DNA from: Nitrosopumilaceae archaeon
GTDB taxonomy: Archaea > Thermoproteota > Nitrososphaeria > Nitrososphaerales > Nitrosopumilaceae
Length of the DNA stretch: 64,000 bases
Assembly (NCBI GenBank): GCA_965214835.1
Contig: CBDCCK010000002.1
Coordinates: 1,792,001 to 1,856,000 of the forward strand
Direction of reading: 5' to 3'
The notes beneath the pieces were generated by a model. The model did not search any database. It was not told where the DNA came from and was given only the letters and a program-made list of their open reading frames with translations. Numbering within the stretch: position 1 is the stretch's first letter; every line of letters begins with the position of its first letter. Shown here piece after piece: positions 1-64,000 of the stretch. Both the position numbers and the translations under genes were made by a program.

Positions 1-234
1 TGGAAAAAATGCAGGGGGGAGGAGAAATCCCTGGTTCAGGGTCTGATACTGCTTGCCGTCTCATTTGCACACTGTCAAAAAGACGACGACCTGATAGGGC
101 TGAACATGCTGACCCGTGCGGAGGAAAAAATCGGCGATTACTCTGGCAGCTATCATGGAATCGACATTGACAGAGTCAAGGACAAGATAGCCGAGATGAA
201 GGAAGGCCGCCGGCTGGTCAGGTTCGATGTCTGA
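1..234 (+). CDS. 3' end of probable DUF309 domain protein (partial)
   Basis: Frame +1 reads WKKCRGEEKSLVQGLILLAVSFAH...RFDV* (TGA 232-234); the W...QGLIxxAV pattern resembles DUF309. Confidence 0.6.
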   Translation, partial: WKKCRGEEKSLVQGLILLAVSFAHCQKDDDLIGLNMLTRAEEKIGDYSGSYHGIDIDRVKDKIAEMKEGRRLVRFDV

Positions 235-1489
235 TCAGGTCAATTGCAGTCTGGACTACCTGCGCCCCCTCTAGCAGGCCTATGCTGCCCCTTCTTGCTT
301 CTGCCTCGGTGACCCGCACCGTACCGTCGTTTTTGACCATGTCCCCTGAAACGAGCACCGGAACGGGATCGTCGCTGTGTCCCTTGTTGATGCACGGAGT
401 GGAGTGATCTGCAGATATCACGACTGCCACCCTGCCGGGGTCGATGTTGTCTAGCAGCGTCCCGAAGAACCTCCTGTCGATCTCCTCGATGTTCTCCTTT
501 TTGCCTACCGCATCCCCGTCGTGCCCGAACTCGTCTGGGCCCTTTAAGTGCACATAAATCGCATTCTGCGTCTCCATTGCCTTTGCTGCCACCCTTGCCT
601 TCTCCTCATAGTCCGTCAGGCCCCCCGCCTCAAAGGCCTTCATTTGCAGTACCTGGGATATTCCCAGCTCCACCGGCATGTCCACGATGCACGAAAAGTT
701 CATCGCGTACTTTTCGTTGATGGGCATCACGTCGGGATATCTGTTGCCTGCGTCCCTGAGCAGGATGCAGCTTAGCAGCTTCTTGGACTCTTTGGCGCGT
801 TTTTCGTTAATACTGCTTTCCCTCATGATCTTGATTGACTGCTCGTTGAACTCGTTTACCACCGATGCCGTAAGCCTGGCACCGTCGTCCTCCTGCAGCG
901 GCAGGCACTTTTCAACCGTTAGATAGTCCCCGACGGCCTTTGCGACCCCCATTCCACCGATGTTGCTGTATGCCGGATCCGTGTTGGTAATCTCCGATGA
1001 GAGCTCGTCTCCCTCCGATCTGATTCTGACGGTCACCCTGTGCCCTATGGTGGGGGCAACAACCACCGATGTATCTGGATGTGAGAACTTGATCTTGTCT
1101 TCGATTTCCCTTGCAATCCCGTCTGCATCATGCCTTTCTATGTGCCTTCCCGCCCGCCTGTCTACAATCGCGCCACTGTCATCCAGGGTGGCATAGTTTC
1201 CGCGCAAGGCCAGATCCCCGTTCTTAAAGTCGACCCCAACCCCGATTGCCTCAATGACGCCCCTTCCTACATAGTTCGCATGTGCAAACTTGTATCCTAG
1301 CATGTTGAAGACTGCGATGTCTGACTCTGGGGCGATTCCCCTACCAACAGAGACTACCTCCCCCTGCGCCCCGTTTCTTGCAAGCCTGTCCATGACTGGC
1401 GTGTCTGCTGCCTCCAGAGGGGTTCTGCCCCCCAGATCCGGGTGTGGCAGGTCGCCGACCCCGTCTAGCAGTACGTAAATCATGTGCAT
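218..1489 (-). CDS. apgM: 2,3-bisphosphoglycerate-independent phosphoglycerate mutase (archaeal type)
   Basis: LLDGVGD, TPLEAADTP, APESD, DRRAGR, HLKGPDEFGHDG, SADHSTP, GHSDDPVP metalloenzyme motifs. Confidence 0.95.
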   Translation of the reverse strand: MHMIYVLLDGVGDLPHPDLGGRTPLEAADTPVMDRLARNGAQGEVVSVGRGIAPESDIAVFNMLGYKFAHANYVGRGVIEAIGVGVDFKNGDLALRGNYATLDDSGAIVDRRAGRHIERHDADGIAREIEDKIKFSHPDTSVVVAPTIGHRVTVRIRSEGDELSSEITNTDPAYSNIGGMGVAKAVGDYLTVEKCLPLQEDDGARLTASVVNEFNEQSIKIMRESSINEKRAKESKKLLSCILLRDAGNRYPDVMPINEKYAMNFSCIVDMPVELGISQVLQMKAFEAGGLTDYEEKARVAAKAMETQNAIYVHLKGPDEFGHDGDAVGKKENIEEIDRRFFGTLLDNIDPGRVAVVISADHSTPCINKGHSDDPVPVLVSGDMVKNDGTVRVTEAEARRGSIGLLEGAQVVQTAIDLIRHRT

Positions 1490-1668
1490 GCTGGAGTTGT
1501 CCGGAACTTTGATCCCCTCGGTGTTTTTTCAGCGGCAGGCACTTTAAGTCTTCATCTGCGTGGTTATGTCCGGCAGTGCCCGCGCACGGGGCCGCTTTGA
1601 AAACCAGCCTGCCGCTGAGAACCAGGATCTGCGGTACAGTGTATGCAGTTGAAAATGGATCATTTTTT

Positions 1669-1800
1669 TGTATGAGGTCGCCTGCCCCTGGATTGTTTTG
1701 GCCACCTCAGCCATGATGGATTTGTCCTACATCCTCCACGTCGACGTGCATGTGTTGAGTACGAGGTCACCTATGTTTTGACAACCTGCTTGACATAGTA
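1669..1800. mobile_element. Adjacent remnants of IS66-like right and left ends
   Basis: gtatgaggtcgcctgcccctggattgttttggccacc resembles the end at 32104; gtacgaggtcaccta...ttttgacaacctgctt resembles the end at 36347. Confidence 0.6.
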
Positions 1801-1920
1801 GACATATAAAAAAATGGAATTATTTTGACAATAATTTTTGGCCAAAAAGATCAAAGATCAGTCATATCGTACTCGGATGTATGAAAGAACAAAAAAGAAG
1901 GAGCCATGTCAGAAAGGAGT

Positions 1921-1998
1921 AGACCTTGTGCGTAATCGATTAAAACCAAAAAAAAACCAGGCAGCTTTTGCGTCATTTTTGGCAATTACGCAAAGTCT
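1921..1998. mobile_element. MITE family A (TIR agactttgcgtaatcg, 3-bp ANT TSD)
   Basis: Imperfect TIRs, AGT duplicated at 1918-1920 and 1999-2001; related copies at 26180, 31573, 50208. Confidence 0.65.
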
Positions 1999-2226
1999 AG
2001 TCCGATTTTTTGCCAAATACGTGGCGTGCCGACCTCCAAGAGGCATGCAAAAAAGAGACAGGCAACAGCAGAAAAAAAGACAGGCTGCATGCAGCGAAGG
2101 GACGGCCTGCCGTAGCATCACCTAAAAACCGAATATTCTTGTGTCAAAATAGGCAGTCTATGGGAAATTTTTTGGACAACCCTGATGTCACGCACGGCTT
2201 ATTAACCCAGCCCGAGTAATCCTGCC

Positions 2227-3312
2227 ATGCGGCTGCTCTTTGTCACAACAGGCCCAGACTTTGCGCCGGGCTTGCACTCAAAATGGACACTGCAGGGCAC
2301 GCTCATAAAAAGCCTAGAGAAACGAGGCATTGAGTGCAAGAGGGTCATACGCGAGGAATATCTGGGAAACATCATCGCGAGGCTTCCGGTTCTGAACACG
2401 TCAAAGAAAAGGCGTTTTGAGCGGCGGCTTGACGAGTTAAAACCGGACGTCGTAGTACTTGACATTCCAAACGATCTTGGGACAGCTGCTGCCAGCAAAA
2501 AAATACCGGTGTTGGTGTATTTCTGGGACATTTGGTCGCACCTAGAAATGGCAAGGGAAGGCAGGATGGTTTATCGCAGCATGTATTTTGCTGCACGGGC
2601 ACGTATAATGAATCCCTGCCTGAAAAAGGCCGTGGCCATACTTGCCGAGACCGACTCCATAGCCGATACCATAAGGGAGCACTATCCCCAGAGTAGTGTG
2701 GTGACGTTCCCGTATTCGAGCATAGACACGGACTTTTGGAGGGATGACGGAGGCGAGGACGTCATGGCACTGAGACATCCGTGCGTGGGCCTGCTACAGC
2801 ATGCCAATGCGTGGTTCAAGGCAAAGGAGATGCTCACCCTGCCCAAGGTCGTCGAGGCGCTCCCGCATGTGACGTTTTACTGGGCAGGCGACGGGCGGTA
2901 CCGCGACAGGATACTGGGGCCGCTGGCCGGATACGACAACTTTGAGTGGCTGGGGCCGCTGGAGGATCCCGCTAGGATTAGGGACTACCTCTCCTCGATT
3001 GACATCTATGGCCTTGCTAGCGGCATAGACATGTCGCCGTACTCGTTAAAGCAGGCCATGTCAATGGAAAAACCTGCCATTGCAACGGATGTCGGCGGCG
3101 TCTCAGAGACGATGCGGGATGGGGTGACGGGGTTTCTTGTAATGCGTGGGGATCATAGGGGGTGGATAGAGAGGATCATGCTGCTGCTGGGCGACGCAGA
3201 AAGGGCGCGGGACATGGGCAAGCAGGGACGCAGACTCGTGCGGGGCAGTTGGGATAACGTCGTGGCCGCCGAAAAGTTCGTCAAGATCGTCAAGGAAATC
3301 GGGCCAAAGTGA
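2227..3312 (+). CDS. Glycosyltransferase family 4 (GT-B)
   Basis: C-terminal QAMSMEKPAIATDVGGVSETMRDGVTGFLV motif; paralog at 63337. Confidence 0.9.
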   Translation: MRLLFVTTGPDFAPGLHSKWTLQGTLIKSLEKRGIECKRVIREEYLGNIIARLPVLNTSKKRRFERRLDELKPDVVVLDIPNDLGTAAASKKIPVLVYFWDIWSHLEMAREGRMVYRSMYFAARARIMNPCLKKAVAILAETDSIADTIREHYPQSSVVTFPYSSIDTDFWRDDGGEDVMALRHPCVGLLQHANAWFKAKEMLTLPKVVEALPHVTFYWAGDGRYRDRILGPLAGYDNFEWLGPLEDPARIRDYLSSIDIYGLASGIDMSPYSLKQAMSMEKPAIATDVGGVSETMRDGVTGFLVMRGDHRGWIERIMLLLGDAERARDMGKQGRRLVRGSWDNVVAAEKFVKIVKEIGPK

Positions 3313-3490
3313 CGGAGACGTAGCATGTGCAGTCTATCATACGAAAATTAGTTCCGCCTAAGATCAGGCGTACTTAAGGATTATTTCAGACTGTACCGAT
3401 CAAAAAATGTGAGGAAAAGACTGGAGGAAAAGTCGCTCAGGTACATAGAAAGGCAGAGGAAAAAGGGCCTGTCCATTGGGCCAAACCATA

Positions 3491-3617
3491 GGTGTTGCAT
3501 AATTCCACCCACCTGACTCAATCCGTATGTTTTTCTGAATTTCCACCCTTTTGCACACCTGATCCAGATGAATTCTCGGTGGTTTTCAGGAATTCTGGCG
3601 AATTAGGCGACAATCCA
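3491..3617. mobile_element. Degenerate MITE family B (GGGGTTGTCGCCTAATT ends)
   Basis: aattaggcgacaa end and internal similarity to 14076-14204. Confidence 0.65.
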
Positions 3618-3808
3618 GCCCGTACCAAGCCGAAGACTCTGACGCACTTGGCGTTCTCCGGGATCTTTGCAAATATCTCTCTTACCTCGCTGTCCTTGTT
3701 GCTGATTCTTGTGTTGCTCAGCACCTTGCCGTCCTTGTCCCTCACCGCGACCTGGATGGACTCCTTGTGCACGTCCAGACCGACATACTGCTGCACCGCC
3801 TTTTTCAT
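3618..3808 (-). pseudogene. IS110 family recombinase N-terminal fragment
   Basis: YVGLDVHKESIQVAV RuvC-like DEDD N-terminus, truncated by MITE B. Confidence 0.75.
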
Positions 3809-3936
3809 GTGTCTCCTCTTTTTTACAGTAGTCTGTTTGTTTGTACTGCCGTTTATATTGGCACCATCTGAATTTCGTTTTCGAGACACATATGGTTACA
3901 CACATCAGAAATTGCAACATAATTTTGACATATCGT

Positions 3937-5304
3937 CAGTAGTTGAAAATGTACCCCCTTTTTAAGTGTCTGAATGTTTTGAACAAGTTGACATGATTTT
4001 TTCACCAATCGAGCTATAAACAGCGGTGTTCCTGTCTACCTTGATAATGAACCAAACCCAACAGAAACACCACACAAGGTACGGTGAGGCCGGATTTAAA
4101 TTCTTGGTTACCGCAGTAGGCATGCTGAAAATCAAGTTCTCCTCAAGACACAACGCCATGTGGGGCCTGGAAGACGCCTCCCGCCTGATTGCATCCATGT
4201 CGGAGCGTTCCGCATGTGCGCACTATACCGCCCAAAAGCTTGCACTTCTTGCATCAGAAGGCGCCGGGGCCGCGGTGCCCAGCTCGGCCTGGCTTCTTGC
4301 AAAGCTGGGGCACACAAGACTGTCCACGATGGAGAAAAGGTGCGATGCAATGCTGCATTACACGGCCGCCGAGGCGGTGGGCAGGCAGCTTTGCTCCCTC
4401 CAAAGGAGCCACAAGGCGCCTGTCCTTGCCATAGACGAGACCAAGCTGCCCAGATACGACAAGAAAACCGACATAAAGCACCTGGTAAAGTCAAAGCGCG
4501 ACAGGGGCACCATCAACTATGAGCAGTACATGACATGCAAGCTGACATCCAAGGCCGGCGCCGACGTGCATACGGCCTGCCGCATGGTGACCGAGGGCGA
4601 CAAACAGGCCGATCTGGTGCGTAATATGCTCAAAAAATGCGCCGATCTGGGCATTACGCCCAGGCTCGGGTCAAGGCGCAGCATCATCCTGCTTGACAGG
4701 GGGTTCTTTTCGGTCGATGTAATGGATGCCATATCCGAACCCGGGTTTGCATTCATCATGCCCGCAGTCAAGACGCCGGGGATAAAGAGGGCCATAGTGC
4801 AGCGCGCCCGCGGCAAGAGAAAGGCAGTATCAAGGTATACCATGAGGTCGTCAGACGGCAAAGAGTTCACGTTCACGCTGGTCATCAAGAAGATCCCAAG
4901 GTCCAAGGCAAAGAACGTCTTTGACAGATACCACGTGTTTGCGACCACGGTGCGCTGCTGCAGCTATCGGCAGCTGTTCTGCCATGTGACAAGAGAGTAC
5001 CGGAACAGGTGGGGCATAGAGACCGGATACCGCTGTGCCAAGAGCGTCAGGCCGCGGACCGTCAGCAGGAATCCTGTCCTGCGTGTGCTTTTGTTTTACA
5101 TGTCGCTTGCAGTATGCAACATATGGCTGACAATGAGGGACTCGGGAGACCCAAAGACCCGCGTCATGGCGCTGCTGACTCTGATGTATGCCGTGGTCCT
5201 GTATTCGTGCTGCCTCCGTGCGCCGGATGCCGACAGGATCGGGGTGGGGCGACGGCGGCATGATCCCGGCTAGACGGATTTATGGGGTACATTTTCAACT
5301 ACTG
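3937..5304 (+). mobile_element. Complete ISH3-like (IS4 clan) insertion sequence
   Basis: Perfect 21-bp TIR cagtagttgaaaatgtacccc (3937-3957 / 5284-5304); 5-bp TSD ATCGT. Confidence 0.9.
4026..5273 (+). CDS. ISH3-like DDE transposase
   Basis: LAIDET, LLDRGFFS, YRNRWGIETGYR motifs. Confidence 0.9.
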   Translation: MFLSTLIMNQTQQKHHTRYGEAGFKFLVTAVGMLKIKFSSRHNAMWGLEDASRLIASMSERSACAHYTAQKLALLASEGAGAAVPSSAWLLAKLGHTRLSTMEKRCDAMLHYTAAEAVGRQLCSLQRSHKAPVLAIDETKLPRYDKKTDIKHLVKSKRDRGTINYEQYMTCKLTSKAGADVHTACRMVTEGDKQADLVRNMLKKCADLGITPRLGSRRSIILLDRGFFSVDVMDAISEPGFAFIMPAVKTPGIKRAIVQRARGKRKAVSRYTMRSSDGKEFTFTLVIKKIPRSKAKNVFDRYHVFATTVRCCSYRQLFCHVTREYRNRWGIETGYRCAKSVRPRTVSRNPVLRVLLFYMSLAVCNIWLTMRDSGDPKTRVMALLTLMYAVVLYSCCLRAPDADRIGVGRRRHDPG

Positions 5305-5348
5305 ATCGTGCCTATTTCGATAAGAAAATATCTCATTTTCAACTGTGC

Positions 5349-6490
5349 GTAGTATCTAGCTGAGATAACCACCCATCTCGCAGATCTTGATCTCGCCCCT
5401 GTGCAACATGACGCGTATGGACTTTTGCATCTCGCCGACGGTCTGATACAGGCGGTTTGCAGTCGCCTTTTTGAACCCGCGCCACTGCCCCTCTATCTTG
5501 TTCAGCTCCAGCATGTACGGCGGCAGGAACTTTGGCACCACATCACCATTCCATTCTGCCAGCTGCTCCCTGACCAGTGCGGCCCTGTGATACGATTCGT
5601 TGTCGACAAACAGCAGCACCCTGCCGTACTTGCGGCGCAGCACCTTGAGAAACCTGATGAACGTGTACTTGGCCTTTTTGTAAAAGCGGCAGTCAAGTCC
5701 GTTTGCCGACAGGGCCCCGATCGAATAGAACTCCTCCTTTGACAGGTTGGACGGCGTGTAGACCAAGCCTTCCCACGGGGTACCAGCTGTTCTTGACGCT
5801 CCACCCAAGGATGAACGAGGCCTCGTCCCCTATCATTACCGTGTGCCCCCTCTTTGAATGGTACCTTACGTACCACCTAGCTTTTTTTTTTGAGTTCCTC
5901 TTTCTCGGATTCTGAGGCTGATTTTGGGTGCTTTGGGCGGGGGGCTTTCTGCATGAAAAGCCCAGGCATGTGCAGTATCTTGTATACGCTGGAGACGGCA
6001 TAGTCTACCTTGTATTTCTTTTTGATGTGCGCTGCAAGCAGCGGTGCGGTCCACACCTCCGACTCTAATCCGCAGCTGCGCGGGCCCGCAACCAGGTCGG
6101 CGTGTACCTGCTTGAGCTGCCCTGCATTCAGCCACATCTTGGTGCCGGGCCTCTTGATGTCGTACCTTCCCTGTATGCCAAGCTGCATGGCCCGTATCAG
6201 CCAGTCGCGTATCGTAGAGTACCCCCGGCCGAGATGCTCGGCTATCTGGCGTATCGAGTCGCCTTTTTTGCGCCGTATGTAGGCCATCAACCTGGCTGCG
6301 GCCTTGGAGTCGGTCTCATTTTTGTACCTCTCAAGGAGGGACGGGACCGAGACGTTGGGAAGAAACTTGCCCCCTGTTGGTATCATTGAGTCGTCTGGTT
6401 TCATGCGTATTGTTTCACTGTGTCGTATCTAGGTATTTTGGTGAAAATTTCTTGTCCTTTTTGTGATTGGTTACTACACATAGTTACTAC
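5349..6490 (-). mobile_element. IS630 family element, frameshifted transposase
   Basis: HTH ORF 5877-6404, GDEASF, and DDE_3 ORF 5356-5808 (FVDN..YH, FLPPY..ELNKIE); close copy at 45539-46681. Confidence 0.85.
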
Positions 6491-6494
6491 GCCA

Positions 6495-6884
6495 CAGCAT
6501 TCAAGGGCAATGCTGAGGCTCATCTTCTGGTGACAGATCTGTACGGCATTCATCCTTTGCTCAGCTCCATTGTTTTTTTTAAAGCATCACAGGCAACTGC
6601 ATACTCGCCTATGATGCGTTTGAGATCCTAGTTCTCTTTTTGCAGGACAGATACTGCCTTGTCATTCCGGCCCAGGATGGATGCCTTGCCGCCCTCGACG
6701 AATCTGTCCATCCACCTGCCAAACGTGGTGGGCGCGATGTTGTGCTTGCGGCACAGCTCGGCAGTGCTGATGTTGGTCTTGATGGACTCCATCACTATGT
6801 CTGTTTTTTCATGCCCCGTATGCCCTCCTGTCATATACAAATTCTACGCATTTGGGCGGTTCGAATTTTATGGGGTCCTCACCA
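6495..6884 (-). pseudogene. IS3-like element remnant (orfA HTH)
   Basis: IVMESIKTNISTAELCRKHNI...DLKRIIGEYAVA with internal stop; end tggtgaggacccc similar to the end near 25740. Confidence 0.65.
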
Positions 6885-6956
6885 GGAGCGAAGAAAATAG
6901 ATTGCATAGAACAAGCAAAACGTGCTGAAAAATCCTACAAAAAACGGAAAACTCGG

Positions 6957-7115
6957 CAGAGTGCTGATTCGAAATTAGCAGGTTTGGATCATGCATAAAC
7001 GAACTTGCATCGATTAAAACAATGCCTACAAGTGACGAGTTGCCTGCATGTGAAATTGGCAAATGTACAGAAAAATCCCGGCATTTGCAGTTTCTAGTTT
7101 CGGATCACCCCTCTG
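6957..7115. mobile_element. MITE family C (TIR cagagagttgattcgaaattag)
   Basis: Imperfect TIRs; relatives at 51894-52036 and 62747-63016. Confidence 0.6.
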
Positions 7116-7722
7116 GACAAAGTCATGCGAATACTGCCTCATCGAACACCTGGCTTGGCCTGTCGCTGCCTCTGGCGCCAATCCAGGTCAGCAAGTGATC
7201 CTTATGGGCAGCCTGTCTTGCTGGACAAGCCTGGCAATTATTGTATTGAGGGTGCCTGCCTTCATGCCACACCTCAATGCGCAAAACAGCTGGCCTCGCG
7301 AGTCAAACTCTGTGTGCTTTCTGAGCAAGTCTTCAACACGTATCTGACTTGGCAATCTGGGATTGTTTTTCTTGGCCAGCCTCAAAACCAACCTTCTCAT
7401 CTGTGACTGATCCTTCTTGATCATGGTGGCAAGAAGCTTGTCGCCCTGTTCTTTGGGCACAGTCTTTGAATGCGCTACTTGCACATGCTGGCATACACCA
7501 ATTGGTATATAATGATGCGACATGCTACATTGGTAAGATTTCCTCTTAAAATAACCGGATACTTTGTTATGCTGATCGTGGGTTAAAAGCTGTAAAAGTA
7601 GCGCCCCATCATATCATGATATTTTGCATGCCCCATCCCGGCTTTTCTTTTTTGCATGCCCCCCGACTTTCAAAAATCGCGCCTACGTAAACGTTTTAAC
7701 GCACAAAACTTGCAAAAAACGC

Positions 7723-8739
7723 ATGGGAGATATGAGAAAGGACTATGTTTCTGAGCGGTTTATGATTGTAAGCCCGACAGGTCCGATCATCAGGGACGCA
7801 AAAAAATCCCCATATCTGCCCGGAAACGAGTCCCTGACGAATCCTTCCGTCCTCTCCCTGGTGGCAAAGGACGGCATGCTGCAGCGCCTGCAGGACGGCG
7901 AGGGCGAGCATGTGGAGGGCTGGTCGATCCGCGTCTTTGAGTCAAAAAATCCCGTAGTCTCCATCGAGACCGAGAACACCTACAGTGAAAGGCCGCATTA
8001 CAGCGAGCCTGCATACGGCTACCACTATATCGTCGTGGCCTCGCCAAGCCAAAAGGACAACTTTGCAACCCTGGACGCAGAGCAGTGGTCCAACATCCTC
8101 GTGGTGGTCCAGGACAGGCTGCGGTGGCTGTACACCCAAAAGGGGGTCAAGTATGTCTCGATCTACGCAGATCACGGGCAGCCTGCCGGAAATCTCAACC
8201 CACACCCACACCTCAACGTAGTCACGTTTTCCATGATCCCCCCTGTAATCGAGGAGGAGGCAGAGGCGTCGCACAGGATCCTCAATGAAAGGGGGGTGTG
8301 CTCGATGTGCCAGACCGTCAGCGAGGAGATCGGGGGTCCCAGGCAAATCCTTCAGACCGAGGGATTCGTCGCATTCTCTCCCTGGTCACCCTCGTACCCA
8401 TACGAGTTTTGGATATCGCCAAAAAAGCACACCACCAGCTTTTCAAAGATAACCCAGAAGGAGATAAACGACCTCTCGCTGATCCTTCGCGCCACCCTGG
8501 GCGGACTCTCAAAGACCATCAAAAACGTATCATACAGCCTAGTCTTCCATCTCTCCCCCGAGAAGAAGAACAGCCGGCAGATACACTGGCACATCGAGAT
8601 CTATCCAATCACAAAGCCCTGGTCGGGCCTGGAGCGCGGATACAGGATCTTCCTAAACGACGTCTCACCGGAGGAGGCCGCCGAAAAGCTGGGGGTCTCG
8701 TGCAGGCGGGAACTTGCGGGCCTGGTGGGAATAGTCTAG
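7723..8739 (+). CDS. galT: Galactose-1-phosphate uridylyltransferase (GalT/HIT family)
   Basis: MRKDY N-terminus, HPH nucleophile motif, CSMC, HWHIEIYP, GLERG; start placed at ATG 7723. Confidence 0.85.
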   Translation: MGDMRKDYVSERFMIVSPTGPIIRDAKKSPYLPGNESLTNPSVLSLVAKDGMLQRLQDGEGEHVEGWSIRVFESKNPVVSIETENTYSERPHYSEPAYGYHYIVVASPSQKDNFATLDAEQWSNILVVVQDRLRWLYTQKGVKYVSIYADHGQPAGNLNPHPHLNVVTFSMIPPVIEEEAEASHRILNERGVCSMCQTVSEEIGGPRQILQTEGFVAFSPWSPSYPYEFWISPKKHTTSFSKITQKEINDLSLILRATLGGLSKTIKNVSYSLVFHLSPEKKNSRQIHWHIEIYPITKPWSGLERGYRIFLNDVSPEEAAEKLGVSCRRELAGLVGIV

Positions 8740-8861
8740 GCAGGGGCCTGTCCACTTTGGGGGATGCGGCGCGGGGGACATGCGGTGATCAGGGCCCGGG
8801 CCGGCAGTGCCGCATAGGGGCAGACTCCTGCCGCCCGGAGCCTGCGAGCGTTTATTAGATC

Positions 8862-9551
8862 ATGGCGCAGCGGCATTACGTGGAATACGAGATCGTCAAA
8901 AACCCGATGGGGCTGGTAGAGTTCACGCTGGACCGGGGGGAAAGCGTCACCGCAGAGGCCGCGGCAATGGTGTTCACAAGGGGGAACATCAGGACCGAGA
9001 CTAGGATGAGGAGGGGAGGATTCCTCAAGTCGCTCAAGGCGGCGGCGCTGGGCGGAGAGTCGTTTTTTGTCAACGAGTTCATCGCCGAGGAGGACGGCTG
9101 CAGGCTCGGGCTTACCGGAAACATGCTGGGCGACATCGAGGCCATCGACGTCAGCGAGGAGCTCATCGTCCAGTCGGGCTCCTTTGTGTGCTCTACTGCG
9201 GATCTGACGCTGGATACAAAGTGGCAGGGGTTCACAAAGGGGATCTTTGGCAGCAACCTGTTCATGCTAAAGACCCTTGGTACAGGCAGGATGTTTGTCA
9301 ACGCGTGGGGCGGAATCCTGAGAAAGGAGCTGCAGTCAGGTGAAAGGATGTATCTGGACAACTATCAACTGGTCGCGCTGAGCTCCACCGCTGGGTACAG
9401 GATCACAAAGCACGGACGCCTCAAGACGACCCTGTTTGGCGGCGAGGCACTGGTAATCGAGATCACGGGTCCGGGGACGGTATACCTTCAGACCAAGAAT
9501 ATCATGGAGTTTGCAAGGGCGCTGATTCCGTTCCTGCCAAAGAGGCACTAG
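8862..9551 (+). CDS. TIGR00266 / AIM24 family protein
   Basis: L.RGESVTAEAAAMV, GGESFFVNEF, GPGTVYLQT motifs. Confidence 0.9.
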   Translation: MAQRHYVEYEIVKNPMGLVEFTLDRGESVTAEAAAMVFTRGNIRTETRMRRGGFLKSLKAAALGGESFFVNEFIAEEDGCRLGLTGNMLGDIEAIDVSEELIVQSGSFVCSTADLTLDTKWQGFTKGIFGSNLFMLKTLGTGRMFVNAWGGILRKELQSGERMYLDNYQLVALSSTAGYRITKHGRLKTTLFGGEALVIEITGPGTVYLQTKNIMEFARALIPFLPKRH

Positions 9552-9659
9552 CATCCGAGATCGGCCCCACCGGCAGTTTCTGCCACGAAGAGTGATTCAC
9601 AATTAAAAACCATGCGGGCACCCCTGTACTGGGATCGGCATCCTGTGGCATTGTATTTT

Positions 9660-9950
9660 TTTGGATCCGGCCTCGTCTGTGACGACTGCTGCTGGCACCT
9701 GCCCGGTGTCTGCGTCGATCATCAGGTGCAGCCTGACGAGTACGCGTCTTGCCTGCCATTTCTTGTATGTATGTTCGCCCCGGCTGTGCTGCTTGAGGCC
9801 AGTGGCATCTGTTGTCATGACCAGGCCACTGGATTTGTCGCGCACAGTGGTGTTGTTGTATGATATGTCGGCGAAGCTGCCGTATCCTGCATGTCGTGGT
9901 GTGACACGGCAAGCAACTGCCCCGAGCATTTCCCTGACCATGTCCGACAG
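9660..9950 (-). pseudogene. IS5 family (IS903-like) transposase fragment
   Basis: DATGLKQHSRGE...RRVLVRLHLMIDADTGQV. Confidence 0.65.
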
Positions 9951-10051
9951 TCGTGGCCTTGCTGCATGTCCACCACCCGCATCTCCGGGCGGGGGCAGGC
10001 CCCACATGATCCTAGCTCATGGTTTATTTAGAAACCACATGATTCCAGATC

Positions 10052-10477
10052 ATGGCAGTCGAAAGGTACATCGCAGCTGCAAGCCTCGGGCTTTATGTCA
10101 TGTTTGCAGGCGAGATAATCACAGTCTACAGCTTTATGATCGATCCTGCCACCGAAATGTTCGAGCCCGAGCCGAAGCTGCTGCAGTTCATCTCAATCGG
10201 CGTCGCGCCTGCCGTAATCATGACCGGCGTCGCGTATATCATGTCGCGCCGCTACGGCTCTAGGCCCATAGGGGCGATGATTTTCTCAGGCGGGATTGTC
10301 ATGCTGGCTGGCATGGCCTATACGTATGCCATAGCAGACCAGATCCAGGACGAGTTCAAGCTGGACTCTGTAATGATGGTGCCTCCTGTGTTCATGGCAG
10401 TCTCGGTCCCCGTCATGGTCTTTGGGGCCCTGCTGTTCAGGGTCAGGAGGCGGCGCCCCAGAAAGGACTATCTCTGA
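10052..10477 (+). CDS. Conserved hypothetical membrane protein (about 4 TM)
   Basis: Four hydrophobic segments and basic C-terminal tail; TATA-like ttattta upstream. Confidence 0.75.
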   Translation: MAVERYIAAASLGLYVMFAGEIITVYSFMIDPATEMFEPEPKLLQFISIGVAPAVIMTGVAYIMSRRYGSRPIGAMIFSGGIVMLAGMAYTYAIADQIQDEFKLDSVMMVPPVFMAVSVPVMVFGALLFRVRRRRPRKDYL

Positions 10478-10908
10478 TGATCAAACCTCATCCCGTTTGA
10501 CGTCCTGGAGAATCCCAGGCTTTCATAGAATCCTAGGACGCCATCAAGGCAGTCAAGGATCGTCTTGTAGCACCCACGGTTCCGGGCATAGTCCAGTGCG
10601 AACTCTACCAGACTTTTGCCTATGCCCTTGCCCTGCATCCTGTCTGCCACTACCACGTCCTCGATGTGTCCCACCCTGCCTCCTCCGTGGATGAACTTTT
10701 GCTCGATTAGAAGCGTGATGGAGCCCACAATCCTGCCGTCCATCTCTGCTACGAAGATCCTGTGGTTCTGGTCTGAGAGTATGGATGAGAGGATCCCCCG
10801 TGCCTTCCCCGGATCCAGATCGCTTGCCCTTCTGAGGGAGTCCAGCGACTCTAGGAACCCGTTTTGCAGATCCGCCTCCCTAATCTCCCTGATTATGACA
10901 TCTGGCAT
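10468..10908 (-). CDS. GNAT acetyltransferase, glucosamine-phosphate N-acetyltransferase-like
   Basis: IEQKFIH, GHIEDVVV, QGKGIG, GCYKTILDC, FYE. Confidence 0.9.
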   Translation of the reverse strand: MPDVIIREIREADLQNGFLESLDSLRRASDLDPGKARGILSSILSDQNHRIFVAEMDGRIVGSITLLIEQKFIHGGGRVGHIEDVVVADRMQGKGIGKSLVEFALDYARNRGCYKTILDCLDGVLGFYESLGFSRTSNGMRFDHQR

Positions 10909-10909
10909 G

Positions 10910-11611
10910 CTAGATCTTCCCTAGTTTCTGATAGAACCGCTGGTATGCCCTGCGGTACGATGCCTTGTCACCTATGTCGACAAAGCCCTTCTTTATGGTA
11001 TAGCTGTCCACTTGCCTTTTCTGCGATACCGCCTTTTTTACCACGCTGTCCATCCCGTACGGCCTGTTTTTTGGGATGTATGAGAGCACCCCCGGGTTCA
11101 TGACATAGCATCCCATGTTGATGTCTGCCTTGATCTCCGGCTTTTCGTTCCAGCCCGTGACCCTTCCTGACCTTGACGTCTTGATGACGCCGTACTGGAT
11201 GTTGGTCTTGTACTCGTATAATCCCATCGTGATAAACGGCCTCCTTTTTTTGTGCTGCTTTATCATGCTTCGCAGGCTAAAGTCAAAGACCGAGTCGCCG
11301 TACATGCAGACAAAGTCCTCATCCAGTAACTCTTCTGCGGTCTTGAGCTGGCCTGCAGTTGCAAGCGGCCTTGCAGATGCCGCGTACTCTATGTCCACCC
11401 CGAAGTTACCACCGTCCTCAAAGTAGTCCTGGATTGTCTTTCTCAGGTAGCTTACGCACAGCACGACTGATTTTATGCCGTTTTTCCTGTTCCACTCAAT
11501 TAGGTGTTCCAGCAACGGCTTTTCGCCCAGCGGCAGCATCGGCTTTGGCATGAATGTCGTGTATGGCTGAAGCCTTGTGCCCAGTCCCCCCGTCAGGATT
11601 ACCGATTTCAT
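10910..11611 (-). CDS. Sugar-phosphate nucleotidyltransferase
   Basis: GGLGTRLQPYT..PKPMLP, GDS, EKP, DIG. Confidence 0.9.
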   Translation of the reverse strand: MKSVILTGGLGTRLQPYTTFMPKPMLPLGEKPLLEHLIEWNRKNGIKSVVLCVSYLRKTIQDYFEDGGNFGVDIEYAASARPLATAGQLKTAEELLDEDFVCMYGDSVFDFSLRSMIKQHKKRRPFITMGLYEYKTNIQYGVIKTSRSGRVTGWNEKPEIKADINMGCYVMNPGVLSYIPKNRPYGMDSVVKKAVSQKRQVDSYTIKKGFVDIGDKASYRRAYQRFYQKLGKI

Positions 11612-12596
11612 AATAGATCCTAGTCCTGTGTGTATTTATGTTGAGTTGTGGAATCTTTGGGAGGTCCGCCTCACGGCGCCGCCCGCGCGGTGGTCAGAAA
11701 TTGGTCCTATGCCCAACCTAAGCGATTACGATAGCAGTCTTTAATCTGCTATAGGCAATCCAAGCATTATCAACACATGCCAAGTACGAGGTCACCTATA
11801 CTGATGACCATTGAAAATTTCGCCTGATTACACATCTTGCAAAGGTTTATAGCTCTCCACCATGACCCTCTTGGCATGAACAAGACGAAAATCCTCACGG
11901 ATGCCATGCATGTCGAAAAGGATCTCAAGATTCACACCAGAATCATGGCGGTGCGCTCCGTACTGCTTGGCAACACCACTGCAGACCGCAGAGATTGCCG
12001 ACGTGACACAGCGTACAGTACAGATGTGGATCGAGAGGTTTGAGCTTGACGGCATCGACGGCCTCCGTGACTCCCCCAACAGGGGCAGAAAACCAAAGGT
12101 TCCGGTCGGCAGGATAAAAAAGATCGCCACAAAGTTGCGCAGGACGGAAAAGCTCACCCCGAAGAAGCTGTGCAACTGGGTGCGCCGCAGGCTGCATGTC
12201 ACATACAGCGTGGGAAGCATCAGAAGAATCCTGCGCACGATGGGATTCTCGCTAAAGACGTCAACCACCAAGCTGGCAGATGCTGCCGACGAAGGCGGTA
12301 AGACGGTGGCAAAGGGCGGCAAAAGACACGATTGCGCTTGCAAAAAGGCGCGGATTTAGGATAACTGTACAGGACGAATCGATATTCGTCAGTACGGGAA
12401 GGGACGGCAGAAAGTTCTGGTCGCCAGTGGGGGACAGGATCTAGGTGCAACGATCCGGCAGAAGGGAGCGCGTCGTGGTATACGGAACGATTGCAGACGA
12501 CGGAACCAGGCTGATGCGCACGTACGACAAGTTCAACAGTGCAAACTTTGTGCGTTATCTTAAACAGGCGCACAAAAAGTGGGGAAAGGTTCTGAT

Positions 12597-12689
12597 GTAC
12601 GAGGTCACCTACCCCTGCCAATCAGGCACGAACTGACATCTATGACTATGATTTTCATGCCTAGTCAACAGGGGGACGTGACCACATAC
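12597..12689. mobile_element. IS66-derived MITE (family D)
   Basis: Ends gtacgaggtcac / gtgaccacatac, 8-bp TSD GTTCTGAT; relative at 50323-50415. Confidence 0.85.
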
Positions 12690-12842
12690 GTTCTGATGGT
12701 GATGGACAACGCAGCACAGCACAAGACCAAAAAGATCCGCAGATACCTAAAGAAAAATCCCGACGTTGTCTTGCTGTACCTGCCGGTAGCTAGGCCGGAG
12801 CTGAGCGCCATAGAGGCAGTCTGGAAGGATGCCAAGTACAGG

Positions 12843-12952
12843 CTGGTCACGTCGGCCTTTTATGACACGGTAGATCACCCGATACCTCCGCGTAGACTGC
12901 CATCGCCATACCCATCTGGTCACGTCGGCCTTTTATGACACGGTAGATCACC
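12843..12952. repeat. 37-bp exact direct repeat flanking a 36-bp unique insert
   Basis: ctggtcacgtcggccttttatgacacggtagatcacc at 12843-12879 and 12916-12952. Confidence 0.9.
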
Positions 12953-14075
12953 TCAAAAGGGCCGTCTCGGAATACTTTAGGACGTGCTCCATCAAGATTG
13001 ACATCTACAAGTATCTTGAGCGCAGCGTGTAAGGGAGGCGAAATTTTCAATGATCATCAGTATAGTTTTGACGTGTTTTGACAACCTGCTTAACATATTG
13101 CGATCATGCTGATCAAATACGATGCCTGCATGGCATCAGTACCATGAAAGGCCGTCGACCCACATACCGCGAACTAGAGGCCACAATCGTATCAGTCACA
13201 GACAGAATAAGCACGCTAGAAAATAACCAAAAGGCAATGTGCAGGGTGATAATCGAGAAGGACAGGATAATCGAGAAGGACAGGATAATCGAGGAACAAG
13301 GCAGGCGGCTCCTGTACTACGAGAACTCGCCACCGTCTGCAGAATCACTAGAGTACAAGAGGCAAAAGGCGCAGCGGAAAAGGGAGAGGGTCAGTAACCG
13401 TGGCAACGGTAGCAACGGCAGCAGTAGTGGCAACAATAATGGCACCGGCAAAAAGCCGGGAGGCCAGAGGGGCCACAAGGGGACATCCAGAAGACACGAC
13501 CCCCAGAAGATGGTGCTTCATACGTTCCAGGACAACGACGGGGCGTGCTCGCCGGTGTGCATGTGCGGGAGGGCCATGGACATAACTGCCCTGATACGGG
13601 ACATCATCGACTTAACCGGTCCGGATGACAGAGACGCGGCACATAACCGAGCGTGCCACATGCAGACTGTGCGGCATTACGATATCAGCAGACGACGGAC
13701 TCCCAAGGAGGGACAGGTACGGCAAGCACATGATCTCCCTTGTGTCTGCCTTGCGCGCAAGGCACATGCCGCTGCAGTCCGTGGCAGACACGCTCAAGGA
13801 GCTTTCCGGCAGGAGCATCGCCAAATCGACCGTAATCAACATGATCGGAGAGGTATGCGACTCTATGCAAAAGCCGTCAGGCGCGATCCTGGGCGGCATC
13901 AAGAGATCATCCAACGTCAGAATAGACGAGACTGCGGCCAGCATGAACGGCAGCTGTATATGGACATGGACTGCCGAGACGGACAACGGCGTGTTTGTCA
14001 AGTACAATACGAGCAGGGGCGCACTGTTCCTGTACAGGCACATGGAGGAGTATGGCAGAATAGTGACATCTGACA

Positions 14076-14204
14076 GGGGTTGTCGCCTAATTCCACTTAT
14101 TTGACCCAATCTGCACGTTTTTCTGAATTTCCGCCCTTTTGCACGCCTGATCATATGGCATCTCAACGGTTTTCGGGGATTCTAGCGAATTAGGCGACAA
14201 CCCC
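14076..14204. mobile_element. MITE family B, 129 bp
   Basis: TIR ggggttgtcgcctaatt, 9-bp TSD CATCTGACA. Confidence 0.9.
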
Positions 14205-14273
14205 CATCTGACAAGTATTCGGTGTATGACAGGTTCAACGGGGAGGACAGGCACCAGCTGTGCTGGTCGCACG

Positions 14274-14402
14274 GGGGTTGTCGCCTAATTCGCTAGAATC
14301 CCCGAAAACCGTTGAGATGCCATATGATCAGGCGTGCAAAAGGGCGGAAATTCAGAAAAACGTGCAGATTGGGTCAAATAAGTGGAATTAGGCGACAACC
14401 CC
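14274..14402. mobile_element. MITE family B, 129 bp, inverted copy of the previous one
   Basis: TIR ggggttgtcgcctaatt, 9-bp TSD GGTCGCACG. Confidence 0.9.
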
Positions 14403-14882
14403 GGTCGCACGAGCTGCGCGTATCAAAATACGCGGCGCAAAAGCAGGGCTCCCCGCTGTTTGCGGGAATACTGTACGAACAGCTTCGGCAGCTGTACCGT
14501 AGCGCCGTCAGGGCCGCAAGGAGGAGGAAGGACAGGGGCAAGGATCTGCGCAGAAGGTTCGAGTCCTGGCTGCGCAACATACTGTCCGGGTACCGGGAAG
14601 GCACGGACGACTTCGTCCTGGGCCCGGTACTGCGCAGACTGACAAGCTCGCTGCCGCACCTGTTTACGTTCCTGGAGCACGACGGCGTGCATCCCACAAA
14701 CAACGCCGCAAAGCGTGCCCTGTCCGGCGTCGTCTTCCGCAAGATAAGCGGGCAGATCAAGGGAGAGGAACTCTGGATGAGGAGGTGGTCGCAGTTTATG
14801 ACGTGCATACTGACATGGAAGGCAAGGGGCGGATCCGTAGCAGACGAGGTCATGAAACTGGTTTAGGAACGTGACCTCATAC

Positions 14883-16092
14883 GACTTGACGGTTCCCGCT
14901 ACATGGTCAGATCCCAGTCAAGGAACAAACTGCATGATGTCATTTCCACCGAGTCCGGCTGGAGCTGCTCCTGCGAGGATCACCGCTTCAGAAGGACGTG
15001 CTGCAAGCACATCCATGCAGTCGAGATCTCAATAAGGATTCACCAAAAAGTCAAGGATGATGTTGTGATTTCCGAGGTTGCCCTTGATTCGTGCAAGTAT
15101 TGCAGTTCCACAAACATCGTAAAGATGGGCATACGTCACAACAGGCAGCATGATATCCAGATGCTCAAATGCAAAGACTGCTACAGAAAGTTCTCGCACA
15201 ACCTGGGCTTTGAGAGGATGATGGCAACACCGGACCAGATAACGATGGCCATGAACCGTGACAGCTCGGACTCTGGAAGTTTAGGCGTGAGCTTTACCGC
15301 CAAAGAGGCATCCGCAGATGTAATTCGTGCCTAAAATCACAAGTCACTTTCAGAGTCCGAGCTGTTACCATGAACCTGTATTTCAACGGCGAGTCCTCAA
15401 GGAAGGTGGTACAGTCGATAGCCCTGACCGGAGTCAGGGTGTCGTACAGGACAGTCCAGAGATGGAACAACAAGTACGTTGAGCTCATGAACAGATACCT
15501 TGAAAAAATCACCCCGCAGGTAGGCGAGGAATGGAGGACGGACGAGCTGTACCTGAAGATCAAGGGAGACCGAAAGTACCTCTTTGCCATGATGGACAGC
15601 GAGACCCGGTTCTGGATTGCCCAGATGGTGTCAGAACACAAGGGAAACGATGACGTCTCACCAATGTTCAAAGAGGCAAAAAAGAGGGCAGGCAAAGTCC
15701 CCTTAACGCTAATTTCCGACGGGGCAGCAAACTTTCACCATGCCTGGAGGGAGCAATACCGCTCAAAAAACTTCCTGCACAAGGATACGGAACACCACAG
15801 GCACATCCACATGACGGGCGACATGAACAACAACCAGATGGAATCCTTCAACGGCGACACGCTGAGGGCTAGGGAGAAGGTGATCCGTGGGATCAAGAGG
15901 GATGACTCTGCAATACTCAAGGGGATGCAGATCCATCACAACTACATCCGCCCGCACTAGGGACTTGACGGCGACACACCGGCAGCAAGGGCCGGAATCA
16001 GAATAACCGGTGATAACAAATGGAAGACGGTAATACAGAATGCCGCTAAATCCGATCTACCGACATGTCCCACGAAGAATCATCTACCGTAA
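14883..16092 (+). pseudogene. IS6-like transposase with SWIM zinc finger, disrupted
   Basis: CSCEDH...CKHIHAV SWIM motif; WRTDELYLKI, LISDGA, NNNQMESFN; MITE insertion and TAG at 15958. Confidence 0.8.
15258..15368. mobile_element. IS66-type MITE (family E)
   Basis: TIR gt(g/a)acagctcggactctg, 8-bp TSD CATGAACC; relative at 23493-23597. Confidence 0.85.
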
Positions 16093-16283
16093 ACGTCCCA
16101 GTTCCACTAATTCATTATCTTTAATAATCAGCCCTGATTTAACCCTCATATCAGAATGAATGCCTCACATGCTGTTATGATGCAGAGTACCTCTGCCAAA
16201 GTCACCCTGATCGATTGGGGGGGGGGTGACCTACCGTAGCCTCGACACTGCGACACCCGTCACATCGGATCGCCACCCTGTAC

Positions 16284-19200
16284 TTGATGTTCATTGCAGC
16301 TGCCGTCTCAGGCCTAGCTGCCGCCGGTGGTCTGCAGGAGGCATATGCACAGCATCCCTTGGTTGAGGTAACTGCCACCGGGATGTTGGATAATAATAAT
16401 TCTATAGAGCTTGATTCTCCCTACGCCGTGGACATCTTCACCATAGGCGGCAACACCTACGCCGCAATAGCCGCCCGGCTCGACAACGGCCTCCAGATTG
16501 TGGATGTCTCCGATCCCGACAACCCTGCACCTGCCGGGAAATTGGAAGACACCGAGGGCTCCAATGAGCTGCTGCTTGAAGGCGCCTTCGACGTGGATGT
16601 CTTTATGATAGGCAGCAACACCTACGTCGCAGTGGCATCCTTCGTTGATGACGGCCTCCAGATTGTGGATGTCTCCGATCCCGCCAACCCCTCCGCCGCC
16701 GGCAGTCTGGGAAATGATGGCACCCGGGAGCTTAACGGCGCCAGAGGCGTGGATGTCTTTACGATAGGCAGCAACACCTACGTCGCAGTGGCCTCCTTTG
16801 ATGATGACGGCCTCCAGATTGTGGATGTCTCCGATCCCGCCAACCCCTCCGCCGCCGGCAGTCTGGGAAATGATGGCACCCGGGAGCTTAACGGCGCCAG
16901 AGGCGTGGACGTCTTTACGATAGGCAGCAACACCTACGCCGCAGTAATCGCCGAGACCGACGACGGCCTCCAGATTGTGGATGTCTCCGATCCCGACAAC
17001 CCTGCACCTGCCGGGAAATTGGAAGACACCGTGGGCTCAGATGAGCTGCTGCTTGATGATCCTTACGACGTGGACGTCTTTACGATAGGCAGCAACACCT
17101 ACGCCGCAGTGGCCTCCTGGGCCGACGATGGCCTCCAGATTGTAGACGTAACCGATCCCGACAACCCAGCAGCCGTCGGCAGCTTGGGAGATGGGGGCTC
17201 TAGGCTGCTTGACGGCGCCTCTGCCGTGAGTACTTTCACAATAGGCGACAAGGCCTACGCCGCAGTCACATCGACTGCCGACGACGGTCTCCAGATTGTA
17301 GATGTCACCAACCCTGCCAGTCCGGCCGCCGTCGGCAGCCTGAAAGATGGGGGCTCTAGGGAGCTTGACGGCGCCCTCGGTGTGAACGTTTTCATGATAG
17401 GCAGCAGAACCTACGCCGCAGTCACATCCTTTCTTGACGACGGCCTCCAGCTAGCGGAGATCAGCCAGATCCCGGCCAGCCCGGACAGCCCAATCCCATC
17501 CGGAAGCCTGCCCGACGGCACTAGTCTGCTACTTGAGAAATCCCGCAGCGTGGACACCTTTGAGATAGGCGGCTCCACGTATGCGGTAGCAGTCTCCAGC
17601 AGCGAGAACGGCACTCAGATCGTGGATGTCACCAACCCTGCCGCCCCGACGGCCACCGGGAACCTGGCAGACGACACCACCCGGCTGCTTGAGGGCGCCC
17701 GCGGCGTGAAAGTCTTCATGGCAGGCGGCAACACCTACGCCGTCGTCACAGCCCATGGCGACGACGGAGTCGAGGTAATCGACGTCACCGATCCGGACAA
17801 CCCGGCCTCGGTGGGGCGTCTGGCAGACGACGGCTCCCGGCTGCTTGATGGGGCCACCGCCGTGACCACCTTTGGGATCGGCACGGACACCTACGCCGCA
17901 GTCACCTCCCAGCACGATGGCGGCCTTCAGATCATAGACATAACCAATCCTGCCAGTCCGGCAGCCGCCGACAAACTGGAAGACGACGGCTCCTGGCTGC
18001 TTGGCGATACCAGCGCAGTGGACACCTTTGAGATAGGCGGCTCCACGTATGCAGTCGTGGCCTCCTGGGCCGACGACGGACTCCAGATTGTAGACGTCAC
18101 CGATCCCGACAACCTGGCAGCCGCAGGACAGCTGGCAGACGACAACGACCTACTGCTTCGTGGAATCCGTGACATGGCCGTCTTTGAGACGGGCGGCTCT
18201 GTATACGCCGCAGTGGCCTCCTGGGCCGACGACGGACTCCAGATTGTCGATATAACCGATCCCGACAACCCGGCGGCGGCAGGAAAACTGGCAGACGACA
18301 ACGACCTGCTGCTTGACGGGGCCAGCGGCGTGGAGATATTCCGGACGGACATGAAAGTCTACGCAGCAGTGGCATCCCAGACCGATGATGGCATCCAGAT
18401 TGTCGATATAACCGATCCCGACAATCCCTTGGGGGCCGGACTCGTGGGGGACGGCCCGCTGTACTCGCTTGACGCGGCACGGGATCTGGCCGTGTTTATG
18501 ATGGGTAGCAACACGTACACCGTGGTGGCCTCCGACACGGAGGGCCTCCAGACGGTAAAACTTACCGAGGCCCACAACAACGCCCCAGTCCTGGGAACAA
18601 TAGGCGACCAGACCGCAGCGCCCGATATACAGCTGGTTATAACGCCCACGGTAACCGATGCGGATTCAACTGATACGCACACGTACTTGATATCGCGTGG
18701 CACGCTGCCCGCAGCTGCCGTATTTGATACCGCGGACGGCAGCATCGTCTGGACGCCGGTTCAGGGCGATGTCGGACAGACCCACACGGTCACCATAACC
18801 GTTGATGACGGCCGCGGCGGCGCCGACTCGGAGACATTTGACATAGTCGTGGGCGAGCTGGCTGCCGTCGGCAGTCTGGGAGATGATACCAATCTGCTGC
18901 TTGGCGGCGCCCACGACGTGGACACGTTCACGATCGGACAGAACACCTATGCGGTAGTGGTCGCCGAAACAGACGACGGCATCCAGATTGTAGATGTCAC
19001 CAACCCTGCCAGCCCGGTAGCTGTCGGGCATCTGAGCGACGACACCAACATACTGCTTGATGGCCCCCGCGGCGTGGATATATCCGTGATAGGTGGCAAC
19101 ACCTACGCTATAGTTGCGACCTACTTTGAGAGCGCCCTCCAGATCGTGAACGTTACCGATCCTACTGATCCTGTAGCTGCAGGTAGTCTGAAAGATACTA

Positions 19201-22200
19201 ACAGCTTGGAGCTTGAAACCCCCCAGGCCGTGGCCGTATTCACGATAGGCAGCAACACCTACGCCGCAGTGGCCTCCTACCAGGACAATGCCCTCCAGAT
19301 CGTGGACATCACAAACCCGGCCGCCCCGATGGCCACCGGGAATTTGAAAGATGGAGGCTCCGCGCGGCTTGACGGTCCACGTGACGTGGAAATCTTCACG
19401 ATAGGTAGCAACACCTACGCCGCGGTCGCCTCCTCTTTGGACAACGCCCTCCAGATTGTAGACGTCACCGATCCTGCCGATCCGACTCCAGCCGGGAGGC
19501 TGAGCGATACGGGCTCCCGGGAGCTTGGCGGCCCCCGCGGTGTGGAAATCTTCACGATATGCAGCAACACCTACGCCGCAGTCGCCGCCTACAAAGACCA
19601 CGGCCTCCAGATCGTGGATGTCACCGATCCTGCCGATCCGATGCCCACCGGCAAACTGGAAGATAGCAACTCCCGGAATCTTCAGAGCCCCCGCGGCGTG
19701 GCCGTCTTCACCACAGGTAGCAATATCTACGCCGCAGTGGCCTCCTTTCACGACGACGGCCTCCAGATTGTAGACGTCACCGATCCGACCGATCCGACTC
19801 CAGCCGGGAGGCTGAGCGATACGGGCTCCCGGGAGCTTGGCGGCGCCAGCGCAGTGACCACCTTCACCATAGGCAGTAACACCTATGCCGCAGTTGCATC
19901 CACCTCAGATAACGGACTCCAGCTAGCGAGACTGGGCGCGGAGGCAGGGACTCTTCCCAACTGTGTCCCCGTCCTGGGTGCAATAGGCAACCAGACCGCA
20001 ACGCCGGGAATGCAGCTGACCATAACGCCTATGGTAACTGACGCCGACACAACTGACACGCACACGTATTCCATAACACGCGGCACGCTGCCGGCAGCTG
20101 CCGTATTCAATACCTCTGACGGCACCCTCGTCTGGACGCCGGTTCAGGGTGATGTCGGACAGACCCACCAAGTCACCATAACCGTTGATGACGGCCGCGG
20201 CGGCACCGACTCGGAGACCTTTGATATAGCCGTGGCCGATGAGGGTACCATTCCTCCCAACAGTTCGCCGGTGGCACCTAACGAGACGGCAACCACCGCA
20301 GAGGACACACCCATTACCATAACGCCTGCCATATCGGATCCAGACACATCGGATACCCCTGTAATATCGGCAGTAGAGAACCCGCCAAACGGGTCTGCCA
20401 CCCATGATGATACCACCATAACCTACATTCCCGACCAGGATTATGTGGGTACGGACACCTTCGGATATACGATATCTGACGGCACCGACACGGCGCAGGG
20501 CACCGTAACGATAACCGTCACACGCGACAACAATGATCCTGTCATGGACACCATAGGCAACCAGAACGCGGTGTTGGACATCCCATTAACAGTAACGCCT
20601 AGGGTAACTGACGCCGACACAACTGACACGCACACGTACTCTATATCGCGCGGCACGCTGCCCGCAGCTGCCGTATTCAATACCTCTGACGGCACCCTCG
20701 TCTGGACGCCGGTTCAGGGTGATGTCGGACAGACCCACCAAGTCACCATAACCGTTGATGACGGCCGCGGCGGCACCGATTCGGAGACCTTTGGGATAAC
20801 AGTGGCCGCCCGGGCCGTGATAATACTTAACGGCACCGACCCATGGCACCACGAGCTTGGCGATGACCCGTATATAGATCCGGGAGCCGAGGCAACCGAC
20901 GGCTCGACAGTCAACACCGACGCCTCTGCTGTAGACGTAAACGTGGCAGGCAACTATACCGTAAATTATACGGCAACCGACACCCAAGGCGACATCATCA
21001 TGGCCAACCGGACCGTTCAGGTGCGCGACACCACGCCGCCGGTCATCGATATATCGGGCAACCCACAGGTCACCACACCGCTGGGCTCAGAATATACCGA
21101 TGCCGGTGCCACGTCCACCGACAACGATCCGAACTATGCAGACGCCGTCTCTGATGATGCCGCCTCGGTGGATACGTCCCGGCCCGGAACCTATACGGTG
21201 ACCTACACGGCAACCGATGCTGCCGGCAACACGGGAACTGCCACGAGGACCGTGACGATACCTGTGGAGTACATAACGATGGGCGCCCTGATTCCGCAGA
21301 CGGGTGGACTGGGCGGCCAGCTTGGAGAGCACCACACATTTGCGGCCAATGCCGCCGTCGATGACCTCAACGCCTACCTTGAGAGGAACGGCGCAGTCTG
21401 GCGCGCCGACCAGCTGGTCATCAATGATACGGAGGCTGCCGACGTGCAGACCCTGATCCGGTCGCTTGACTCGGCAGGCATAACGATGGTCTCCGGGCCC
21501 GTCCGCAGCTCCGAGCTGGACGCCATAAGGAATTATGCCGATTCCAACGGCATGATACTTGTCAGCTGCTGCTCGACTGCGCTCTCGCTTGCAATCGAGG
21601 GCGACAACATCTTCAGGCTGGCGCCGGATGACTCGCAGCAGGGATCCGTGATTGCCGGCCTGCTCGGCGACGAGTACGAAAAGGACGTCATGGTCGTGGT
21701 GTGGAGGGACGACATCTGGGGCGAGGGCATCAGAAACTCGGCTGTGACCGAATTTGAGGCGCTCGGCGGCACGGCAGACGAGCTGGGCAGCTATGATCCG
21801 GACGATCCCGACCTGGACGGCACCTTTGAGGCACTGGCCGCACGGCTCAGCACGGCCGTCTCCGGACATGTGGAGAATGTGGGCGCAGACCGGGTCTCCG
21901 TCCTGTTCATAGGGCAGGAGGAGATGTCCCGGTTCGTGGCAAAGGCGGCCGGCCATCCGGTGCTGGGTACGGTACAGTGGATGGGCTCGGATGCCTCCGT
22001 CAACAGCGCGGCGCTGGTCGATGCTCCCAGGGTATTTGAGTTCCTGAGGGATGCAGACTTTCAGGCGTCTGTCTTTGCAGAGGACTCGGACAGCCCCGCA
22101 TACAGGTACCTGACGGATCTGATCGACGACGAGTTTGGCACCGCGCCTGCCGTGTATACCTACGGCATGTACGATACCATATGGGTGATGGGACTGGCAC

Positions 22201-23411
22201 TGGAGGAGGCCGGATGGGACGCCGAACCTGAGGAGATAAGGGCCGCCCTCCCAGAGGCCGCATCCCGGTACGAGGGGGCAATCGGAGACATAAACCTGAA
22301 TGCGGCAGGAGACCTGGACTGGTCCGTGTATGCCGTGTGGGGGATAGACGACTCGGGCTGGATGCGCCTAGGCGTCTGGGACGACGGATTCAAGCCCGAC
22401 TCGAGGGGCGGCGGCAACGACGACGAGTGGCAGACTGCCCCGACCTTTGGCGTATCGCCGCAGACGGGCGGCCAGATGGTAAGCTGCGGATACTCCATGG
22501 ACGGCATCTGCCGCGACGTGCTTGACTATCACGTCGATTACAGGCGCGAGTCAATACAGACAGACACAAAGCACGACTTTACGCTCAGGGCGCACTCTGT
22601 CACAGGAGTCCAGCAGTTCCAGATAGGCTTCGGGGTGCCCGGGGTCGGCTCGCCCATAGGCGACTCTGAGGCCGTCCTGACCGTCGAGCTCGGGCGCGAC
22701 TATTCTGCAGACTCTACATACGAGATACTGGATGCCGTATACACGGATCCAAACGACGTCATAGGCGAGGCCGCCCTAGACGTGGAGCTTGTCGGGTGCA
22801 TGTCCCCCGGGGATCCCACAAGATGCGTCGAGCTCTCAATTGAGGGGCTGCTGTTCCGCGAGCAGATGTACCACGAGCCCTTTGTCATATATGTGATGGA
22901 CGTGCAGCGCTGGAGCGCGCAGAACTACATGAACGAGGGCCTGCTGGTACAGGGCGACTCTATGAACCCGGCGCCGCTGGATACTGCGGGGATATACAAG
23001 CGCGGGCAGCAGTACGAGGCGGCCGTCATACAGCTGGAGCGCACCGACAAGCTGGCAGACCTGTGGGCCGACCAGTGGGGCAACGAGTGGGCCCGCAACT
23101 CGCACGGAACCTGGTACAGGACCGTCCCCGACGCCTTTGAGCGCCACCAGGACGACATGTGGACGGTGATGAACAGGATGAACTCCAACTTTGCGACACT
23201 CGTGCAGGCCGAGCAGGACAGGGCCGTGCTGGTATTTGATGCGGCGCAGCTCGTACGGGAGCCCGGATCCGTGTTTGCATACGAGTATCCTGACATACAG
23301 CCCGGGGACGTGCGGCTTGAGCAGCTGGCCGACGCTCTGCTTGCAGAGCGGCTCAGGGCGCAGGAGATCATAGACAGGATGATGTCCATGACATACCACG
23401 TATCGGACTAG
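16284..23411 (+). CDS. Giant secreted/surface protein: LVIVD-type repeats, Ig/cadherin-like and DUF5011-like domains, type I periplasmic-binding domain
   Basis: Signal peptide ending AYA-Q; more than 20 repeats of DDGLQIVDVTDPxNP; VTITVDDGRGG Ig repeats; DPGA.A.D / YTVTYTATD; GPVRS, SCCSTA, FRLAPDD, YDTIWV solute-binding motifs. Confidence 0.85.
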   Translation: MMFIAAAVSGLAAAGGLQEAYAQHPLVEVTATGMLDNNNSIELDSPYAVDIFTIGGNTYAAIAARLDNGLQIVDVSDPDNPAPAGKLEDTEGSNELLLEGAFDVDVFMIGSNTYVAVASFVDDGLQIVDVSDPANPSAAGSLGNDGTRELNGARGVDVFTIGSNTYVAVASFDDDGLQIVDVSDPANPSAAGSLGNDGTRELNGARGVDVFTIGSNTYAAVIAETDDGLQIVDVSDPDNPAPAGKLEDTVGSDELLLDDPYDVDVFTIGSNTYAAVASWADDGLQIVDVTDPDNPAAVGSLGDGGSRLLDGASAVSTFTIGDKAYAAVTSTADDGLQIVDVTNPASPAAVGSLKDGGSRELDGALGVNVFMIGSRTYAAVTSFLDDGLQLAEISQIPASPDSPIPSGSLPDGTSLLLEKSRSVDTFEIGGSTYAVAVSSSENGTQIVDVTNPAAPTATGNLADDTTRLLEGARGVKVFMAGGNTYAVVTAHGDDGVEVIDVTDPDNPASVGRLADDGSRLLDGATAVTTFGIGTDTYAAVTSQHDGGLQIIDITNPASPAAADKLEDDGSWLLGDTSAVDTFEIGGSTYAVVASWADDGLQIVDVTDPDNLAAAGQLADDNDLLLRGIRDMAVFETGGSVYAAVASWADDGLQIVDITDPDNPAAAGKLADDNDLLLDGASGVEIFRTDMKVYAAVASQTDDGIQIVDITDPDNPLGAGLVGDGPLYSLDAARDLAVFMMGSNTYTVVASDTEGLQTVKLTEAHNNAPVLGTIGDQTAAPDIQLVITPTVTDADSTDTHTYLISRGTLPAAAVFDTADGSIVWTPVQGDVGQTHTVTITVDDGRGGADSETFDIVVGELAAVGSLGDDTNLLLGGAHDVDTFTIGQNTYAVVVAETDDGIQIVDVTNPASPVAVGHLSDDTNILLDGPRGVDISVIGGNTYAIVATYFESALQIVNVTDPTDPVAAGSLKDTNSLELETPQAVAVFTIGSNTYAAVASYQDNALQIVDITNPAAPMATGNLKDGGSARLDGPRDVEIFTIGSNTYAAVASSLDNALQIVDVTDPADPTPAGRLSDTGSRELGGPRGVEIFTICSNTYAAVAAYKDHGLQIVDVTDPADPMPTGKLEDSNSRNLQSPRGVAVFTTGSNIYAAVASFHDDGLQIVDVTDPTDPTPAGRLSDTGSRELGGASAVTTFTIGSNTYAAVASTSDNGLQLARLGAEAGTLPNCVPVLGAIGNQTATPGMQLTITPMVTDADTTDTHTYSITRGTLPAAAVFNTSDGTLVWTPVQGDVGQTHQVTITVDDGRGGTDSETFDIAVADEGTIPPNSSPVAPNETATTAEDTPITITPAISDPDTSDTPVISAVENPPNGSATHDDTTITYIPDQDYVGTDTFGYTISDGTDTAQGTVTITVTRDNNDPVMDTIGNQNAVLDIPLTVTPRVTDADTTDTHTYSISRGTLPAAAVFNTSDGTLVWTPVQGDVGQTHQVTITVDDGRGGTDSETFGITVAARAVIILNGTDPWHHELGDDPYIDPGAEATDGSTVNTDASAVDVNVAGNYTVNYTATDTQGDIIMANRTVQVRDTTPPVIDISGNPQVTTPLGSEYTDAGATSTDNDPNYADAVSDDAASVDTSRPGTYTVTYTATDAAGNTGTATRTVTIPVEYITMGALIPQTGGLGGQLGEHHTFAANAAVDDLNAYLERNGAVWRADQLVINDTEAADVQTLIRSLDSAGITMVSGPVRSSELDAIRNYADSNGMILVSCCSTALSLAIEGDNIFRLAPDDSQQGSVIAGLLGDEYEKDVMVVVWRDDIWGEGIRNSAVTEFEALGGTADELGSYDPDDPDLDGTFEALAARLSTAVSGHVENVGADRVSVLFIGQEEMSRFVAKAAGHPVLGTVQWMGSDASVNSAALVDAPRVFEFLRDADFQASVFAEDSDSPAYRYLTDLIDDEFGTAPAVYTYGMYDTIWVMGLALEEAGWDAEPEEIRAALPEAASRYEGAIGDINLNAAGDLDWSVYAVWGIDDSGWMRLGVWDDGFKPDSRGGGNDDEWQTAPTFGVSPQTGGQMVSCGYSMDGICRDVLDYHVDYRRESIQTDTKHDFTLRAHSVTGVQQFQIGFGVPGVGSPIGDSEAVLTVELGRDYSADSTYEILDAVYTDPNDVIGEAALDVELVGCMSPGDPTRCVELSIEGLLFREQMYHEPFVIYVMDVQRWSAQNYMNEGLLVQGDSMNPAPLDTAGIYKRGQQYEAAVIQLERTDKLADLWADQWGNEWARNSHGTWYRTVPDAFERHQDDMWTVMNRMNSNFATLVQAEQDRAVLVFDAAQLVREPGSVFAYEYPDIQPGDVRLEQLADALLAERLRAQEIIDRMMSMTYHVSD

Positions 23412-23492
23412 CCCGGCATGGATACCGGGCCGACAGAGCCTGCAAGGCAAAAGTGTATGGTTGCATACCTTCAGCCAACTAGGCATGTGTGG

Positions 23493-23597
23493 GTAACAGC
23501 TCGGACTCGAAGTCCTGGCGTGAGTTTTGCCGCCGGGGATCTTTGCAGATGTAATCCGCACCTAAAATCGTAAGTCACCTCAAGCCCGAACTGCTAC
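23493..23597. mobile_element. Degenerate MITE family E
   Basis: Colinear similarity to 15258-15368. Confidence 0.6.
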
Positions 23598-23607
23598 CGG
23601 GCAGGGC

Positions 23608-24906
23608 CTAAAAGACGCCCCTGATTTTGTCAACGACCTTCTGTGGAGTCTCCCCGAAGACTAGCATCATCGGCTCCTTTCCCCAGTCACCCCTGTGGAA
23701 GATCACGTCCGGCGCAGACTCGGCACCTGCGATTGCCGACTTGATTCCCCATGGGACCGACGAGCCCTCCCTCCTTTTGGTACGGGCAGGCTCCGCGCCC
23801 CTGTCATAGCTTAGAATCGTCAACCTTTTTGATTTTAGCTTGTTCAGGGCTTTTGCGTCATATCTTACGTTTACTCCAGAGCGGATTTCTGGAAACCTCC
23901 TGCTGACCTCCAACACTGCGGATGCCACGTGCCTTGATCCGCCTAGTTCTATCCCGCCTGCAACGATTACCCCCTCCCCCGCCCTGACTATTCTTCCCGC
24001 AACCCCCGCAATGTCATCGGTCCGTCTTGGATTGTGCCTTGAGAAGACAAAGTTGGTCTGGCACTCTGGTATTGCCCTGTGTATGTTGCTTATCGTTACA
24101 AACTCTGCGATTCCGCCCGCAAGGTCGTCTTTAACATTGCTCTCTAGTCTCTGCTCTGCTATCCTGACACCCCTGCCGATTCTCTTTGCGCCGATGATTG
24201 AGCGTCTTGCAAACTCGCCTGCAAACCTTGCCGCCTTGAAGATATCTGCCCCCCCTGCTATGGATACTGCCAGTGCCGCCGAAAACGTGCACCCGCCGCC
24301 GTGGCTCTCGGCCCTGATCCTGCCTGACACGATCTTTTGTTCCCCTGACTTTGTCCTGACAAGGTCTGCAACGCCGTCTTTCTCGTCGATTCCGGTTATG
24401 ACGACATTTTTTGTGCCCATCCTGACTATCCTGTCTGCCATTTTTCTGATGTCTGATCTTCTAGTCATTTTGATGCCTGAGACGGCTTCTGCCTCCTCCA
24501 CGTTTGGAGTGATCGCATAGGCCAGCGGGACAATCATCTCCTGAAAGTCCTTTACCGATTCCTTTTTTAACAAAACCCCGCCCGTCGTGGATCTTATCAC
24601 GGGATCAACGACGATCGGAGTACTTGATGACCTCAGGGCGCCATGCAGGACCGCAATGGTCTTTGAGTCATAGACCATCCCTATCTTTATCACGTCAACC
24701 TCAAAGTCCGACGTTACGGATTCAATCTGCCTCAGGATTGTCCTGGCAGGCACCGGCGTGGTCGTGTGGTATCCTGACGTATTCTGGCCTGTAATGGCCG
24801 TGACTACCGTGAGGCAGTAGCTGTCCAGCAGCTGCGCGGTCCTGATGTCGCTCTGTATTCCCGCACCCGCAGAGGGATCCGATCCACCTATTGACAAGAC
24901 ATTCAT
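23608..24906 (-). CDS. thiD: Bifunctional HMP/HMP-P kinase / thiamine-phosphate synthase ThiDN
   Basis: IGGSDPSAGAGIQSD, VVDPV, ITPN, HGGGCTFS, then ThiN domain IPECQTN, GGSRHVA, GDWGKEPM; start placed at MNVLSIGG. Confidence 0.9.
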   Translation of the reverse strand: MNVLSIGGSDPSAGAGIQSDIRTAQLLDSYCLTVVTAITGQNTSGYHTTTPVPARTILRQIESVTSDFEVDVIKIGMVYDSKTIAVLHGALRSSSTPIVVDPVIRSTTGGVLLKKESVKDFQEMIVPLAYAITPNVEEAEAVSGIKMTRRSDIRKMADRIVRMGTKNVVITGIDEKDGVADLVRTKSGEQKIVSGRIRAESHGGGCTFSAALAVSIAGGADIFKAARFAGEFARRSIIGAKRIGRGVRIAEQRLESNVKDDLAGGIAEFVTISNIHRAIPECQTNFVFSRHNPRRTDDIAGVAGRIVRAGEGVIVAGGIELGGSRHVASAVLEVSRRFPEIRSGVNVRYDAKALNKLKSKRLTILSYDRGAEPARTKRREGSSVPWGIKSAIAGAESAPDVIFHRGDWGKEPMMLVFGETPQKVVDKIRGVF

Positions 24907-24929
24907 GGCCTTCCATTGCTGTAATGCCG

Positions 24930-25740
24930 GGTCTGGTATTTCAGTATCCATGTGAGATCTTTTTAAGCATTTTCCAGGATTTCGTGATCTGGGGCATGGC
25001 TTTCGCCAGGGTTGCTCCATTTCCAAAGGGATGATCGGACATGTATCCATTCGGGGCTTTCCCCCGATACCATCTTCATCCATTTGTTAGGCGATCCCGC
25101 AGTTAGTTCCCCGAGGCATTATCCTCATACCTGTCTGCCCGTCCGGCGACACATTCCTGGGCGTCTTGTTATAGTACAGCGCCATCCGGGTTGCCCCGCT
25201 GGTAACAGGTTAGCCCCTGCCTAGGCAGCAATCAGGCGCGAATCTGCCTGCAGTTGTGATTTTCATGCCTGGCCGGCAAGGGACGCAACTCCAACTCTAG
25301 GCAGGGGCTAGCCTGTTACCCCCGCTGTACTGCAACGCCCTGCGCGTGCTCCAGCCCCTGTCCTTCAGTTCGGTTATGACCGTCACCTTTTGCCTGCCTC
25401 CAAGGTTTTTTAATACCGCATTGGCCACGGCGTACTCTCCGACTATCTTCTTGAGCGATTCGATCTCCTTTTGCTGTCACTCCGTTGACTTGTGGCCCCT
25501 GCACGACAGTGAGGCGCGTCCGGCCTGCAAAAAGCGCTCCCTCCACTGGTAAAACGTCCTCGGGGAGAGGTTGTGGCGGCGGCACAGCTCTGCCGTCTCG
25601 ATGTTGGCGTTTAGGCGCCCCCATGACTATCCCCATCCTGTCCTGTGTACTCCATGTTTTCTTGCTCATATCTGTGGTTCGACCTCCTGACTCAAAGTGT
25701 GCGAAAAAAAGCGTTCCTATTCTAGCGGGGTCCGCACCAG
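24930..25740 (-). pseudogene. IS3-like element remnant interrupted by a MITE
   Basis: HTH orfA fragment (AELCRRHNL, SLKKIVGEYAVAN) and orfB fragments with frameshifts. Confidence 0.65.
25202..25319. mobile_element. IS66-type MITE
   Basis: TIR gtaacagg(t/c)tagcccctgcctag, 8-bp TSD CCCCGCTG. Confidence 0.85.
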
Positions 25741-26024
25741 TCGATTACGCATAAAGTCTAATGACAACAACGCTTCCAAGGATTTTGTTTTCGTACCATT
25801 TCCAGAACCTACCTAACGCATCCATGCATGGTACTGATCAGGGTGGCAGATAAATGGTGCGAAAGTTAAAGGTGCCTAACTAGTCCACACTAATTTTTTT
25901 GTGCGTGTTTTTTGAAAAACCAGCACGAGCCAGCCCCTGATTGATGAGAATTCTCAAATACCGGCGGCGGTAAACAGAGTCGTTGATCATCGGAAAAATA
26001 AGAAAAGGTGAAAAAACAACCAGA

Positions 26025-26192
26025 ATGAATATCGACATCATCTGCACAAACTGCAGCAAAAGGGTCCCGGGTGGAATAAAGGCATCAGAGGGATTTTCAA
26101 AAACCAGGGAGTTTCAAGACGAGGTCTGCAGGATGAGGAAGGGCTATCTGTGCGGAGCCTGCAGGGATAGGAAAAGAGTAGACTTTGCGTAA
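26025..26192 (+). CDS. Small zinc-finger protein (CxxC...CxxC)
   Basis: CTNC and YLCGACRD; stop codon lies inside the adjacent MITE. Confidence 0.6.
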   Translation: MNIDIICTNCSKRVPGGIKASEGFSKTREFQDEVCRMRKGYLCGACRDRKRVDFA

Positions 26193-26255
26193 TCGGTGCA
26201 GATCTAATTATTACGAGCAAATTCATCTCATTCAGGTCGATTACGCATAAAGTCT
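26180..26255. mobile_element. MITE family A
   Basis: TIR agactttgcgtaatcg, TSD AGT. Confidence 0.8.
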
Positions 26256-26267
26256 AGTGGGCGCATC

Positions 26268-26576
26268 TTGAACCCACTGTTTCAGCTAAGCACGCGGTCA
26301 TACGGGAAGGAGATTGTGATTGTGAGAAAGGCATTGTCGGATTTGGAAAAAGAGTGCGGCACTGCAGGAGTGGTCATCGGGGAGCCGTTTGACAGATTCG
26401 GATGGACGTTTTTTAACGTTCAAATCAGCGAGGAGATGGCCGGAATCATCGAGGGGTCAGGCATGATGGAGGGGGCAGCCGGATACAGGATCGGAGAGCA
26501 GCTTGCCAACTTTGTCGGACACTATCTTGATACGCGGGGATGCAACGTGCGAATCAAAAAGATCGACTATGGGTGA
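26268..26576 (+). CDS. Hypothetical protein
   Basis: 102-aa ORF with protein-like composition. Confidence 0.6.
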   Translation: MNPLFQLSTRSYGKEIVIVRKALSDLEKECGTAGVVIGEPFDRFGWTFFNVQISEEMAGIIEGSGMMEGAAGYRIGEQLANFVGHYLDTRGCNVRIKKIDYG

Positions 26577-26932
26577 GGTGCTTTACAATACGGCAAGTCC
26601 ACCGGGGACACGTGTAGCGCAGCTGGCCACCAGCGTGTTCTGCTGGACACCAAAGGCCCAGGCGATTATCCAAAGGCGCCAGCCGTGCTGACAGGTAGCG
26701 TGCTGCATGACCCGGGTTTTAGGCGCAGAAAAACCTGCCGCCTTTACGCGTTCAGGCACGGCCGGGCAGCAAGACAAGGGCGGCAAGAGGGGCACAGCCT
26801 GACTCAGCCCCCGCTCGGGACGCGGCCTCCGGCCCTGCCTCCGGAAGGCAAAGAGGCAGGCACCCGGCGATCACGCCTGACTGGGATCGTACAGTTTATC
26901 AGCCCGCAGCATGGTGGCCACACGTAGGCGGA

Positions 26933-27568
26933 TTGAAGACCATAGTAATCTTTGATTTTGATGGAACCATAGCAGACTCGGTACACCTCTTCATAGAGGC
27001 CATCAACAAATTTTCAGGCAGCTTTAGATACAAGAAGATCAAGGGGGACGAGCTGAGGATGCTACAAGGAAAGCGCCCCAGGCAGATCCTAAAGCATCTG
27101 GGGATCTCGCTGCTCAAGCTGCCGTTTGTCCTAAAGAGAGTACGCCGTGAGGTCAACAAGGGGGTGGCACAGGCAAGGCCGACAGTCGAGATCAAAGAAA
27201 CGCTGCTGGAGCTAAAAAAGGAGGGGTGTGAAATCGGAATCCTGACGTCCAATACGGAGCAAAACGTCAAGGAGTTCCTCATAAACAATGACCTGGACGT
27301 CTTTGATTTTTTGTATTCGGGAAACAGCATGTTTGGGAAGGGAGGGATCCTCAGAGCAATCATACGCAAAAACAGGCTTCAAAAAAGCAGGATATACTAT
27401 GTAGGAGACGAGATCAGGGATATTGATGCCGCAAGAAAGACGGGGGTCAAGATGATAGCGACATCGTGGGGATTCAACACCATGGAGGCGCTAAGGGGGG
27501 AGGGGCCTGACTTTACTGCAGAGTCCCCCGAGGATGTCAGAAACATCATCCTGGGCAAAAAAGAATAA
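26933..27568 (+). CDS. HAD superfamily hydrolase (phosphoglycolate phosphatase-like)
   Basis: IFDFDGTIADS, ILTSN, YVGDEIRDI, WGFN. Confidence 0.9.
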   Translation: MKTIVIFDFDGTIADSVHLFIEAINKFSGSFRYKKIKGDELRMLQGKRPRQILKHLGISLLKLPFVLKRVRREVNKGVAQARPTVEIKETLLELKKEGCEIGILTSNTEQNVKEFLINNDLDVFDFLYSGNSMFGKGGILRAIIRKNRLQKSRIYYVGDEIRDIDAARKTGVKMIATSWGFNTMEALRGEGPDFTAESPEDVRNIILGKKE

Positions 27569-27601
27569 ACATATACCAATCCCGTCCCCCCGCAGCATAT
27601 C

Positions 27602-28141
27602 ATGAGCAAGAACTTTTGGCACGACATAGAGACGGGTAGCGACATACCTGAGATCGTAAACGTGATCGTGGAGATTCCAAAGGGCTCTCAGAACAAGTAC
27701 GAGTACGACAAGAGGCACAACATGATGAGGCTTGACAGGGTCCTGTTCTCGCCGTTTCACTATCCCGGGGACTATGGAATCATCCCCCAGACGCTGTCAG
27801 AGGACGGGGATCCGCTGGATGCGCTGGTTCTGGTGACAAATGCGACATATCCCGGAATCCTAATCGAGGCCAGGCCGATAGGGCTGCTGCGCATGAAAGA
27901 CGACGGGGCGCTGGACGACAAGATCATCTGCGTCTCAACCAACGATCCAAGATACCTGCACACAGCGGACATATCAAACATCGAGGACCACTACAGGTCA
28001 GAGATTGCGCACTTTTTCCAGGTGTACAAGGATCTGGAGGGAAAGAAGGTCGAGATACTGGGCTGGGAGTCGGCAAGAGATGCCAAGTCGGTGATTCTGG
28101 ACTCTGTCAAAAACTACAAGAGCACCCTCAAAAAATACTAG
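27602..28141 (+). CDS. ppa: Inorganic pyrophosphatase (family I)
   Basis: EIPKGS.NKYEYD, LDRVL, DGDPLD, DDKII, FFQVYKDLE. Confidence 0.95.
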   Translation: MSKNFWHDIETGSDIPEIVNVIVEIPKGSQNKYEYDKRHNMMRLDRVLFSPFHYPGDYGIIPQTLSEDGDPLDALVLVTNATYPGILIEARPIGLLRMKDDGALDDKIICVSTNDPRYLHTADISNIEDHYRSEIAHFFQVYKDLEGKKVEILGWESARDAKSVILDSVKNYKSTLKKY

Positions 28142-28308
28142 GCAGAAACGCCAGGCTGTAGGCATTTTTCCCCGCGCCATGGAACGGAGACGATCCCGCG
28201 TGCGGCTGCCAGAAACGTGCGGCAGGCTGCCCCCAGCGTACCGGCCCGAAAACCACCGTCCTTTTTCCAAGTATTGGTTTTTTAGTGGCATGCAATGCCC
28301 TGAAGAAA

Positions 28309-30114
28309 ATGGCAAAGTATCAGACGGGGCGCTGGGATCTAGCAGAGCTGGCAGTGGATCCGGGGGGTCCGGGGTTTGAGGCGCAGATCAGGGAGGCCGA
28401 GGAGCTTGCCAGGTCTTTTGGGGAACTCAGGTCTAGACTGAACCCCCGGATGTCGTCTAAGGAATTCATGGGGATCATTACAGACGAGGAGAGGCTAGTA
28501 GAAAAGATGGGCATGATCGGAGGCTTTGCGTCGCTCTCCTATGCGGCAGACACGCAGTCAGACGAGGCAACCTCGCTGATGACTAGGATCAGCAAGCTGG
28601 GCTCGGATATCTCCAACCAGGTGCTGTTTTTTGATCTCTGGTGGAAGCAAAAAATAGACGAGAAAAACGCCCAGAGGCTGATCAGGGGGGCAGGCGAGCT
28701 CCGAGGGCACCTCATGCACAAGAGGCTTGTCGCAAGGTACTCGCTGTCAGAGCCCGAGGAGCGCATAATCAACACGCTGGACGTCACGGGGGCCTCGGCC
28801 CTCGTAAAGCTGTATGACAAGATCACCAACGCGTTTGAGTACAGCGTAAGGGTAGGCGGCAGGGCAAAGACCATGACAAGGGAGCAGCTTACAAACCTTG
28901 TCAAGAGTCCAGATCCAAAGACAAGGGAGGCAGCTTACAAGTCGCTGCTGACAAAATTTGCAGACAACATGGGGGTGCTAGGCGAGATCTACCAAAACAT
29001 AGCGCTGAACTGGGGGGACGAGGGGATCGAGATCAGGGGACACTCCTCTCCGATCTCAATCAGGAACATAGGAAACGACATAGACGACAAGACGGTCGAC
29101 TCGCTGCTAGATGCCTGCAGGGCCAACGGCCAGGTCTTTCAGAGGTTCTTCGTCCAAAAGGCAAGGATGGCGGGGATGAAAAAGCTGCGCCGCTATGACC
29201 TGTACGCGCCGCCTGTGGCAGGGACGAGGGAGAGGAGGTACCCATATGACAGGGCAGTAAGCCTAGTCCTAGAGTCGCTAGAGGGCTTTAGTCCGAAGCT
29301 GTCGGACTTTGCAAGGAACGTCTTTACCGAGAACCACATAGACTCGCAGATCCGGGCGGGAAAGCGGGACGGCGCGTTCTGCAGCACGCCGTCGCCTAGG
29401 ATCACGCCGTTTGTGCTTGTAAACTATACCGGAAGGACAAGGGACGTCTTTACCCTGGCCCACGAGCTGGGTCATGCGGTGCACAGCCAGGCCGCAGGGG
29501 GGCGCTCGATTCTGGTGCATGACGCGCCGCTGCCGCTGGCAGAGACGGCATCCACGTTTGCTGAGCTGCTGCTATATGACAGCATCTCGGAGGGGATGGG
29601 AGAGGATGAAAAAAGAATCATGCTCTCAGAGAAGATCGACGACCTGTATGCGACAATCATGAGGCAGTCTTTTTTCACACTGTTTGAGATAGAGGCGCAC
29701 AGGCAGGTTGCCGGAACCACGACCGTTGACAAGCTGTCAAAGGCCTACCTGGCCAACCTGCAAGAGCAGTTTGGCAGCTCCGTGGCAGTCTCGGCTGACT
29801 TTGCAGCGGAGTGGAGCTGTATTCCCCACTTTTACCACACGCCGTTTTACTGTTATGCGTACTCGTTTGGCAACCTGCTGGCGCTGTCGTTGTTTCAGAG
29901 ATACAAGAGGGAGGGCAGGGATTTTGTTCCAGCGTACGTCGAAATCCTGGCCGCAGGGGGATCAGTCAAGCCCGAGCCGCTGCTCGGGGAGTACGGATTC
30001 GACATCAGATCCGCAAAGTTCTGGCAGGAGGGATTTGACTATGTCAGGTCGCAGGTCAGGGAGCTCTCAAGGCTTGCCCGGACGCAGGACTCGGCCGGAG
30101 GGGCCGCCCGGTGA
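28309..30114 (+). CDS. M3B oligoendopeptidase F family peptidase
   Basis: RWDL, GKRDGAFC, TLAHELGH, LAETASTFAE, HFYHTPFYCYAYSFG. Confidence 0.93.
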   Translation: MAKYQTGRWDLAELAVDPGGPGFEAQIREAEELARSFGELRSRLNPRMSSKEFMGIITDEERLVEKMGMIGGFASLSYAADTQSDEATSLMTRISKLGSDISNQVLFFDLWWKQKIDEKNAQRLIRGAGELRGHLMHKRLVARYSLSEPEERIINTLDVTGASALVKLYDKITNAFEYSVRVGGRAKTMTREQLTNLVKSPDPKTREAAYKSLLTKFADNMGVLGEIYQNIALNWGDEGIEIRGHSSPISIRNIGNDIDDKTVDSLLDACRANGQVFQRFFVQKARMAGMKKLRRYDLYAPPVAGTRERRYPYDRAVSLVLESLEGFSPKLSDFARNVFTENHIDSQIRAGKRDGAFCSTPSPRITPFVLVNYTGRTRDVFTLAHELGHAVHSQAAGGRSILVHDAPLPLAETASTFAELLLYDSISEGMGEDEKRIMLSEKIDDLYATIMRQSFFTLFEIEAHRQVAGTTTVDKLSKAYLANLQEQFGSSVAVSADFAAEWSCIPHFYHTPFYCYAYSFGNLLALSLFQRYKREGRDFVPAYVEILAAGGSVKPEPLLGEYGFDIRSAKFWQEGFDYVRSQVRELSRLARTQDSAGGAAR

Positions 30115-30201
30115 CCCGGGGCCACGCCTGCCGGCCACATGTGGAAGATTCTGGCGTAATTTGGTCTAACCTTTAAATGAAAATTCTCAGTCCTGCTCTC
30201 A

Positions 30202-30939
30202 ATGAACTCAAAACAGAGAGCCGGGATTCTTGCAGCATCGGCAATGGTTGCAATCATTACCATTGCAGGAGCCGCCGGAGTCCAAGAGTCCGGTGCTGCC
30301 AGGACCGTGACCTACGAGGTCACCGTTACGAATATCACGCCGGGCCAGCCGATCACTCCCCCCCTGCTGGTGACTCACGCCAGTGATGCCGGGTTTTTCA
30401 CGGTAGGCCATGAATCCAGCGAGCAGCTGCGGCAGCTTGCAGAAAACGGCAATGCAGAGCCGCTGGTTCAAAGCATGACTGGAAACGACGGGATCCTGGA
30501 TGTAATACAGGGCACCACGCCACTTGTTCCGGCAAACGATCCGGGACAGACGGGTCTTGCCCATTCTGAAACGTTTATGGTTTCTGCCAGCGGAGGCCAC
30601 AAATACCTGTCGTTTGCAAGCATGCTAGTCTGTACAAATGACGGCTTTGCAGGAATCGACGGCGTCAGGCTGCCCTACTACCACGAAAAGACGGTGTATG
30701 CAAAGGCATATGACGCAAGGACTGAGATGAACACGGAGGACTTTGCTGACCTGGTTCCGCCATGTCAGGGCGCCATCGGGATCGCCTCAGACGACGAGGG
30801 AACCGGTGAAAGTAATCCAGAAATCTCAGAGGAGGGAATAGTCATCCCACACCCGGGAATCACAGGCGACGATGATCTCACGGATGCCCACATGTGGGGC
30901 GGCCCTGTCGTTAAGATAGACATCGTACGGATGGGATAA
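30202..30939 (+). CDS. Secreted spondin-N domain protein
   Basis: Signal peptide; YEVTVTNIT, QLAENGN, SMLVCTNDGFAG, YDARTEMN. Confidence 0.85.
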   Translation: MNSKQRAGILAASAMVAIITIAGAAGVQESGAARTVTYEVTVTNITPGQPITPPLLVTHASDAGFFTVGHESSEQLRQLAENGNAEPLVQSMTGNDGILDVIQGTTPLVPANDPGQTGLAHSETFMVSASGGHKYLSFASMLVCTNDGFAGIDGVRLPYYHEKTVYAKAYDARTEMNTEDFADLVPPCQGAIGIASDDEGTGESNPEISEEGIVIPHPGITGDDDLTDAHMWGGPVVKIDIVRMG

Positions 30940-30959
30940 ACCCCCCACCATTTATTTTT

Positions 30960-31685
30960 CTAGATCACGTACCTAGGATGTAGGATCCAGATAGTTCGCC
31001 CCCCGTGATCCGTCATTGGGGCGGGCCTGCCGTGCTTCTGCATGGCCCCGTCAAGCACCTTGAGGGCGTTTTCTGCAGTCGCGTTGCCAAATATGCCGCA
31101 TCCGGTCACGAACCGGGATGCGTCGTCCTCGTAGCACAAAAACCGCCTGCCGTCGTGCATCCCGCCGTGTATCTGCTTCCAGTCCGTGTGCCACATGGAG
31201 TTAGAGTACTCCGTCTCCCAGCGCAGCCACCTGCGTTTTCTGCGCCCGTTGGACTCGTCTCTGGCCATCTCCTCGTCCTTTAGCATGCCGTGCAGTGTAT
31301 GTCGTGGGATACTAATCCCGGTATTCTCCCTTGTGAGATCCTGCAGCGATGCCGCACCCAGGTGCTCGGACGGCCGCACCGAGAGGACCGCCGAGTGCTC
31401 CCTGCGCCCGGGCATGCCGTTTGGGGGCCTTCCCGTCCGTGCGGGATGCGATATGTCCTGTACGGTGTGGGACCTGTGCCGGGCCCACGGCTTTTGTATC
31501 CAGCGGACCGAGACGTTCATGGACTGGGCTATCTGGGCGTTTGTCATGTCTCCCTCTTGCTTTTGACGTACTAGACTTTGCGTAATCGATCTGAATGAGA
31601 TGAATTTGTTCGTAATGGTCCTAATCTGAACCGATTACGCAAAGTCTACTATCCACCGTACGTCTGATTTGTTTAGCTTTATGTT
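30960..31685 (-). pseudogene. IS481 family transposase remnant
   Basis: HTH plus SNSMWHTDWK, EDDASRFV, TDHG integrase core; N-terminus split by MITE A. Confidence 0.75.
31573..31647. mobile_element. MITE family A
   Basis: TIR agactttgcgtaatcg, TSD ACT; removal restores the WIVRQ frame. Confidence 0.85.
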
Positions 31686-32007
31686 GTTGGGTCGTGCAAG
31701 ACTGACGTATTTGCCAGCCCTTTTGCGCCAGACCCACACACCCTTGTTTCCAGTGGCATACACGAGACCAGTGCATCTGATCCTGACCGACTTCACCATC
31801 GGACAAGGGGCGAGCTACTTTTTGGATTATAGATCCTTGGTGCAGGCTTTACAGCGGCAACTGCCTTGAAATCGCCCAATCGCTAAAACCCGATGACGGT
31901 ACTTTGAGGAGTCACTGTCAGAGCAGGCACTGCAATACCATCCTTGAACGATTGACCAAAATCCTGCATTCTGTAATCTAATATACCAAACAAACCCAAA
32001 AAATGAC

Positions 32008-32095
32008 GTTGGCGTTGGCAAGCCCACCGAGCTGATGCCTCGGCGAGTGGCCCCTACACGGGCCGTTCATGCGGGTTCAACTCCCGTCGCCAACG
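32008..32095 (+). tRNA. Degenerate copy of the non-canonical tRNA(GAU) with long variable arm
   Basis: Same stems as 34707-34801 but a 7-nt deletion in the D arm. Confidence 0.55.
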
Positions 32096-32103
32096 CTATA
32101 ATC

Positions 32104-33737
32104 GTATGTGGTCACCTACCCCTAGATTATTTTGGCCACCTCATCCATGATGGACTTGCCCTGCAGCTTCCATGTCGACACGCATGTATTGAGCCATCCA
32201 TGCCTTTCCGTCCAGACCAGGCCGCCCTTGATCTGGCCGTTTATCTTGAATTGAAGTACGACGGGGCGCAGTGCCCGCTCTGCACCATTGTTGGTCGGCT
32301 CGACACCCTCGTATTCCAGAAACGCAAACATGCACGGCAGGGCCCTGTGCATCCTCTTGAGAAGGGGCTCCAGCGGGCCGCCCCACGCACCAACGTATCC
32401 GAACAGCATGTTCTGCATGTTGGTCTCAAACCGCCGGCGCAGCTCCGGCGAGTGCCGCCCCATCAGTCCGCCGGCACTGCTTATCCCCGTCCTCTCCTCG
32501 AGCTCCCGGAGATCCTCCCCGGACAGCTTGTCCCAGCCCTCAAGACACTCCCTGGCATCCTTGAACAGCTGCTGCATCTGCCGGTACAGGACTCCTGCAA
32601 ACAGCAGGGCACCCTTTTTCTGCGAGCCATACAGGAGGAACCGCAGCTCGTGCGCCCAGCACCGCTGGAGCCTTCCCAGCAGCCCGAACCTCTTGTATGC
32701 GGGATATCCGTCCGATGTGACGACGCCCCCGTACCCGCCCATGTACTGGTCCAGGATCCGGGCGCTCCTGGTGTCTGCATATATCATGAACACGCCCACC
32801 GCCGACAGCATGGCCCACGCCCATCCCAGCCTGCCTGCCAGGTTGATCCCCGTCTCGTCTATGCAGACCGTCTTTGAGCTTCTTACCTCCTCTGCGATGG
32901 CCTCGGCAGGCGCCTTTGCGGCGTCGCAGACGCGTCCTATGCTGTTGATTGCAGTTGACTTTGACATGTGCACGCCCAGGATATCTGACATTATACCCGG
33001 GATCCTGTTGTGTGGGACGCCCTCACTGCGCAGCTTTGTGACGGCTGTGACCACGCTCGTGTCATAGCTGCCGCGTCGGGGCAGGCCGTCGGGGGCAGTA
33101 TGCATGGTGCCGCATTTCGGGCACACTGCCCTCTGTGTCTCGTGGCGCGTCTCGGTGTACTTTATCTTGAATCCTATCATGTCGCGCACCTGCGGCTTTT
33201 TCATGATCTCTGTGGTGGTGCCGCACTTGCACTCCGGCGCCCGTCCACCCGGAAAGCAGTGTTTCTGTACCCTGGGGGCCGGTGGGTGCGCGATACGCCC
33301 TTGTGGCCCTTCTGGCCGCCGGGCTTTTTTCTGTCCTCCCCGGTGCCGTCATCCCCAGCTGCAGCATCGGGCCGGGCCCTCTCCTTTCTCCTCTGCGCCT
33401 TTTGCCTCTTCCACTCCAGCGAGTCTGCCGACGGGGGCGAGTTCTCGTTCTCGTAGTACCGGAGCCGGTTGTCCTGCTCCCTGATGGTCTTGTCGCGCTT
33501 TTCAAGTGTCTTGTTTAGCCTTTCAATGGTCCTGCCCTGCTCCTCAATGATATTGTCACGCTCCTTGAGGTCCTTTTTTAGATTCCTTATCGTCTCCGTG
33601 GGCGATGCTGTAGATGCCTTGATCTCGTAGCATGCGGAGAGCTGACCTTTCACAATGCCTAGTCTACGCGATCATAGTATAAGGATCAGCACCGTCAGTA
33701 ATGTTTACCCTATTGTGAGGGGTAGGTGACCTCATAC
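32104..33737 (-). mobile_element. IS66-like element, frameshifted transposase
   Basis: Ends gtatgtggtcacctaccc / gggtaggtgacctcatac; ENSPPS, KPGGQKGH, IDETG, VTSDGY, QRCWAH, PTNNGAERALR. Confidence 0.88.
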
Positions 33738-34078
33738 GAACCCTACATTGCGAAGCTCCTTGATCTGCATTGCAGAGAGAAATGCGTACTTTTGCAGCCT
33801 GGTCATGCCCTCAACATAGTCATGCATTCCGATCAGAAATGCAGGAAGTTCCGAACACTCAATCATGCGCGACACCCGATCCCATACCCGTATGTTCCTC
33901 CACGGCTGAATTAAATGGTTTCATCTGGATTATCCGTCCCTTCATAACCAAGTATTGTAAGACTGCGGGGTATTTATTGCCGTTTTTCATCCTGTCTTCG
34001 CAGATGTAACCCGGCTCGTGGCCGTGCTGACGGTGACGTGCGGATCTACCTGCAGTCCAGACCGCGCTTTAAATCCGC

Positions 34079-34501
34079 ATGAAGAACTTCAAAGCACTGA
34101 TGATCGAGATACTGCTGTCAATTGCAGGGGGAATCATAGTTGTCATAATAGTGGATGTCGCTCGTGCAGCAATCAGGAAAATAAAAAGAGGCGGGGAGAT
34201 ATCCGATCTCCGAAGGTCTTTCAAGCAAATTAAGGTGCGCATAAAGCCTGTTCCGGGTGACAGTGGCAAGCTGTTTGGGAATAACGAATGGTTTGAACGC
34301 TTCCAGTCTGAGCTGCAGGGTGTCATAGTAGAGGTGACGCATTCTGAGAATCTAAGAACCGATCAACATCGAAAGTTGGTGCGCATGATAGACAAGAGGC
34401 TGTACGTGCTTGAGAATTTTCCATATGACCGGCCACCGGCGGAAGTCTATGGACAATTCTTTGCAGACCTGAAAGGACTCCGGTGGCTGGGCCTGGAATA
34501 G
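34079..34501 (+). CDS. Hypothetical protein with N-terminal TM anchor
   Basis: Hydrophobic ILLSIAGGIIVVIIV followed by soluble domain; TTTAAA upstream. Confidence 0.6.
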   Translation: MKNFKALMIEILLSIAGGIIVVIIVDVARAAIRKIKRGGEISDLRRSFKQIKVRIKPVPGDSGKLFGNNEWFERFQSELQGVIVEVTHSENLRTDQHRKLVRMIDKRLYVLENFPYDRPPAEVYGQFFADLKGLRWLGLE

Positions 34502-34706
34502 TGCCGCGTGCGGCGGTTCTGCATGTCATGTTCGTGATGCGTCAGGTTACATCCCGCTCACGGGTTCAGACGGCATTGCAGCCGAGAAAACCCGTACAGC
34601 CCGGACGGCGTTGAGTCTGTCAGTCCGTACTACAATGCCGTCCCTTAACTGTTCCCCGAAATCCCACTTTTGTAATCTAATATACAATGCAGGCCCAAAA
34701 AATGAC

Positions 34707-34801
34707 GTTGGCGTTGGGCATTGGCAAGCCCACCGAGCTGATACCTCGGCGAGTGGCCCCGAGACGGGCCGTTCATGCGGGTTCAACTCCCGTCGCCAAC
34801 G
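34707..34801 (+). tRNA. Non-canonical tRNA-like gene, anticodon GAT, long (9-bp) variable arm
   Basis: Acceptor GTTGGCG/CGCCAAC; D arm GGGC-ATTGGCAA-GCCC; anticodon arm CCGAG-CTGATAC-CTCGG; V arm GAGTGGCCC-CGAGAC-GGGCCGTTC; T arm GCGGG-TTCAACT-CCCGT; discriminator G. Confidence 0.75.
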
Positions 34802-34848
34802 CTATAATCTATCCAGACATTCTATAAAAAAGTAGGGATCTGACAGTT

Positions 34849-36347
34849 GTACGAGGTCACGTTCCTAAACCAGTTTCATGACCTCGTCTGCTACGGATCT
34901 GCCCCTTGCCCTCCATGTCAGTATGCACGTCATAAACCACGACCACCTCCTCATCCAGAGTTCCCCTCCCTTGATCTGCCCGCTTATCTTGCGGAAGACG
35001 ACGGCGTAACGGAGGGCACGCTCTGCGGCGTTGTTTGTGGGATGCACGTTGTCGTGCTCCAGGAACGTAAACAGGTGCGGCAGCGAGCTTGTCAGTCTGC
35101 GCAGTACCGGGCCCAGGACGGGGTCGTCCGTGCTTTCCCGGTACCCGAACAGTATGTTGCGCAGCCAGGACTCGAACCTTCTGCGCAGATCCTTGCCCCT
35201 GTCCTTCCTCCTTGCCCTGACGGCGCTGCGGTACAGCTGCCGAAGCTGCTCGTACAGTATTCCCGCAAACAGCGGGGCGCCCTGCTTTTGCGCCGCGTAT
35301 TTTGATACGCGCAGCTCGTGCGACCAGCACAGCTGGTGTCTGTCCTCCCCGTTGAACCTGTCATACACCGAATATTTGTCAGATGTCACTATTCTGCCAT
35401 ACTTGTCCATGTGCCTGTCCAGGAACAGTGCGCCCCTGCTCGTATTGTACTTGACAAACACGCCGTTGTCCGTCTCGGCAGTCCATGTCCATATGCGACT
35501 GCCGTTCATGTTGGCCGCAGTCTCGTCTATTCTGACGTTGGATGATCTCTTGATGCCGCCCAGGATCGCGCCTGACGGCTTTTGCATAGAGTCGCATACC
35601 CCTCCGATCATGTTGATTACGGTAGATTTGGCGATGCTCCTGCCGGTAAAATCCTTGAGCGTGTCTGCCACGGACTGCAGCGGCATGTGCCTTGCGCGCA
35701 AGGCAGACACAAGGGAGATCATGTGCTTGCCGTACCTGCCCCTCCTTGGGAGTCCGTCGTCTGCTGATATCATAATGCCGCACAGTCTGCATGTGGCACG
35801 CTCGGTTATGTGTCGCGTCTCTGTCATCCGGACCGGTTCAAAGTCGATGATGTTCCGTATCAGGGCAGTTATGTCCATGGCCCTCCCGCACATGCACACC
35901 GGCGAGCACGTCCCGTCGTTGTCCTGGAACGTGTGAAGCACCGTCTTCTGGGGGTCGTGTCTTCTGGATGTCCCCTTGTGGCCCCTCTGGCCTCCCGGCT
36001 TTTTGCCGGTGCCACTGTTGCTACCGTTGCCACGGTTACTGGCCCTCTCCCTTTTCCGCTGCGCCTTTTGCCTCTTGTACTCTAGTGATTCTGCAGACGG
36101 TGGCGAGTTCTCGTTCTCGTAGTACCGGAGCCGCCTGCCTTGCTCCTCGATTATCCTGTTCGCTGCCTTTTGGTTATTTTCTAGCGTGCTTATTCTGTCT
36201 GTGAATGATACAATTGTGGCCTCTAGTTCGCGGTATGTGGGTCGACGGCCTTTCATGTTGATGCTATACAGGCATCGTATTTGATCAGCATGATCGCAAT
36301 ATGTTAAGCAGGTTGTCAAAACACGTCAAAACTAGGTGACCTCGTAC
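34849..36347 (-). mobile_element. Intact single-ORF IS66-like element
   Basis: TIR gtacgaggtcac, 8-bp TSD TGACAGTT (34841-34848 / 36348-36355). Confidence 0.92.
34865..36259 (-). CDS. IS66 family transposase
   Basis: Uninterrupted ORF with ENSPPS, zinc ribbon, IDET, TSDKY, LCWSHE, PTNNAAERALR. Confidence 0.92.
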   Translation of the reverse strand, partial: NMKGRRPTYRELEATIVSFTDRISTLENNQKAANRIIEEQGRRLRYYENENSPPSAESLEYKRQKAQRKRERASNRGNGSNSGTGKKPGGQRGHKGTSRRHDPQKTVLHTFQDNDGTCSPVCMCGRAMDITALIRNIIDFEPVRMTETRHITERATCRLCGIMISADDGLPRRGRYGKHMISLVSALRARHMPLQSVADTLKDFTGRSIAKSTVINMIGGVCDSMQKPSGAILGGIKRSSNVRIDETAANMNGSRIWTWTAETDNGVFVKYNTSRGALFLDRHMDKYGRIVTSDKYSVYDRFNGEDRHQLCWSHELRVSKYAAQKQGAPLFAGILYEQLRQLYRSAVRARRKDRGKDLRRRFESWLRNILFGYRESTDDPVLGPVLRRLTSSLPHLFTFLEHDNVHPTNNAAERALRYAVVFRKISGQIKGGELWMRRWSWFMTCILTWRARGRSVADEVMKLV

Positions 36348-36399
36348 TGACAGTTTACAGCTGACACCGGATGCTGCCGCATCCCTGCGCGGCATATCG

Positions 36400-36690
36400 G
36401 TTTCCGTCGTGCATGGTTTGAGCCTGACGGCAGAGACTAGCCGCGCGTACGGGTTGATCTCGAATCCCGCCGTCCTGCATCCTGCAAGGTCCGCCTCCAC
36501 CAGCGTCGTGCCCACCCCTGCAAAGGGGTCAAGTATGGTATCTGCGTCCCCTGCAAACCTGGTGATTGCATCCGCCGCAAAGTGCTTGGAGAATCCTGCC
36601 ACCCATCCAGTCCAGCGGTGCACCGGCTCGTCCCTGTTGGCGGCAAAGGCGGGATCGCAGAATCCTGCCGCGCCGTGCACCTGTCCTGCA
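36400..36690 (-). pseudogene. DNA amino-methyltransferase N-terminal fragment
   Basis: PVHRW...AGFS, ILDPFAGVGTTLVEA, GFEINPY SAM-binding motif I; truncated. Confidence 0.75.
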
Positions 36691-37063
36691 AGCCTGGCCC
36701 CATGCCATGTACTGGCGCACTGTGCTTAAAATCCTTTCAGCGGAATGACTACAAACCCGTTGTTTCATGCAAGGTGTGATCACGGTATCCATTGGTGTAT
36801 GACATATTTCAGTCATGGTGCAACACAGTCCAGTAAAAACACGTCATGTGCAAGCACAAACAGCAGAGGAGGAACTGCAAGAGCCCACAACCCTAATTGC
36901 ATGCGATGTAGCGCGTCTTGGGTCGCCTTTTGCATTTTCATATCATCGATTAGATGATCCCTGTTGGCCTTTGAGATTGCCGGAAATGACGTATTCTGAT
37001 CCGTATTCACGCATGCTGGCAGGTTTGCCATTCCACTTTGTTGAATGAAAAATTAATTTTGGC

Positions 37064-37162
37064 CTATTCAGAGCCCTGATACTTGTCACTGTTTGGATCC
37101 ATTTGTTGTGAGTGGTTGTCCAGATCGGCCTTGTCTCCCTTGCCCTTGTATTTTTTACCCAT
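37064..37162 (-). CDS. 32-aa hydrophilic microprotein
   Basis: MGKKYKGKGDKADLDNHSQQMDPNSDKYQGSE with TTATAAA box about 20 nt upstream. Confidence 0.5.
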   Translation of the reverse strand: MGKKYKGKGDKADLDNHSQQMDPNSDKYQGSE

Positions 37163-37325
37163 GGTGTTTGTTCGTGTGAATGGTTTATAAGGATTCCATG
37201 GCGAATGCGCGAGGACGATAAGAACTGATGACTCTGGATCGCGCAATGCCGTGCTCCCGGCACTGCTTGGCGGGGATCCTGTGAGCCATTCCTCGCTTAA
37301 ATTCTACGGCGCATCATGTCGGCAT

Positions 37326-37577
37326 ATGTCACTTGGAAGGCTTGCCGCAACGGCCCGTACCGTCAGCGGCAAGGCAGACCGCAGCTGGAAAATACTCGTT
37401 TACAGATTTGGCTACCTGAGGGTGGTGGCACTCGTAATCGTGGCCCTGTATGTGGCGCTTCTCTTGTCCCTCGGCCTTATCTGGGAACCTGCCGCTGAGC
37501 GGTACCTGATGGCCGCAAGCTACGGGATGGTTGTTTTTGCCGTCTGCATCGCGTGGTCACACCTTCTCAAATCATAA
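37326..37577 (+). CDS. Small 2-TM membrane protein
   Basis: cttaaat box about 23 nt upstream; MSLGRLAATARTV leader shared with the next gene. Confidence 0.55.
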   Translation: MSLGRLAATARTVSGKADRSWKILVYRFGYLRVVALVIVALYVALLLSLGLIWEPAAERYLMAASYGMVVFAVCIAWSHLLKS

Positions 37578-37685
37578 TGCGATGGGATCCAGGGCTCAAG
37601 ACTGCACAGGCCGCGCTTCCGGCCCGACAAAGAATCAGACCACGGATCATTCCCCGCTTAAATGCAAAGGCACATCATGTTGGCA

Positions 37686-37958
37686 TTGTCACTTGGAAGG
37701 CTTGCCGCAATGGCCCGCACCGTCCGCGACAGGGCGTGCGGCACATGGTATATGTCGTTTGACAGGTTTCTCGTCCTGATAGCGGTGATGTTTAGAGCCC
37801 TTGCCCTGTCCACAATGTCCTTCTCGTCCCTGGTTCTGTCCTATGAGCCGCCGTGCAACTCCTGGTATGTGCATTGCGCGGCCGTGGCATACGGGATGAT
37901 TCTTGCCATCATCTGCGTTGCGGCGGCAGTCGCCATCAAATCACCCCTCCCGAAATAA
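37686..37958 (+). CDS. Small 2-TM membrane protein, paralog of the previous gene
   Basis: Same promoter and leader (TTG start), YGM motif in second TM. Confidence 0.5.
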   Translation: MSLGRLAAMARTVRDRACGTWYMSFDRFLVLIAVMFRALALSTMSFSSLVLSYEPPCNSWYVHCAAVAYGMILAIICVAAAVAIKSPLPK

Positions 37959-38131
37959 CAGTGTATTATATGAAAAGTCGATCCGCTAGTCATCTGTGTC
38001 CCTCCATCCATTTTGGGTCTTTTTTTCTGATCGCATCGGTGGCCTCCCTGGCATAGAAGGCCCATAGTGGCGTCTCGTAACTGTCGATGCCCAGCGACCA
38101 GTACAGCCTTCCTCGTTATAGCCGATACATG

Positions 38132-39216
38132 AGAAGCAATCCGTAATTAAATTACGAGTGGCAGGTTGCAGTTGTTTTCTGCCGTGTTTTTCAGGCCACA
38201 GCGGCTATCCGTTCCAGTATCCTCAGGTTGACCAGCCCGCACACGATACTGTTGGCCAGATCGTACTTTCTGAGCCTGTTTCTGTACTTGTAGCTCATTA
38301 TCTTGAATGTCTTGACCCTGCGTATGCCATTCTCCACGTACACCCGTATCTTTGAGTGTGTTCTGTTGTACTCTTTTTCATCGTCGGTCAGCTTGCCGCC
38401 AGGACTCTTCTTGATTGGAAGTATAACCTTCGTCCCTGCATCGATGTGCTGCGCACCCTGGTATCCGCGATCCATATAGTGCCGCAGCTCCTCGCCGTCC
38501 TCCTCACCGCTCCAGAACGTGGGGTGCTTCATCTGGTATATCTTGACGTCGTTTACGCGCCCCGGCGAGTGCGGGGTCTTGTGCACTATGGCACCGTGTA
38601 TGTTGACCGTATACTGGACCTTGGCCGTGTGCGTGCCTGCCTTGCCCGAATAGTGCGACTTTTCCATGTCCTTTCTCTTGGGCCTGTTTGTGGGCTGCTC
38701 GGAGGCGTCAGTCAGGCACACCATCCCCGGGAAGATCTCGGCCAGCTCCTCGACTGAGGAGATCCTCTTGGAGTCCTTGTAGATCTTCTCGGGGATCGGC
38801 AGGCATTGTTTTAGCAGGGGCTCAGTCAGGCTTATGGAGCGCGAGACCGACGCCTGTCCTATACCGAACATGGCGCCAGCCACGTCCTGGGAGACGTACG
38901 TCCTGTAGTAGAACAAGACCAGCAGTACGCGGTTCCTCAGATCCAGGGCAAAGGGCCTGCCTGCGCCTATATCCCGCACACGGTCGGGCCTTGAGAGCCT
39001 CTTCTTCTCGGTATCTGGAAATTTCTTTTGCACCTCGGTACACAGCTGGTCAAACTCTGCCTCGGTCATTCCTGCAAACATCCGGAACGTCCGTGGGTTT
39101 TTTGTCAGTCTATCGATCAAACACATGATTTGTACATGGTTTTACAGGTATTTTGATCCGTCAGGCATAGATTAGTGCCCAAGTGGGTCAAAATCTGCTA
39201 ATTAAGAATCGCTTCT
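38132..39216 (-). mobile_element. IS5-clan element (DDE_Tnp_4 type) inserted in an IS481 remnant
   Basis: Imperfect TIR agaagc(a/g)at..taatt, apparent ATG duplication; flanks join to give YHPQASGKLER... Confidence 0.8.
38191..39126 (-). CDS. Transposase (HTH + DDE_Tnp_4)
   Basis: TDASEQP, HYSGK, MDRGYQG, YNRTHSKIRVYVENGIRRVK. Confidence 0.9.
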   Translation of the reverse strand: MCLIDRLTKNPRTFRMFAGMTEAEFDQLCTEVQKKFPDTEKKRLSRPDRVRDIGAGRPFALDLRNRVLLVLFYYRTYVSQDVAGAMFGIGQASVSRSISLTEPLLKQCLPIPEKIYKDSKRISSVEELAEIFPGMVCLTDASEQPTNRPKRKDMEKSHYSGKAGTHTAKVQYTVNIHGAIVHKTPHSPGRVNDVKIYQMKHPTFWSGEEDGEELRHYMDRGYQGAQHIDAGTKVILPIKKSPGGKLTDDEKEYNRTHSKIRVYVENGIRRVKTFKIMSYKYRNRLRKYDLANSIVCGLVNLRILERIAAVA

Positions 39217-39474
39217 ATGGAGACAGGCTCTCGTGGTTCCATATCTCCCCCTCGATGCTCCGGTGGGGGCGCTCCAGCTTGCCGCTGGCCTGCGGGTGGT
39301 AGGACTCGGAGTTTATCAGCCCGATTCCGCAGTAGAGCAGCTCCTCCTAAGGTAGTGAACCTCCACCCCGGAAACCCCGATCGAGTATGATCTGCTCCTA
39401 TAGTCAGATGCGGCTTCCAGGGCGCGAGCTGTTACGCGACATGCCAAGATTTCCTTTTACATGCACGTGAGGCA

Positions 39475-40140
39475 TCATTTACTCTTGGCGCTGTCACGAT
39501 ACCACGGATCATATCCCAGCCTGTCCAGCATGTGTTCCCACGATTGGAATTCCCCCTCGTACTGCGATACGGTAAATTCAGAGTGCTCCTCAATGTCTTC
39601 TTTTGTGGGGGTGCGACCGACATCCAGTTTTACGCGCTCAAACTCTACTATCATGGATATCTTGTTTGGCGGATCCACCGTCTTTGCAAGCCTGACTAGT
39701 ACGTCGATGCCGGTTCCAAACTCCTCCTCAATGTCAATCCTTGTAGCTCCTGTAGGCAGAAAATATTCGTGGCCGCCTGGGACGTGTTCTGATTCTTTTC
39801 TTACGATGCCTCGTCCAAGATCCCTCAGCATGTACGCACGGCGCTTGCTAAAGTATGACAAATCTGGATCATCATGTCCTCCGTTGTATGACGCACGAAG
39901 CCTTGCCTTGTATTCTATGTTTCTTGGGTTTCTTCGCACCCTGTAATTACAACAGTTGCAGTACCATCCAATCGACTCTTCAGTGGCCGGACTGCCGTCT
40001 TTGAGGCGTGCACCCCTGTAATCAATCCACACATCGCACATCTGGCAGTGCCCCTGTCCAGCGTTGTACCTGCCTCCTTGTGGCGGCTTTTTTACCCTGA
40101 ATTTTTTGCATGCCCCCTTGCATATCCTCTTTGATTTCAC
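39475..40140 (-). CDS. Zn-binding N-terminal domain fused to homing-endonuclease-associated repeat
   Basis: CKGAC, CQMC, CNCC; C-terminal GRTPTKEDI...Y...FQSWEHML..LG repeat. Confidence 0.65.
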   Translation of the reverse strand: MKSKRICKGACKKFRVKKPPQGGRYNAGQGHCQMCDVWIDYRGARLKDGSPATEESIGWYCNCCNYRVRRNPRNIEYKARLRASYNGGHDDPDLSYFSKRRAYMLRDLGRGIVRKESEHVPGGHEYFLPTGATRIDIEEEFGTGIDVLVRLAKTVDPPNKISMIVEFERVKLDVGRTPTKEDIEEHSEFTVSQYEGEFQSWEHMLDRLGYDPWYRDSAKSK

Positions 40141-40318
40141 GGAATACGGTTGATCGTGTGAATATATGAGAATTTGTTCAAGTACTGCAACCACTGGTTT
40201 GATGCTGCAACCACAACTGTTGGGTACACAAGATCATCTGTTTTTACGCGTTCAGGCACGGCCGTATGACAACTGTCAAATCAGGCAGTTTTAATAAACA
40301 CGGCCCGTATCAGACATC

Positions 40319-41248
40319 GTGGCAATAGAGCGGCTGGGATGCGAGGAGATCGACCCCAGTCTCATATTCAGGAGCCGCTCGGAGGCAAGACAGCAAAAGG
40401 TAGATGTGGATGTGGGAGAGCTTGCCGCAAGCATAAGGTCGCAGGGCCTGTTGGAGCCAATACACTTAGTAGAGATCGAAGGGGGCAAAAGCTACGAGCT
40501 GATAGACGGCCAGAGGCGGTACCTGGCATTCTTGATGCTCGGGAAAGACAGCCCCCAAAGGTTCTCAAGGATTCCAAGCTTTGTATACAAGAACACCATG
40601 GAGGACTGGGAAAAAAAGACAATGTCGCTACATGCAAACCTCTCCCGGGCCCCGCTTACAGACAGCGATAAGATAAACGCGACTACCGTAGTCTACAATC
40701 ACTTTAACAGCATAAGAAAGACGGCAGAGGCCACCGGGTTCTCAGAGTCTGCTATCAGGAGACACGTGCACGCTGCACGCCTGCCAGAGGAGCTAAGGGA
40801 CAGAGTGGAAGAGGGCCACATCTCCGTCAGTACAGCCCTAGAGACGGCGGATCTGTACGGATACGATCCGGGAGATCCCAAAAAGGCAGACATGGCAGGC
40901 ATGCTATCTGTGGCCGAGGCCATGCAAAAGCTTGCAGTAAGGCAGAAAAGACACGTCAGGGAGATAAGGCAGGAACACCCAGATAGGGACATGCACGACA
41001 TAATCTCGGATGTAAAGTCCAAAAGACGCACCAAGTACGACATTACGGTTACGGTTGAATCCGACACCATGGAGAGGATCGACGCCTACAGGGAGAGAAA
41101 CAGGACTAGGACGACTCTAACTGCCGCGGCGGATCTCATACAGGACGGTTGGCCTCAAACGAGATGTGATCATGCTGCACGACACCCGGCGGCTGGCAGG
41201 GCCCAGAGCTCAGCATGGGGACTAGGACGCACGGCCAAAGGTTCATGA
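40319..41248 (+). CDS. ParB/Srx-domain protein with HTH (3' end probably frameshifted)
   Basis: ELAASIRSQGLLEPI, LIDGQRRY, ANLSR, HTH AEATGFSESAIRRH. Confidence 0.8.
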   Translation: MAIERLGCEEIDPSLIFRSRSEARQQKVDVDVGELAASIRSQGLLEPIHLVEIEGGKSYELIDGQRRYLAFLMLGKDSPQRFSRIPSFVYKNTMEDWEKKTMSLHANLSRAPLTDSDKINATTVVYNHFNSIRKTAEATGFSESAIRRHVHAARLPEELRDRVEEGHISVSTALETADLYGYDPGDPKKADMAGMLSVAEAMQKLAVRQKRHVREIRQEHPDRDMHDIISDVKSKRRTKYDITVTVESDTMERIDAYRERNRTRTTLTAAADLIQDGWPQTRCDHAARHPAAGRAQSSAWGLGRTAKGS

Positions 41249-41949
41249 CTTTGGTGGAGGCGGCACCTGCAATGCGGGATCTTGCATAGGCGACCTGGTA
41301 CTCCCTTAAAGTCCCGACTGGCAGGCTGGGGGTACATGCAGACCATACGCCGATAATAGAGTATGTCAGAAAGGCAGATCAAGGCATGTCGTGACCGACT
41401 ATGCGCGGATGGCAGGGAGTGGTGCTGGCTTGCCATACGGGAGATCGGCACGGGTGCGGTCGCAAGCCCAATGGATGTCCGGTGAGGGCACGCAGAGGCC
41501 CAGTTCACGAGCTCTATAAACACAGCAAGTCCAAAGCCTCGCATGAGATATGATGGGCAGCCGTCCCTACGAGGTAAAAAGGACGTACAAGTATGTCGTC
41601 AGCTTTTATCCGCAGATAAGGAACACAAAGAACCCAGATGCCGTCCTGTTTCGGCTGACCCTGACAAAGAATGAGCTCAAAAAACCTGCAAAGATCTCCA
41701 CATGACCTGCTCTGGAAGAATAGGATGCATCATGCCGATAAGGCCACCATCTTCTAATGCTGACAAGCATTGTGCAGAATACGAGGATGGAATGAAGGCT
41801 TTGCGCAGTACGGGTCAGGAAACACCACGTACGGCCACAAGATAGGATCATGCATCAACCTACATAAACCGGAGGAAAAACGAATGTTCTTTGACAGGTT
41901 TACAGAAAGCGGCGCGTCCGTATACCTAATCGGAGTAACCAACCTGTAC

Positions 41950-42025
41950 ACACAGCAAAAATTGCAACATAATTTTGACATATCGTGCCTATTTCGATAA
42001 GAAAATATCCCAATTTTCAACTGTG
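41950..42025. mobile_element. Small MITE-like element (empty form of the one split by the ISH3-like IS at 3937)
   Basis: attgcaacataattttgacatATCGTgcctatttcgataagaaaatat matches 3911-3936 joined to 5310 onwards; imperfect cacag...aaattg ends. Confidence 0.7.
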
Positions 42026-42170
42026 CACACTGCCTGTGGGTTTTTTGTCAACTTCTCGACTAACCTCATGGTTTGTACCGACTCGGTATTTTGATCCGTC
42101 AGGTACAGATTTGTGCCCAAATGGGCCAAAACTTGTCAATTGCGAATCGCTTCTCAGGCAAAGTCCACAC

Positions 42171-42644
42171 CTAGATCAAATCCCTCCATATTCCCGTAAA
42201 CTCGTCGCTGGGTACGACCGTCACTATCCTGATCTCCCCCAACGGCACAGGATCACCTGCCCTGTCATAATATCTGTAGGTGGCCTCAGACTCTGGCAAA
42301 AAGACAACCTGCCCTGATTCTCCAGGCAGCAGCACCTCCGTCTCCAGCTCCAGTCCGTCAATGTAGAGCCGGTGTGCGAGATCGTCGTCGTTGGTAACCG
42401 TCAGCACATACCAAAAGCCTGTCCTTGAGATGAGCGTGGGGTTTACCCCCTTGACCCCCTTTGTCGCAACTATTGCCAGCTCCCCGCCTATCTTTTGAAA
42501 CGAGACGTGCTGCACGACCCTTTCTGGGTAAAAGATCTCCGCCTGCCTGACGCTGCCCTGGCCTATAAACACCACCAATATGGCCAGTCCGATCACTCCT
42601 GCCACCAGTCCTGCAGCAATGATGCCCCTGTCGGTCTTTTTCAT
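42171..42644 (-). CDS. Membrane-anchored cupredoxin-like protein
   Basis: N-terminal TM; VNPTL, VTNDD..AHRLYIDGL, LLPGES, ATYRYY; Cys copper ligand absent. Confidence 0.65.
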   Translation of the reverse strand: MKKTDRGIIAAGLVAGVIGLAILVVFIGQGSVRQAEIFYPERVVQHVSFQKIGGELAIVATKGVKGVNPTLISRTGFWYVLTVTNDDDLAHRLYIDGLELETEVLLPGESGQVVFLPESEATYRYYDRAGDPVPLGEIRIVTVVPSDEFTGIWRDLI

Positions 42645-43006
42645 GTCGGTGCGCCGGATCCTGATTGGCGCTCTGGCCTTTTATACCTCGTGTACAGAGC
42701 CGGATGCCTGCCGATCCCACAGCATCAGAACCCTGGCCGCGGGGATCCCATGCTGCAACCCACTGCAAGCCACACCAACACCACGGCAGCGTCTTACCTT
42801 GTCTGCACTGTCATCTGCCACGGTGGAAGGTGCGGTCTTGCCCAGTATGTGTCGGCGGCCGTCTTGGCCCGTCCTCCGGTCCGCGGCGTGTCCCGGTCTT
42901 GTACTTGTGTGGTGGCCCGCTGTTCCTGGTGCGGTCATGCCAGAACCCCGGAAATGGCTGGGGGCGTAGAGGCAAGCCGGGCCTCACCACTAAAAGACAT
43001 TATACA

Positions 43007-43849
43007 TCATGCCGAAAATCGGCATACCTCTATCCAGCCACTTTTTCTGGTCTTGAAATAGCGGTTCTTACCAGTCCTGTTTTTTTCCATCCCCTTCATT
43101 TCATAATGGCCGGTAACAACCCCGTCAATCCTCCTCACATGTGCCTTGATGCCTGCAACGTTGTACCTTGTAATCTGTGCCAAATCAAAGTCTGCAGAGA
43201 TGATATGAAACACCTGGTCCGCAATGCCGGCACGGCTCTTTTGAACATCGCTGCCCGGCAGCAGGTATTCCAGAATGACCTGGCTGCTCTGATCCACCGT
43301 GCCGAACCTCTTGATCATGCCCCATAACTTTTCTGCTGCCAGATAGTACGATATGCCCTCTAGTATGATCAACGTCTGCCGGTTCCTCCTCCACCCGGCC
43401 TCGGCCAGCCCCCTCATCACCGTATTGGGCCTTGAAATGTCCGCCGTAATGCAGCAGATGCGTCTGCCCAGCGACGGATCAGTCCTCTTAATCAGGCCTG
43501 ACTTTGCCCCCATGTTCTCAAAATCCACCTCAAAAACCCTCGTTTTTTGCGATGACTGGCAGACCTCAAGCGACAGGGGATCCATGCCTGCACCTAGGAT
43601 TACCACCTGCTCTGCGCCTTTTTCAACGGTCTCCCTGGTCAGCCTCAGGATGCAGTCCTTTCTGTTCTTGATTACCTCCCCGTAGTGCGGCCATACCTGG
43701 TTGCATCTTGATAACAGCCCCCTGCCTGGGCCGAGCTCTAAGTCTTTTAGATATTTTTTGGCAAGCGCACCCCTGTGTATTTTTCCGTCCGCCCACAGCA
43801 GTGCCAGTGCGGAGGTAGAGGAGATCCCGTGATGCTGCACTGGAAGCAA
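43007..43849 (-). CDS. SAM-dependent methyltransferase (leucine carboxyl methyltransferase-like)
   Basis: QVVILGAGMD, FEVDF, ADI, ILEGISYYL; exact start uncertain. Confidence 0.85.
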   Translation of the reverse strand: MLPVQHHGISSTSALALLWADGKIHRGALAKKYLKDLELGPGRGLLSRCNQVWPHYGEVIKNRKDCILRLTRETVEKGAEQVVILGAGMDPLSLEVCQSSQKTRVFEVDFENMGAKSGLIKRTDPSLGRRICCITADISRPNTVMRGLAEAGWRRNRQTLIILEGISYYLAAEKLWGMIKRFGTVDQSSQVILEYLLPGSDVQKSRAGIADQVFHIISADFDLAQITRYNVAGIKAHVRRIDGVVTGHYEMKGMEKNRTGKNRYFKTRKSGWIEVCRFSA

Positions 43850-43934
43850 TTCTGACGATCCATATAAGAATTCTTTGAGTTCTAGCCTGTTGAACACATG
43901 ATAAAAACGCCCCCGCCGTAGCCAGGGTGATGGA

Positions 43935-44040
43935 TCAACCCCTCGTTATGCATGTGCTTCGCGCACTATTTGTTGAATGGGGATATCCGAGCTGCTGTGT
44001 TCCTGTGCTACGCGCACTGATGGATGAATGCAGCTTCTGA
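43935..44040 (+). ncRNA. Predicted IS110 bridge RNA (target-binding and donor-binding loops)
   Basis: Two internal loops each capped by GTGC-n5-GCAC; guides match element flanks and ends. Confidence 0.75.
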
Positions 44041-44079
44041 TCTGTCAAACCATATCCAAAAGGAGGTGAAAGAAAAGGA

Positions 44080-45157
44080 TTGAGAAGCATAGGAATAGAC
44101 ATTGGAAAGAGAAAATGCGCAGTGTGCGTCATCGACGCCAAGGGACACGTGCTAGAGGAGGGCTCGTATAACAACACGTACAAGGAGGCATCAAAGCTTG
44201 CTGCACGACTGAAAAAAGAGTACAAAAAGTGCCAGGCCGCGTGCGAGTCAACGGGCAACATGTGGCTAAAGACGTTCAGGGCGTTTGAGGATCAGCATAT
44301 CCCCATACTGCTTGCAAACACCCTCAAGATGAAGATAGTATCAGAGACCAGCGCAAAGACTGACCCGATAGACGCAAGGAAGATAGCCGACACGCTCAGG
44401 GCCGGAATGATACCACGATGCTACGTGGCATCAGCAGAGCTGAGGGATGTCAGGGAGCTGATGGGGTACAGGATACGGATGGTACAGGAGAGGACCGCAG
44501 TCATAAACGGGCTGCACAGCTTGGCTTGACAAGTACGATATAGCCATAGATGCATCCACGATGTACTCCAAGAAGGCCATACGGAAGATCTCCGATACCA
44601 GGCTGAACATGCCAAACGATGACAGGATACTGGCAAGCTGCACTAGGAGGATTGTACACGTCACAGAGGAGATAGGCCAGGCAGGGGAGGACATAGGAAG
44701 ACAGGCAGGATCGAACGAGGATGCCAAGCTGCTGTTGAGCATGACGGGAATAGACACCTTTGCTGCAATGCTGCTGATAGCAGAGATCGGTGACATAACC
44801 AGGTTTCCATCGCCGAACCAGCTTGTGTCCTGGGCCGGCATGTGTCCCCGGGTGTACCAGTCGGGGGATCGCGAGTACCACGGCCACATGAAAAAGGATG
44901 CAAACCGCAGGATCAACTGGCTGATGATCCAGATAGTCAACGTCGCCGTACAGCACGACGACAGGATGAGGGAGTTCTACGAGAGGGTCCGCAAAAGGAA
45001 CGGCAACAACCACGTCATAGCGATAACGCATGTTGCAAACAAGATGCTCAGGATAATCTGGCACATGCTGACGACAAAGACTGCGTATTCATCGCGCAAT
45101 GCTGCCCTGTACGACAAGAAGATCAAGAGGGTGACAGAACTGGCGGGAACGGCATAG
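44080..45157 (+). pseudogene. IS110 recombinase, single frameshift near 44525
   Basis: IGIDIGK, CESTG, AKTDPIDA (DEDD); GMCPRVYQSG catalytic Ser motif; VANKMLRIIWHML. Confidence 0.88.
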
Positions 45158-45538
45158 GATTGCCACCTTCCATCCCCCACCCACCCACCCAATGATCCGC
45201 CCGCACCCTGGCAGGTGCGACAGGACTGGCTCGTGCGTATTGCTAGCGTTAGCTATAAAGCACAGCCCGGCCGACTAGGCACGGATCAGAAGACGAAAGG
45301 AACGTTGCCATGTTACTGGCGGGCGTTTTACCATGGATGCATAACCCTTCCTAAAATTTGAAACTTGACCAAAAATCACCCAAATTATCAACGGATCCTG
45401 ACCGAAAAAGTAATGGAATATGAGGATGCCACGTATGGTACTTGACACACACGGACAATGCCAAGTACGTAGAGAGGGGGGCAGGCCTAGTAGTCAAGTA
45501 CGACCCAGGCTGGGAGAATGATCTGAAGAATGCCAACC

Positions 45539-46681
45539 GTAGTATCTAGCTGAGATAATCGCTCATCTTGCAGATCTTGATCTCGCTCCTGCGCAGCATG
45601 ACGCGTATGGACTTCTGCAACTCGCCAGCGGTCTTGTAAAGGCAGTTTACAGTCGCCTTTTTGAACCCGCACCACTGCCCCTCTATCTTGTTCAGCTCCG
45701 GCGTGTACGGCGGCAGGAACCTTAGCATCACGTCGACATTCCATTCTGCCAGCTGCTCCCTGACCAGTGCTGCCCTGTGATACGATGCGTTGTCGACAAA
45801 CAGCAGCACCCTGCCGTACTTGCGGCGCGGCACCTTGAGAAACCTGATGAACGTGTACCTGTCGGCCTTTTTGTAAAAGCGGCAGTCAAGTCCGTTTGCC
45901 GACAGGGCCCCGATCGAATAGAACCTCTCCTTTGACAGGTTGGACGGCGCATAGACCGGGCCTTCCCACGGGATACCAGCTGTTCTTGACGTTCCACCCA
46001 AGGATGAACGAGGCCTCGTCCCCTGTCATTATCGTGTGCCCCCTCTTTGAATGGTGCCTTACGTGCCACCTAGCTTTTTTTTGAACTCCTCTTTCTCGGA
46101 TTCTGAGGCTGATTTGGGGTGTTTTGGGCGGGGGGGCTTTCTGCATGAAAAGCCCAGGCATGTGCAGTGTCTTGTATATGCTGGAGACGGCATAGTCTAC
46201 CTTGTATTTCTTTTTGATGTGCACTGCAAGCAGCGGTGCGGTCCACACCTCCGACTCGAATCCGCAGCTGCGCGGGCCCGCAATCAGGTCGGCGCACACC
46301 TGCTTGAGATTCCCTGCATCCGGCCACATCCTGGTGCCGGGCCTCTTGATGTCGTACCTGCCCTGTATGCCAAGCTGCATGGCCCGTATCAGCCAGTCGC
46401 GTATCGTAGAGTACCCCCGGCCAAGCTGCCTGGCTATCTGGCGTATCGAGTCGCCTTTTTTGCGCCGTATGTAGGCCATCAGCCTGGCTGCAGCCTTGGA
46501 GTCGGTCTCGTTTTTGTGCCTCTCAAGGAGGGACGGGGCCGAGACGTTGGGAAGAAACCTGCCCCCTATTGGTATCATCGAGTCGTCTGGTTTCATGCGT
46601 ATTGCCTCACTGTGTAGTATCTAGTTCCACTGGTGAAAATTTCTTGTCCTTTTTGTGATTGGTTACTACGCATAGTTACTA
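45539..46681 (-). mobile_element. IS630 family element, second copy, frameshifted
   Basis: High similarity to 5349-6490. Confidence 0.85.
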
Positions 46682-46772
46682 AGCCTTGCGGGAGTCATGA
46701 GCGCATCCTGCATGACCCGCACTCTGCCTCCCAAAATGAAACCATATTATTACGGCAGGGGTATCGGCAGGA

Positions 46773-47240
46773 ATGAGCCAGAAAAGCCCCGACGAGTCCG
46801 GGGCGGAGATGATTGTCAGAACCCTGCCCTCTGATGCCAATCCCGCTGGCAACGTGTTTGGGGGGGAGATACTCAGGCAGATTGATCTGGTGGCCGGACT
46901 GGTAGGTCAAAGGCATTCTCAGAAAAACACCGTGACTGCGAGCATGGATAAGGTGAGCTTTCTAAAGCCCGTATATGTCGGCAATGCCCTGATTCTAAAC
47001 GCAAGGCTGACATACGTGCACAGATCATCGATGGAGGTCGAGATCAGGGTGGAGGCCGAAGACATGGAAAAGGCAACTAGGACTGTCACCGGCACCGCAT
47101 ATGTTACGCTGGTGGCACTGGATCTTGACGGAAAACCCACACCCGTGCCCGGACTTGCCCTCAAAACGGATGAGGACAGGCAAAAGTTCGAGGAGGGCAG
47201 GGCAAGGATGGACAGGCGCATCGCCGAACGAGAATCCTGA
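46773..47240 (+). CDS. Acyl-CoA thioesterase (hotdog fold)
   Basis: PSDANPAGNVFGGEIL..ID, VTAS.D.VSFLKPV.VG, RSSMEV. Confidence 0.92.
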   Translation: MSQKSPDESGAEMIVRTLPSDANPAGNVFGGEILRQIDLVAGLVGQRHSQKNTVTASMDKVSFLKPVYVGNALILNARLTYVHRSSMEVEIRVEAEDMEKATRTVTGTAYVTLVALDLDGKPTPVPGLALKTDEDRQKFEEGRARMDRRIAERES

Positions 47241-47537
47241 TCCCGGCATTCTGCGCCGCGCCGCATCCCCCGTTTGACCCGCAGCCCCCTGACTGTCTCG
47301 AGGCAGTGCCGGGGCGCGTTTACAGGAATGAATGCGAGAAAGCCAAGGGCGCACTGCCGGCCAATCATGGCGGCCGGTTCCGCACCTGCTCTGCCCCGGG
47401 GAACGGCATCGGCACCCGGAATCGGGGCCCCTGCGATGCTCCGGTGGGGGGAAAGGCCGGGACAAACCCCGGATGGCGCAGTCAGATCCGGCCTGTGACT
47501 CGGAGGTGTCCAGAGACAGTCTGCCACCTCGGGCATA

Positions 47538-48824
47538 TCACGGCGACAGCCTGTCTGGATCCCTCGGGTACAGCACGACCTCCCTTACGTTGTCAATGCC
47601 GACCAGCGTGGTCATCACCCTGTCAAGTCCCAGCCCCCAGCCCGAGTGCGGCGGCATGCCCCAGTCAAACGCCCTGAGGTGATCCCCGAACTGGGCCGGA
47701 TCCAGGTTCTGCTCCTTCAGCCTTGACTTTAGGACCTCCGGATCGTGCAGCCTGGTCCCGCCAGATGACAGCTCGAGGTATCCAAACTGCAGGTCAAATG
47801 ATCTGGACAGTGTCGGGTCGTCGTCCTTCTCCCTGATGTAAAACGGCTTTAGTTTTTGCGGCCAGTCGGTTAGGAAGAAAAACCCCGGATGCCTTTGGCC
47901 GACCAGCCTCAGGTGCGAGTCCATCAGGTCATCCCCGAACTCCAGCCTTTGATCCATGGAGTTGAGCTCATCGACCAGTCGGGAGTACGTTATCCGCTCA
48001 AACGGCGCGTTTGGGGCCCTGATTTGGTGCCCTATTGCCTCCTGCTCGGCCCGGCAGTTTTCTGCAACGTGCCTGTAGACCTTTACCATGAGCGACTCTA
48101 AGACGTCCATGACGTCCGTATAGTCCATGAATGCCGCCTCTATATCCACGCTGGTAAACTCGGTCAGGTGCCTGCCGGTATGGGAGTTCTCTGCCCTGTA
48201 AAACGAGGATATCTCAAAGACCCTCTCGAGGCCCATGGTCATCTGCTCCTTGTATAGTTGCGGGCTCTGTGCCAGGTATGCCGTCCTTCCAAAGTATTCC
48301 AGCGAGAACAGGTTGGCCCCGCCCTCGCTTGCACTGCCGATGATTTTTGGGGTGTTGATCTCGATGAATTTCTTGTCTGCCAGCGTCCTCCTGAGCGACT
48401 GCAGCACGTGGTGCCTCAGCTTGAAGATAGACGCCGTTTTTTCATTCCGCATGTCCAGCGCCCTGGAGTTGAGCCTGTTGTCGATGCTGCTCTCCAGCCT
48501 GCCGATGGGATCAATCGGGAGCGGATGCACTGCCCTTGCCAGGATCTCAACCTCGTCTGCCCTGATCTCAAAATCAAAGTCACGCGCCCTTGTCTCCTGA
48601 ACGTCCCCGGCTATCTGCACGACGCTTTGCCTGTTGACCCCCTCGACCCTCTGGCCCAGCTCCCCCCTTGCGATAACCTGGATTATTCCCGTGACGTCCC
48701 TGACGGTCAGAAACGTCATTTTCCCCATCTTGCGAAGGTCCTCTATCCACCCGCATATGGTGACCTGCCTTCCGATAAGATCGGGGGTCAGCTCACCGAT
48801 GTCATGTGACTTGCCAAACATCAT
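47538..48824 (-). CDS. aspS: Aspartyl-tRNA synthetase (archaeal, probably non-discriminating)
   Basis: OB fold, SEGGANLF, YLAQSPQLYK, YRAE..HT.RHLTEF, GMPPHSGWGLGLDR, PRD..RLSP. Confidence 0.95.
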   Translation of the reverse strand: MMFGKSHDIGELTPDLIGRQVTICGWIEDLRKMGKMTFLTVRDVTGIIQVIARGELGQRVEGVNRQSVVQIAGDVQETRARDFDFEIRADEVEILARAVHPLPIDPIGRLESSIDNRLNSRALDMRNEKTASIFKLRHHVLQSLRRTLADKKFIEINTPKIIGSASEGGANLFSLEYFGRTAYLAQSPQLYKEQMTMGLERVFEISSFYRAENSHTGRHLTEFTSVDIEAAFMDYTDVMDVLESLMVKVYRHVAENCRAEQEAIGHQIRAPNAPFERITYSRLVDELNSMDQRLEFGDDLMDSHLRLVGQRHPGFFFLTDWPQKLKPFYIREKDDDPTLSRSFDLQFGYLELSSGGTRLHDPEVLKSRLKEQNLDPAQFGDHLRAFDWGMPPHSGWGLGLDRVMTTLVGIDNVREVVLYPRDPDRLSP

Positions 48825-49339
48825 TGCCCCCTGACCTCCTCAAACTCAATATCGATCTCCAGATCCCTTGCATTTTTTACTATTTGCTTTACCTTGTCTA
48901 GGTCAACTGGAAACTTGGGCGTCCATCTGCCCAGCACGACTGCCTTTGTCTTTTGGATCCCGCCCGGTGCCCAGACCGAGTTGATTGACAGGATTTTTGT
49001 CGGAAAGAGCAGATCCTCGATGAACCTTTTGTCTCCCTCCTCTGACTCTACGAGCCAGATCTTGCCTGGGAACTGATCCTGAATCAGGCGGTACAGCGTC
49101 CTGCTCTGCCGGATTGTCAGGATGTCGTTTTTTTCAAGGTGGATCACGTAATTGCCATCCACCTCCCTGCACTTTTTCAAGGAAAAGCCGTCGATCTCCG
49201 GGTTTTCCTTTGCCAGCCTTGCCAGAATAAAGGCCGCATCGATGTCTGCCCTGGTAAGCGCTCCTGACTCTACCTTTGACTCGCACTGCGGACACAACAC
49301 CGCGTTTTTTGCATCAAACCCGCATATTGGCAGCATCAT
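48821..49339 (-). CDS. Archaeal NusA-like protein with N-terminal zinc finger
   Basis: MMLPICGFDAKNAVLCPQC N-terminus; overlaps aspS start; the longer ORF call is read-through from an IS remnant. Confidence 0.75.
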   Translation of the reverse strand: MMLPICGFDAKNAVLCPQCESKVESGALTRADIDAAFILARLAKENPEIDGFSLKKCREVDGNYVIHLEKNDILTIRQSRTLYRLIQDQFPGKIWLVESEEGDKRFIEDLLFPTKILSINSVWAPGGIQKTKAVVLGRWTPKFPVDLDKVKQIVKNARDLEIDIEFEEVRGQ

Positions 49340-49391
49340 TGGAATCGATTTATCCCTCCGATTCTGCGGCATATATCCCTTGGTACAAAAC

Positions 49392-50204
49392 CAGCCAAGT
49401 GAAAAGTACCCCGATCTGGCATCAGGGAATGGGGCTTGGACTCCCTGAGATAATCTGTCATACACTCCTGAAATACCGGGCATTGTCATGACGTTTTGCA
49501 CTCCGGGCCCCTCGCTGAGCAGCGCCCTGGCAATCATCCACTCGTTGAAGCTCATCATATAGTAAAAGCACAGCATCCTGGCTGCCAGGTCGACGGTCCG
49601 GGTCTTGGCCCTGCACTCCTCTACCCTAGCGTATCCGGTCTCGATTCCCCATCTTGAGGAGTACGACTCGATCCTGATTCCGGGCCGGTTCGTTGCAAAC
49701 CCGATGAACTTTTTCTCCGGCTTTTCCTCCTCTGCCGCGTCTGTCTTGTTTCCATTCCCGGACTTTTTTCTCTTCGTTATTACCATGAAATACGCAGCCG
49801 AGTTGGTATTGTTCCCGATTATATTTTTGGATACTGCGGGCCTGTCCCTGTGTGCAAACTCGTTTAGCACTGCGACTATATTGCCCGTGTTCCTGCACGG
49901 CATCAGGAACCTGACATTCCTTTTCTGTAGCATGGCAATCACCTCGACTGAGAAGAACTCGCGGTCAAGCAGCAGGAGGCGCACCTTGATGCCGGCCCGC
50001 TCAAGCCGGTCAAGGATCAAACCGGCAGATTCAGGCACGGAATCGAGCCTTTTTACGTGCAGCACGCCCAGTGTCAGGCCCAGCCCGTCGTCGACGCACT
50101 GTACGGTGACGTACCGCTCGGCATATGTCGTCCCGTCCTTTTTCTTCTGGCGCGACAGGTTCTCGTCGGGCCTTCTGTCATAGCGGGAGATCTTGTGCAT
50201 GTCT
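49392..50204 (-). pseudogene. ISH3-like transposase 3' remnant
   Basis: LLLDREFFS, YSSRWGIETGY; end cagccaagtgaaaagtacccc resembles the TIR at 3937. Confidence 0.8.
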
Positions 50205-50207
50205 ATT

Positions 50208-50287
50208 AGCCTTTATGCGTAATCGGTTCAGATCTAGGATTATTACGAACAAATTCATCTCATTCAGATCGATTACGCATAAAGCCT
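50208..50287. mobile_element. MITE family A
   Basis: TIR ctttatgcgtaatcg, TSD ATT. Confidence 0.8.
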
Positions 50288-50322
50288 ATTATTGAAATTC
50301 CAATAAAGCGGATAGAATAGTA

Positions 50323-50415
50323 GTACGGGGTCACCTACCCTCATCAGCCAGGCACGAATCAGCATGCATGATTGTGATTTTCGTGCCTAGATAGCAGGGG
50401 GACGTGACCACATAC
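50323..50415. mobile_element. IS66-derived MITE family D
   Basis: Colinear with 12597-12689. Confidence 0.75.
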
Positions 50416-50559
50416 GTTTTCAGTTATAGGCACTACGCATCATCAGGAAGTCTAGAGTACGGATCAAAAAGCCCCCGATCCGGGCCGAGTACGGCTGCAG
50501 GTCAATCGGAACTGCACGTATCCTAAACTTAATGAGGGTGCAAACGGAGGCAGTATACG

Positions 50560-51525
50560 ATGCAGGATGGAGTAAAAACCGCGCTGGTTACAGGTGGCAT
50601 GGGATTCATCGGAAGGTCTCTAGTCGACAAGTTAATCTCGGAGGGAAAAGAAACCCACGTTCTTGACAAGACTGCCGACGGGGCCCTCCTAAAAAGATGG
50701 AGTAGAGCCCAGGAATTTAGATTTTTTAAGGCCGATCTACTGGATGCGGAGTCTTTTGGGACGCTGCCGCGGTATGATGCGGTCTACCACCTGGCTGCAA
50801 ATCCAGAAGTGAATCCATCCAAATCAAAGCCAGTAGATCACTTTAACCAAAACATTGCAGCCACGTTTAACCTTCTTGAAAGGCTAAAAAACGCAAAGCC
50901 CAATATCCTGGCTTTCACATCCACCTCCACAGTTTATGGCGAGGCCAGCCAGATTCCGACCCCCGAGAACTACTCCCCACTGGAGCCAATCTCAGTATAC
51001 GGATCCTCGAAGCTGGCCTGTGAGGCACTGATAAGCTCCTATGCCCACATGTTTGATTTTAAGGCGGTCATCTTCAGGCTGGCAAACATAATTGGGCCAA
51101 ACAGCACGCACGGGATAATATCCGACTTTGTCAAGAGACTGCAAGGCGATCCCTCCTCCCTTGACATACTGGGCGACGGAGAACAGAACAAATCGTATCT
51201 ATATGTGGATGACTGCATCTCGGCAATACAGCTTGCCTTGAAGAAGGCCCGGAAAAAGGTTGAGGTCTTTAACGTGGGATCAGAGGACAGGATCAGGGCA
51301 AAAGACATTGCAAGGCTGGTCTTGGACGAGATGAATCTAAAAAAGACCAAAATTAATTACGCGGGCGGAGCTGACGGCGGCAGGGGGTGGAAGGGGGATG
51401 TGAAAGACATGATGCTTGATATCGAAAAGCTGAGATCCATCGGATGGAATCCCGAGCACTCTAGTAAAAAGGGAGTCAAGCTAACGGCCGGACTAATCCT
51501 CAAGGGCGGCAGGCAAGATGTATGA
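50560..51525 (+). CDS. NAD-dependent epimerase/dehydratase (UDP-glucose 4-epimerase-like)
   Basis: TGGMGFIG, HLAANP, STSTVYG, YGSSK, LGDGEQNKSYLYVDD, GWKGDV. Confidence 0.92.
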   Translation: MQDGVKTALVTGGMGFIGRSLVDKLISEGKETHVLDKTADGALLKRWSRAQEFRFFKADLLDAESFGTLPRYDAVYHLAANPEVNPSKSKPVDHFNQNIAATFNLLERLKNAKPNILAFTSTSTVYGEASQIPTPENYSPLEPISVYGSSKLACEALISSYAHMFDFKAVIFRLANIIGPNSTHGIISDFVKRLQGDPSSLDILGDGEQNKSYLYVDDCISAIQLALKKARKKVEVFNVGSEDRIRAKDIARLVLDEMNLKKTKINYAGGADGGRGWKGDVKDMMLDIEKLRSIGWNPEHSSKKGVKLTAGLILKGGRQDV

Positions 51526-51893
51526 GGCCGCCTGCCCCTAGACTATTCTGGATGCCTCAGCAACGGCGGACCTGGTTCTGCGGCCTCCACATCGACATGC
51601 ATGTCACGGGCCGCGAGATCTTGCTCGCCGGAGCAGGCCTCCCCTGATCCGGCCGCTTATCTTGCGGCGTAGCACGACGCCGCGCAGGAACCGCTCTGAG
51701 GCGCTGCCGGCGGGCCTGATGCCCTTGCATGATGGCGCTGTTCAACGAGTGGATGATTGCCAAGGCACTGCGATGACCGGGGTGCAAAACGTCACGGCAA
51801 TACCGGTATTCAAGGATGGTATGACGGTTTATCTCAGGGAGCAGGCTCCCCTCCCCGGCCTCAGATCCGGAATACGTTTCACTTGTACTGCCT

Positions 51894-52036
51894 CTGAGAG
51901 ATGATCCGAAATTAAAAGCCGTACGAATTTTTCAAGTAATTTCACAGATAATTTGTATTTTGTTGATATTTTGAATTGTTTTATGCAAATTCGTTCACAA
52001 ATAATCAGAGTCTGCTAATTTCGAATCAACTCTCTG
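51894..52036. mobile_element. MITE family C (AT-rich)
   Basis: Ends ctgagagatgatccgaaatta / taatttcgaatcaactctctg. Confidence 0.7.
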
Positions 52037-52130
52037 TTATGTCCTGGCCGCATCCTGCGGCGCCTCCCCGGCCTCAGATCCGGGATACGTTTCACTTGGC
52101 TGTGCTTTTGGGAAGACTGCCCGGCGCGGA

Positions 52131-53288
52131 TCACCGATCCCAGCCAAGGTCACGCCCCAAAAGCTCATACAGCCGCTCGTTGTGAGGACGGAAATAGTCA
52201 ACTAGCATCCTGCGCGTGTCGCGCCTCATCGGCGGATAGCTGCCCGCGTTGAGCCTGAAGGGATCGCCCGGCGCGGGCTTGTACCTCCCCATCCAAGGCA
52301 AGTCCGGCAGGGCGCCTACACCCACCTCAAACGGCTCGAGTCCCAGAAACCCAAAGACCCTGTCAAGCGTACCCTGTCTGTCGTCCTCCAGCTCCCCGGT
52401 CGTCAGGATCAGCAGCCGGTTCCTGTCAAAGCACTCATACCAGCGGATCAGCTGTTCTGCATAGCGACCCGTGCCAAGATAGGAATTGTAGAGGTCATGC
52501 CCGTCGGATCTGGTATCTGATGCCGCCTTTTCCCGCTCGTACGATGCCCTGCTGCCCTCTGCGACTATTGCGTCCTCAAATGTCAGCGACTCGCGCCCCT
52601 TTTTGAGCCGCATGTTGTACTCTGAATAGGCGCGGTCGACGGGGTTGCGCAGTATGGCCAGCAGCCTGACGTTGGGAATCGTGGCCCTGACCCGGCCCGG
52701 CACGTCCGGGAGGAACATGTAAGGGGGGGTGGCCTCGCCGGTCAGCATCTTGCGGCCTGTCTTCCATGCGTGATAGCGCTTGTGCAGTACGGTCGGAAAG
52801 TGGGCGCGGTACCACTGCATGCCGTACATGTAGGTCGTCGTGCTGGCAAAGTATCCTATCTCCTTGACCCGCGCCGGAAGCACGTTCGGATGCGTGCACA
52901 TCAGGCCGTACAGCGACGTGGTACCCGACTTGGTTGCCCCTATGATGAGAAAGTCCGGCAGGGTACGGAGGAAGGACGTAATGGCGCTTGTCCCGCTCCC
53001 TTTCAGAATCATGTGTACCATCGGGTGCTTTGCGAGATTTATAAAATCCGTCCGCTGGACGCGTCTTGAACGGCCGCAAACCGGACACGTGATCTGGTAG
53101 CTGTGCAGTCGGCAATCGGCAAGCAGCAGATCACTGGCCTTGCTTTTTATCCTGCGTAAGAGGTGTTTGAAGGATGCTGGGCTTGGTGTAGTTGTGTGGA
53201 ATCCAGAAAGTATCTTGTCCCCCTCTTTATCTGGCATGATACTCCTCCCTGCTTCTTCATCTATGACCGTTTCGCCCGGAGGCGGCAT
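52131..53288 (-). CDS. PAPS-dependent sulfotransferase
   Basis: LPDFLIIGATKSGTTSL (5'-PSB loop), KEIGYF, GEATP.Y, LRNPVDRAYS (3'-PB), FRPHNERL; start uncertain. Confidence 0.9.
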   Translation of the reverse strand: MPPPGETVIDEEAGRSIMPDKEGDKILSGFHTTTPSPASFKHLLRRIKSKASDLLLADCRLHSYQITCPVCGRSRRVQRTDFINLAKHPMVHMILKGSGTSAITSFLRTLPDFLIIGATKSGTTSLYGLMCTHPNVLPARVKEIGYFASTTTYMYGMQWYRAHFPTVLHKRYHAWKTGRKMLTGEATPPYMFLPDVPGRVRATIPNVRLLAILRNPVDRAYSEYNMRLKKGRESLTFEDAIVAEGSRASYEREKAASDTRSDGHDLYNSYLGTGRYAEQLIRWYECFDRNRLLILTTGELEDDRQGTLDRVFGFLGLEPFEVGVGALPDLPWMGRYKPAPGDPFRLNAGSYPPMRRDTRRMLVDYFRPHNERLYELLGRDLGWDR

Positions 53289-53374
53289 CTTGCGCCCAGA
53301 TGCCTGCGTTGGTGTCTCTAGGATTTCTTCGAACCTGCCGTGCCCGGCATTTGTGTGCCTTTTCCCGTCTGAAT

Positions 53375-53525
53375 GGGGTTGTCGCCTAATTCACCTCAGG
53401 CTGCCTCCACCGGCACGCCAATCCCTGCGGCACACTCCATCCTGTTTAGCACCTCAAAGTTCCATCCTATGGCCTTGCACAGACCGAACCTCCTGCGGGT
53501 GGCTGCCTTTCTGAACCTGCACATC
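53375..53525 (-). pseudogene. Transposase C-terminus ending in a family-B TIR
   Basis: RRRFGLCKAIGWNFEVLNR...AA* directly followed by aattaggcgacaacccc. Confidence 0.55.
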
Positions 53526-53663
53526 TGCAGTGGCGCGGGGTCAGAAAGGCAACTACAGGCTGGCCGTATCAGACCGCCGACGAGGTGCAAAAATCCATAC
53601 GCACCAATGCTGTGCAGGGGCGAGATGAAGGTGGCAGAGATGAGCAGCTGGCTGACGTAGGCA

Positions 53664-56234
53664 CTACTCATACTTGACATCCCCGTGCGCCGTGCCGCCG
53701 TTTCCGCTGTCCGAGGAGTCCGACAGGTCGCCTTCGAACTCAAGGTGCATCAGAAGCGCATCATTGTAGGCTCCCATATACGCACAATCGCCGGTAAGCG
53801 CGTCGACGGCACCGTCGCCTCCGGCATCTGACACGGTAGCCATCTCCACGTGGCATTCATGCACGTCTGATACATGGTCGGCAGGCAGCCGTGCCGAGTA
53901 TATCATGACATCATCCAGCACGGTATCATGCGCATGCCCCCTGCCGGTGCTGCTGGCGCCTATCGCAAGCGGATAATCGTTTGTGACGGATCCCTCCAGG
54001 AATGCGTTGTGCCGGCGTATGTTATCGAGCTGTCCGTCCACGTACACATCCAGTCCATTCCTTTCTCTGGAACCGTCATAGGTGAACACGACGTGGTGCC
54101 AGCGGCCATCGGCCACGCCGGAGAACGTGTTGATGGTTATCTGGCTTTTCGTCTCGTCTGTCATCCGGAGTGAGAGCCCGCCGCCGGGGTGGCTCCACAC
54201 AGTGATACCCTGCTGCCGGGCCGCCTCGGCCTTTGATATGATCGACGAGCCAGGTTCTCCAGAGCCGGTCATCTTGATCCAGAACGCGATGCTGAACGGA
54301 TCGGCTCCGCCAAGATCGAGGCCGGGCACGGTGGCAAACGTAACGTATGCGGTACCGTCAAGATGGATGGCCCGACCGGGCGGACTGTACGCGGACAGGG
54401 AGGTCCACTCGGGCGGGTTCCACTCCGTCACATCCACGCTGTGGCCGGCATACTCGTAAACCGCTGATGGTATCGGGGTGTCCGGTTTTGGGGGATTATG
54501 AAACTCGGCCATCCTGCTACCGCCATAGTATATCTCAACATACCGCTTCAGATCTGTTTCCTGGGGTGCCGTCGCATTGCCGACACCATGGTGGGCCCCC
54601 AGCAAGTATCGATTATGTTCCATCCTGTCTACAAATTCTATCATTACGATCTCTTTGGTTTTTTCCGGGTATGTGTTGCTAGCAAAGTTATCTGCCATGC
54701 CGGAATCGGTAAGATTGTAGATGCTTGATAGCCACGATTTGTTAATATTCCGCATGATTATTTGCGCGTCAGAATCCACATAGTTTCGTAGCGCAAAGGA
54801 TACCGCTTCAGGATACGCAGATGTCGCATCCCAGTGCACAAGCACGCCAGATGTGGACAGGCCGAGCGCCGTGGCGGCAAGTACGGCTGCCAACAGTAGC
54901 ACGCGTTGCCCCCTCGAATCCCACCTTCTTGCGTACACTCTTTCTATTCCTCCGCCGAGCAGTGCGGCGGCGGCAACACACATTGCAGTCCACAGCATGC
55001 CTAGGTGGAACCACGATACGTATCCAATTGATCCGAAGAACAGCAGGACTGGTGCTATCCACAGCATCAGAAACCTGTTACGCATGGCGGCCGCAAAGAC
55101 AAGCCCTGCTACACCCAGCGATATCAGGACTGGATCTATCTCGAACAGCCATATCGTGCCCATCAGCAGGATCGCAGGATGGGTCAATATGTCCGGATCT
55201 TGGCCCTGTACTAGGGATATCGGTATGTATTGTTGCAGCGAGTCCAGCATGTGTTGGCCGGATCTGTCTGTCTGCCACAGGACGCCTCTTATCCACTGAT
55301 CGAACTCACCCTCCAGCGCCGCAGACGCGGGCCATGCTGCCGCAATCAGGATCATGGATACAAGCCACAGCAGCATCCATCCCGGCCTTTTGCCGGCCGA
55401 CCAGACCAAAGCAAGAACCAGCGGGATCATCACAAGCGAGGGGATCTTGACAAGCATGGCACATCCCATACAGACGCCCGACAGGAGAACCAGCAGGTGG
55501 GCCTTGTCCGGGGCTGGCTGCAGCGGCGCCCTCCCCCCTGTGACGGAATTGCTCTTTGGATCTGGGCCGCATGCGTACATGGCAAGCAGAACGGAGGACA
55601 GGACAAACGGGAGTAGAATCGAGTCCAGCAGAACCATCCTGAGCGTCAACGATACGGGCATTGCCGCAAACAGGACGGCTGCGATCGGTGCTGCCCTGCG
55701 CCCAAAGCCCCTCTCGACTATCTTGTAGATCAGAAAGGTGTCCAAGACAGCAAGCAGGCCCATGAGGATGCGCGGTGCCCCGTAAAGCATCCCAATCGAG
55801 GACGCATCCTCCGATGTGACAAAGGAGTCAGGATATCCGGTGACATGCATGAATCCGGCCAGTATCGTCCAGCCAAGAAACGGATGGTCGTGAGTGTTCA
55901 ACAGTATCTTGTGATCTGAGACATCCAAGGCCCGGTCTATGTAGGTCGACTCATCCACGTACCAAGGCGGGAAACCCGCCGGGTTCCACAGGTGCGTATA
56001 TGCAGAAAGCGCCAGTATTGCAACAAGCATGAGGAGCGGTCCGCGTCCTGACAGGTGCCCGTGCCAAAAGTGACACGTCCGAGAGGGGGAGGGGCTGTCG
56101 CCTAATTTGCCTCCTTGGCTCAATCTACACGTTTTCCTGAACCTCCACTCCAGCACTCCTAGGCTCGGATGAGATCGTATGGTTTTCAGAAATTCCGATG
56201 AATTAGGCGACAACCCCCGTCCGAGGCCAAGCAT
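53664..56234 (-). CDS. GT-C (ArnT/PMT-like) membrane glycosyltransferase fused to C-terminal LamG/ConA-like domain
   Basis: VDESTY, DHPFLG, many TM helices, RMVLLD; LamG motifs FSIAFWIK, DGRWHHVVFTYDG, VYVDG, LAIG, LDDVMIYS. Confidence 0.85.
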   Translation of the reverse strand: MLGLGRGLSPNSSEFLKTIRSHPSLGVLEWRFRKTCRLSQGGKLGDSPSPSRTCHFWHGHLSGRGPLLMLVAILALSAYTHLWNPAGFPPWYVDESTYIDRALDVSDHKILLNTHDHPFLGWTILAGFMHVTGYPDSFVTSEDASSIGMLYGAPRILMGLLAVLDTFLIYKIVERGFGRRAAPIAAVLFAAMPVSLTLRMVLLDSILLPFVLSSVLLAMYACGPDPKSNSVTGGRAPLQPAPDKAHLLVLLSGVCMGCAMLVKIPSLVMIPLVLALVWSAGKRPGWMLLWLVSMILIAAAWPASAALEGEFDQWIRGVLWQTDRSGQHMLDSLQQYIPISLVQGQDPDILTHPAILLMGTIWLFEIDPVLISLGVAGLVFAAAMRNRFLMLWIAPVLLFFGSIGYVSWFHLGMLWTAMCVAAAALLGGGIERVYARRWDSRGQRVLLLAAVLAATALGLSTSGVLVHWDATSAYPEAVSFALRNYVDSDAQIIMRNINKSWLSSIYNLTDSGMADNFASNTYPEKTKEIVMIEFVDRMEHNRYLLGAHHGVGNATAPQETDLKRYVEIYYGGSRMAEFHNPPKPDTPIPSAVYEYAGHSVDVTEWNPPEWTSLSAYSPPGRAIHLDGTAYVTFATVPGLDLGGADPFSIAFWIKMTGSGEPGSSIISKAEAARQQGITVWSHPGGGLSLRMTDETKSQITINTFSGVADGRWHHVVFTYDGSRERNGLDVYVDGQLDNIRRHNAFLEGSVTNDYPLAIGASSTGRGHAHDTVLDDVMIYSARLPADHVSDVHECHVEMATVSDAGGDGAVDALTGDCAYMGAYNDALLMHLEFEGDLSDSSDSGNGGTAHGDVKYE
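56091..56217. mobile_element. MITE family B inside the 5' end of the GT-C gene
   Basis: TIR gggg(c/t)tgtcgcctaatt; cgtccgag duplicated on both sides. Confidence 0.8.
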
Positions 56235-56299
56235 GAGCTAGCCCCGCCCATCATCCAAATAACGGTTTGGTAACAGATAGTTTGTTGGTATGTGGGGGA

Positions 56300-56430
56300 G
56301 GGGTTGGTAGCCTAATTCATCGGAATTCCTGAAAAACATTGAGATGCCAGGCGGATCAGGCGTGCAAAAGGGCAGAAATTCAGAAAAATGTGCAGATTGA
56401 GTCAAGTCGACGGAATTAGGCGACAACCCC
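56300..56430. mobile_element. MITE family B
   Basis: aattaggcgacaacccc end; colinear with 14274-14402. Confidence 0.75.
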
Positions 56431-56501
56431 CATACCACCCAATAAATGCACTTGCGGTGATAGCGCCACCACTAATGGCCGGTTCCAATTATCATAGATC
56501 C

Positions 56502-57603
56502 TATAGTGACGATTAAAAGTCTTTGAGGTCAAAAAAAACCAACAGCAACACATTTTGATCGCCATGTTCCATGCATTGCATGGATACTGAACTGGCCGAG
56601 GAGCTCAGAGCGGCATCAAAGACAGAAAAGGATCCCCAAGTCATGTTCAGGATAGCAGCAGTCAACGCAATCTGTGTACGTGGTGAGGACGTAGGCAGCA
56701 CGGCAAAACTTCTCATGCGTACCCCCGACTGCATACGGCAGTGGATCAGCCGCTTTGAGGAGGGGGGCATTGATGCCCTCCGGGATCACTCCCGCAGCTG
56801 AAGGCCGCCCAAGGTAAAGCCCGAGATCATCTCCGAGATCATCGATGATGCCCACGATGGCGTGATCACACCCAGGATTCTGGCCGTCGAAATACGCGAC
56901 AGAACCGGCGTGCAGTACCACCTGTCCTCTGCCAGGAGGCTGATGAGGGAGCAGGACATGTCGCCCAAGACGCCGGAGCTTGTGCACAAGAGCAGGGCAG
57001 ACGTCGATACCATACGCAGGTGGTAGCGCAACGCAAAAAGGCATATTTCACGCCTGGAAAGGGAGGGTTTTACCACCGTAATCCAGGATGAGTCGATCTT
57101 CGTAGACGCCCCGATCGTCGGGCGCAAGTACTGGTCTGCAGTAGGAACGCCGATCACGGTTACATACAGGGGGCGCCGCCGCAGGACTGTGGCCTACGGC
57201 GCAATTGCCACGGACGGACGCCGCTTCTTCCGGACATACGATAAATTTGACGGCCCGACATTCCTCAGGTATTTCAAGGAGCTCCGCAGTCACTTTGGAA
57301 AGGTCCTGGTAATAATGGACGGCGCGTCTGCACATACCACCCGGGATGTAAAAAAGTTCGTGGCAGACAATCCAGACACCTTGAGGGTCAGGTATATGCC
57401 GGTTGCCACCCCGGAGCTCAGCGGCATGGAGGAATACTGGCACCGGGCAAAGCGGGACGCCCTCGTCTCCGAGTACTATGCAACATTCGAGGAGATGAGA
57501 CATGCGCTGTCAGAATACCTGAGGACTACCAGATTCGCGGATGATATTATGTCGTATATCGGGTCGGATCCGGGTTGATCAAAAACTTATGGTCGTCACT
57601 ATA
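56502..57603 (+). mobile_element. IS630 family element (pseudogene)
   Basis: TIR tatagtgacga / ggtcgtcactata; QDESIF, MDGASAH, PELSGMEE; frameshift and stop. Confidence 0.85.
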
Positions 57604-57711
57604 GGCATGGATTAAAGAGACATAATTTGCCGCCGATAAAGGGCCCGGGCGTTTTAACATAGATGGTTACACACGGATCCGTATACATGAGGTTTCGATC
57701 CGAGGGCAGGC

Positions 57712-58821
57712 TCAACCCCTCCGCTGTCTGGTCCTTGAGATCAGCATGCGGTACATTAACAAGCGTGTGAGACGGCGCACGGGCCGGCTCGCAAACACAA
57801 CCCCCAGCACCCGGGCTGCAAGCCTTCCAGCCGCGCCATCATGCGTACCGTACACGAACGAGGTCAGGATGTGATCGGTGTGACGGCACGCCGTCATGAC
57901 AACCATCCTGCGTCCGATTCTCCTGCTGGCCTCGGCATATCTCCGTGGAAAGATGGGTATGTAGGCCAGTTCCCGGATTAACAAGCGTCCGATTCTCCTG
58001 CTGGCCTCGGCATATCTCCCCTGCTCCGGCCCGCTCAGCCTGTTGACTGTGAGCTCTAGTATCTTGCACCTCATGTTGTGCCTCTCTCTCGGGCTTGGCC
58101 GTCCCTGCCCATCGTGCTGCCTGTACCCATATATGATCCCCGGAACGTGGTGGAACCTGTACCCGTGATTTATGGTCAGCCTCATACAGAACTCCTGATC
58201 CTCGCCCCGGTCAAGGCTATCGTCAAAGCCCCCGACATCCTCAAGAATTGACCTGTGAAGGATGGAGACGCACATTTGTCCAAAGGACATGCTGAATATT
58301 GAAGCACCCTGCTCCATCGCGTCCATGGAGTTGTCCATGTAGTATGATACCGTCTTGCCGTTTGGCTTCCCGTCGGATCCCAGCATCTGGAGATCAAAAA
58401 ACGGTATTGTTTTGGTAATCGACGAGGAGTCGAGCCCCTCGGCTGCCCCGACAAGCCTCTCCACTGCGTCAGGATACATTATATCATCAGAGTCCAGGAC
58501 GGCAAGCCACTTCCCGGTCATGTGGGCTATCCCCGTGTTGTAGGCAGCCGCGCGTCCCGCGTGCTCTGTGTTGACTATCCTGATCCTGTCAGAGTACCGC
58601 TCCAGTATCTTGGCCGATCCGTCCGTGGAGCCGTCGTTTACTGCTATGACCTCGATGTTGCCGTATGTCTGTGCCAGTGCGGACTCTATGGACTGCATCA
58701 GGTACCTTTCCCCGTTGTAGACCCGGATTAGTAGCGACACCTTGCCGCTCTTGCCGATCCGTGCTACGCCACCTCCCTCCAGTAATTCTTTCTTTGATTC
58801 CATGCTAGACAGTGTTGTCAC
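57712..58821 (-). CDS. Glycosyltransferase family 2
   Basis: VSLLIRVYN, VNDGSTD, LDSDD, VGGFD, ED.EF, YRQH. Confidence 0.9.
   Translation of the reverse strand: MTTLSSMESKKELLEGGGVARIGKSGKVSLLIRVYNGERYLMQSIESALAQTYGNIEVIAVNDGSTDGSAKILERYSDRIRIVNTEHAGRAAAYNTGIAHMTGKWLAVLDSDDIMYPDAVERLVGAAEGLDSSSITKTIPFFDLQMLGSDGKPNGKTVSYYMDNSMDAMEQGASIFSMSFGQMCVSILHRSILEDVGGFDDSLDRGEDQEFCMRLTINHGYRFHHVPGIIYGYRQHDGQGRPSPRERHNMRCKILELTVNRLSGPEQGRYAEASRRIGRLLIRELAYIPIFPRRYAEASRRIGRRMVVMTACRHTDHILTSFVYGTHDGAAGRLAARVLGVVFASRPVRRLTRLLMYRMLISRTRQRRG
57910..58019. repeat. 35-bp exact direct repeat flanking a 40-bp unique insert (in frame)
   Basis: gcgtccgattctcctgctggcctcggcatatctcc at 57910-57944 and 57985-58019. 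Confidence 0.9.
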
Positions 58822-58857
58822 TCTGCCTCGTGTTACAGATATCTGTTTAGGTCAGTC

Positions 58858-59177
58858 CAGTAGTTGAAGATGTATCCCGTTTCTAAGTGTCTGATCGTTT
58901 TGAACCGATGGACATGATTTTTTGTCCGACCGATCTATAAGCAGCGGTGCCTTCGTCTATCATGATGGGAAAGCAGGGCAGACAGCAGCAGCAACAGCAG
59001 AAACATCTCCGGACAGGGTACGGCGAGGCAGGATTCAAGTCCTTGGTCACCGCAATAGACATGCTGGGAATCAAGTACTCCCCAAGGCACAACGCCATGT
59101 GTGGGCGTGGAAGACGCCTCCGGCCTGATTGCTTCCATGTCAGAGCGTTCTGCATGTGCAAACTATACCGTCCAAAA
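58858..59177 (+). pseudogene. Left end of ISH3-like element (relative of 3937)
   Basis: cagtagttgaagatgtatccc end and colinear similarity to 3937-4235. Confidence 0.8.
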
Positions 59178-59261
59178 GGTACAACATCAGGTCCTATTTA
59201 TACTGGCAAGCAAACACTTCCTAGATCCCTAGGCGGTTTAAATGGGACCTGATGTTGTACC
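59178..59261. mobile_element. 84-bp MITE-like element
   Basis: Perfect 17-bp IR ggtacaacatcaggtcc. Confidence 0.6.
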
Positions 59262-59359
59262 CAATTTGTGCCTGATTGATAGGGGCAGGCGACCACATAT
59301 CCCCGCGCTCATGAGCAAGTTCTTTAAGGTTTTAAATTGCCAGCATTGGAAGAATTCGC

Positions 59360-59569
59360 ATGGGTGGAAAAATAATTACATATGATCTCAAGAAAGTAAA
59401 GGAAGGATATGTTGCACGTTGTATGGTCAGCGATAAAGTCACCGCATTTGGAAGTACCAAAGAGGAGGCAGGTGACAATTTAGTGAAATCTGTAAAAGAT
59501 TATTTGAAAATATTTCCAGAGAAGGAAGACGAAATCTTCAATACACCTATAAAGGAAGTTATCCTCTAA
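59360..59569 (+). CDS. HicB-like antitoxin (short)
   Basis: GYVARC...VTAFGSTKEEAGDNL pattern of the HicB partial RNase H fold. Confidence 0.65.
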   Translation: MGGKIITYDLKKVKEGYVARCMVSDKVTAFGSTKEEAGDNLVKSVKDYLKIFPEKEDEIFNTPIKEVIL

Positions 59570-59581
59570 AAGATTACTTGA

Positions 59582-59842
59582 ATGCTCAAAGGTATTAACA
59601 CTGATGATACTATAGATGCACTCAAAATGTTGGGGTTTAGTGTACATAATCCGGATGGTGCTACTACCATTTTTTGCATCCACACAATAGCACAGGAAGA
59701 AGTTTGGATCCCAAAAACAGATCAGGGATTCTTATGCGACGTACTTGAAGATATTTTTGATCCAATAAAACTGAGATTTGTATTCTTTCATTCTGTTTAT
59801 ATGAATACACCGCATAAAAGAAATCCTGGCGATCAGTACTAG
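59582..59842 (+). CDS. HicA-like protein (divergent)
   Basis: ALKMLGF.....G and VWIP pattern, adjacent to HicB-like gene. Confidence 0.45.
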   Translation: MLKGINTDDTIDALKMLGFSVHNPDGATTIFCIHTIAQEEVWIPKTDQGFLCDVLEDIFDPIKLRFVFFHSVYMNTPHKRNPGDQY

Positions 59843-60003
59843 TTTTTGGCCTAGAATGGTAGCAGGCCCAGTGGCGCGGGGTCAGAAAGGCAACTACAGG
59901 CTGGCCGTATCAGACCGCCGACGAGATGCAAAAATCCATACGCGCCATGCTGTGCAGGGGCGAGATGAAGGTGGTAGAGATGACCAGCTGGCTGACGTAG
60001 GCG

Positions 60004-62574
60004 TTACGCATACTTGACACCCCCGTGCGCCGTGCCGCCGTTTCCGTTGTCCGAGGAGTCCGACAGGTCGCCCTCAAATTCAAGGTGCATCAGAAGCGCA
60101 TCATTGTATGCTCCCATATACGCACAATCGCCGGTAAGCGCGTCGATGACGCCGTCGCCTCCGGCGTCTGACACGGTAGCCATCTCCACGTGGCATTCAT
60201 GCACGTCTGACACATAGTCGGCAGGCAGCCGTGTCGAGTATACCATGATATCGTCCAGTGTAACGTCCTGCACAGCCTTCCCTTCGGTGCTGCCAGCGCC
60301 TATCACAAGCGGATGATCGCTTGCAATGGAGCCCGCCAGTGATGAGCTGTGCCGACGCAGGTTGTCTATCCGTCCGTCCACGTATACGTCGAGTCCGTTC
60401 CTGTACCCGGAGCCGTCGTAGGTGAACACAATATGGTGCCAGCGGCCGTCAGTTACGCCGGAGAACGTGTTGACGGTGATCTGGGTTTTCTCACCGTCTG
60501 TCAACCGGAGCGAGATCCCGCCGCCAGGTTTAGCCCACATGACAATGCCCGGGTGCAGATCTTTCCCGGCCTTTGACATGATCGACGAGCCCGGCTCTCT
60601 GGGGTCGGTCATCTTGATCCAAAAGGTGATGCTGAACGGATTGGCTCCGTCAAGATCTAGACCGGGTGCATCGGCAAGCGTGACGTATGCGGTGCCGTCA
60701 AGGTGGAGGGCCCGGCCGGTGGGGCCGTACGTAGACAGGGAGGACCACTCGGGTGGATGCCACTCGGTCACATCCACACTATGACCGGTATACTCGTAAA
60801 CCGCTGATGGTATAGGGGTGTCCGGTTTTGGGGGACCGTGAAATTCGGCCACTCTAGTGCCACTGTCGTATATCTCCAGATGCCGCTGATGTACATCTGC
60901 TTCCGGAGGCACAGTATTGACGATGCCGTAATGGGTTTCCAACAAGTGCCGAGCCTGCTCGATTCTGTTGATAGATTCTATCATTACGATCCTTTTAGTT
61001 TTTACAGGATGTATGTGCTTAGGGAGATCATCTGCCGTGCCAGAACCGGTAAGATTGTAGACGTTTGACAACAGCGATTCAGTAACCCCACGCATGATTA
61101 TGTCTGTATCAGAATCCGCATAGTTTTGCAGCGTAAAAGACACCGCTTCAGAGTACGCAGATGTAGAGTCCCAGTGTACAAGCACTCCCGACGTAGAAAG
61201 GCCAAGCGATGCGGCCACAAGTACGGCCACCAGCAGCAGTGTGCACTGCCTATCTGGGCCCCGCCTTCCCGCAGACGCCCTTTCGATTCTGCCACTGATC
61301 AGTGCAGCAGTGGCGATGCACATCGCAGTCCACAGCATTCCCAGGTGAAACCACTCTACATATCCAATTAATCCGAAGAACAGCAGGACGGGTACTGCCC
61401 ACAGCATCAGAAACCTGCTACGTATAGCGGCCGCAAAGACTAGACCTATTGCACCCAGTGATATCATGATTGGATCCACTCGAAACAGGGATATGGTGGC
61501 CATCAGCAGGATCGCAGGATGGGTCAATATGTCAGGATCATGACCCTGCACTAGAGCCACTGAAGTGTATTGTTGCAATACGTTCAGCATATTCTGACCG
61601 TATCTGTCTGTCTGCCACAGGACGCCTTTTATCCACTGATCGAACTCACCCTCCAGCGCCGCAGACGCGGGCCATGCTGCCGCAATCAGGATCACGGGCA
61701 CAAGCCACAGCAGCATCCGCCCCGGCCTTTTGCCGGCCGACCAGACCAAAGCAAGAACCAGCGGGATCATGACAAGCGAGGGGATCTTGACAAGCATGGC
61801 ACATCCCATACAGACGCCCGACAGGAGAACCAGCAGGTGGGCCTTGTCCGGGGCTGGCTGCAGCGGCGCCCTCCCCCCTGTGACGGAATTGCTCTTTGGA
61901 TCTGGGCCGCATGCGTACATGGCAAGCAGAACGGAGGACAGGACAAACGGGAGTAGAATCGAGTCCAGCAGAACCATCCTGAGCGTCAACGATACGGGCA
62001 TTGCCGCAAACAGGACGGCTGCGATCGGTGCTGCCCTGCGCCCAAAGCCCCTCTCGACTATCTTGTAGATCAGAAAGGTGTCCAAGACAGCAAGCAGGCC
62101 CATGAGGATGCGCGGTGCCCCGTAAAGCATCCCAATCGAGGACGCATCCTCCGATGTGACAAAGGAGTCAGGATATCCGGTGACATGCATGAATCCGGCC
62201 AGTATCGTCCAGCCAAGAAACGGATGGTCGTGCTTGTCGGACAATATCTTGTAATTCATGGCATCCAGAGCCTGCTCTATATAGACAGACTCGTCTACAT
62301 TCCAGGGCGGGAAACCCGCCGGGTTCCACAGGTGTGTATATGCAGAAAGCACCAGTATTGCAACAAGCATGAGGAGCGGTCCGCGTCCTGACAGGTGCCC
62401 GTGCCAAAAGTGACACGTCCGAGAGGGGGAGGGGCTGTCGCCTAATTTGTCTCCTTGGCTCAATCTACACGTTTTCCTGAACCTCCACTCCAGCACTCCT
62501 AGGCTCGGATGACATCGTATGGTTTTCAGAAATTCCGATGAATTAGGCGACAACCCCCGTCCGAGGCCAAGCAT
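60004..62574 (-). CDS. GT-C/LamG fusion, paralog of 53664-56234
   Basis: Same length (856 aa) and architecture; part of a 2.75-kb duplication. Confidence 0.85.
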   Translation of the reverse strand: MLGLGRGLSPNSSEFLKTIRCHPSLGVLEWRFRKTCRLSQGDKLGDSPSPSRTCHFWHGHLSGRGPLLMLVAILVLSAYTHLWNPAGFPPWNVDESVYIEQALDAMNYKILSDKHDHPFLGWTILAGFMHVTGYPDSFVTSEDASSIGMLYGAPRILMGLLAVLDTFLIYKIVERGFGRRAAPIAAVLFAAMPVSLTLRMVLLDSILLPFVLSSVLLAMYACGPDPKSNSVTGGRAPLQPAPDKAHLLVLLSGVCMGCAMLVKIPSLVMIPLVLALVWSAGKRPGRMLLWLVPVILIAAAWPASAALEGEFDQWIKGVLWQTDRYGQNMLNVLQQYTSVALVQGHDPDILTHPAILLMATISLFRVDPIMISLGAIGLVFAAAIRSRFLMLWAVPVLLFFGLIGYVEWFHLGMLWTAMCIATAALISGRIERASAGRRGPDRQCTLLLVAVLVAASLGLSTSGVLVHWDSTSAYSEAVSFTLQNYADSDTDIIMRGVTESLLSNVYNLTGSGTADDLPKHIHPVKTKRIVMIESINRIEQARHLLETHYGIVNTVPPEADVHQRHLEIYDSGTRVAEFHGPPKPDTPIPSAVYEYTGHSVDVTEWHPPEWSSLSTYGPTGRALHLDGTAYVTLADAPGLDLDGANPFSITFWIKMTDPREPGSSIMSKAGKDLHPGIVMWAKPGGGISLRLTDGEKTQITVNTFSGVTDGRWHHIVFTYDGSGYRNGLDVYVDGRIDNLRRHSSSLAGSIASDHPLVIGAGSTEGKAVQDVTLDDIMVYSTRLPADYVSDVHECHVEMATVSDAGGDGVIDALTGDCAYMGAYNDALLMHLEFEGDLSDSSDNGNGGTAHGGVKYA
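62431..62557. mobile_element. MITE family B inside the 5' end of the second GT-C gene
   Basis: Near-identical to 56091-56217. Confidence 0.8.
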
Positions 62575-62621
62575 GAGCTAGCCCCGCCCATCATCCAAAT
62601 AACGGTTTGGTAACAGATAGT

Positions 62622-62713
62622 GTACGAGTTTACCCCTCAGGAGACAAGACTGGCCCGAACCTTCATGATCGTGCCTGCCACGCCGTATTCCTCGAGATGG
62701 GGTAAACTCATAC
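62622..62713. mobile_element. IS66-type MITE
   Basis: IR gta(c/t)gagtttacccc; acagatagt duplicated; empty site in paralogous region near 56273. Confidence 0.8.
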
Positions 62714-62746
62714 ACAGATAGTTCGTTGGTATGTGGTCACGCCCCT

Positions 62747-63016
62747 CTGAGAGATGATCCGAAATTAGAAACCGTACGAATTTTTCAAGTAATTTCACAG
62801 ATAATCTGCATCTTGTTGATATTTTGAGTTGTTTTATGCAAATTCGTTTACAAATAATCCAGTACTTCCCAAGTGTACTTTTACAGGCACGGCAATTACG
62901 TAATTTGCAGAAGACCTTATGCGTAAACAAAATTAGCGGCTATGTCGTGCCGGGTCTGCAGAAGCACACCTAGGAAGTACTGAATCAGAGTCTACTAATT
63001 TTGAATCAACTCTCTG
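62747..63016. mobile_element. MITE family C, longer variant
   Basis: Same ends and first half as 51894-52036. Confidence 0.7.
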
Positions 63017-63336
63017 GTGCGCCCTGCACTAGATGCGTGGCGACGGGAGTTGTTGCACGGCTAGGTGGTCTGGTTCAACTCCCTTGATCCCTGCACATGT
63101 TGATCGGATCAGGCGGTGGATCAAAGGGCAAAGACGCCAGGGGGTGCCGGGCGTGCCACCGTACTGCCGTGCCATGACCGGGGCTTCCATCCGGCGTGGC
63201 TTCCCTGATCACGGCAGGGCGCTGCACGGCAGTGCTTGAGCGCGTAAAAACAGCTAGTATTTCGTGCCTAAAATCAGGGTTGTGCAACAGACTACCGCTA
63301 CGCACGGCTTATTAACCAAACCGAGCAACCACCTCC

Positions 63337-64000
63337 ATGCGGCTGCTCTTTGTCACAACAGGCCCAGACTTTGCGCCGAGCTCGTACTCAAAATGGACGC
63401 ACCAGGACGCGCTCATAAAAAACCTAGAGAAACGCAACATTGAGTGCAAGAGGGTCGTACGCGAGGTGTATCTGGGAAACATCATCATGAGGCTTCCTGT
63501 ACTGAACACGCCAAAGAGAAGGCGCTTTGAACGCCTGCTCGACGAATTCAAACCCGACGCCGTAGTGCTGGACACTCCAAATGATCTGGGACCGGTTGCC
63601 GCCAGCAAAAAAATACCGGTGATGGTGTATTTCTGGGATATCTGGTTGCACCGAGAAATGGCAAGGCGGGACGGGATGGTTTATCACAGCATGCATCTTG
63701 CGGCACGGATTCGTATGATGAATCACTGCATGAAAAAGGCAGCAGTCATACTTGCAGAGACTGATTCCATAGCGAGCGCCATAAAAAGGCATTGTTCACA
63801 GAGCAGCGTGGTAGCATTCCCGTACTCGAGCATAGATACGGACTTTTGGAGAGATAGCGCATGCGGGAGCTCCGTGGTACTGAGGCACCCGTGCGTGGGC
63901 CTGCTACAGCATGCCGGCGAGTGGTCCAAGACAATGGAGATGCTCACCCTGCCAGAGGTCGTCAAGGCGCTCCCCCACGTGATGTTCTATTGGGCCGGCG
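63337..64000 (+). CDS. Glycosyltransferase family 4, paralog of 2227-3312 (runs off window)
   Basis: MRLLFVTTGPDFAP start and colinear similarity; shared upstream cgcacggcttattaacc. Confidence 0.85.
   Translation, partial: MRLLFVTTGPDFAPSSYSKWTHQDALIKNLEKRNIECKRVVREVYLGNIIMRLPVLNTPKRRRFERLLDEFKPDAVVLDTPNDLGPVAASKKIPVMVYFWDIWLHREMARRDGMVYHSMHLAARIRMMNHCMKKAAVILAETDSIASAIKRHCSQSSVVAFPYSSIDTDFWRDSACGSSVVLRHPCVGLLQHAGEWSKTMEMLTLPEVVKALPHVMFYWAG

Follow-up and report, generated by a model that had tools for sequence, protein, structure and literature searches.

Results and discussion

A 73-bp expansion in a decaying IS630 element

The window, a 64,000-nucleotide stretch, belongs to the larger of the two contigs that make up this genome (3.21 Mb, C2; the other, C1, measures 13 kb). 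Ribosomal protein genes of archaeal type identify the organism as an archaeon. Positions up to 64,000 without a contig label refer to the window, and larger ones to C2. The locus of interest lies in a degenerate IS630-family element on the plus strand (11800-13066), which was delimited by BLAST against about 20 other copies and carries terminal inverted repeats at both ends. Its transposase gene is split by frameshifts, by a 92-bp MITE-like insertion and by a spacer-like unit that sits near the 3' end of the gene. The IS630 transposase profile NF033545 matched two fragments of the host gene (E 8.4e-19 and 3.7e-13); as the broken gene survives only in pieces, neither match reaches the cut-off set for the whole protein. 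The second match covers 12699-12878, aligns to profile positions 229-286 of 299 and bears out the statement of an earlier note on this DNA that the repeated segment of the unit is transposase coding sequence.

A repeat search of the window returned a perfect (100%) 37-nt direct repeat at 12843-12879 and 12916-12952, with a start-to-start distance of 73, enclosing a 36-nt spacer-like insert at 12880-12915, all on the plus strand, the insert having the sequence quoted in the earlier note. The frame reads ...LVTSAFYDTVDH and resumes after the right copy of the duplicated target, where the codons specify LKRAVSEYF. A perfect 37-nt repeat at this spacing is far beyond chance, since a scan of the 3.2-Mb chromosome gave only 0-3 such pairs at most periods outside 71-76. 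The division into a 37-bp duplication and a 36-bp insert, as first proposed, holds for the apparent lengths but not as a unique split: the C before the left repeat is identical to the C that ends the insert region, the same applies at the other end, and the boundary is thus ambiguous by one base. A 36-bp duplication with a 37-bp insert fits equally well, and the left copy is most likely a 36-nt duplication at 12843-12878. Directly upstream lies the leader-like flank GTACAGG (12836-12842, plus strand), while the native CRISPR leader ends in TTACGGG before its first repeat; for a single unit this RGG flank is suggestive only.

The undisturbed site that removal of one repeat and the insert would restore also exists in the genome. 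Queries comprising the 100 nt that end in the first repeat and the 100 nt that start with the second were compared by BLAST with the whole genome. In 18 other IS copies these two flanks overlap by just the 37-mer and no insert is present (offset 0), and among the IS copies compared the 73-bp expansion (offset 73) occurs only in the copy described here. The unit at 12843-12952 therefore has a pre-integration (empty) site in 18 other copies of its element.

The MITE-like element in the same IS copy (12598-12689, strand not assigned) is flanked by a 9-bp direct repeat, GTTCTGATG, at 12589-12597 and 12690-12698. BLAST against the chromosome revealed well over 100 copies of this 92-bp segment at 75-99% identity, other IS copies join across the site and read-contig joints are of the 'skips 101' type there. 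This insertion is separate from the CRISPR event. Next to the IS630 copy lies another broken mobile-element gene (13078-14866). Its open reading frames at 13612-14166 (minus) and 14312-14866 (plus) start with the same ~30 residues and two shorter frames around 14087-14391 share a peptide on opposite strands, which suggests a putative inverted duplication around 14080-14410.

The unit shares the geometry of the native type I-G CRISPR array

Spacer integration by Cas1-Cas2 duplicates a target of repeat length, as the earlier note states, so that the dimensions of the unit can be compared with those of the CRISPR system of its own genome. The only cas1 homologue present is an intact Cas4g/Cas1g fusion without stops (754.8 bits against NF049935, cut-off 560), accompanied by an intact Cas2 (59.4 bits on PF09827). 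According to NCBIfam matches, the locus runs from Cas4g/Cas1g through cas2, the CRISPR array and an IS630 copy to Cas3g, Cas8g2, Cas7g/Csb1 and Csb2; the Cas8g2 match (100.8 bits) remained under its cut-off of 125. The features that define type I-G membership are met, with the Cas4/Cas1 fusion, Cas2, Cas3g, Cas8g2, Cas7g (Csb1) and Csb2 beside the array, and together they form a complete type I-G locus. A lineage without cas1 and cas2 would have refuted the reading of the unit as a stray spacer that the earlier note had put forward; instead, both genes are intact and the full effector set is present.

The array (C2:2482178-2492954) contains 148 identical 36-bp repeats. Its spacers range from 35 to 41 bp, with 37 bp (54 spacers) and 36 bp (45) ahead of 38 (18), 39 (16) and 35 (7). 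The modal spacer of 37 bp and the modal period of 73 reproduce the period of the 12843-12952 unit, whose insert of 36 or 37 nt falls inside the native spacer-length distribution and whose target duplication, 37 nt with 1 bp of ambiguity, matches the native repeat length of 36 bp. The agreement with the genome's own array that had been anticipated from the window alone was found in repeat length and spacer length, and the period agrees as well.

A genome-wide class of about 44 units

The chromosome was scanned, after removal of the two native arrays, for pairs of windows matching at no fewer than 31 of 34 positions at every spacing of 45-130; accepted repeats were no longer than 48 nt and inserts no shorter than 20 nt. 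Counts rose sharply at periods of 71 (2), 72 (18), 73 (11), 74 (4), 75 (8) and 76 (3), whereas most other periods in the 45-130 range yielded 0-3 pairs; the 5-7 pairs at 84, 114, 126 and 129 fit protein repeats. From 51 candidates at spacings of 68-80 we retained 44 and dropped seven, among them low-complexity or tandem cases (65000, 112405 and 1727198), an exact second copy of the 1921439 unit (1966990), a pair at a spacing of 68 (2608784) and one with a 27-nt repeat (2139397). The length peak among isolated repeat-insert-repeat units, on which the earlier note had staked its interpretation, was accordingly found, at periods of 72-76 and repeats of 36-37 nt over 44 loci.

The curated set consists of 44 distinct units, each with a repeat and an insert of its own. 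Their starts on C2 are 204691, 558201, 717492, 737481, 854475, 1033730, 1066066, 1238770, 1301520, 1625426, 1652870, 1736693, 1804843 (the 12843-12952 unit), 1849910 (57910 of the window), 1921439, 2037185, 2159111, 2201735, 2209451, 2227481, 2245958, 2260966, 2332658, 2336271, 2360350, 2366624, 2369026, 2426599, 2445029, 2453982, 2466942, 2607642, 2793872, 2810966, 2814926, 2908848, 2927710, 2950434, 2990713, 3063417, 3116143, 3125695, 3127496 and 3161274. All remain candidates; simple tandem duplication may account for a few of them, 558201 and 2037185 for example. The repeats are perfect in 39 of the 44 and mostly 36 (15 units) or 37 nt (12) long, with further cases of 35 (5), 38 (4) and 39 nt (2). 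If the true duplication is 36 nt, roughly 44% of units should show a chance extension of one or more bases at one end or the other. No third repeat copy was found within 200 bp of any of the 44, and hence none has grown into an array.

An additional unit with a 42-nt repeat, a 37-nt insert and a period of 79, which was not counted, is present in four copies of a repeated element (C2:1308256, 1624026, 2343414 and 2692095). Transposition may have multiplied an original stray spacer here; likewise, 1921439 and 1966990 are two copies of one unit. The placement of the units along the chromosome is uneven (KS p 3e-4): 14 of the 44 fall between 2.20 and 2.47 Mb, a stretch immediately upstream of the cas locus (2.48 Mb) that surrounds a GC-skew minimum at 2.36 Mb, where we do not name a terminus because the cumulative skew is noisy.

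A candidate at C2:35551 (32-nt repeat, period 73) was considered as a grown neo-array and rejected, as it is built on a perfect 22-nt palindrome, AATGTGGCAATATTGCCACATT. Twelve copies of this palindrome occupy C2:34545-35722 at spacings of 73 (five times), 72, 105 (three times), 98, 126 and 253. By its repeat sequence it is no CRISPR array; an array of binding sites or iterons are possibilities.

Within the family, a Cas4g/Cas1g above the curated cut-off was detected in five of 41 genomes searched, the present one included. A sister genome of the same genus (G004) has the same Cas4g/Cas1g fusion and an array of 36-bp repeats with a modal period of 73. Nevertheless, no genuine unit was found in the 780 kb of it that were scanned (the first 380 kb of the contig and 400 kb on the upstream side of its cas locus), the two hits both being of low complexity, whereas the same scan gave 16 in the equivalent 400 kb of the present genome. 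At the density seen here, about 10.7 units would be expected (Poisson P(0) = 2e-5). Possession of a type I-G system alone therefore does not explain the burst, which is a property of this lineage and not of the system as such. Any reason for the number of events here is a matter of inference. The adaptation genes may be expressed more strongly, a host factor that guides the complex to the leader may have been lost, or purifying selection may be weak in this genome, which also carries ~20 copies of this IS and >100 copies of the 92-bp MITE.

Origin of the inserts

Seventeen inserts have a match of at least 26 nt elsewhere in the genome. In three of these cases (1736693, 1921439 and 1966990) the match is a second copy of the unit itself. 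The other 14 inserts are copies of ordinary chromosomal sequence, seven of them full length at 100% identity, three full length at 97% and four partial or more diverged. Self-derived sequence thus accounts for 14 of the 44 unit inserts but, at comparable length on the chromosome, for none of the 147 array spacers (Fisher p 2e-10). Such a contrast is to be expected if self-derived spacers kill the cell from within an expressed array and do no harm at a stray site. Furthermore, eight of the 14 self protospacers are flanked by a TTN PAM (TT at -3,-2 or AA at +2,+3) compared with an expected 12% (p 6e-5), and one more fits TTN if the one-base boundary ambiguity is allowed.

Three donor sites (900193, 902180 and 906373) lie within 6.2 kb of each other. 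The stretch C2:900127-906409 includes orc1/cdc6 (900127-901338), flanked by the genes for the large and small subunits of PolD, and is where the cumulative GC skew peaks (900498); it is likely the replication origin. No formal p-value is given for the origin donors, since the 6.2-kb window was not specified beforehand. CRISPR adaptation is known to favour replication-linked sources, a result reportedly due to Levy et al. 2015, and the donors at this likely origin represent a prespacer source of that kind.

The source of the insert at 12880-12915 could not be assigned. It is unique in its own genome, where the best other match found by blastn-short spans 14 nt. It had no exact match in viral, metagenome or genome contig collections, and no blastn match in phages, nor was it found in 100 genomes of the family when up to three mismatches were allowed. 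Diverged sources escape exact-match scans, and without a protospacer the PAM of this insert cannot be checked. The insert of the second unit in the window (57910-58019) was likewise not found in viral or metagenome contigs.

Target choice and effects on reading frames

Periods divisible by three occur in 26 of the 44 units, compared with 42% of the native array periods (binomial p 0.018), an excess that we read as a trace of selection. In 21 of these 26, the covering open frame is longer by exactly one third of the period than with the unit removed; the gene remains open and gains 23-25 extra residues. Units with other periods shorten their frames, for instance from 390 to 220 residues at 717492. 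At 12843-12952 the host gene was already broken. The second unit of the window (57910-58019, plus strand; 35-nt repeat, 40-nt insert, period 75) illustrates the in-frame type: its host, a family-2 glycosyltransferase gene on the minus strand (57712-58821), keeps an open frame with 25 residues added (RYAEASRRIGR...RYAEASRRIGR), and paralogues of the glycosyltransferase do not have the duplicated segment. Similarly, an HtrA-like protease carries a unit whose duplicated segment is absent from the orthologues in all four of four same-genus genomes, an example that is illustrative only because the alignment gap exceeds the unit in length and falls in a variable linker.

Of 88 unit sides, 13 have the trinucleotide RGG immediately before the duplication, where ~3 are expected (p 1e-5). 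The native leader ends in ...TTACGGG, that of the sister genome in ...GTCAGG and the left flank of the 12843-12952 unit in ...GTACAGG; only two of four native leaders examined end in RGG. Likeness of the targets to the leader plus repeat averages 15.66 of 46 positions against a control of 14.40 (sd 0.36; 0 of 300 controls as high), and the 12843-12952 target, with 15 of 46 against the control mean of 14.4, is no better than random. Orientations assigned by eye from the PAM and from RGG agreed for two and disagreed for one of the three units that were readable both ways. The 36-bp stagger nevertheless stays constant at unrelated sequences, from which we infer that it is set by the protein complex and not by the repeat sequence.

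Support from assembled reads

Six public runs from two studies contain about 55% of the sampled words of the region 10500-14500; only assembled (Logan) contigs were available for them. Four runs were placed on 12300-13300, and a contig extends over the insert bin in one of them (X2, depth 23.2) and in none of the other three. 'Skips 73' joints in three runs are what the other IS copies would give. Contig support for the 12843-12952 unit is therefore weak and settles nothing: as a multi-copy IS fragments contigs, the three runs of four without a contig are no evidence of absence. With read support this thin, the case against an artefact rests on the genome-wide pattern.

Probable off-target integration and competing explanations

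The observed geometry, the genome-wide peak, the intact cas genes, the self-derived inserts with their TTN PAM and the empty sites lead us to regard the unit at 12843-12952, with high confidence, as an off-target (ectopic) spacer integration by the genome's own type I-G Cas4/Cas1 fusion and Cas2. This confidence applies to the class; for the 12843-12952 unit it is slightly lower because its protospacer is unknown. Cas4/1-Cas2 is the enzyme by inference, without an integration assay. Mechanistically, the complex would carry a 36-37-bp prespacer and perform two staggered strand transfers 36 bp apart in the 3' part of the transposase gene rather than at the leader-repeat junction. Fill-in of the two single-stranded 36-nt gaps would then duplicate the target on both sides of the new spacer and yield a repeat-spacer-repeat product with the native 73-bp period. 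The insertion was presumably neutral, given that its host is a dispensable and already decaying IS copy, and may so have been retained as one of about 44 events fixed in the chromosome. The apparent 37-nt duplication counts against this scheme, which needs either a one-base coincidence or a one-base slip of the ruler. Overall, a natural off-target spacer acquisition fixed in the genome, the first of two options offered in the earlier note, is supported by the period of 73, the 44-unit peak, intact cas1/cas2 and the empty sites, and the second, an unknown mechanism of short-DNA capture, is not needed.

Replication slippage or break repair could in principle have produced a local tandem duplication with unrelated filler between the copies, as short tandem duplications with filler occur in many genomes, and our scan itself gave unrelated pairs at 84, 114, 126 and 129, most of them in repetitive proteins. 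Such a process predicts neither duplications of 36-37 nt with inserts of 35-40 nt at 44 loci, equal to the native repeat and spacer lengths, nor TTN beside the donor sites, and the sharp length peak argues against it; we consider it very improbable. An error of assembly or polishing has to be weighed because the unit resides in a multi-copy IS, which is hard for assemblers, and because a contig over the insert appeared in only one of four public runs. Yet the insert bin is covered by a contig of depth 23 in that run, the assembly offers no other occurrence of the insert sequence as the source of a mis-join, and an artefact would not give 44 units of native period, PAM-flanked donors and an excess of in-frame cases, so that only a very small chance is left to this explanation.

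Cas1-family casposases also duplicate their target. A casposase-like enzyme, some unknown recombinase or a very small mobile element that duplicates 36 bp of its target might for that reason be invoked, the more so as the sister genome with the same I-G system has no units in 780 kb. What speaks against any other integrase is that the sole cas1 homologue of the genome is the CRISPR one, that the inserts share neither ends nor sequence, that fourteen of them are plain chromosomal copies and that the duplication has the length of the CRISPR repeat; we regard this possibility, too, as very slight. Finally, the repeat-spacer-repeat architecture with native period might be taken to mean that the units work as orphan mini-CRISPR arrays whose transcripts are processed into crRNA. 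Each repeat, though, is local gene sequence whose likeness to the native one is near chance (15.66 vs 14.40 of 46), a third repeat is found in 0 of 44 and a third of the units carry self-matching inserts that would be autoimmune if used. The 12843-12952 unit in particular, with its repeat of transposase sequence, an identity of 15/46 and a single spacer, does not qualify as a bona fide CRISPR array, and a function of this kind is extremely improbable.

Relation to known systems

For the type I-E system of Escherichia coli, papers citing Nivala, Shipman & Church 2018 describe off-target integration by Cas1-Cas2 genome-wide (PMC6698737, PMC7054753, PMC11788318, bioRxiv 10.1101/148544), and the same passages state that such events could give rise to new arrays and that two other species provide circumstantial evidence. 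As far as these secondary accounts go, the two cases have in common that spacer-sized DNA is integrated outside an array, and they differ in that the E. coli events were rare and required over-production of Cas1-Cas2 in the laboratory, while ~44 events have been fixed here in a wild archaeal genome. Unlike in E. coli, the present system is a type I-G with a Cas4/Cas1 fusion, many of its events lie in genes and in frame, and none has grown to an array.

The type I-U/I-G module of Geobacter sulfurreducens (Almendros et al. 2019, PMC6547450) is a further case for comparison: there, Cas4/1 selects a TTN PAM, found for about 60% of unique spacers, the predominant spacer length is 36 bp and the repeat ends in AGC. 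On that basis, a Cas4/Cas1 fusion with Cas2, the TTN PAM, the predominant 36-bp spacer and a repeat ending in AGC are common to both (PMC6547450). The integration described there was scored at a leader-repeat construct. Cas1-Cas2 of Pyrococcus furiosus, according to the excerpt available, integrates in vitro at non-CRISPR off-target sites that share sequence features with the repeat (PMC6698737). It thus resembles the present case as an archaeal integrase inserting at non-CRISPR sites, but those sites are described as repeat-like, whereas the likeness found here is only marginally above random and mainly consists of the RGG at the boundary. The term 'ectopic spacer acquisition' has been used in Streptococcus thermophilus and S. 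mutans for acquisition away from the leader-proximal repeat and inside the array (PMC7999890, PMC8265633); judging from the available extracts, these events took place at genuine array repeats, while the present units are in unrelated genes.

A literature search that left most subscription journals and supplements outside brought up no account of a natural genome with dozens of fixed stray spacers, nor of a type I-G system producing them. The mechanism is hence of a known kind, and its natural scale appears unreported in the literature searched. Taking all parts together, we consider it probable that this chromosome is a natural record of a genome-wide off-target Cas4/1-Cas2 burst of at least 40 fixed events. 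It would preserve the unselected output of adaptation (~1/3 self, mostly PAM-selected, with a donor hot spot at the origin), since stray spacers are not used for interference. The integrase would have acted as an endogenous mutagen that broke some genes and added 24-25 in-frame residues to others, and in type I-G it would contain a protein ruler.

The interest of the units lies in their natural scale, in the self-derived and origin-biased inserts and in the in-frame survivors. Off-target integration has so far been treated as a rare laboratory side reaction with circumstantial natural evidence, at least as the citing papers present it. Here, self/non-self discrimination by adaptation alone, before autoimmunity takes effect, becomes measurable from sequence (14/44 vs 0/147), as does the prespacer source in an archaeon, in this case the origin of replication. 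The location of the ruler, in the protein or in the repeat, can be addressed with ~44 fixed events, and the mutational cost of an active integrase is measurable from such a genome. The units also represent raw repeat-spacer-repeat seeds for new arrays, though none has grown here, and they show how CRISPR machinery can lengthen proteins by short peptide segments.

Further observations around the CRISPR loci

The cas4/1-cas2-array module directly follows a ribosomal protein cluster (L6). In the same region, an open frame for ribosomal protein L24 (C2:2475820-2477028) has 402 aa, of which the L24 profile spans only residues 4-113. The IS630-family transposase gene between the CRISPR array and cas3g (C2:2492980-2494000, 339 aa) is intact and could alter the expression of the interference genes. 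A second, small array on the minus strand (C2:135821-136367) consists of eight diverged copies of the type I-G repeat with a period of 72-74. Spacer 41 of the main array matches the 13-kb contig at C1:6366-6401 in 36 of 37 positions, with the lone mismatch at spacer position 1, beside TT; this contig may be a plasmid or virus that coexists with the system by way of an escape mutation.

Follow-up and report, generated by a model that had tools for sequence, protein, structure and literature searches.

What is a gene with an isoleucine anticodon and a class II body doing in the genome of an ammonia-oxidising archaeon? The question is raised by positions 34707-34801 of the window (the whole stretch of DNA analysed, 64,000 nt from a Nitrosopumilaceae archaeon), where a first-pass annotation had described a single non-canonical tRNA. 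The analysis confirms a genuine and well-conserved tRNA gene, whose extra arm is long and whose anticodon is that of isoleucine. It is not single, being one of six paralogues in a larger family. Because the anticodons of the family keep changing, the gene may misinsert an amino acid or act outside translation.

Structure of the gene

The gene, here called copy A, forms a cloverleaf with a 7/5 acceptor/T branch and no encoded CCA. Its variable region is 27 nt long, and its parts are as follows.

34707..34801, + strand: copy A, intact class-II-shaped tRNA gene, 95 nt (ARAGORN, Rfam tRNA, fold, family model R1, covariation)
34707-34713 / 34794-34800, + strand: acceptor stem GTTGGCG/CGCCAAC, 7 bp
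34716-34731, + strand: D arm, 4-bp stem GGGC/GCCC with the 8-nt loop ATTGGCAA
34740-34742, + strand: GAT (anticodon GAU) in the anticodon loop CTGATAC, base 37 being A
34751-34759 / 34766-34774, + strand: variable arm, 9 bp including two G-U pairs, loop CGAGAC
34777-34793, + strand: T arm, loop TTCAACT
34801, + strand: discriminator G73

ARAGORN calls tRNA-Ile(gat) at 34707-34802. The Rfam tRNA model RF00005 matches at 48.1 bits (E 1.8e-8 with 3.3 kb searched; gathering score 29). This match depends on restricting the search to a short stretch; the gathering run on the whole window lost it to the filter. Folding for minimum energy gives precisely the cloverleaf (-46.9 kcal/mol, z = -3.1), none of 200 shuffles folds as well, and family model R1 scores copy A at 118 bits. 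The structural features that the first-pass annotation had listed are all present where it had placed them, and its class-II-shaped body with a class I (Ile) anticodon and G73 is genuine by ARAGORN, RF00005, the fold and covariation. C34706 is also able to pair with G34801, giving an eighth acceptor pair (-1:73). This was dropped as a special feature because canonical tRNA genes of the genome likewise have a complementary base at -1.

A multi-copy family

Copy A belongs to a lineage-restricted, multi-copy family of class II tRNAs of Nitrosopumilaceae. This genome has six paralogous cassettes of about 235 bp each, with anticodons GAU (three), GAA (one) and CAG (two); copies E and F carry the NAG type. 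One of the six lies in the window, 2.7 kb upstream of copy A.

31974..31985, + strand: TATA-like box of copy B, with the motif and spacing of the copy A box
32008..32095, + strand: copy B, damaged paralogue with anticodon GAU and G37 (alignment)

A 7-nt deletion takes out the D stem of copy B, which scores 30.6 bits with the Rfam tRNA model and whose anticodon ARAGORN places at position 27. Copy B is probably defective. Copy C (C2:182875-182968) has the identical D-stem deletion. Contigs of four sequencing runs at the copy A locus show paralogue variants only (A37G and the 7-nt D-arm deletion). In a second genome of the genus a copy is identical at 95/95 positions, with 5/87 differences in its flanks.

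Two genomes of another Nitrosopumilaceae genus contribute 11 further copies with anticodons AAG, CAG, UAG, GAG and GAU, nine of the 11 being NAG. The family thus comes to at least 17 copies in three species, with cassettes of about 200-235 bp, and its commonest anticodons are of the Leu type NAG. A tree on the common origin of the GAU copies gives no resolution within the other genus. Damage is apparent in 5/17 copies, namely B and C, without D stem, and three in genome G113 of the other genus, which show a T-stem deletion, a shortened V arm, or C33 with an acceptor mismatch.

The distribution is patchy. The family model finds members in 4 of the 151 Nitrosopumilaceae genomes searched, all of them large (3.2-3.9 Mb). 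Taken together as one exact pattern, the anticodon stem and the V arm match once in genome contigs, on a contig of a Nitrosopumilaceae MAG, and nowhere in metagenome or viral contigs; a degenerate D-arm/T-arm pattern has none in viral contigs, and blastn against phages and plasmids gives no match. Five further genomes have other class II G73 genes with GAU or GAA, A35 being present there too.

Putative promoter, flanks and neighbours

The surroundings of copy A are described by five features.

34673..34684, + strand: TATA-like box taatctaatata, predicted promoter, kept in 6/6 copies of the genome
34802..34848, + strand: conserved 3' flank of cassette A, common to copies A, C, D, E and F
34849..36347, - strand: IS66-family insertion sequence (Pfam DDE_Tnp_IS66, E 2.6e-35; inverted end)
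32104..33740, - strand: second IS66-family element (Pfam DDE_Tnp_IS66, E 1.2e-29)
34079..34501, + strand: small ORF upstream of copy A, 140 aa, N-terminal hydrophobic helix, no Pfam match

The AT-rich upstream box noted at first pass is found 23-34 nt before the mature 5' end (-34 to -23). Canonical tRNA genes of the genome have A/T boxes at the same distance, and the box is likely to be the promoter of copy A. The 3' flank contains an A-rich box, ctataaaaaag (34822-34832), and a similar one, CTTATAAAAC, follows copies in the other genus. Matches of 4 nt between 3' trailer and anticodon are seen in copies A and E and none in D or the other genus; such complementarity was judged to be chance.

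The flank of copy A is broken at 34848/34849 by the first insertion sequence (IS), whose transposase ORF spans 34865-36319 and which is flanked by an 8-bp target duplication, TGACAGTT (34841-34848 and 36348-36355). This element is a secondary insertion, 47 nt past the gene, and sixteen ends of its type occur in the genome. The second element (ORF 32122-33204) begins 8 nt past copy B and has no target duplication. Copies A, B and F are all abutted by IS elements, and IS ends fall within 50 nt of such tRNA genes in 3/33 cases against 0.006 expected. The small ORF is kept upstream of copy E only and is therefore a neighbour, not a part of the cassette. No conserved neighbouring gene was found downstream of the copies. 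By Pfam the neighbours in this genome encode IS transposases, and those in the other genus are housekeeping genes; at the seven loci of this genus and nine of the other there is no toxin-antitoxin, nuclease or defence gene. The accessory island proposed for the locus is borne out by the IS-rich stretch around copy A; the copies of the other genus sit among housekeeping genes, outside islands.

Selection on the body and variation of the anticodon

Covariation was assessed in an alignment of 16 sequences: the 15 members and a single canonical tRNA-Leu that was drawn into it. Paired cells amount to 98.2%, and 21/30 pairs show double changes; 0/500 shuffles reach the observed value, and slid controls are 35-54% paired. 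All five helices are kept through compensatory changes between the genera. The V arm, where relatives of copy A show such changes in eight of nine pairs, is included, as the first-pass annotation had led one to expect.

Comparisons between intact copies of this genome show 1-2 differences in the 82 positions of the RNA body and 2-4 in the 7 of the anticodon loop, against a divergence of 19-45% in the flanks.

Copies A and D: body 2/82, flanks 61/136 (p = 3e-13), anticodon loop 2/7 differing
Copies A and E: body 1/82, flanks 24/129, anticodon loop 3/7 differing
Copies D and E: body 1/82, flanks 61/135, anticodon loop 4/7 differing

The body is held nearly constant by selection while the anticodon has diversified. 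Of the unpaired columns, position 34 varies most (1.89 bits, 15 members). A35 is present in 15/15 members, and position 36 is G in 11, U in three and A in one. The resulting sets are NAG for Leu CUN codons, GAU for Ile and GAA for Phe. A variable 34 with a constant A35 is the pattern expected of decoders. Copy A has the full set of D-loop and T-loop signature bases, and U54, U55, C56, A58, G18 and A14 are invariant in all 15. Copies of the other genus have A8 in place of the near-universal U8, and the NAG copies have A37 after G36, whereas canonical tRNA-Leu aligned from the same three genomes all have G37.

Identity of the body

The anticodon of copy A is that of tRNA-Ile but the body is not. 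That tRNA-Ile is normally class I with A73, as had been stated, holds in this genome, whose canonical tRNA-Ile(GAU) (C2:1373051-1373128) has a 5-nt variable loop and A73. A leucine body would have A73 with a large variable region. All nine canonical tRNA-Leu aligned from three genomes have A73; the family has G73 in 14/15 members and U in one. The marks of tRNA-Sec are a 9/4 (archaeal) branch, a D stem of 6-7 bp and anticodon UCA, where copy A has a 7/5 branch, a 4-bp D stem and GAU.

The closest likeness is to tRNA-Ser. Copy A has the G73 and long variable arm of archaeal tRNA-Ser, and the family shares the 4-bp D stem and 2-nt 3' V junction of the genome's tRNA-Ser, as against 3 bp and 3 nt in tRNA-Leu. 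The Ser model outscores the Leu model in 15/15 members, and the best canonical matches of the family model are tRNA-Ser. However, members score only 31-46 bits on the Ser model, on which one canonical tRNA-Leu reaches 61.8, and the family body is therefore remote from both canonical classes. Nor is G30-C40 found, the pair being A30-U40 in this genome and U30-A40 in the other genus, and 0/17 copies have a serine anticodon (NGA or GCU). The body would thus seem serine-like yet remote from canonical tRNA-Ser.

In archaea, according to the available text of PMC9976931, G73 is a serine determinant and a LeuRS antideterminant, and G30-C40 is a second serine determinant. A73 is listed there for Leu and Phe identity, G73 blocks LeuRS in H. 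volcanii, and A35 counts in the identity table as a strong determinant, both for PheRS and for several synthetases of class I. On these rules, G73 with the long arm points to serine identity over leucine or isoleucine (PMC9976931). There is no dedicated SerRS paralogue, each of five genomes having one Seryl_tRNA_N match.

What copy A may do

Our preferred reading, held tentatively and well short of conviction, is that copy A is a tRNA kept by selection, with a mismatched anticodon and probably charged with serine, the archaeal equivalent of allo-tRNAs and nev-tRNAs. Transcription would start from its own TATA-like promoter, and processing and CCA addition would follow as for other tRNAs. Charging would fall to the only seryl-tRNA synthetase, an enzyme indifferent to anticodons, with G73 keeping leucyl-tRNA synthetase off, and on the ribosome the charged RNA would read AUC/AUU at low level as a missense tRNA, Ile to Ser. 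Such a tRNA may benefit the cell or be toxic to it. Serine at Ile, Leu and Phe codons should be harmful, which counts against serylated missense decoding, as do the lack of G30-C40, the low Ser-model scores, A8, A37, the lack of a second SerRS, the 5/17 damaged copies and the patchy spread. The first-pass interpretation survives in its genuine mismatched class II tRNA without an intron; the mistranslating, decoy and mimic roles that it proposed stay candidates, and it had overlooked the family and copy B.

The strongest rival, a serious possibility though a doubtful one, is a tRNA-shaped RNA under selection that does not decode. It could serve as a decoy or competitor, have a regulatory role, or be an element linked with mobile DNA. 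The targets of a decoy would be enzymes that recognise A35 anticodon loops, such as modification enzymes or the anticodon nucleases of toxin-antitoxin and defence systems. A constant body with a fast-changing anticodon loop is what an arms race predicts, and A35 is common to the family and to the class II G73 genes of the five further genomes. The multi-copy, patchy occurrence in large genomes, the excess of adjacent IS ends, and an A8 and A37 atypical of working decoders also fit. Moreover, most allo-tRNA(UAU) species are described in the accessible part of PMC5389517 as translation-inactive and near toxin-antitoxin systems or transposons. Against this stand the gene neighbourhoods, with no toxin-antitoxin, nuclease or defence gene and no conserved neighbour. 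The matching nuclease is hypothetical, and a free position 34 with 35-36 kept is the isoacceptor pattern for a four-codon box.

Another alternative is that these are faithful isoacceptors with odd bodies, GAU being read by IleRS and the NAG and GAA copies by LeuRS and PheRS for extra ordinary decoding. The anticodons form a coherent set (the four NAG, GAU and GAA), A35 is a strong determinant for enzymes of the kind required (PMC9976931), and no hint of a changed code was seen, the window's ORFs matching Pfam ordinarily under table 11. Nevertheless, this is unlikely. The family has G73 instead of the A73 of Leu and Phe, with the block to LeuRS noted above, and three different synthetases would need to accept a single near-identical body. 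Genes for canonical tRNA-Ile(GAU), tRNA-Phe(GAA) and tRNA-Leu(CAG, UAG, GAG) are all present, and the family is thus redundant with them; there is therefore no decoding gap to fill.

It is quite improbable that the copies are a decaying repeat, tRNA pseudogenes spread by recombination or mobile elements through an IS-ridden genome, with a functionless RNA. Copies B and C share their D-arm deletion at two loci, IS elements abut three copies, and cassette borders are sharp, one sister-genome contig being a mosaic of the core of copy A and the flanks of copy C. In the other genus the two species have their copies at different loci, and where G096 has two copies at one locus, the matching site in G113 is a spacer of about 92 bp with none. 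However, flanks diverge by 19-45% around a body that differs at 1-2/82, the five helices persist through compensatory changes from one genus to the other, and gene conversion alone would homogenise the anticodon loop too, which is the most divergent part. For copies A, D and E decay is already disfavoured.

The idea that copy A is a normal tRNA-Ile(GAU), its V arm being spliced out as a bulge-helix-bulge (BHB) intron, can be practically dismissed: although thaumarchaeal tRNA genes are known for non-canonical introns (PMC8450103, in its available text) and the genome's tRNA-Val(CAC) (C2:2048552-2048647) has a clean 20-nt one in its variable region, our own scan, with that gene as positive control, finds no BHB motif at the borders of copy A, the V arm being an unbroken 9-bp helix without 3-nt bulges, the best cuts that leave 74-76 nt being flanked by 1-bp helices (2 and 4 bp in the control), the helix covarying in relatives with different arm sequences, and G73 still being wrong for a tRNA-Ile that the genome already has in canonical form. 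The long V arm is thus real, as first described.

A wider proposal, which we regard as speculative and more apt to fail than to hold, is that symbiont-type large-genome Nitrosopumilaceae keep selected, promoter-bearing cassettes that are Ser-charged yet read Leu, Ile and Phe codons, those of another family of the same genome being Ala-charged via G3:U70. If true, this would amount to natural missense decoding that is maintained in Archaea. It could serve as deliberate proteome ambiguity or consist of selfishly spreading 'toxic tRNA' cassettes. Three unrelated tRNA bodies of one genome converge on A35 anticodons, which would suggest that one selective logic lies behind them. Selection has left unusually clean evidence, with the body frozen, the flanks scrambled and the anticodon hypervariable. 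The family is therefore a tractable system for asking whether missense tRNAs are kept on purpose, and what their role is if they do not decode. Annotation pipelines will call these genes tRNA-Ile, tRNA-Leu or tRNA-Phe, a label that is probably wrong.

Comparison with known systems

The family resembles bacterial allo-tRNAs in its long variable arm, G73 (or U73), and diverse, mostly non-serine anticodons, including those of Leu and Ile, as well as in having some degenerate copies and ties to transposable elements (PMC5389517). In E. coli, serine was incorporated at Leu codons by allo-tRNAs that combine G73 and a long arm with Leu anticodons (PMC5389517). Unlike the family, whose branch is 7/5 with both stems covarying, allo-tRNAs have an 8/4 or 9/3 branch, and their long D stem with a tetraloop is tRNA-Sec-like, where the family has a 4-bp stem and an 8-nt loop. 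In the part of the paper available they come from Acidobacteria, Clostridia and Proteobacteria, not Archaea, and three D-arm strings searched for in its supplement are not present there (PMC5389517). The family loci also differ in having no toxin-antitoxin genes nearby.

Nematode nev-tRNAs likewise bear a class I anticodon (Ile UAU, Gly CCC) on a class II body and are multi-copy and lineage-restricted (PMC3333845). They have low expression and target rare codons (PMC3333845, PMC4033280). As the accessible text has it, they differ in being eukaryotic and leucine-charged, in lacking a G73 serine-type body, and in their anticodon sets (PMC3333845). A table in the available part of a 2014 review gives them as the only such kind, from nematodes only (PMC4033280), and no archaeal case was found in the accessible portions of the literature on allo-tRNAs, nev-tRNAs, Thaumarchaeota or Nitrosopumilus tRNAs, and long-arm class II tRNAs.

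Canonical archaeal tRNA-Ser and the family agree in G73, in the long arm, in a D stem of 4 bp and in the two bases left unpaired behind the V stem, but the V stem of the family is 8-9 bp instead of 4 bp, and the family has neither a Ser anticodon nor G30-C40. In CUG-Ser yeasts, tRNA-Ser(CAG) is of the serine type with G73 and an anticodon of the Leu CUN box, and the codon is reassigned genome-wide. Copies E and F and 9/11 copies of the other genus similarly have NAG anticodons; unlike in the yeasts, canonical tRNA-Leu(CAG, UAG, GAG) persist and nothing suggests reassignment. The family in ammonia-oxidising archaea is, as far as the literature above goes, previously undescribed, and its kind is known from the allo-tRNAs of bacteria and the nev-tRNAs of nematodes.

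Structure of the gene

The tRNA gene at window 34707-34801 (+), copy A, reads exactly as the first-pass annotation had described it, with every feature in its place, and that observation is confirmed and strengthened here. The gene is made up as follows:

34673-34684: upstream box taatctaatata
34707-34713 with 34794-34800: acceptor stem, 7 bp
D stem, 4 bp, with loop ATTGGCAA
34740-34742: anticodon GAT, in loop CTGATAC on a 5-bp anticodon stem
34751-34759 with 34766-34774: V stem, 9 bp including two G-U pairs, with a 6-nt loop, preceded by one unpaired C
T stem, 5 bp, with loop TTCAACT, after two unpaired bases
34801: discriminator G

ARAGORN, which had been proposed as a check, calls copy A tRNA-Ile(gat), and the Rfam tRNA model gives it 48.1 bits (gathering score 29; 3.3 kb searched). 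The minimum-energy fold is the cloverleaf itself (-46.9 kcal/mol, z -3.1), and none of 200 shuffles folds as well. Rfam in gathering mode lists no match over window 1-64000; in 3.3 kb both tRNA genes are above threshold. The whole-window result is a filter miss rather than a true negative; long variable regions seemingly slip past the speed filters.

Copies in the genome and its relatives

The genome (3.22 Mb, 52.6% G+C, two contigs) contains six paralogues, all on contig C2, which carries the window:

Window 34707-34801: copy A, GAU, A37, intact
Window 32008-32096 (ARAGORN): copy B, GAU, G37, D arm deleted
C2:182875: copy C, GAU, G37, deletion identical to that of copy B
C2:1090321, complement: copy D, GAA, intact
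C2:2887467, complement: copy E, CAG, intact
C2:914323: copy F, CAG, diverged, short V arm

The unit common to the copies extends from about -80 to about +47, with unrelated flanks beyond; in copy A it is another ~12 nt longer when the adjoining insertion sequence (IS) is read out. Copy B has the upstream box and first 8 trailer bases of copy A, its D stem having been removed by a 7-nt deletion. The same 8 trailer bases (ctataatc), found in copies A, B and F, follow the canonical tRNA-Leu(CAG) at C2:1091389-1091473, ~1 kb away from copy D. A small ORF at window 34079-34501 (+) is conserved upstream of copy E and is common to loci A and E only. Its stop-to-stop frames (126-142 aa) have an N-terminal hydrophobic helix, end ~205 nt 5' of the tRNA gene and find no match in Pfam.

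The BLAST search suggested earlier gave one match among 60 relatives, in a genome of the same genus (G002, 76% complete), where the gene is identical to copy A at 95/95 positions and the flanks differ at 5/87. The G002 contig, C104 (L002), is a mosaic when compared with C2:182711-189252. Its cassette core matches copy A at 97%, and the sequence upstream matches copies C and B at 85%; a 1.4-kb stretch downstream agrees at 99.9% with DNA lying 5 kb downstream from copy C. An assembly mis-join could be responsible, or else gene conversion that replaced the cassette.

The six copies were built into a covariance model (R1), with which a search of 151 genomes of Nitrosopumilaceae detected 4 copies in G096 and 7 more in G113 (56-77 bits), both of them genomes of 3.7-3.9 Mb from another genus, with anticodons AAG (two), CAG (two), UAG (three), GAG (two) and GAU (two). 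Most of the other genomes that gave a match did so solely through the canonical tRNA-Ser(GCU), at ~38 bits, and beyond the Nitrosopumilaceae the top matches are likewise tRNA-Ser (44-47 bits). The other-genus copies are cassettes of ~190-200 bp, with a TATA-like box upstream and, in the trailer, a hairpin that precedes CTTATAAAAC. Their neighbours are housekeeping genes (thymidylate kinase, TrpA and ThrRS, AlaRS, Nop56, AdoHcy hydrolase), and the loci differ between the two species: in G096 the TrpA-ThrRS spacer measures 1.24 kb and contains two copies, whereas that of G113 is ~92 bp long and has no copy.

Insertion sequences around the copies

Both window copies are followed by IS66 elements:

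34849-36347: IS66-family element directly 3' of copy A; transposase ORF 34865-36319 (-), Pfam DDE_Tnp_IS66, E 2.6e-35
32104-33740: related IS66 element beginning 8 nt 3' of copy B, without target duplication

The element at copy A is bounded by inverted ends (GTACGAGGTCAC...), and its target is duplicated over 8 bp, TGACAGTT (34841-34848, 36348-36355). When it is removed in silico the sequence carries on as downstream of copy C. The element is an ordinary later insertion, secondary to the cassette. At copy B, the missing duplication indicates that the 3' flank was lost in a rearrangement. The genome carries 33 ends of the two IS types. Three of them occur no more than 50 nt 3' of a tRNA-like gene of class II shape (copies A and B, and an unrelated gene at C2:702318), where chance would predict ~0.006, and a fourth end lies 213 nt after copy F; target preference or tolerated insertion could explain the proximity. 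A repeat of ~95 nt, 78-95% identical, recurs at more than 25 places on C2 and on the reverse strand of L002 (1195-1291); it resembles a miniature mobile element.

Selection on the tRNA body and variation of the anticodon

Covariation was assessed in a model-fitted alignment of 15 family members together with one canonical tRNA-Leu, admitted at 29 bits. In this alignment, which is biased toward the structure of the model, 98.2% of 451 pair cells hold standard pairs, 21/30 pairs have changed on both sides, and none of five covariation measures was reached by any of 500 column shuffles. The compensatory changes that the first-pass annotation had called for are present: double changes are found in 8/9 pairs of the V arm, 5/7 of the acceptor stem and 4/5 of the anticodon stem. 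Slid-partner controls (35-54% paired) agree with this result, as does plain reading of compensated helices (acceptor GTTGGCG/CGCCAAC against GGCGACG/CGTCGCC; GAGTGGCCC/GGGCCGTTC against GGCRCTTG/CAAGYGCC).

Differences between intact copies (body, positions outside the two loops)
A and D: body 2/82; flanks 61/136 (Fisher p = 3e-13); anticodon loop 2/7
A and E: body 1/82; flanks 24/129 (p = 4e-5); anticodon loop 3/7 (p = 0.0012 against body)
D and E: body 1/82; flanks 61/135; anticodon loop 4/7

Among the 15 members, position 34 is the top unpaired column, level with the V loop (1.89 bits; G6, C4, U3, A2), A35 never varies and position 36 reads G11/U3/A1. The pattern is as would be expected of CUN-box isoacceptors with position-36 offshoots (GAG to GAU, GAG to GAA). 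Gene conversion might hold the bodies alike, though it would wipe out differences between anticodons too; in either case the anticodons stay distinct. Overall, the RNA of copy A is very probably functional.

Amino acid identity and alternative readings

According to a review of tRNA identity (PMC9976931), archaeal leucine identity requires A73 and a large variable region, G73 serves as an antideterminant against LeuRS in H. volcanii tRNA-Ser, and the strong archaeal SerRS determinants are G73 and, next, G30-C40. Of these features, the family shows G73 and the long arm; G30-C40 is absent. Its 4-bp D stem, and the two unpaired bases that follow the V stem, are like those of this genome's tRNA-Ser, unlike the 3-bp D stem and three unpaired bases of its tRNA-Leu. 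A Ser model from 11 canonical genes beats a Leu model from 9 in 15/15 members (31-46 vs 20-36 bits); a canonical tRNA-Leu scores 61.8 bits on the Ser model, which places the family far from both canonical classes. The SerRS N-domain was matched once per genome, in five genomes. Further class-II genes that combine G73 with a GAU or GAA anticodon are present in G033, G069, G098, G130, G132 and G168, and several are clearly serine-like (Ser vs Leu model, 74.8 and 73.4 vs 49.5 and 48.2 for the G168 genes, 63.8 vs 37.8 for that of G069). In our reading, GCU to GAU and GGA to GAA would be single position-35 changes from serine anticodons. The leading, tentative reading of copy A is a serylated missense tRNA.

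A canonical class I tRNA-Ile(GAU) with A73 is present (C2:1373051-1373128), as are tRNA-Phe(GAA) and tRNA-Leu (CAG, UAG, GAG) genes, so the family is redundant for decoding. That the RNA is a tRNA mimic with no part in decoding is somewhat less probable than the missense reading, and that it is a faithful but odd isoacceptor is unlikely. A dead repeat is still less probable: the frozen body, diverged flanks and distinct anticodons of copies A, D and E rule out their neutral decay. The intron-bearing tRNA-Ile that the first-pass annotation had named as one refuting case, with the V arm excised as a BHB intron, is extremely improbable and was rejected, because the best cuts that give a 74-76-nt product are flanked by a 1-bp helix on either side and the arm is an unbroken helix with no bulges. 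The scan did recover a clean motif in its positive control, tRNA-Val(CAC) at C2:2048552-2048647 (-), where the 4-bp central helix is flanked by helices of 2 and 4 bp; once the 20-nt intron is taken out of the variable region, the tRNA is 76 nt long and has AGGUC as its variable loop. ARAGORN draws this intron as a long arm.

Other odd tRNA genes

Two further sets of odd tRNA genes were seen in the genome. The second family comprises four 72-nt genes (Rfam tRNA 59-62 bits), all outside the window, and the third group three class-II-shaped genes with G73:

C2:66616-66687 (-): second family, anticodon AAG
C2:2234423-2234494: second family, GAA
C2:2756709-2756780: second family, AAG
C2:3019690-3019761: second family, GAG
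C2:381278-381363 (-): third group, UAU
C2:2806142-2806226: third group, GAA
C2:702318-702406: third group, 6-nt loop holding GAA

The second family, with anticodons as called by ARAGORN, has an alanine-type acceptor (G3:U70, A73) and a 31:39 mismatch. About 55 nt upstream of each gene, after a small hairpin, is a same-strand copy of its own anticodon arm, and the upstream and internal arms co-vary between loci. Upstream-only fragments occur at three more loci, with a fourth, distant match at C2:2749116-2749275; relatives are found in G002 and G036. Two third-group genes are followed after 40-50 nt by a gene with predicted SWIM-like and IS1-like zinc-finger/HTH motifs, for which tblastn gives 14 matches in this genome; the remaining one (C2:702318) is abutted by an IS66 element of the copy A type.

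Comparison with known systems

In the literature consulted, no archaeal case of such tRNAs was found. A degenerate pattern of the family's D and T arms matched 10 metagenome contigs (L062-L071), all with 7/5 class II genes scoring 55-68 bits on R1, with G73 in nine and U73 in one. Their anticodons are UAU (seven, four of identical sequence), UAC, CGA and UGA, and some lie in tight tRNA arrays with encoded CCA; these array-borne genes look bacterial. Chosen by a model-derived pattern, the matches are a lead, not proof of common descent. Viral contigs gave no match to this pattern, nor to an exact one that combined the anticodon stem with the V arm.

As far as the published descriptions drawn on here extend, the family is like the allo-tRNAs of bacteria (PMC5389517) in its long arm, G73, diverse anticodons, degenerate copies and link to mobile DNA. 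Unlike them, it has neither the defining 8/4 or 9/3 branch nor the long D stem with tetraloop. The nev-tRNAs of nematodes (PMC3333845, PMC4033280) are eukaryotic and leucine-charged. With these differences the family is a member of neither kind, although by analogy it would work like both.

Follow-up and report, generated by a model that had tools for sequence, protein, structure and literature searches.

An insertion sequence of the IS110 family (DEDD transposase), residing in an archaeal genome, occupies positions 43893-45337 of the window (the whole stretch of 64,000 nucleotides analysed here, whose numbering we use throughout), and it very probably encodes a bridge (seek) RNA in its left end. 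What we observe are matches between this RNA and the element's junctions, a covarying fold, guides that vary together with flanks and ends, empty sites, and membership of the known protein family. Transcription of the RNA, a circular intermediate, an RNA-protein complex and strand exchange are what we infer.

Bridge and seek RNAs became established through work of 2024 on bacterial elements (PMC11208160, PMC11187229; here and below these papers are drawn on for particular sections), and 662 archaeal IS110 recombinases have been catalogued in one survey (preprint 10.1101/2024.06.21.599552, drawn on likewise). An archaeal bridge RNA was therefore to be expected, and is not in itself surprising. 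The family described here offers a natural set of reprogrammed guides, with several target specificities carried on one conserved scaffold within one genome and one archaeal family, and we regard it as direct comparative evidence pointing to RNA-guided targeting in these archaea. Its mixed layout bears on the relation between the IS110 and IS1111 subgroups; a frameshift that is shared among copies and apparently under purifying selection makes translational recoding or a split recombinase testable; and RNA-only mini-elements coexist with full copies. In practical terms these would be compact recombinases of a mesophilic archaeon, and an intact paralogue exists. A limited literature search on thaumarchaeal IS110 elements and archaeal bridge RNAs returned no description of this element family.

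The element, its copies and its host

The element measures 1445 bp, cores excluded, and it and all of its features given below lie on the plus strand. Its boundaries come from the alignment of eight near-identical copies and the points at which their flanks diverge. A BLAST search of its own genome with the element found three groups of copies. Group A has eight members of at least 97.8% identity, the window copy among them, and one of the eight is interrupted by an insertion; an additional right part of 844 nt with 99% identity (C2:1081005-1081848) is counted with this group. Group B has three copies of 83-92% identity and group C three of about 65-67%, while some 12 further places in the genome match the first 150-170 nt of the element only.

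The host genome gives a full-length match to the archaeal SSU (16S) model, a model that also matched 14 of 14 control genomes, bacteria included, and a match of 384 bits to archaeal amoA, which was found in none of the 14 controls. The protein of the intact paralogue (described below), searched against a named genome collection, had a single match, a Nitrosopumilaceae MAG contig with a truncated copy. From these three results together we conclude that the host is archaeal, and on its amoA match it is evidently an ammonia-oxidising archaeon; the original prediction, which had called the element archaeal, is thus borne out by the 16S-model and amoA matches. Searched with the protein of the intact paralogue, the host archaeon's family yielded 30 loci, and a homologue was detected in 34 of 151 genomes, a count that includes G000 and the unpublished G077, the latter used for this count only.

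Subterminal inverted repeats had been predicted in addition to the left-end RNA, and the element has both. The left repeat (CATGATAAAAACGCCCCCGCCGTA) lies at 43897-43920 and the right one at 45314-45335, as mapped by a gapped local alignment between the left end and the reverse-complemented right end. The repeats are imperfect, with two gaps, and their alignment score of 23 compares with a best score of 21 in 2000 shuffles. A gapless inverted-repeat search missed them because they contain indels. Relatives likewise carry subterminal inverted repeats, with scores of 14-21. An A/T-rich box inside the left repeat, at an equivalent position in relatives, could be an archaeal TATA element; a scan for sigma-70 promoters was discarded as not meaningful, the host being archaeal. 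Further in, a Shine-Dalgarno-like box (GGAGGTGA, 44064-44071), whose function is presumed from its sequence, stands 8 nt before the TTG start codon of the transposase.

Junctions and target site

The left junction reads gcctgt-TG-aacacatg, with TG at 43891-43892, and the right junction reads ccatgga-TG-cataacc, with TG at 45338-45339; all six strings quoted in the original prediction lie where it had placed them. The core dinucleotide of this element is TG; that of IS621 is CT. TG is present at both junctions of the element and once only in empty sites, and at the left junction it may be counted with flank or element, the two being inseparable there. The left target half, TAGCCTGT (43883-43890), is the first 8 nt of the split terminal inverted repeat of an IS630-like element, and this repeat continues on the far side with the core TG and the right target half CATAAC (45338-45345). 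The sequence from 45338 on is found again at 14 other loci of the genome.

Group A shows the same arrangement throughout, with TAG[C/T/A]CTGT-TG on the left of all eight copies and TGCATAAC on the right of all seven that were printed in register. The empty site that had been predicted, GCCTGTTGCATAAC (GCCTGT-TG-CATAAC), does exist: it occurs four times in the 3.2-Mb genome, against 0.024 occurrences expected. Uninterrupted TAGCCTGT-TG-CATAAC sites can be found at other genomic places, and the degenerate terminal-repeat pattern TAG[ACT][CT]TGTTGCA[TC]AAC has 37 genome sites. The empty sites are the ends of three repeat families, namely the IS630-like element, a second family and an 80-bp palindromic MITE. 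Judged by these comparisons, the element targets position 8-10 of the terminal inverted repeat that IS630-like elements and their MITEs carry. IS4321 and IS5075 reportedly target the terminal repeats of transposons of the Tn21 family.

In the window the DDE_3 and HTH ORFs of the IS630-like element lie at 45546-46596, and the window copy has evidently split the terminal repeat of this element on its right; a second such terminal repeat, right of 46596, was not found at up to 3 mismatches. Insertion is site-specific, in one orientation (group-A copies share their flanks and their direction) and without target duplication (the empty sites have a single TG). Contigs of four public runs over 43700-45500 contained no joints, either of the circle junction or of the joined empty form; as assembled contigs they have no bearing on the existence of such joints.

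Guides and fold of the bridge RNA

The RNA sits in the left end, upstream of the frameshifted DEDD transposase. Its core of about 116 nt (43930-44045), delimited by its fold and by a covariance model, consists of an outer stem around two stem-loops. The outer stem has 8 bp in the minimum-energy fold, pairing 43930-43937 with 44038-44045. Each stem-loop has a large internal loop and a GTGC/GCAC cap; the stem of loop 1 is cccc/gggg and its cap GTGC-ttcgc-GCAC, the stem of loop 2 is gagctgc/gcagc(t)tc and its cap GTGC-tacgc-GCAC, and these stems and caps agree with their earlier description.

Loop 1 is the putative target loop. Its 5' arm (43943-43953), assigned by an 8/8 match in the window and by the comparison of cognate with non-cognate right flanks given below, holds the guide gttatgca (43945-43952), the exact reverse complement of TGCATAAC. 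Its 3' arm (43967-43978) holds the guide ATTTGTTG at 43968-43975, followed by the conserved AAT-GGGG; this guide has the same sense as the left flank plus core, and would pair with the bottom strand. Set against gcctgtTG, the string atttgttg (43968-43975) gives five identities, two U:G positions in the RNA and one mismatch. The string and its wobbles were thus correctly read in the original prediction, but atttgttg is not typical of its group: ACCTGTTG, which matches the left flank at 7 of 8 positions, is found in the loop 1 3' arm of seven of the eight group-A copies, and the window copy alone has ATTTGTTG, a CC-to-TT variant. This variant guide (TTTGTTG) fits perfectly a form of the terminal repeat that is common in the genome, the TAGTTTGT-TG variant.

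Loop 2, the putative donor loop, matches the ends of the element itself. Its 5' arm (43996-44004) holds the guide TGTGTTC (43996-44002), the reverse complement of GAACACA, which is made up of the core G and the 6 nt that open the left end; its 3' arm (44018-44029) holds the guide ATGGATG (44020-44026), which repeats the final 5 nt of the right end together with the core TG. TG also closes the 3' arms of loop 1 and loop 2 in relatives.

The energy of the single-sequence fold is unexceptional (z = -1.13), and an Rfam scan of 43000-46500 with E up to 1 found no family at the left end; an Rfam lncRNA match outside the element was put down to chance. Of the 30 loci, 19 gave a full and 1 a partial match, upstream of the transposase, to a covariance model of the RNA built from 17 own-genome sequences. 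Across a phylum-wide sample this model had matches in 6 of 151 genomes, five of which are G000 itself and genomes of its family (4 of the 19 sampled there), the sixth being one weak match elsewhere. Covariation of the stems was scored on 19 distinct relatives, which are kin and whose alignment was fitted to the covariance model: 95.1% of cells are paired, against 34-51% with the partners slid, compensatory changes occur in 20 of 27 pairs, and the covariation score of 0.532 compares with 0.116 at best after sliding. None of 500 shuffles reached the observed values. G:U pairs are frequent, for example eight U:G at one outer-stem pair, and this frequency fits transcription of the plus strand.

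Guides change with flanks and ends

That loop 1 guides should covary with the insertion sites of other copies was a central expectation of the original prediction, and it has held up, with some elements failing. Within the host genome, group B has the guide CGTAGTTG and the left flank (C/T)AGTAGTTG, and its 5' arm predicts TGAAAATG, which is the exact right flank of copy 514651; group C has the guide GACTTCTG and the flank TACTTCTG. The right flanks of the group-B copies 1519223 and 1302401 and of the group-C copy 2665849 mismatch their own 5' arms. Among relatives, the loop 1 5' arm is the exact reverse complement of core plus right flank (8/8) at L033, L045 and L041, and agrees at 7/8 positions at L034, L044 and L035. 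The loop 1 3' arm equals left flank plus core (8/8) at L034, L051, L044 and L053, and agrees at 7/8 positions at L036, L046, L056 and L048. Genome G014 has the guide variants TTTTTGTG and TGGTCGTG at the left flanks GATTTGTG and ACGTCGTG, respectively.

Guides and flanks were also compared by permutation. Every TG in a fixed upstream interval was a candidate left boundary, for cognate and non-cognate pairs alike; right boundaries were taken only from each element's own loop 2, and six non-core positions were scored. L052 (the sequence of L031), L042 (the guides of L045) and L040 (no loop 1) were left out, and each own-genome group was represented by one row, five of the 17 in all. Left flanks gave a mean of 4.62 matches of 6 for cognate and 2.39 for non-cognate pairs (n=21), and right flanks 4.06 and 1.73 (n=18); 0 of 20000 permutations came as high for either flank, numbers that overstate independence since most of the sequences are kin from one archaeal family. 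Poor right-flank scores, counted out of 6, were given by L031 (1), L047 (1), L053 (2), L046 (2) and the group-C copy C2665849 (0), and the lowest left-flank scores, 3 of 6, by L039, L041 and L047.

The arms of loop 2 were compared with the ends. For its 5' arm against left ends the means were 4.67 of 6 (cognate) and 3.78 (non-cognate), with 1 of 20000 permutations as high; the left ends so tracked are AACACA, AAGGC, GAAGC, AAAGC, AATAC and TACACA. The 3' arm of loop 2 changes with the right end in relatives (ATGGA, ATAGA, ATAGG, ACAGA), in a comparison that is not independent, the right ends having been located by the same guide. Covariation of the stems, and of the guides with flanks and ends, thus backs the architecture of two loops and four guides that had been proposed for a bridge RNA here.

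The transposase and its frameshift

Two ORFs share the transposase. The N-terminal part (44080-44529, 149 aa, DEDD/RuvC-like) matches PF01548 (DEDD_Tnp_IS110) with E = 5.6e-29 and ends in the TGA at 44527-44529; the C-terminal part, in the +1 frame (44531-45157, first ATG at 44561), matches PF02371 (Transposase_20) with E = 1.2e-25 and has the YQSG serine motif. The two frames overlap at 44507-44529. At the frameshift site (44522-44529) there is one extra G, at 44522-3, in ..CTTGGCTTGAC.. as compared with ..CCT-GCTTGAC.. of an intact paralogue. This paralogue, P0001 (359 aa, C2:513383-514459), reaches 234 bits with NF033542 ("IS110 family RNA-guided transposase"), whose cut-off is 140, and matches the solved ISCro4 and IS621 transposases weakly (E about 1e-8), in alignments that bring the IGID, E, TDxxDAR and Y(Q/E)SG motifs together. 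IGID, CEST, TDPIDAR and YQSG each have their counterpart in the solved ISCro4 transposase and are also present in the window ORFs. The catalytic residues, in D, E, D, D and serine motifs, we take to be those assigned in work on IS621.

The frameshift had been noted as one that would need repair. It is real, but it is not peculiar to the window copy, and the need for repair is thereby in doubt: it is found in 11 of the 12 full or nearly full copies that were read (9 of group A and 2 of 3 of group B), the frames bear signs of selection, and an intact paralogue exists. The extra G itself is seen by alignment in four group-A copies and in two of the three group-B copies. Three more group-A copies have the same two-ORF pattern, ORF1 is lost in A1098251, and the C-terminal parts of A1098251, 2951789 and 1081005-1081848 begin at residues 142-144 of the intact protein. 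In relatives in other genomes the transposase is intact.

Compared with one another, the frameshifted lineages have dN/dS ratios of 0.18-0.36 in each of the two frames, with dS 0.14-0.34, and on these ratios both reading frames are, by all appearances, under purifying selection. If the extra G had a single origin that predates the divergence of these lineages, the protein has remained under selection since. A +1 shift at GCT TGA C would yield ..LHSLA-DKYD.., where the intact protein has ..LHSLLDKYD... Read-through of the TGA was considered and rejected, the zero frame having neither a continuing motif nor a long ORF past it. The possibilities are +1 recoding, an enzyme of two polypeptides, or gene conversion as the means by which the G later spread, combined with a supply of protein in trans. 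The activity of the window copy itself is uncertain, as its left guide is a variant and its transposase is frameshifted.

RNA-only mini-elements

The genome also has four complete mini-elements of 369 bp (C2:639993-640361, 2139579-2139945, 2955618-2955986 and 3124156-3124518) and several partial ones. In these, the left end, RNA included, is joined to some 200 nt of a right end reading ..TTTTTAACATAGA-TG, and the transposase is lacking. The loop 2 3' arm, (G/A)TAGATG, fits this right end in three of the five mini-elements read (S2955990, S2139569 and the partial S10105), and reads otherwise in S639980 and S3124525. Loop 1 arms differ among the copies, and some fit the flanks. Mini-element 2139579 lies in the same terminal-repeat target, and the one at C2:639993 has the window-type variant guide at a TAGTTTGT-TG site. 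From their structure the mini-elements look like non-autonomous derivatives that have kept their own guide RNA.

Alternative explanations and proposed mechanism

It could be objected that the left-end structure is a mere 5' leader or regulatory element, and that its matches to the junctions are remnants of end duplications or of nested insertions. The RNA does lie immediately upstream of the start of the transposase, with which it may share a transcript, and the loop 2 guides are fairly conserved, so that their match to the ends may partly be shared ancestry (non-cognate mean 3.78 of 6). We nevertheless consider this explanation very improbable: loop 1 arms change with the flanks in the three own-genome groups, in mini-elements and at 17 loci of 16 other genomes, the stems meanwhile being fixed or compensated, and the pattern of matches, with one arm per strand and overlap at the core, is the published one, as set out in the relevant sections of PMC11208160 and PMC11187229. 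There is equally little chance that the frameshift is an artefact of assembly or sequencing and that the gene is intact in the cell. A single extra G is an error type known from long-read assemblies, but this one is common to 11 separately placed copies that differ elsewhere, one paralogue is without it, and the contigs of four public runs, from four studies, report no indel at the frameshift, although these runs are possibly of the same strain and contigs drop rare variants.

Far more weight, just short of an even chance, goes to the explanation that the bridge RNA of the family works and that the window copy is dead or dependent, moving, if at all, with the P0001 protein. The window copy is the sole one of eight in group A with ATTTGTTG, and the frameshift divides its transposase gene into two ORFs; the intact 359-aa paralogue has the same donor-loop guides and element ends, and copies of 369 bp that have the RNA and no transposase make a supply of protein in trans plausible in the host genome. 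Against this, dN/dS values of 0.18-0.36 in both frames would be unexpected were coding capacity irrelevant. The variant guide, moreover, still pairs via two U:G wobbles, it perfectly matches the common TAGTTTGT-TG repeat variant, and the mini-element at C2:639993 carries it at such a site.

If 43893-45337 is, as we hold, an IS110-family element with a bridge RNA in its left end, loop 1 would read target DNA and loop 2 the joined ends of the excised element, which in the circle would be ..CCATGGA-TG-AACACATG... Strand exchange by the recombinase would take place at the common TG core, and the element would land inside TAGCCTGT-TG-CATAAC in one orientation and without duplication. A target bearing TAGCCTGTTGCATAAC would be a site for the group-A RNA.

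Relation to the IS110 and IS1111 subgroups

In the loops of IS621 the 5' arm pairs with the bottom strand on the left and the 3' arm with the top strand on the right (Durrant 2024, PMC11208160), and in IS1111-type seekRNAs the complement of the top strand comes first (Siddiquee 2024, PMC11187229), according to the guide descriptions in those papers. The original prediction had the sites here read in the orientation opposite to IS621, and this is what we find in the window and in relatives, where 5' arms pair top/right and 3' arms bottom/left. The mirrored order is already published for IS1111-type seekRNAs, to judge from the section cited, and is not new. In the same paper's account of IS1111 elements these have subterminal inverted repeats and a downstream non-coding region, with the exceptions of ISMtsp17, which has an upstream region, and ISHvo10 and ISAcp5, which have long regions on both sides (PMC11187229).

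Profile matches, motifs, a guide RNA and site-specific insertion without duplication all place our element in the IS110 family in the broad sense. It shares with IS1111 elements the subterminal repeats and the placing of the top-strand complement 5' of the bottom-strand match. Two other IS1111 features are absent: the RNA is upstream rather than downstream, as it is in 19 of 19 full model matches, and the terminal extensions of 7 (or 6) and 3 bp are here 4 and 2 nt plus an ambiguous 2-nt core. With the IS110 subgroup (IS621-like) it shares the upstream, left-end RNA, but neither the arm order nor repeats that are absent or of 2-3 bp. Guide order and subterminal repeats thus make it IS1111-like, and RNA position IS110-type. 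On present comparisons it is an IS1111-like element with an upstream RNA, a rare mixed layout, the likeness being one of guide order and repeats.

We think it unlikely, though well within consideration, that these features amount to a third bridge-RNA layout (IS1111 order and repeats with a left-end RNA) combined with a recoded or two-polypeptide transposase and with guide-only mini-elements moved in trans. The recoding proposed would be a +1 event at GCU-UGA-C. If this were true, the third layout would be the intermediate expected had the RNA gene switched sides of the joined ends between IS110 and IS1111, and the 369-bp mini-elements would be natural guide-only mobile elements with target loops of their own.

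The IS1111-type elements ISEc11, ISPa11 and ISKpn4, as presented in parts of PMC11187229, resemble the present element in having a DEDD transposase, subterminal repeats with short extensions, the same guide order, orientation-specific insertion without duplication, and the ends of mobile elements as targets. It differs from them in its archaeal host, in the RNA gene lying upstream and not downstream of the transposase, and in its inverted repeat, which is imperfect, about 22-24 nt long and has two gaps, where theirs are near-perfect and of 11-13 bp. The likeness to IS621, ISCro4 and ISEc21 (sections of PMC11208160; structures 8wt6 and 9t56) lies in the left-end RNA upstream of the recombinase, a target loop followed by a donor loop, one arm per strand with overlap at the 2-nt core, similar sizes (here about 116 nt for the RNA core and about 355 aa for the protein) and repeated sequences as targets; unlike that group, it has a mirrored arm order, long subterminal repeats in place of 2-3 bp, and a protein of only weak similarity. 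In layout, the sole respect compared, ISMtsp17, ISHvo10 and ISAcp5 (as described in part of PMC11187229) are also like it, with IS1111 features and an upstream non-coding region.

Neither the locus of the closest plasmid-borne relative found, a Haloarcula transposase (34.6% identity), nor any of five distant thaumarchaeal loci matched the RNA model significantly when filters were off. ISHvo10 is archaeal by its name (Haloferax). The mini-elements have a parallel in ISPpu9 and its ssr9 copies, small-RNA modules that are found without a transposase elsewhere in the genome; ISPpu9, in the part of PMC12288879 cited, differs in being bacterial and in having its RNA downstream of the transposase.

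Target repeats and the guide of the window copy

The IS110-family element (window 43893-45337, + strand) splits the terminal repeat of an IS630-like element, which occupies window 45338-46596 plus 43883-43892 and carries HTH and DDE_3 domains across two overlapping ORFs (45546-46001 and 45886-46596, - strand); a search of the window allowing up to 3 mismatches did not find its second end. The same TAGCCTGTTGCATAAC repeat bounds a family of 80-bp palindromic MITEs in the host genome (C2:3110703-3110782, 499166-499245, 3164685-3164764 and 2369396-2369475, among others, C2 being the host contig). Most empty target sites come from these MITEs and from a second repeat family (..CATAACTCCGACTAGAGCCC..). 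The left target guide of the window copy (43968-43975) bears a CC-to-TT change, and thereby matches perfectly a TAGTTTGT-TG form of the terminal repeat that is common, TG being the core dinucleotide; a mini-element at C2:639993 has the same variant guide and is located at a site of the TAGTTTGT-TG type.

Mini-elements that retain the bridge RNA

That mini-element is one of a set of 369-bp non-autonomous derivatives in the host genome (C2:639993-640361, 2139579-2139945, 2955618-2955986 and 3124156-3124518, with partial copies at C2:10112-10410 and 655395-655662), which lack the transposase; in each, a left end containing the entire bridge RNA is joined to a right end of ~200 nt. Their loop 1 arms, which hold the target guides, vary from copy to copy.

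A shared transposase frameshift

The transposase is interrupted by a +1 G frameshift (window 44522-44529), common to 9/9 copies read in group A, the own-genome identity group of the window copy, and to 2/3 copies in the second group, B. Besides the window copy, ten frameshifted copies are present in the genome (for example at C2:2128799, 1942422, 2178162, 2580243, 677606, 1519223 and 1302401). The sequence at the frameshift is GCT TGA C, where shifting by +1 would restore the transposase protein; when frameshifted lineages are compared, dN/dS is 0.18-0.36 in both reading frames. The arrangement could reflect translational recoding or a split recombinase.

Surroundings of the left end

An A/T-rich box, GATAAAAAC, lies at window 43900-43908, ~29 nt ahead of the RNA outer stem, and relatives have GTAAAC, GTATAT or GATAAC at the same place in their left ends. 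The box is a candidate archaeal TATA box; since it belongs to the subterminal repeat as well, an inverted version is found at the right end. Window 43007-43897 (- strand) holds an ORF that encodes a leucine carboxyl methyltransferase domain (PF04072, 9.6e-19). The GTG start listed for it falls within the element's left end; the true start of this gene is therefore either uncertain or was displaced by the nested insertions.

Atypical ends and flanks

In two loci of one other genome (L063 and L072, genome G006) the left end does not begin with AACACATG as usual and reads ..GATTCATTTG|GAAAAACATCC instead; despite this altered start, AACACA is what their loop 2 5' arm predicts. A third copy in that genome (L069) starts normally. 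At the left junction of L036 (genome G041), the 15-nt CCTAATAGTCTGTTG stands twice in tandem immediately ahead of the left end.

Several right ends in the host are directly adjoined by a repeat, (T/G)CGCCTAATTC(G/A)(C/T)CAGAATTCC.., that the loop 1 5' arm there does not predict (right flanks at C2:640362, 3124155, 1517773 and 2955617). This repeat may represent a second target family, or it may have arisen through inter-copy recombination. In the copy at C2:2929000 it follows directly after the RNA, replacing all sequence beyond.

What the first reader, a model, noticed from the sequence alone, without database searches (positions are those of the whole stretch)
57910..58019. Second spacer-like insertion, in frame inside an intact GT2 gene (35 + 40 bp)
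Seen: an exact 35-bp repeat flanks gtggaaagatgggtatgtaggccagttcccggattaacaa. The net 75-bp gain keeps the frame and yields RYAEASRRIGR-LLIRELAYIPIFPR-RYAEASRRIGR. The unit length (75) is almost the same as at 12843 (73), though the sequences are unrelated. Inference: two independent events in 64 kb imply a recurrent genome-wide process. The frameshifting case sits in a dead IS and the frame-preserving case in a live gene, as selection would predict. This would make spacer-type integration a source of new protein sequence.
Basis: partly seen in the sequence, partly recalled or inferred. Interest (0 to 1): 0.7.

Follow-up and report, generated by a model that had tools for sequence, protein, structure and literature searches.

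The report
Misplaced CRISPR spacer inside a gene
A 75-base insertion in a sugar-transferase gene is the footprint of the cell's own CRISPR memory enzyme pasting a spacer into the wrong place, one of about 35 such scars in this archaeal genome, which makes this a rare natural record of how often that enzyme misfires.

Summary
An exact 35-bp direct repeat (window 57910-57944 and 57985-58019) flanks a unique 40-bp insert, in frame in an intact GT2 gene.

It is an insertion. Two paralogs in the same genome, all 13 aligned homologs, a database allele identical apart from the missing 25 aa, and a contig of one public run that skips exactly these 75 bases all carry one copy of the repeat and no insert.

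The genome has a single Cas1, a type I-G Cas4/Cas1 fusion with Cas2, beside a 148-repeat array. Its repeat is 36 nt and its spacers 35-41 nt.

Genome-wide, 33-35 isolated repeat-insert-repeat units have these dimensions: duplication mode 36 bp, period 71-76 bp. Only 5 occur at all other periods from 40 to 130.

Ten inserts copy other chromosomal sites. Seven of these ten sit next to TTC or TTG, which fits the published I-G PAM.

Best reading: off-target Cas4/1-Cas2 spacer integration, known from E. coli experiments. Here it is natural, polymorphic and unusually frequent.

The source of this 40-mer was not found. The frame-selection argument is only a weak trend (20 of 35 in frame against 62 of 147 in the array).

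The scan has noted single events of this kind in other genomes.

The parts
57910..57944 (.). Copy 1 of the duplicated 35-bp target ('neo-repeat'). It is GT2 coding sequence.
   Evidence: Exact repeat. Present once in the paralogs and in the empty allele.
57945..57984 (.). 40-bp spacer-like insert of unknown source. Its orientation cannot be assigned.
   Evidence: Absent from the paralogs, from 13 of 13 homologs and from the run X5 contig. No other copy in the genome or in any collection searched. Its length lies within the canonical spacer range of 35-41 nt.
57985..58019 (.). Copy 2 of the duplicated 35-bp target.
57712..58821 (-). Host gene: family 2 glycosyltransferase, 369 aa, open frame kept. 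The insert adds 25 aa at about residues 280-304, C-terminal to the catalytic domain (Pfam matches end near residue 230).
12843..12879 (.). Second unit in the window: copy 1 of a 37-bp duplicated target.
12880..12915 (.). Second unit: 36-bp insert.
   Evidence: No other copy in the genome or in viral contigs.
12916..12952 (.). Second unit: copy 2 of the 37-bp target.
   Evidence: 23 ungapped paralogous empty sites in other copies of the element.
11901..12938 (+). Fragmented IS630-family transposase gene that hosts the second unit. The 73-bp period shifts the frame.
   Evidence: NF033545, 68.1 and 53.5 bits on two separate fragments, both below the 100-bit cut-off; an ancestral frame of 131 codons is lost with the insert.

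Best explanation
The 35 + 40 bp unit is the scar of an off-target (ectopic) CRISPR spacer integration by the genome's own type I-G adaptation complex, a Cas4/Cas1 fusion with Cas2.

Inferred steps: the complex captured a roughly 39-40 bp prespacer. It made its two strand-transfer attacks about 36 bp apart on opposite strands of ordinary coding DNA instead of at the leader-repeat junction. Gap repair then duplicated the 35-36 bp between the attack sites. The result is repeat-spacer-repeat, where the 'repeat' is GT2 coding sequence.

Shown here: the footprint, the empty alleles, and the match of dimensions and PAM to the resident system.

Inferred: that Cas4/1-Cas2 is the enzyme, and that the unit makes no crRNA. 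The neo-repeat lacks the hairpin of the canonical repeat.

Because the unit is 75 bp, the gene keeps its frame and gains 25 residues outside the catalytic domain. The same process has hit at least 33-35 sites in this chromosome. The insert here is polymorphic among public sequencing runs, so it is probably recent, unless the empty allele is a revertant.
For: (1) Empty sites. Paralogs at C2:2158156-2159123 (87% identical) and C2:1060406-1061314 (83%) have one copy of the 35-mer and no 40-mer. All 13 aligned homologs lack the 25 aa. P0001 (344 aa, from a 1769-bp contig of another assembly) is identical to the window's protein apart from this gap. A 448-nt contig of run X5 joins 57909 to 57985, skipping 75 bases with 0 other letters. 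Contigs of X1, X4 and X6 carry the insert.
(2) Resident machinery. There is one Cas1 in the genome. It is a 566-aa Cas4g/Cas1g fusion (NF049935, 754.8 bits against a cut-off of 560) followed by Cas2, then an array of 148 repeats of 36 nt, then Cas3g, Cas8g2, Cas7g and Csb2.
(3) Dimensions. In the strict set of 35 events the duplication is 36 nt in 14 and 37 nt in 11. The lengths of 36-39 nt fit a fixed 36 bp plus chance extension (observed 14, 11, 3, 2; expected 16.9, 8.4, 3.2, 1.5). The period distribution does not differ from the canonical array (chi-square p = 0.56).
(4) Excess over background: 33 isolated units at periods 71-76 against 5 at all other periods from 40 to 130. Allowing up to 2 mismatches in 34 nt, periods 71-76 hold 47 and other periods 0-7 each.
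(5) PAM. Of 10 inserts with a second copy in the chromosome, 7 have TTC or TTG directly beside the protospacer on one side. TTN and a predominant 36-bp spacer are the published properties of a Cas4/1 fusion system of this subtype (PMC6547450, passages read).
(6) Self-derived inserts: 10 of 35 in ectopic units against 0 of 145 in the canonical array (Fisher p = 2.4e-8). This is expected if array spacers are purged by autoimmunity and ectopic ones are never used.
(7) 12 of 35 events have ungapped paralogous empty sites elsewhere in the genome.
Against: The duplication at this site is 35 bp, not 36. Five of the 35 strict events are 34-35 bp, so the ruler is not exact off target.

No protospacer was found for this 40-mer, so neither its PAM nor its orientation can be checked.

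The duplicated targets do not resemble the canonical repeat (about 25% identity, the random level) or the leader end. There is only a weak junction preference: G at the first duplicated base in 36 of 72 ends, and T at position -2 in 2 of 72.

Three of the 10 self-derived inserts lack an adjacent TTN.

In related genomes with type I-G systems, similar footprints exist, but the four protospacers found there are not flanked by TTN. The PAM argument therefore rests on this genome alone.

Enzyme activity was not and could not be tested here.
Confidence: 0.9

Rival explanations
1. An unknown, non-CRISPR 'ruler' insertion process adds about 72 bp (a short copy of genomic DNA plus a long target duplication).
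For: The targets show no likeness to the CRISPR repeat or leader. In the related genomes G059 and G070, similar units have inserts copied from the genome without a TTN flank, and two protospacers in G059 share the same 8 bases upstream. 10 of 35 inserts here are the cell's own DNA.
Against: In this genome the duplication is fixed at the canonical repeat length and does not compensate for insert length (fit to 36 bp plus chance extension). The periods match the canonical array (p = 0.56). The inserts fold no better than canonical spacers (DNA folding energy, p = 0.56). 7 of 10 protospacers carry TTC or TTG. No other integrase with such a ruler is known to me (recalled).
Confidence: 0.06
2. A tiny mobile element (MITE-like, or a hairpin element) with an unusually long target-site duplication.
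For: Insert plus flanking direct repeat is the general form of a transposition scar.
Against: The 35 inserts are all different from each other, apart from one event copied with its host element. They have no shared ends and no inverted termini. Many are exact copies of ordinary genes elsewhere in the chromosome. No inverted repeat was found in window 57000-59000, which contains the unit.
Confidence: 0.02
3. Local tandem duplication or replication slippage, or an assembly artefact.
For: An exact repeat in tandem register.
Against: The 40-bp middle is not a copy of neighbouring sequence and is missing from every empty site. A tandem duplication of 75 bp would give A-B-A-B, not A-B-A. The insert-bearing form is assembled independently in runs of two studies, and the empty form in another run.
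Confidence: 0.01

Closest known systems
Non-canonical (off-target) Cas1-Cas2 spacer integration giving 'neo-CRISPR' units (Nivala, Shipman and Church, Nat Microbiol 2018). The paper is not held. I know it only through citing passages in 10.1101/148544 section 16 and PMC6698737 discussion, plus recall.
   Same: A spacer-length insert flanked by a duplication of non-CRISPR DNA as long as the resident repeat. The inserts are taken partly from the cell's own DNA.
   Different: That work used E. coli type I-E, whose acquisition machinery needs artificial up-regulation. The citing preprint says natural evidence was 'circumstantial' in two other species. Here the system is a type I-G Cas4/1 fusion in an archaeon, the events are natural, and 33-35 lie in one chromosome. 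One of them has both alleles in public runs, several sit in frame in open genes, and a PAM signal is present.
Canonical type I-G (formerly I-U) adaptation by Cas4/1-Cas2, Geobacter sulfurreducens (PMC6547450, passages read).
   Same: A fused Cas4/Cas1 with Cas2. Predominant 36-bp spacers. TTN PAM upstream of protospacers.
   Different: Canonical integration is at the leader-proximal repeat. Here the target is arbitrary, somewhat GC-rich DNA with only a weak junction preference.
Ectopic spacer acquisition within CRISPR arrays (Streptococcus thermophilus; PMC7999890 and PMC5338259, search listing only).
   Same: Integration away from the leader-proximal repeat.
   Different: Those events use true repeats inside the array. 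Here the 'repeat' is unrelated coding DNA far from any array.

Membership tests
Off-target Cas1-Cas2 spacer integration (neo-CRISPR unit) | The target duplication is as long as the resident CRISPR repeat | tested here: met
   The canonical repeat is 36 nt. The genome-wide mode of the duplication is 36 (14 of 35), then 37 (11 of 35), which fits 36 plus chance extension. This locus has 35 bp, one short.
Off-target Cas1-Cas2 spacer integration (neo-CRISPR unit) | The insert falls in the spacer-length range of the resident array | tested here: met
   40 bp here. Canonical spacers are 35-41 nt (4 of 147 are 40 nt), apart from outliers of 26 and 51 nt. The period distributions do not differ (p = 0.56).
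Off-target Cas1-Cas2 spacer integration (neo-CRISPR unit) | The insert is unrelated to its flanks, and an empty site with one copy of the target exists | tested here: met
Off-target Cas1-Cas2 spacer integration (neo-CRISPR unit) | An intact Cas1-Cas2 is encoded in the same genome | tested here: met
   Cas4g/Cas1g at 754.8 bits over profile positions 2-546, with no stops. Cas2 matches PF09827 at 59.7 bits.
Off-target Cas1-Cas2 spacer integration (neo-CRISPR unit) | The protospacers carry the system's PAM | tested here: inconclusive
   7 of 10 self-derived ectopic inserts have TTC or TTG adjacent. No protospacer was found for this locus's insert, so the feature is untestable here.
Off-target Cas1-Cas2 spacer integration (neo-CRISPR unit) | The target resembles the leader-repeat junction | tested here: not met
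   Identity to the repeat is at the random level, and the mean match to the last 10 leader bases is 3.3. There is only a weak preference for C at -4, G or C at -2 and G at +1. I recall this as a tendency in the E. coli study and not as a requirement.
Off-target Cas1-Cas2 spacer integration (neo-CRISPR unit) | Catalysis by Cas1-Cas2 shown directly | not testable with these tools
   Needs in vitro or genetic assays.
Functional CRISPR array | Repeats of the system's own sequence and fold, so that crRNA can be processed | tested here: not met
   The 35-mer is unrelated to the canonical repeat. The canonical repeat folds into a 7-bp stem at -7.6 kcal/mol, while the ectopic duplications as a set fold no better than random genomic 36-mers.
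Glycosyltransferase family 2 (host gene) | A GT-A catalytic domain with conserved acidic motifs and an uninterrupted frame | tested here: met
   PF00535 at 108.5 bits. D63, D67, D112 and D113 are invariant in 14 sequences, and the frame is open over 369 aa. Activity was not tested.

The most novel reading that the evidence does not exclude
In this archaeon the type I-G adaptation module acts as a continuing, genome-wide insertional mutagen. It scatters 71-76 bp units through genes and insertion sequences, some of them as in-frame additions of 24-25 residues. At least one is still polymorphic in nature, and three have grown to three repeats.

Because ectopic spacers are never used for interference, they keep an unselected record of what the machinery samples. 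About 29% is the cell's own DNA, with a hotspot 1-5 kb from orc1/cdc6. Targets are concentrated in the 150 kb next to the cas genes.

The load may stem from the cas4/1-cas2 genes lying co-directionally just downstream of a ribosomal-protein operon. Similar scars in other genomes with type I-G suggest a general fidelity cost of this subtype.
Probability: 0.55. Interest if true: 0.8.

Novelty: new member of a known kind. Interest (0 to 1): 0.72.

Why it matters
Off-target spacer integration is known mainly from over-expression experiments in E. coli. How often it happens in nature, and what it costs, is largely unmeasured.

This genome offers dozens of clean natural events with known dimensions. 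Empty sites are available, both as paralogs and as a population allele. Part of the donor sites are identified.

That makes several questions directly testable:
- the fidelity of a Cas4/1-Cas2 integrase in vivo;
- its target-site and donor-site preferences without the filter of autoimmunity;
- whether CRISPR adaptation is a measurable source of gene disruption and of in-frame protein insertions;
- how new repeat families (neo-CRISPR arrays) might start.

Tried and rejected
Source of the 40-mer. No match in the own genome (blastn-short), viral contigs (24), genome contigs (25), metagenome contigs (42), phages, plasmids, or 300 genomes of the family with up to 3 mismatches (60). Three other ectopic inserts also found nothing in viral contigs.

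DNA of the empty allele. The search for related loci with P0001 in metagenome contigs returned only distant relatives at 32-37% identity.

RNA evidence. No RNA holder was listed for the stretch, so nothing can be said on expression.

Likeness of the targets to the canonical repeat or leader: none. Hairpin bias of the inserts or of the targets: none.

Frame selection. It is a trend only, so I do not use it as evidence.

Events set aside before counting:
- Low-complexity or tandem cases: C2:35551, 1727174, 1727235, 2212075.
- Units with a duplication under 34 nt or an insert under 34 nt: 546457, 1668572, 3127496, 2037185, 2260966.
- One member of a duplicated pair: 1966990.
- The uniform filter lists 33 units at periods 71-76 against 35 in the strict set. 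It does not name the two it drops. 558201 (internal repeat) and 1736693 (a paralogous copy with diverged repeats) are the two I consider doubtful.

Papers. Nivala et al. 2018 could not be read (not held). One paper reading failed on a search term that was too short and was not repeated. Searches for a report of many natural off-target events in one genome listed none; apart from the passages read, only titles and abstract openings were seen.

Full report
OBSERVATION. The sequence is as described. Two exact copies of a 35-nt sequence lie at 57910-57944 and 57985-58019, separated by a 40-nt middle. The unit sits in the minus-strand ORF 57712..58821 (369 aa). The frame stays open and reads RYAEASRRIGR-LLIRELAYIPIFPR-RYAEASRRIGR, at residues 269-304. 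The protein is a family 2 glycosyltransferase (PF00535, 108.5 bits). All Pfam matches end near residue 230, so the insert lies C-terminal to the catalytic domain. These two are the only such repeats in the window. The second unit lies in a fragmented IS630-family transposase gene.

INSERTION OR DUPLICATION.
- The chromosome holds two paralogs of the gene, 87% and 83% identical. Both have one copy of the 35-mer and nothing where the 40-mer would be.
- All 13 aligned homologs, at 50-76% identity by the aligner's gap-counting measure, have a single RYAEA-type motif and no insert.
- One of them, P0001 (344 aa, from a 1769-bp contig of another assembly), is residue-for-residue identical to the window's protein except for the missing 25 aa. 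The genome's own annotated protein, P0121 (363 aa), falls in the same 90% cluster.
- Laying the contigs of four public runs on the locus showed a 448-nt contig in run X5 that joins 57909 to 57985, 'skips 75', with no other difference. Runs X1 and X4, and X6 from the same study as X5, carry the insert.

So the 75 bp were added to a pre-existing gene, and both alleles exist in nature. I cannot tell whether the empty allele is ancestral or a precise revertant produced by recombination between the two copies.

THE RESIDENT CRISPR SYSTEM. The window is G000:C2:1792001-1856000. The genome has one Cas1 homolog. It is a 566-aa Cas4/Cas1 fusion (NF049935, 754.8 bits against a cut-off of 560) followed by Cas2. 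An array at C2:2482178-2492880 follows, then an IS630 transposase, then Cas3g, Cas8g2, Cas7g/Csb1 and Csb2. This is a type I-G locus. The array has 148 repeats of 36 nt. Of its 147 spacers, 145 are 35-41 nt (36 nt: 45; 37 nt: 54; 40 nt: 4) and the other two are 26 and 51 nt. Published work on a Cas4/1 fusion system of this subtype reports predominant 36-bp spacers and a TTN PAM upstream of protospacers (PMC6547450, passages read).

A GENOME-WIDE PROCESS. A scan for short-range exact direct repeats found dozens of isolated two-copy repeats of about 36 nt with periods of 71-76, each with its own sequence. With one uniform filter (exact repeat of 34-39 nt, isolated, no shared 8-mers between repeat and insert), 33 units fall at periods 71-76. 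Five fall at all other periods from 40 to 130. Allowing up to 2 mismatches adds few: 47 at periods 71-76 before curation, against 0-7 per period elsewhere. Nearly all units therefore have undiverged repeats.

My curated strict set has 35 events. The excluded cases are listed under Tried and rejected. In this set:
- Duplication lengths are 34 (2), 35 (3), 36 (14), 37 (11), 38 (3) and 39 (2). The lengths of 36-39 nt fit a fixed 36-bp duplication extended by chance identity (expected 16.9, 8.4, 3.2, 1.5).
- The period distribution does not differ from that of the canonical array (chi-square p = 0.56).
- Twelve of the 35 have ungapped empty sites in paralogous copies within the genome.

Three further loci have three repeats with the same insert twice.

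DONORS AND PAM. Ten of the 35 inserts have a full-length or near full-length second copy elsewhere in the chromosome. None of the 145 canonical spacers does (Fisher p = 2.4e-8). One canonical spacer matches the small replicon C1. Seven of the ten donor sites have TTC or TTG directly adjacent on one side. By my estimate from base composition, about 6% would do so by chance. Three of the ten donors lie at C2:902180-906409, which is 1-5 kb from orc1/cdc6 and flanked by the two PolD subunit genes, the usual setting of an archaeal replication origin. The inserts fold no better than canonical spacers.

TARGETS. The duplicated segments do not resemble the canonical repeat or the leader and are not enriched in hairpins. 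They are somewhat GC-rich, 57.9% against 52.8% (p = 0.01). G is the first duplicated base in 36 of 72 ends (p = 2e-5), and T at position -2 occurs in only 2 of 72. Nine events lie in the 152 kb just upstream of the cas genes, where 1.7 are expected (P = 6e-5, a window chosen after seeing the data). Of the 35 events, 28 lie beyond 1.6 Mb.

MECHANISM. The best-supported account is off-target integration by Cas4/1-Cas2: two strand transfers about 36 bp apart on ordinary DNA, then gap repair that duplicates the segment between them. The footprint, the empty sites, and the match in dimensions and PAM are shown. The identity of the enzyme is inferred. That PAM-side processing orients the spacer is taken from the literature on this subtype, which I recall and did not re-read in full. 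The 35-bp rather than 36-bp duplication here is within the off-target scatter: 5 of 35 events are 34-35 bp.

SELECTION. 20 of the 35 units are multiples of three, against 62 of 147 in the array (Fisher p = 0.13; one-sided binomial p = 0.053). Among units in ancestral open frames of 200 codons or more the count is 8 of 12. Three of the four frameshifting ones lie in multi-copy elements.

RELATIVES. Cas4g/Cas1g scores above its cut-off in 7 of 61 genomes searched in the family, this genome included. I sampled 0.36-0.40 Mb around the cas locus of three of them. G004 has 1 candidate unit, G059 has 3, and G070 has 3 at its array's period plus 4 at other periods. All 3 inserts of G059 and 1 of the 3 in G070 have a second copy in their own genome. 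Their flanks are not TTN, and two in G059 share 8 upstream bases. The scars are thus not unique to this genome, but I did not establish their mechanism in the relatives.

WHAT IS KNOWN. Off-target integration that creates neo-CRISPR units was shown in E. coli, whose acquisition machinery needs artificial up-regulation, with circumstantial evidence in two other species. I take this from a citing preprint (10.1101/148544, section 16) and from PMC6698737. The original paper is not held. Three literature searches listed no report of many natural events in one genome; apart from the passages read, only titles and abstract openings were seen. Earlier notes of this scan record single candidate events in other genomes.

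VERDICT. It is a natural instance of a known reaction, here with a type I-G system. It is notable for its number, for a demonstrably polymorphic in-frame insertion in an intact gene, and for the unselected view it gives of spacer uptake.

Noticed in passing
G000:C2:2470879-2482006 (outside the window; locus L010 6879-18007): cas4/1-cas2 lie on the same strand about 620 bp downstream of a run of ribosomal-protein genes: L3, L4, L23, S19, L22, S3, L14, L24, S4e, L5 and L6. In G004 the gene upstream of cas4/1 is on the opposite strand and is unrelated. Read-through from the ribosomal operon could raise expression of the adaptation genes and explain the load of off-target events. This is speculation.
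   Followed up: partly
G000:C2:900127-906409 (outside the window; locus L041): Three of the ten self-derived ectopic inserts come from a 4-kb stretch next to orc1/cdc6 and the PolD subunit genes, which is probably the replication origin. This looks like a donor hotspot.
   Followed up: partly
G000:C2:2330000-2482000 (outside the window): Nine of the 35 ectopic units cluster in the 152 kb just upstream of the cas locus, where 1.7 are expected. The window was chosen after seeing the data.
   Followed up: partly
G000:C2:2513205, 2610439 and 2832639 (outside the window): Three ectopic units have three copies of their private repeat and the same insert twice. They could be unit duplications, that is, growing neo-arrays.
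   Followed up: partly
G000:C2:2159111 and C2:1921439/1966990 (outside the window); related to window 53664-56234 and 60004-62574: The same glycosylation gene family was hit repeatedly. The GT2 paralog at C2:2158156 carries its own 37 + 35 bp unit near its 3' end. Two copies of an 836-codon open frame carry an identical in-frame 72-bp unit. These are probable paralogs of the two 856-aa genes that flank the GT2 gene in the window, since their duplicated 34-mer matches both of those genes at 88%.
   Followed up: partly
G000:C1:6366-6401 (small 13-kb replicon): Canonical array spacer 41 matches the genome's own small replicon at 36 of 37 positions. The mismatch is at the first spacer base, and GTTC lies at the upstream junction: three flanking bases GTT, then the C at the mismatched first position. 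This is possible self-targeting, or escape from it.
   Followed up: no
G000:C2:130077-136500 (outside the window; locus L012): A second small array uses two variants of the same repeat and has one duplicated spacer. It lies next to a truncated cas3g fragment and to VirB4/VirD4-like genes, which suggests an integrated conjugative element.
   Followed up: no
G059:C1:925987 and 1512149 (loci L082, L083): In a related genome with a type I-G system, two donor sites of ectopic-type inserts share the same 8 bases (CTTGCCAC) directly upstream and have no TTN. This remains unexplained. It could be a different PAM or a different process.
   Followed up: partly
window 56571-57578: Fragments of another IS630-family transposase lie directly downstream of the GT2 gene. 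The genome is rich in such elements, and many ectopic units sit in them.
   Followed up: partly
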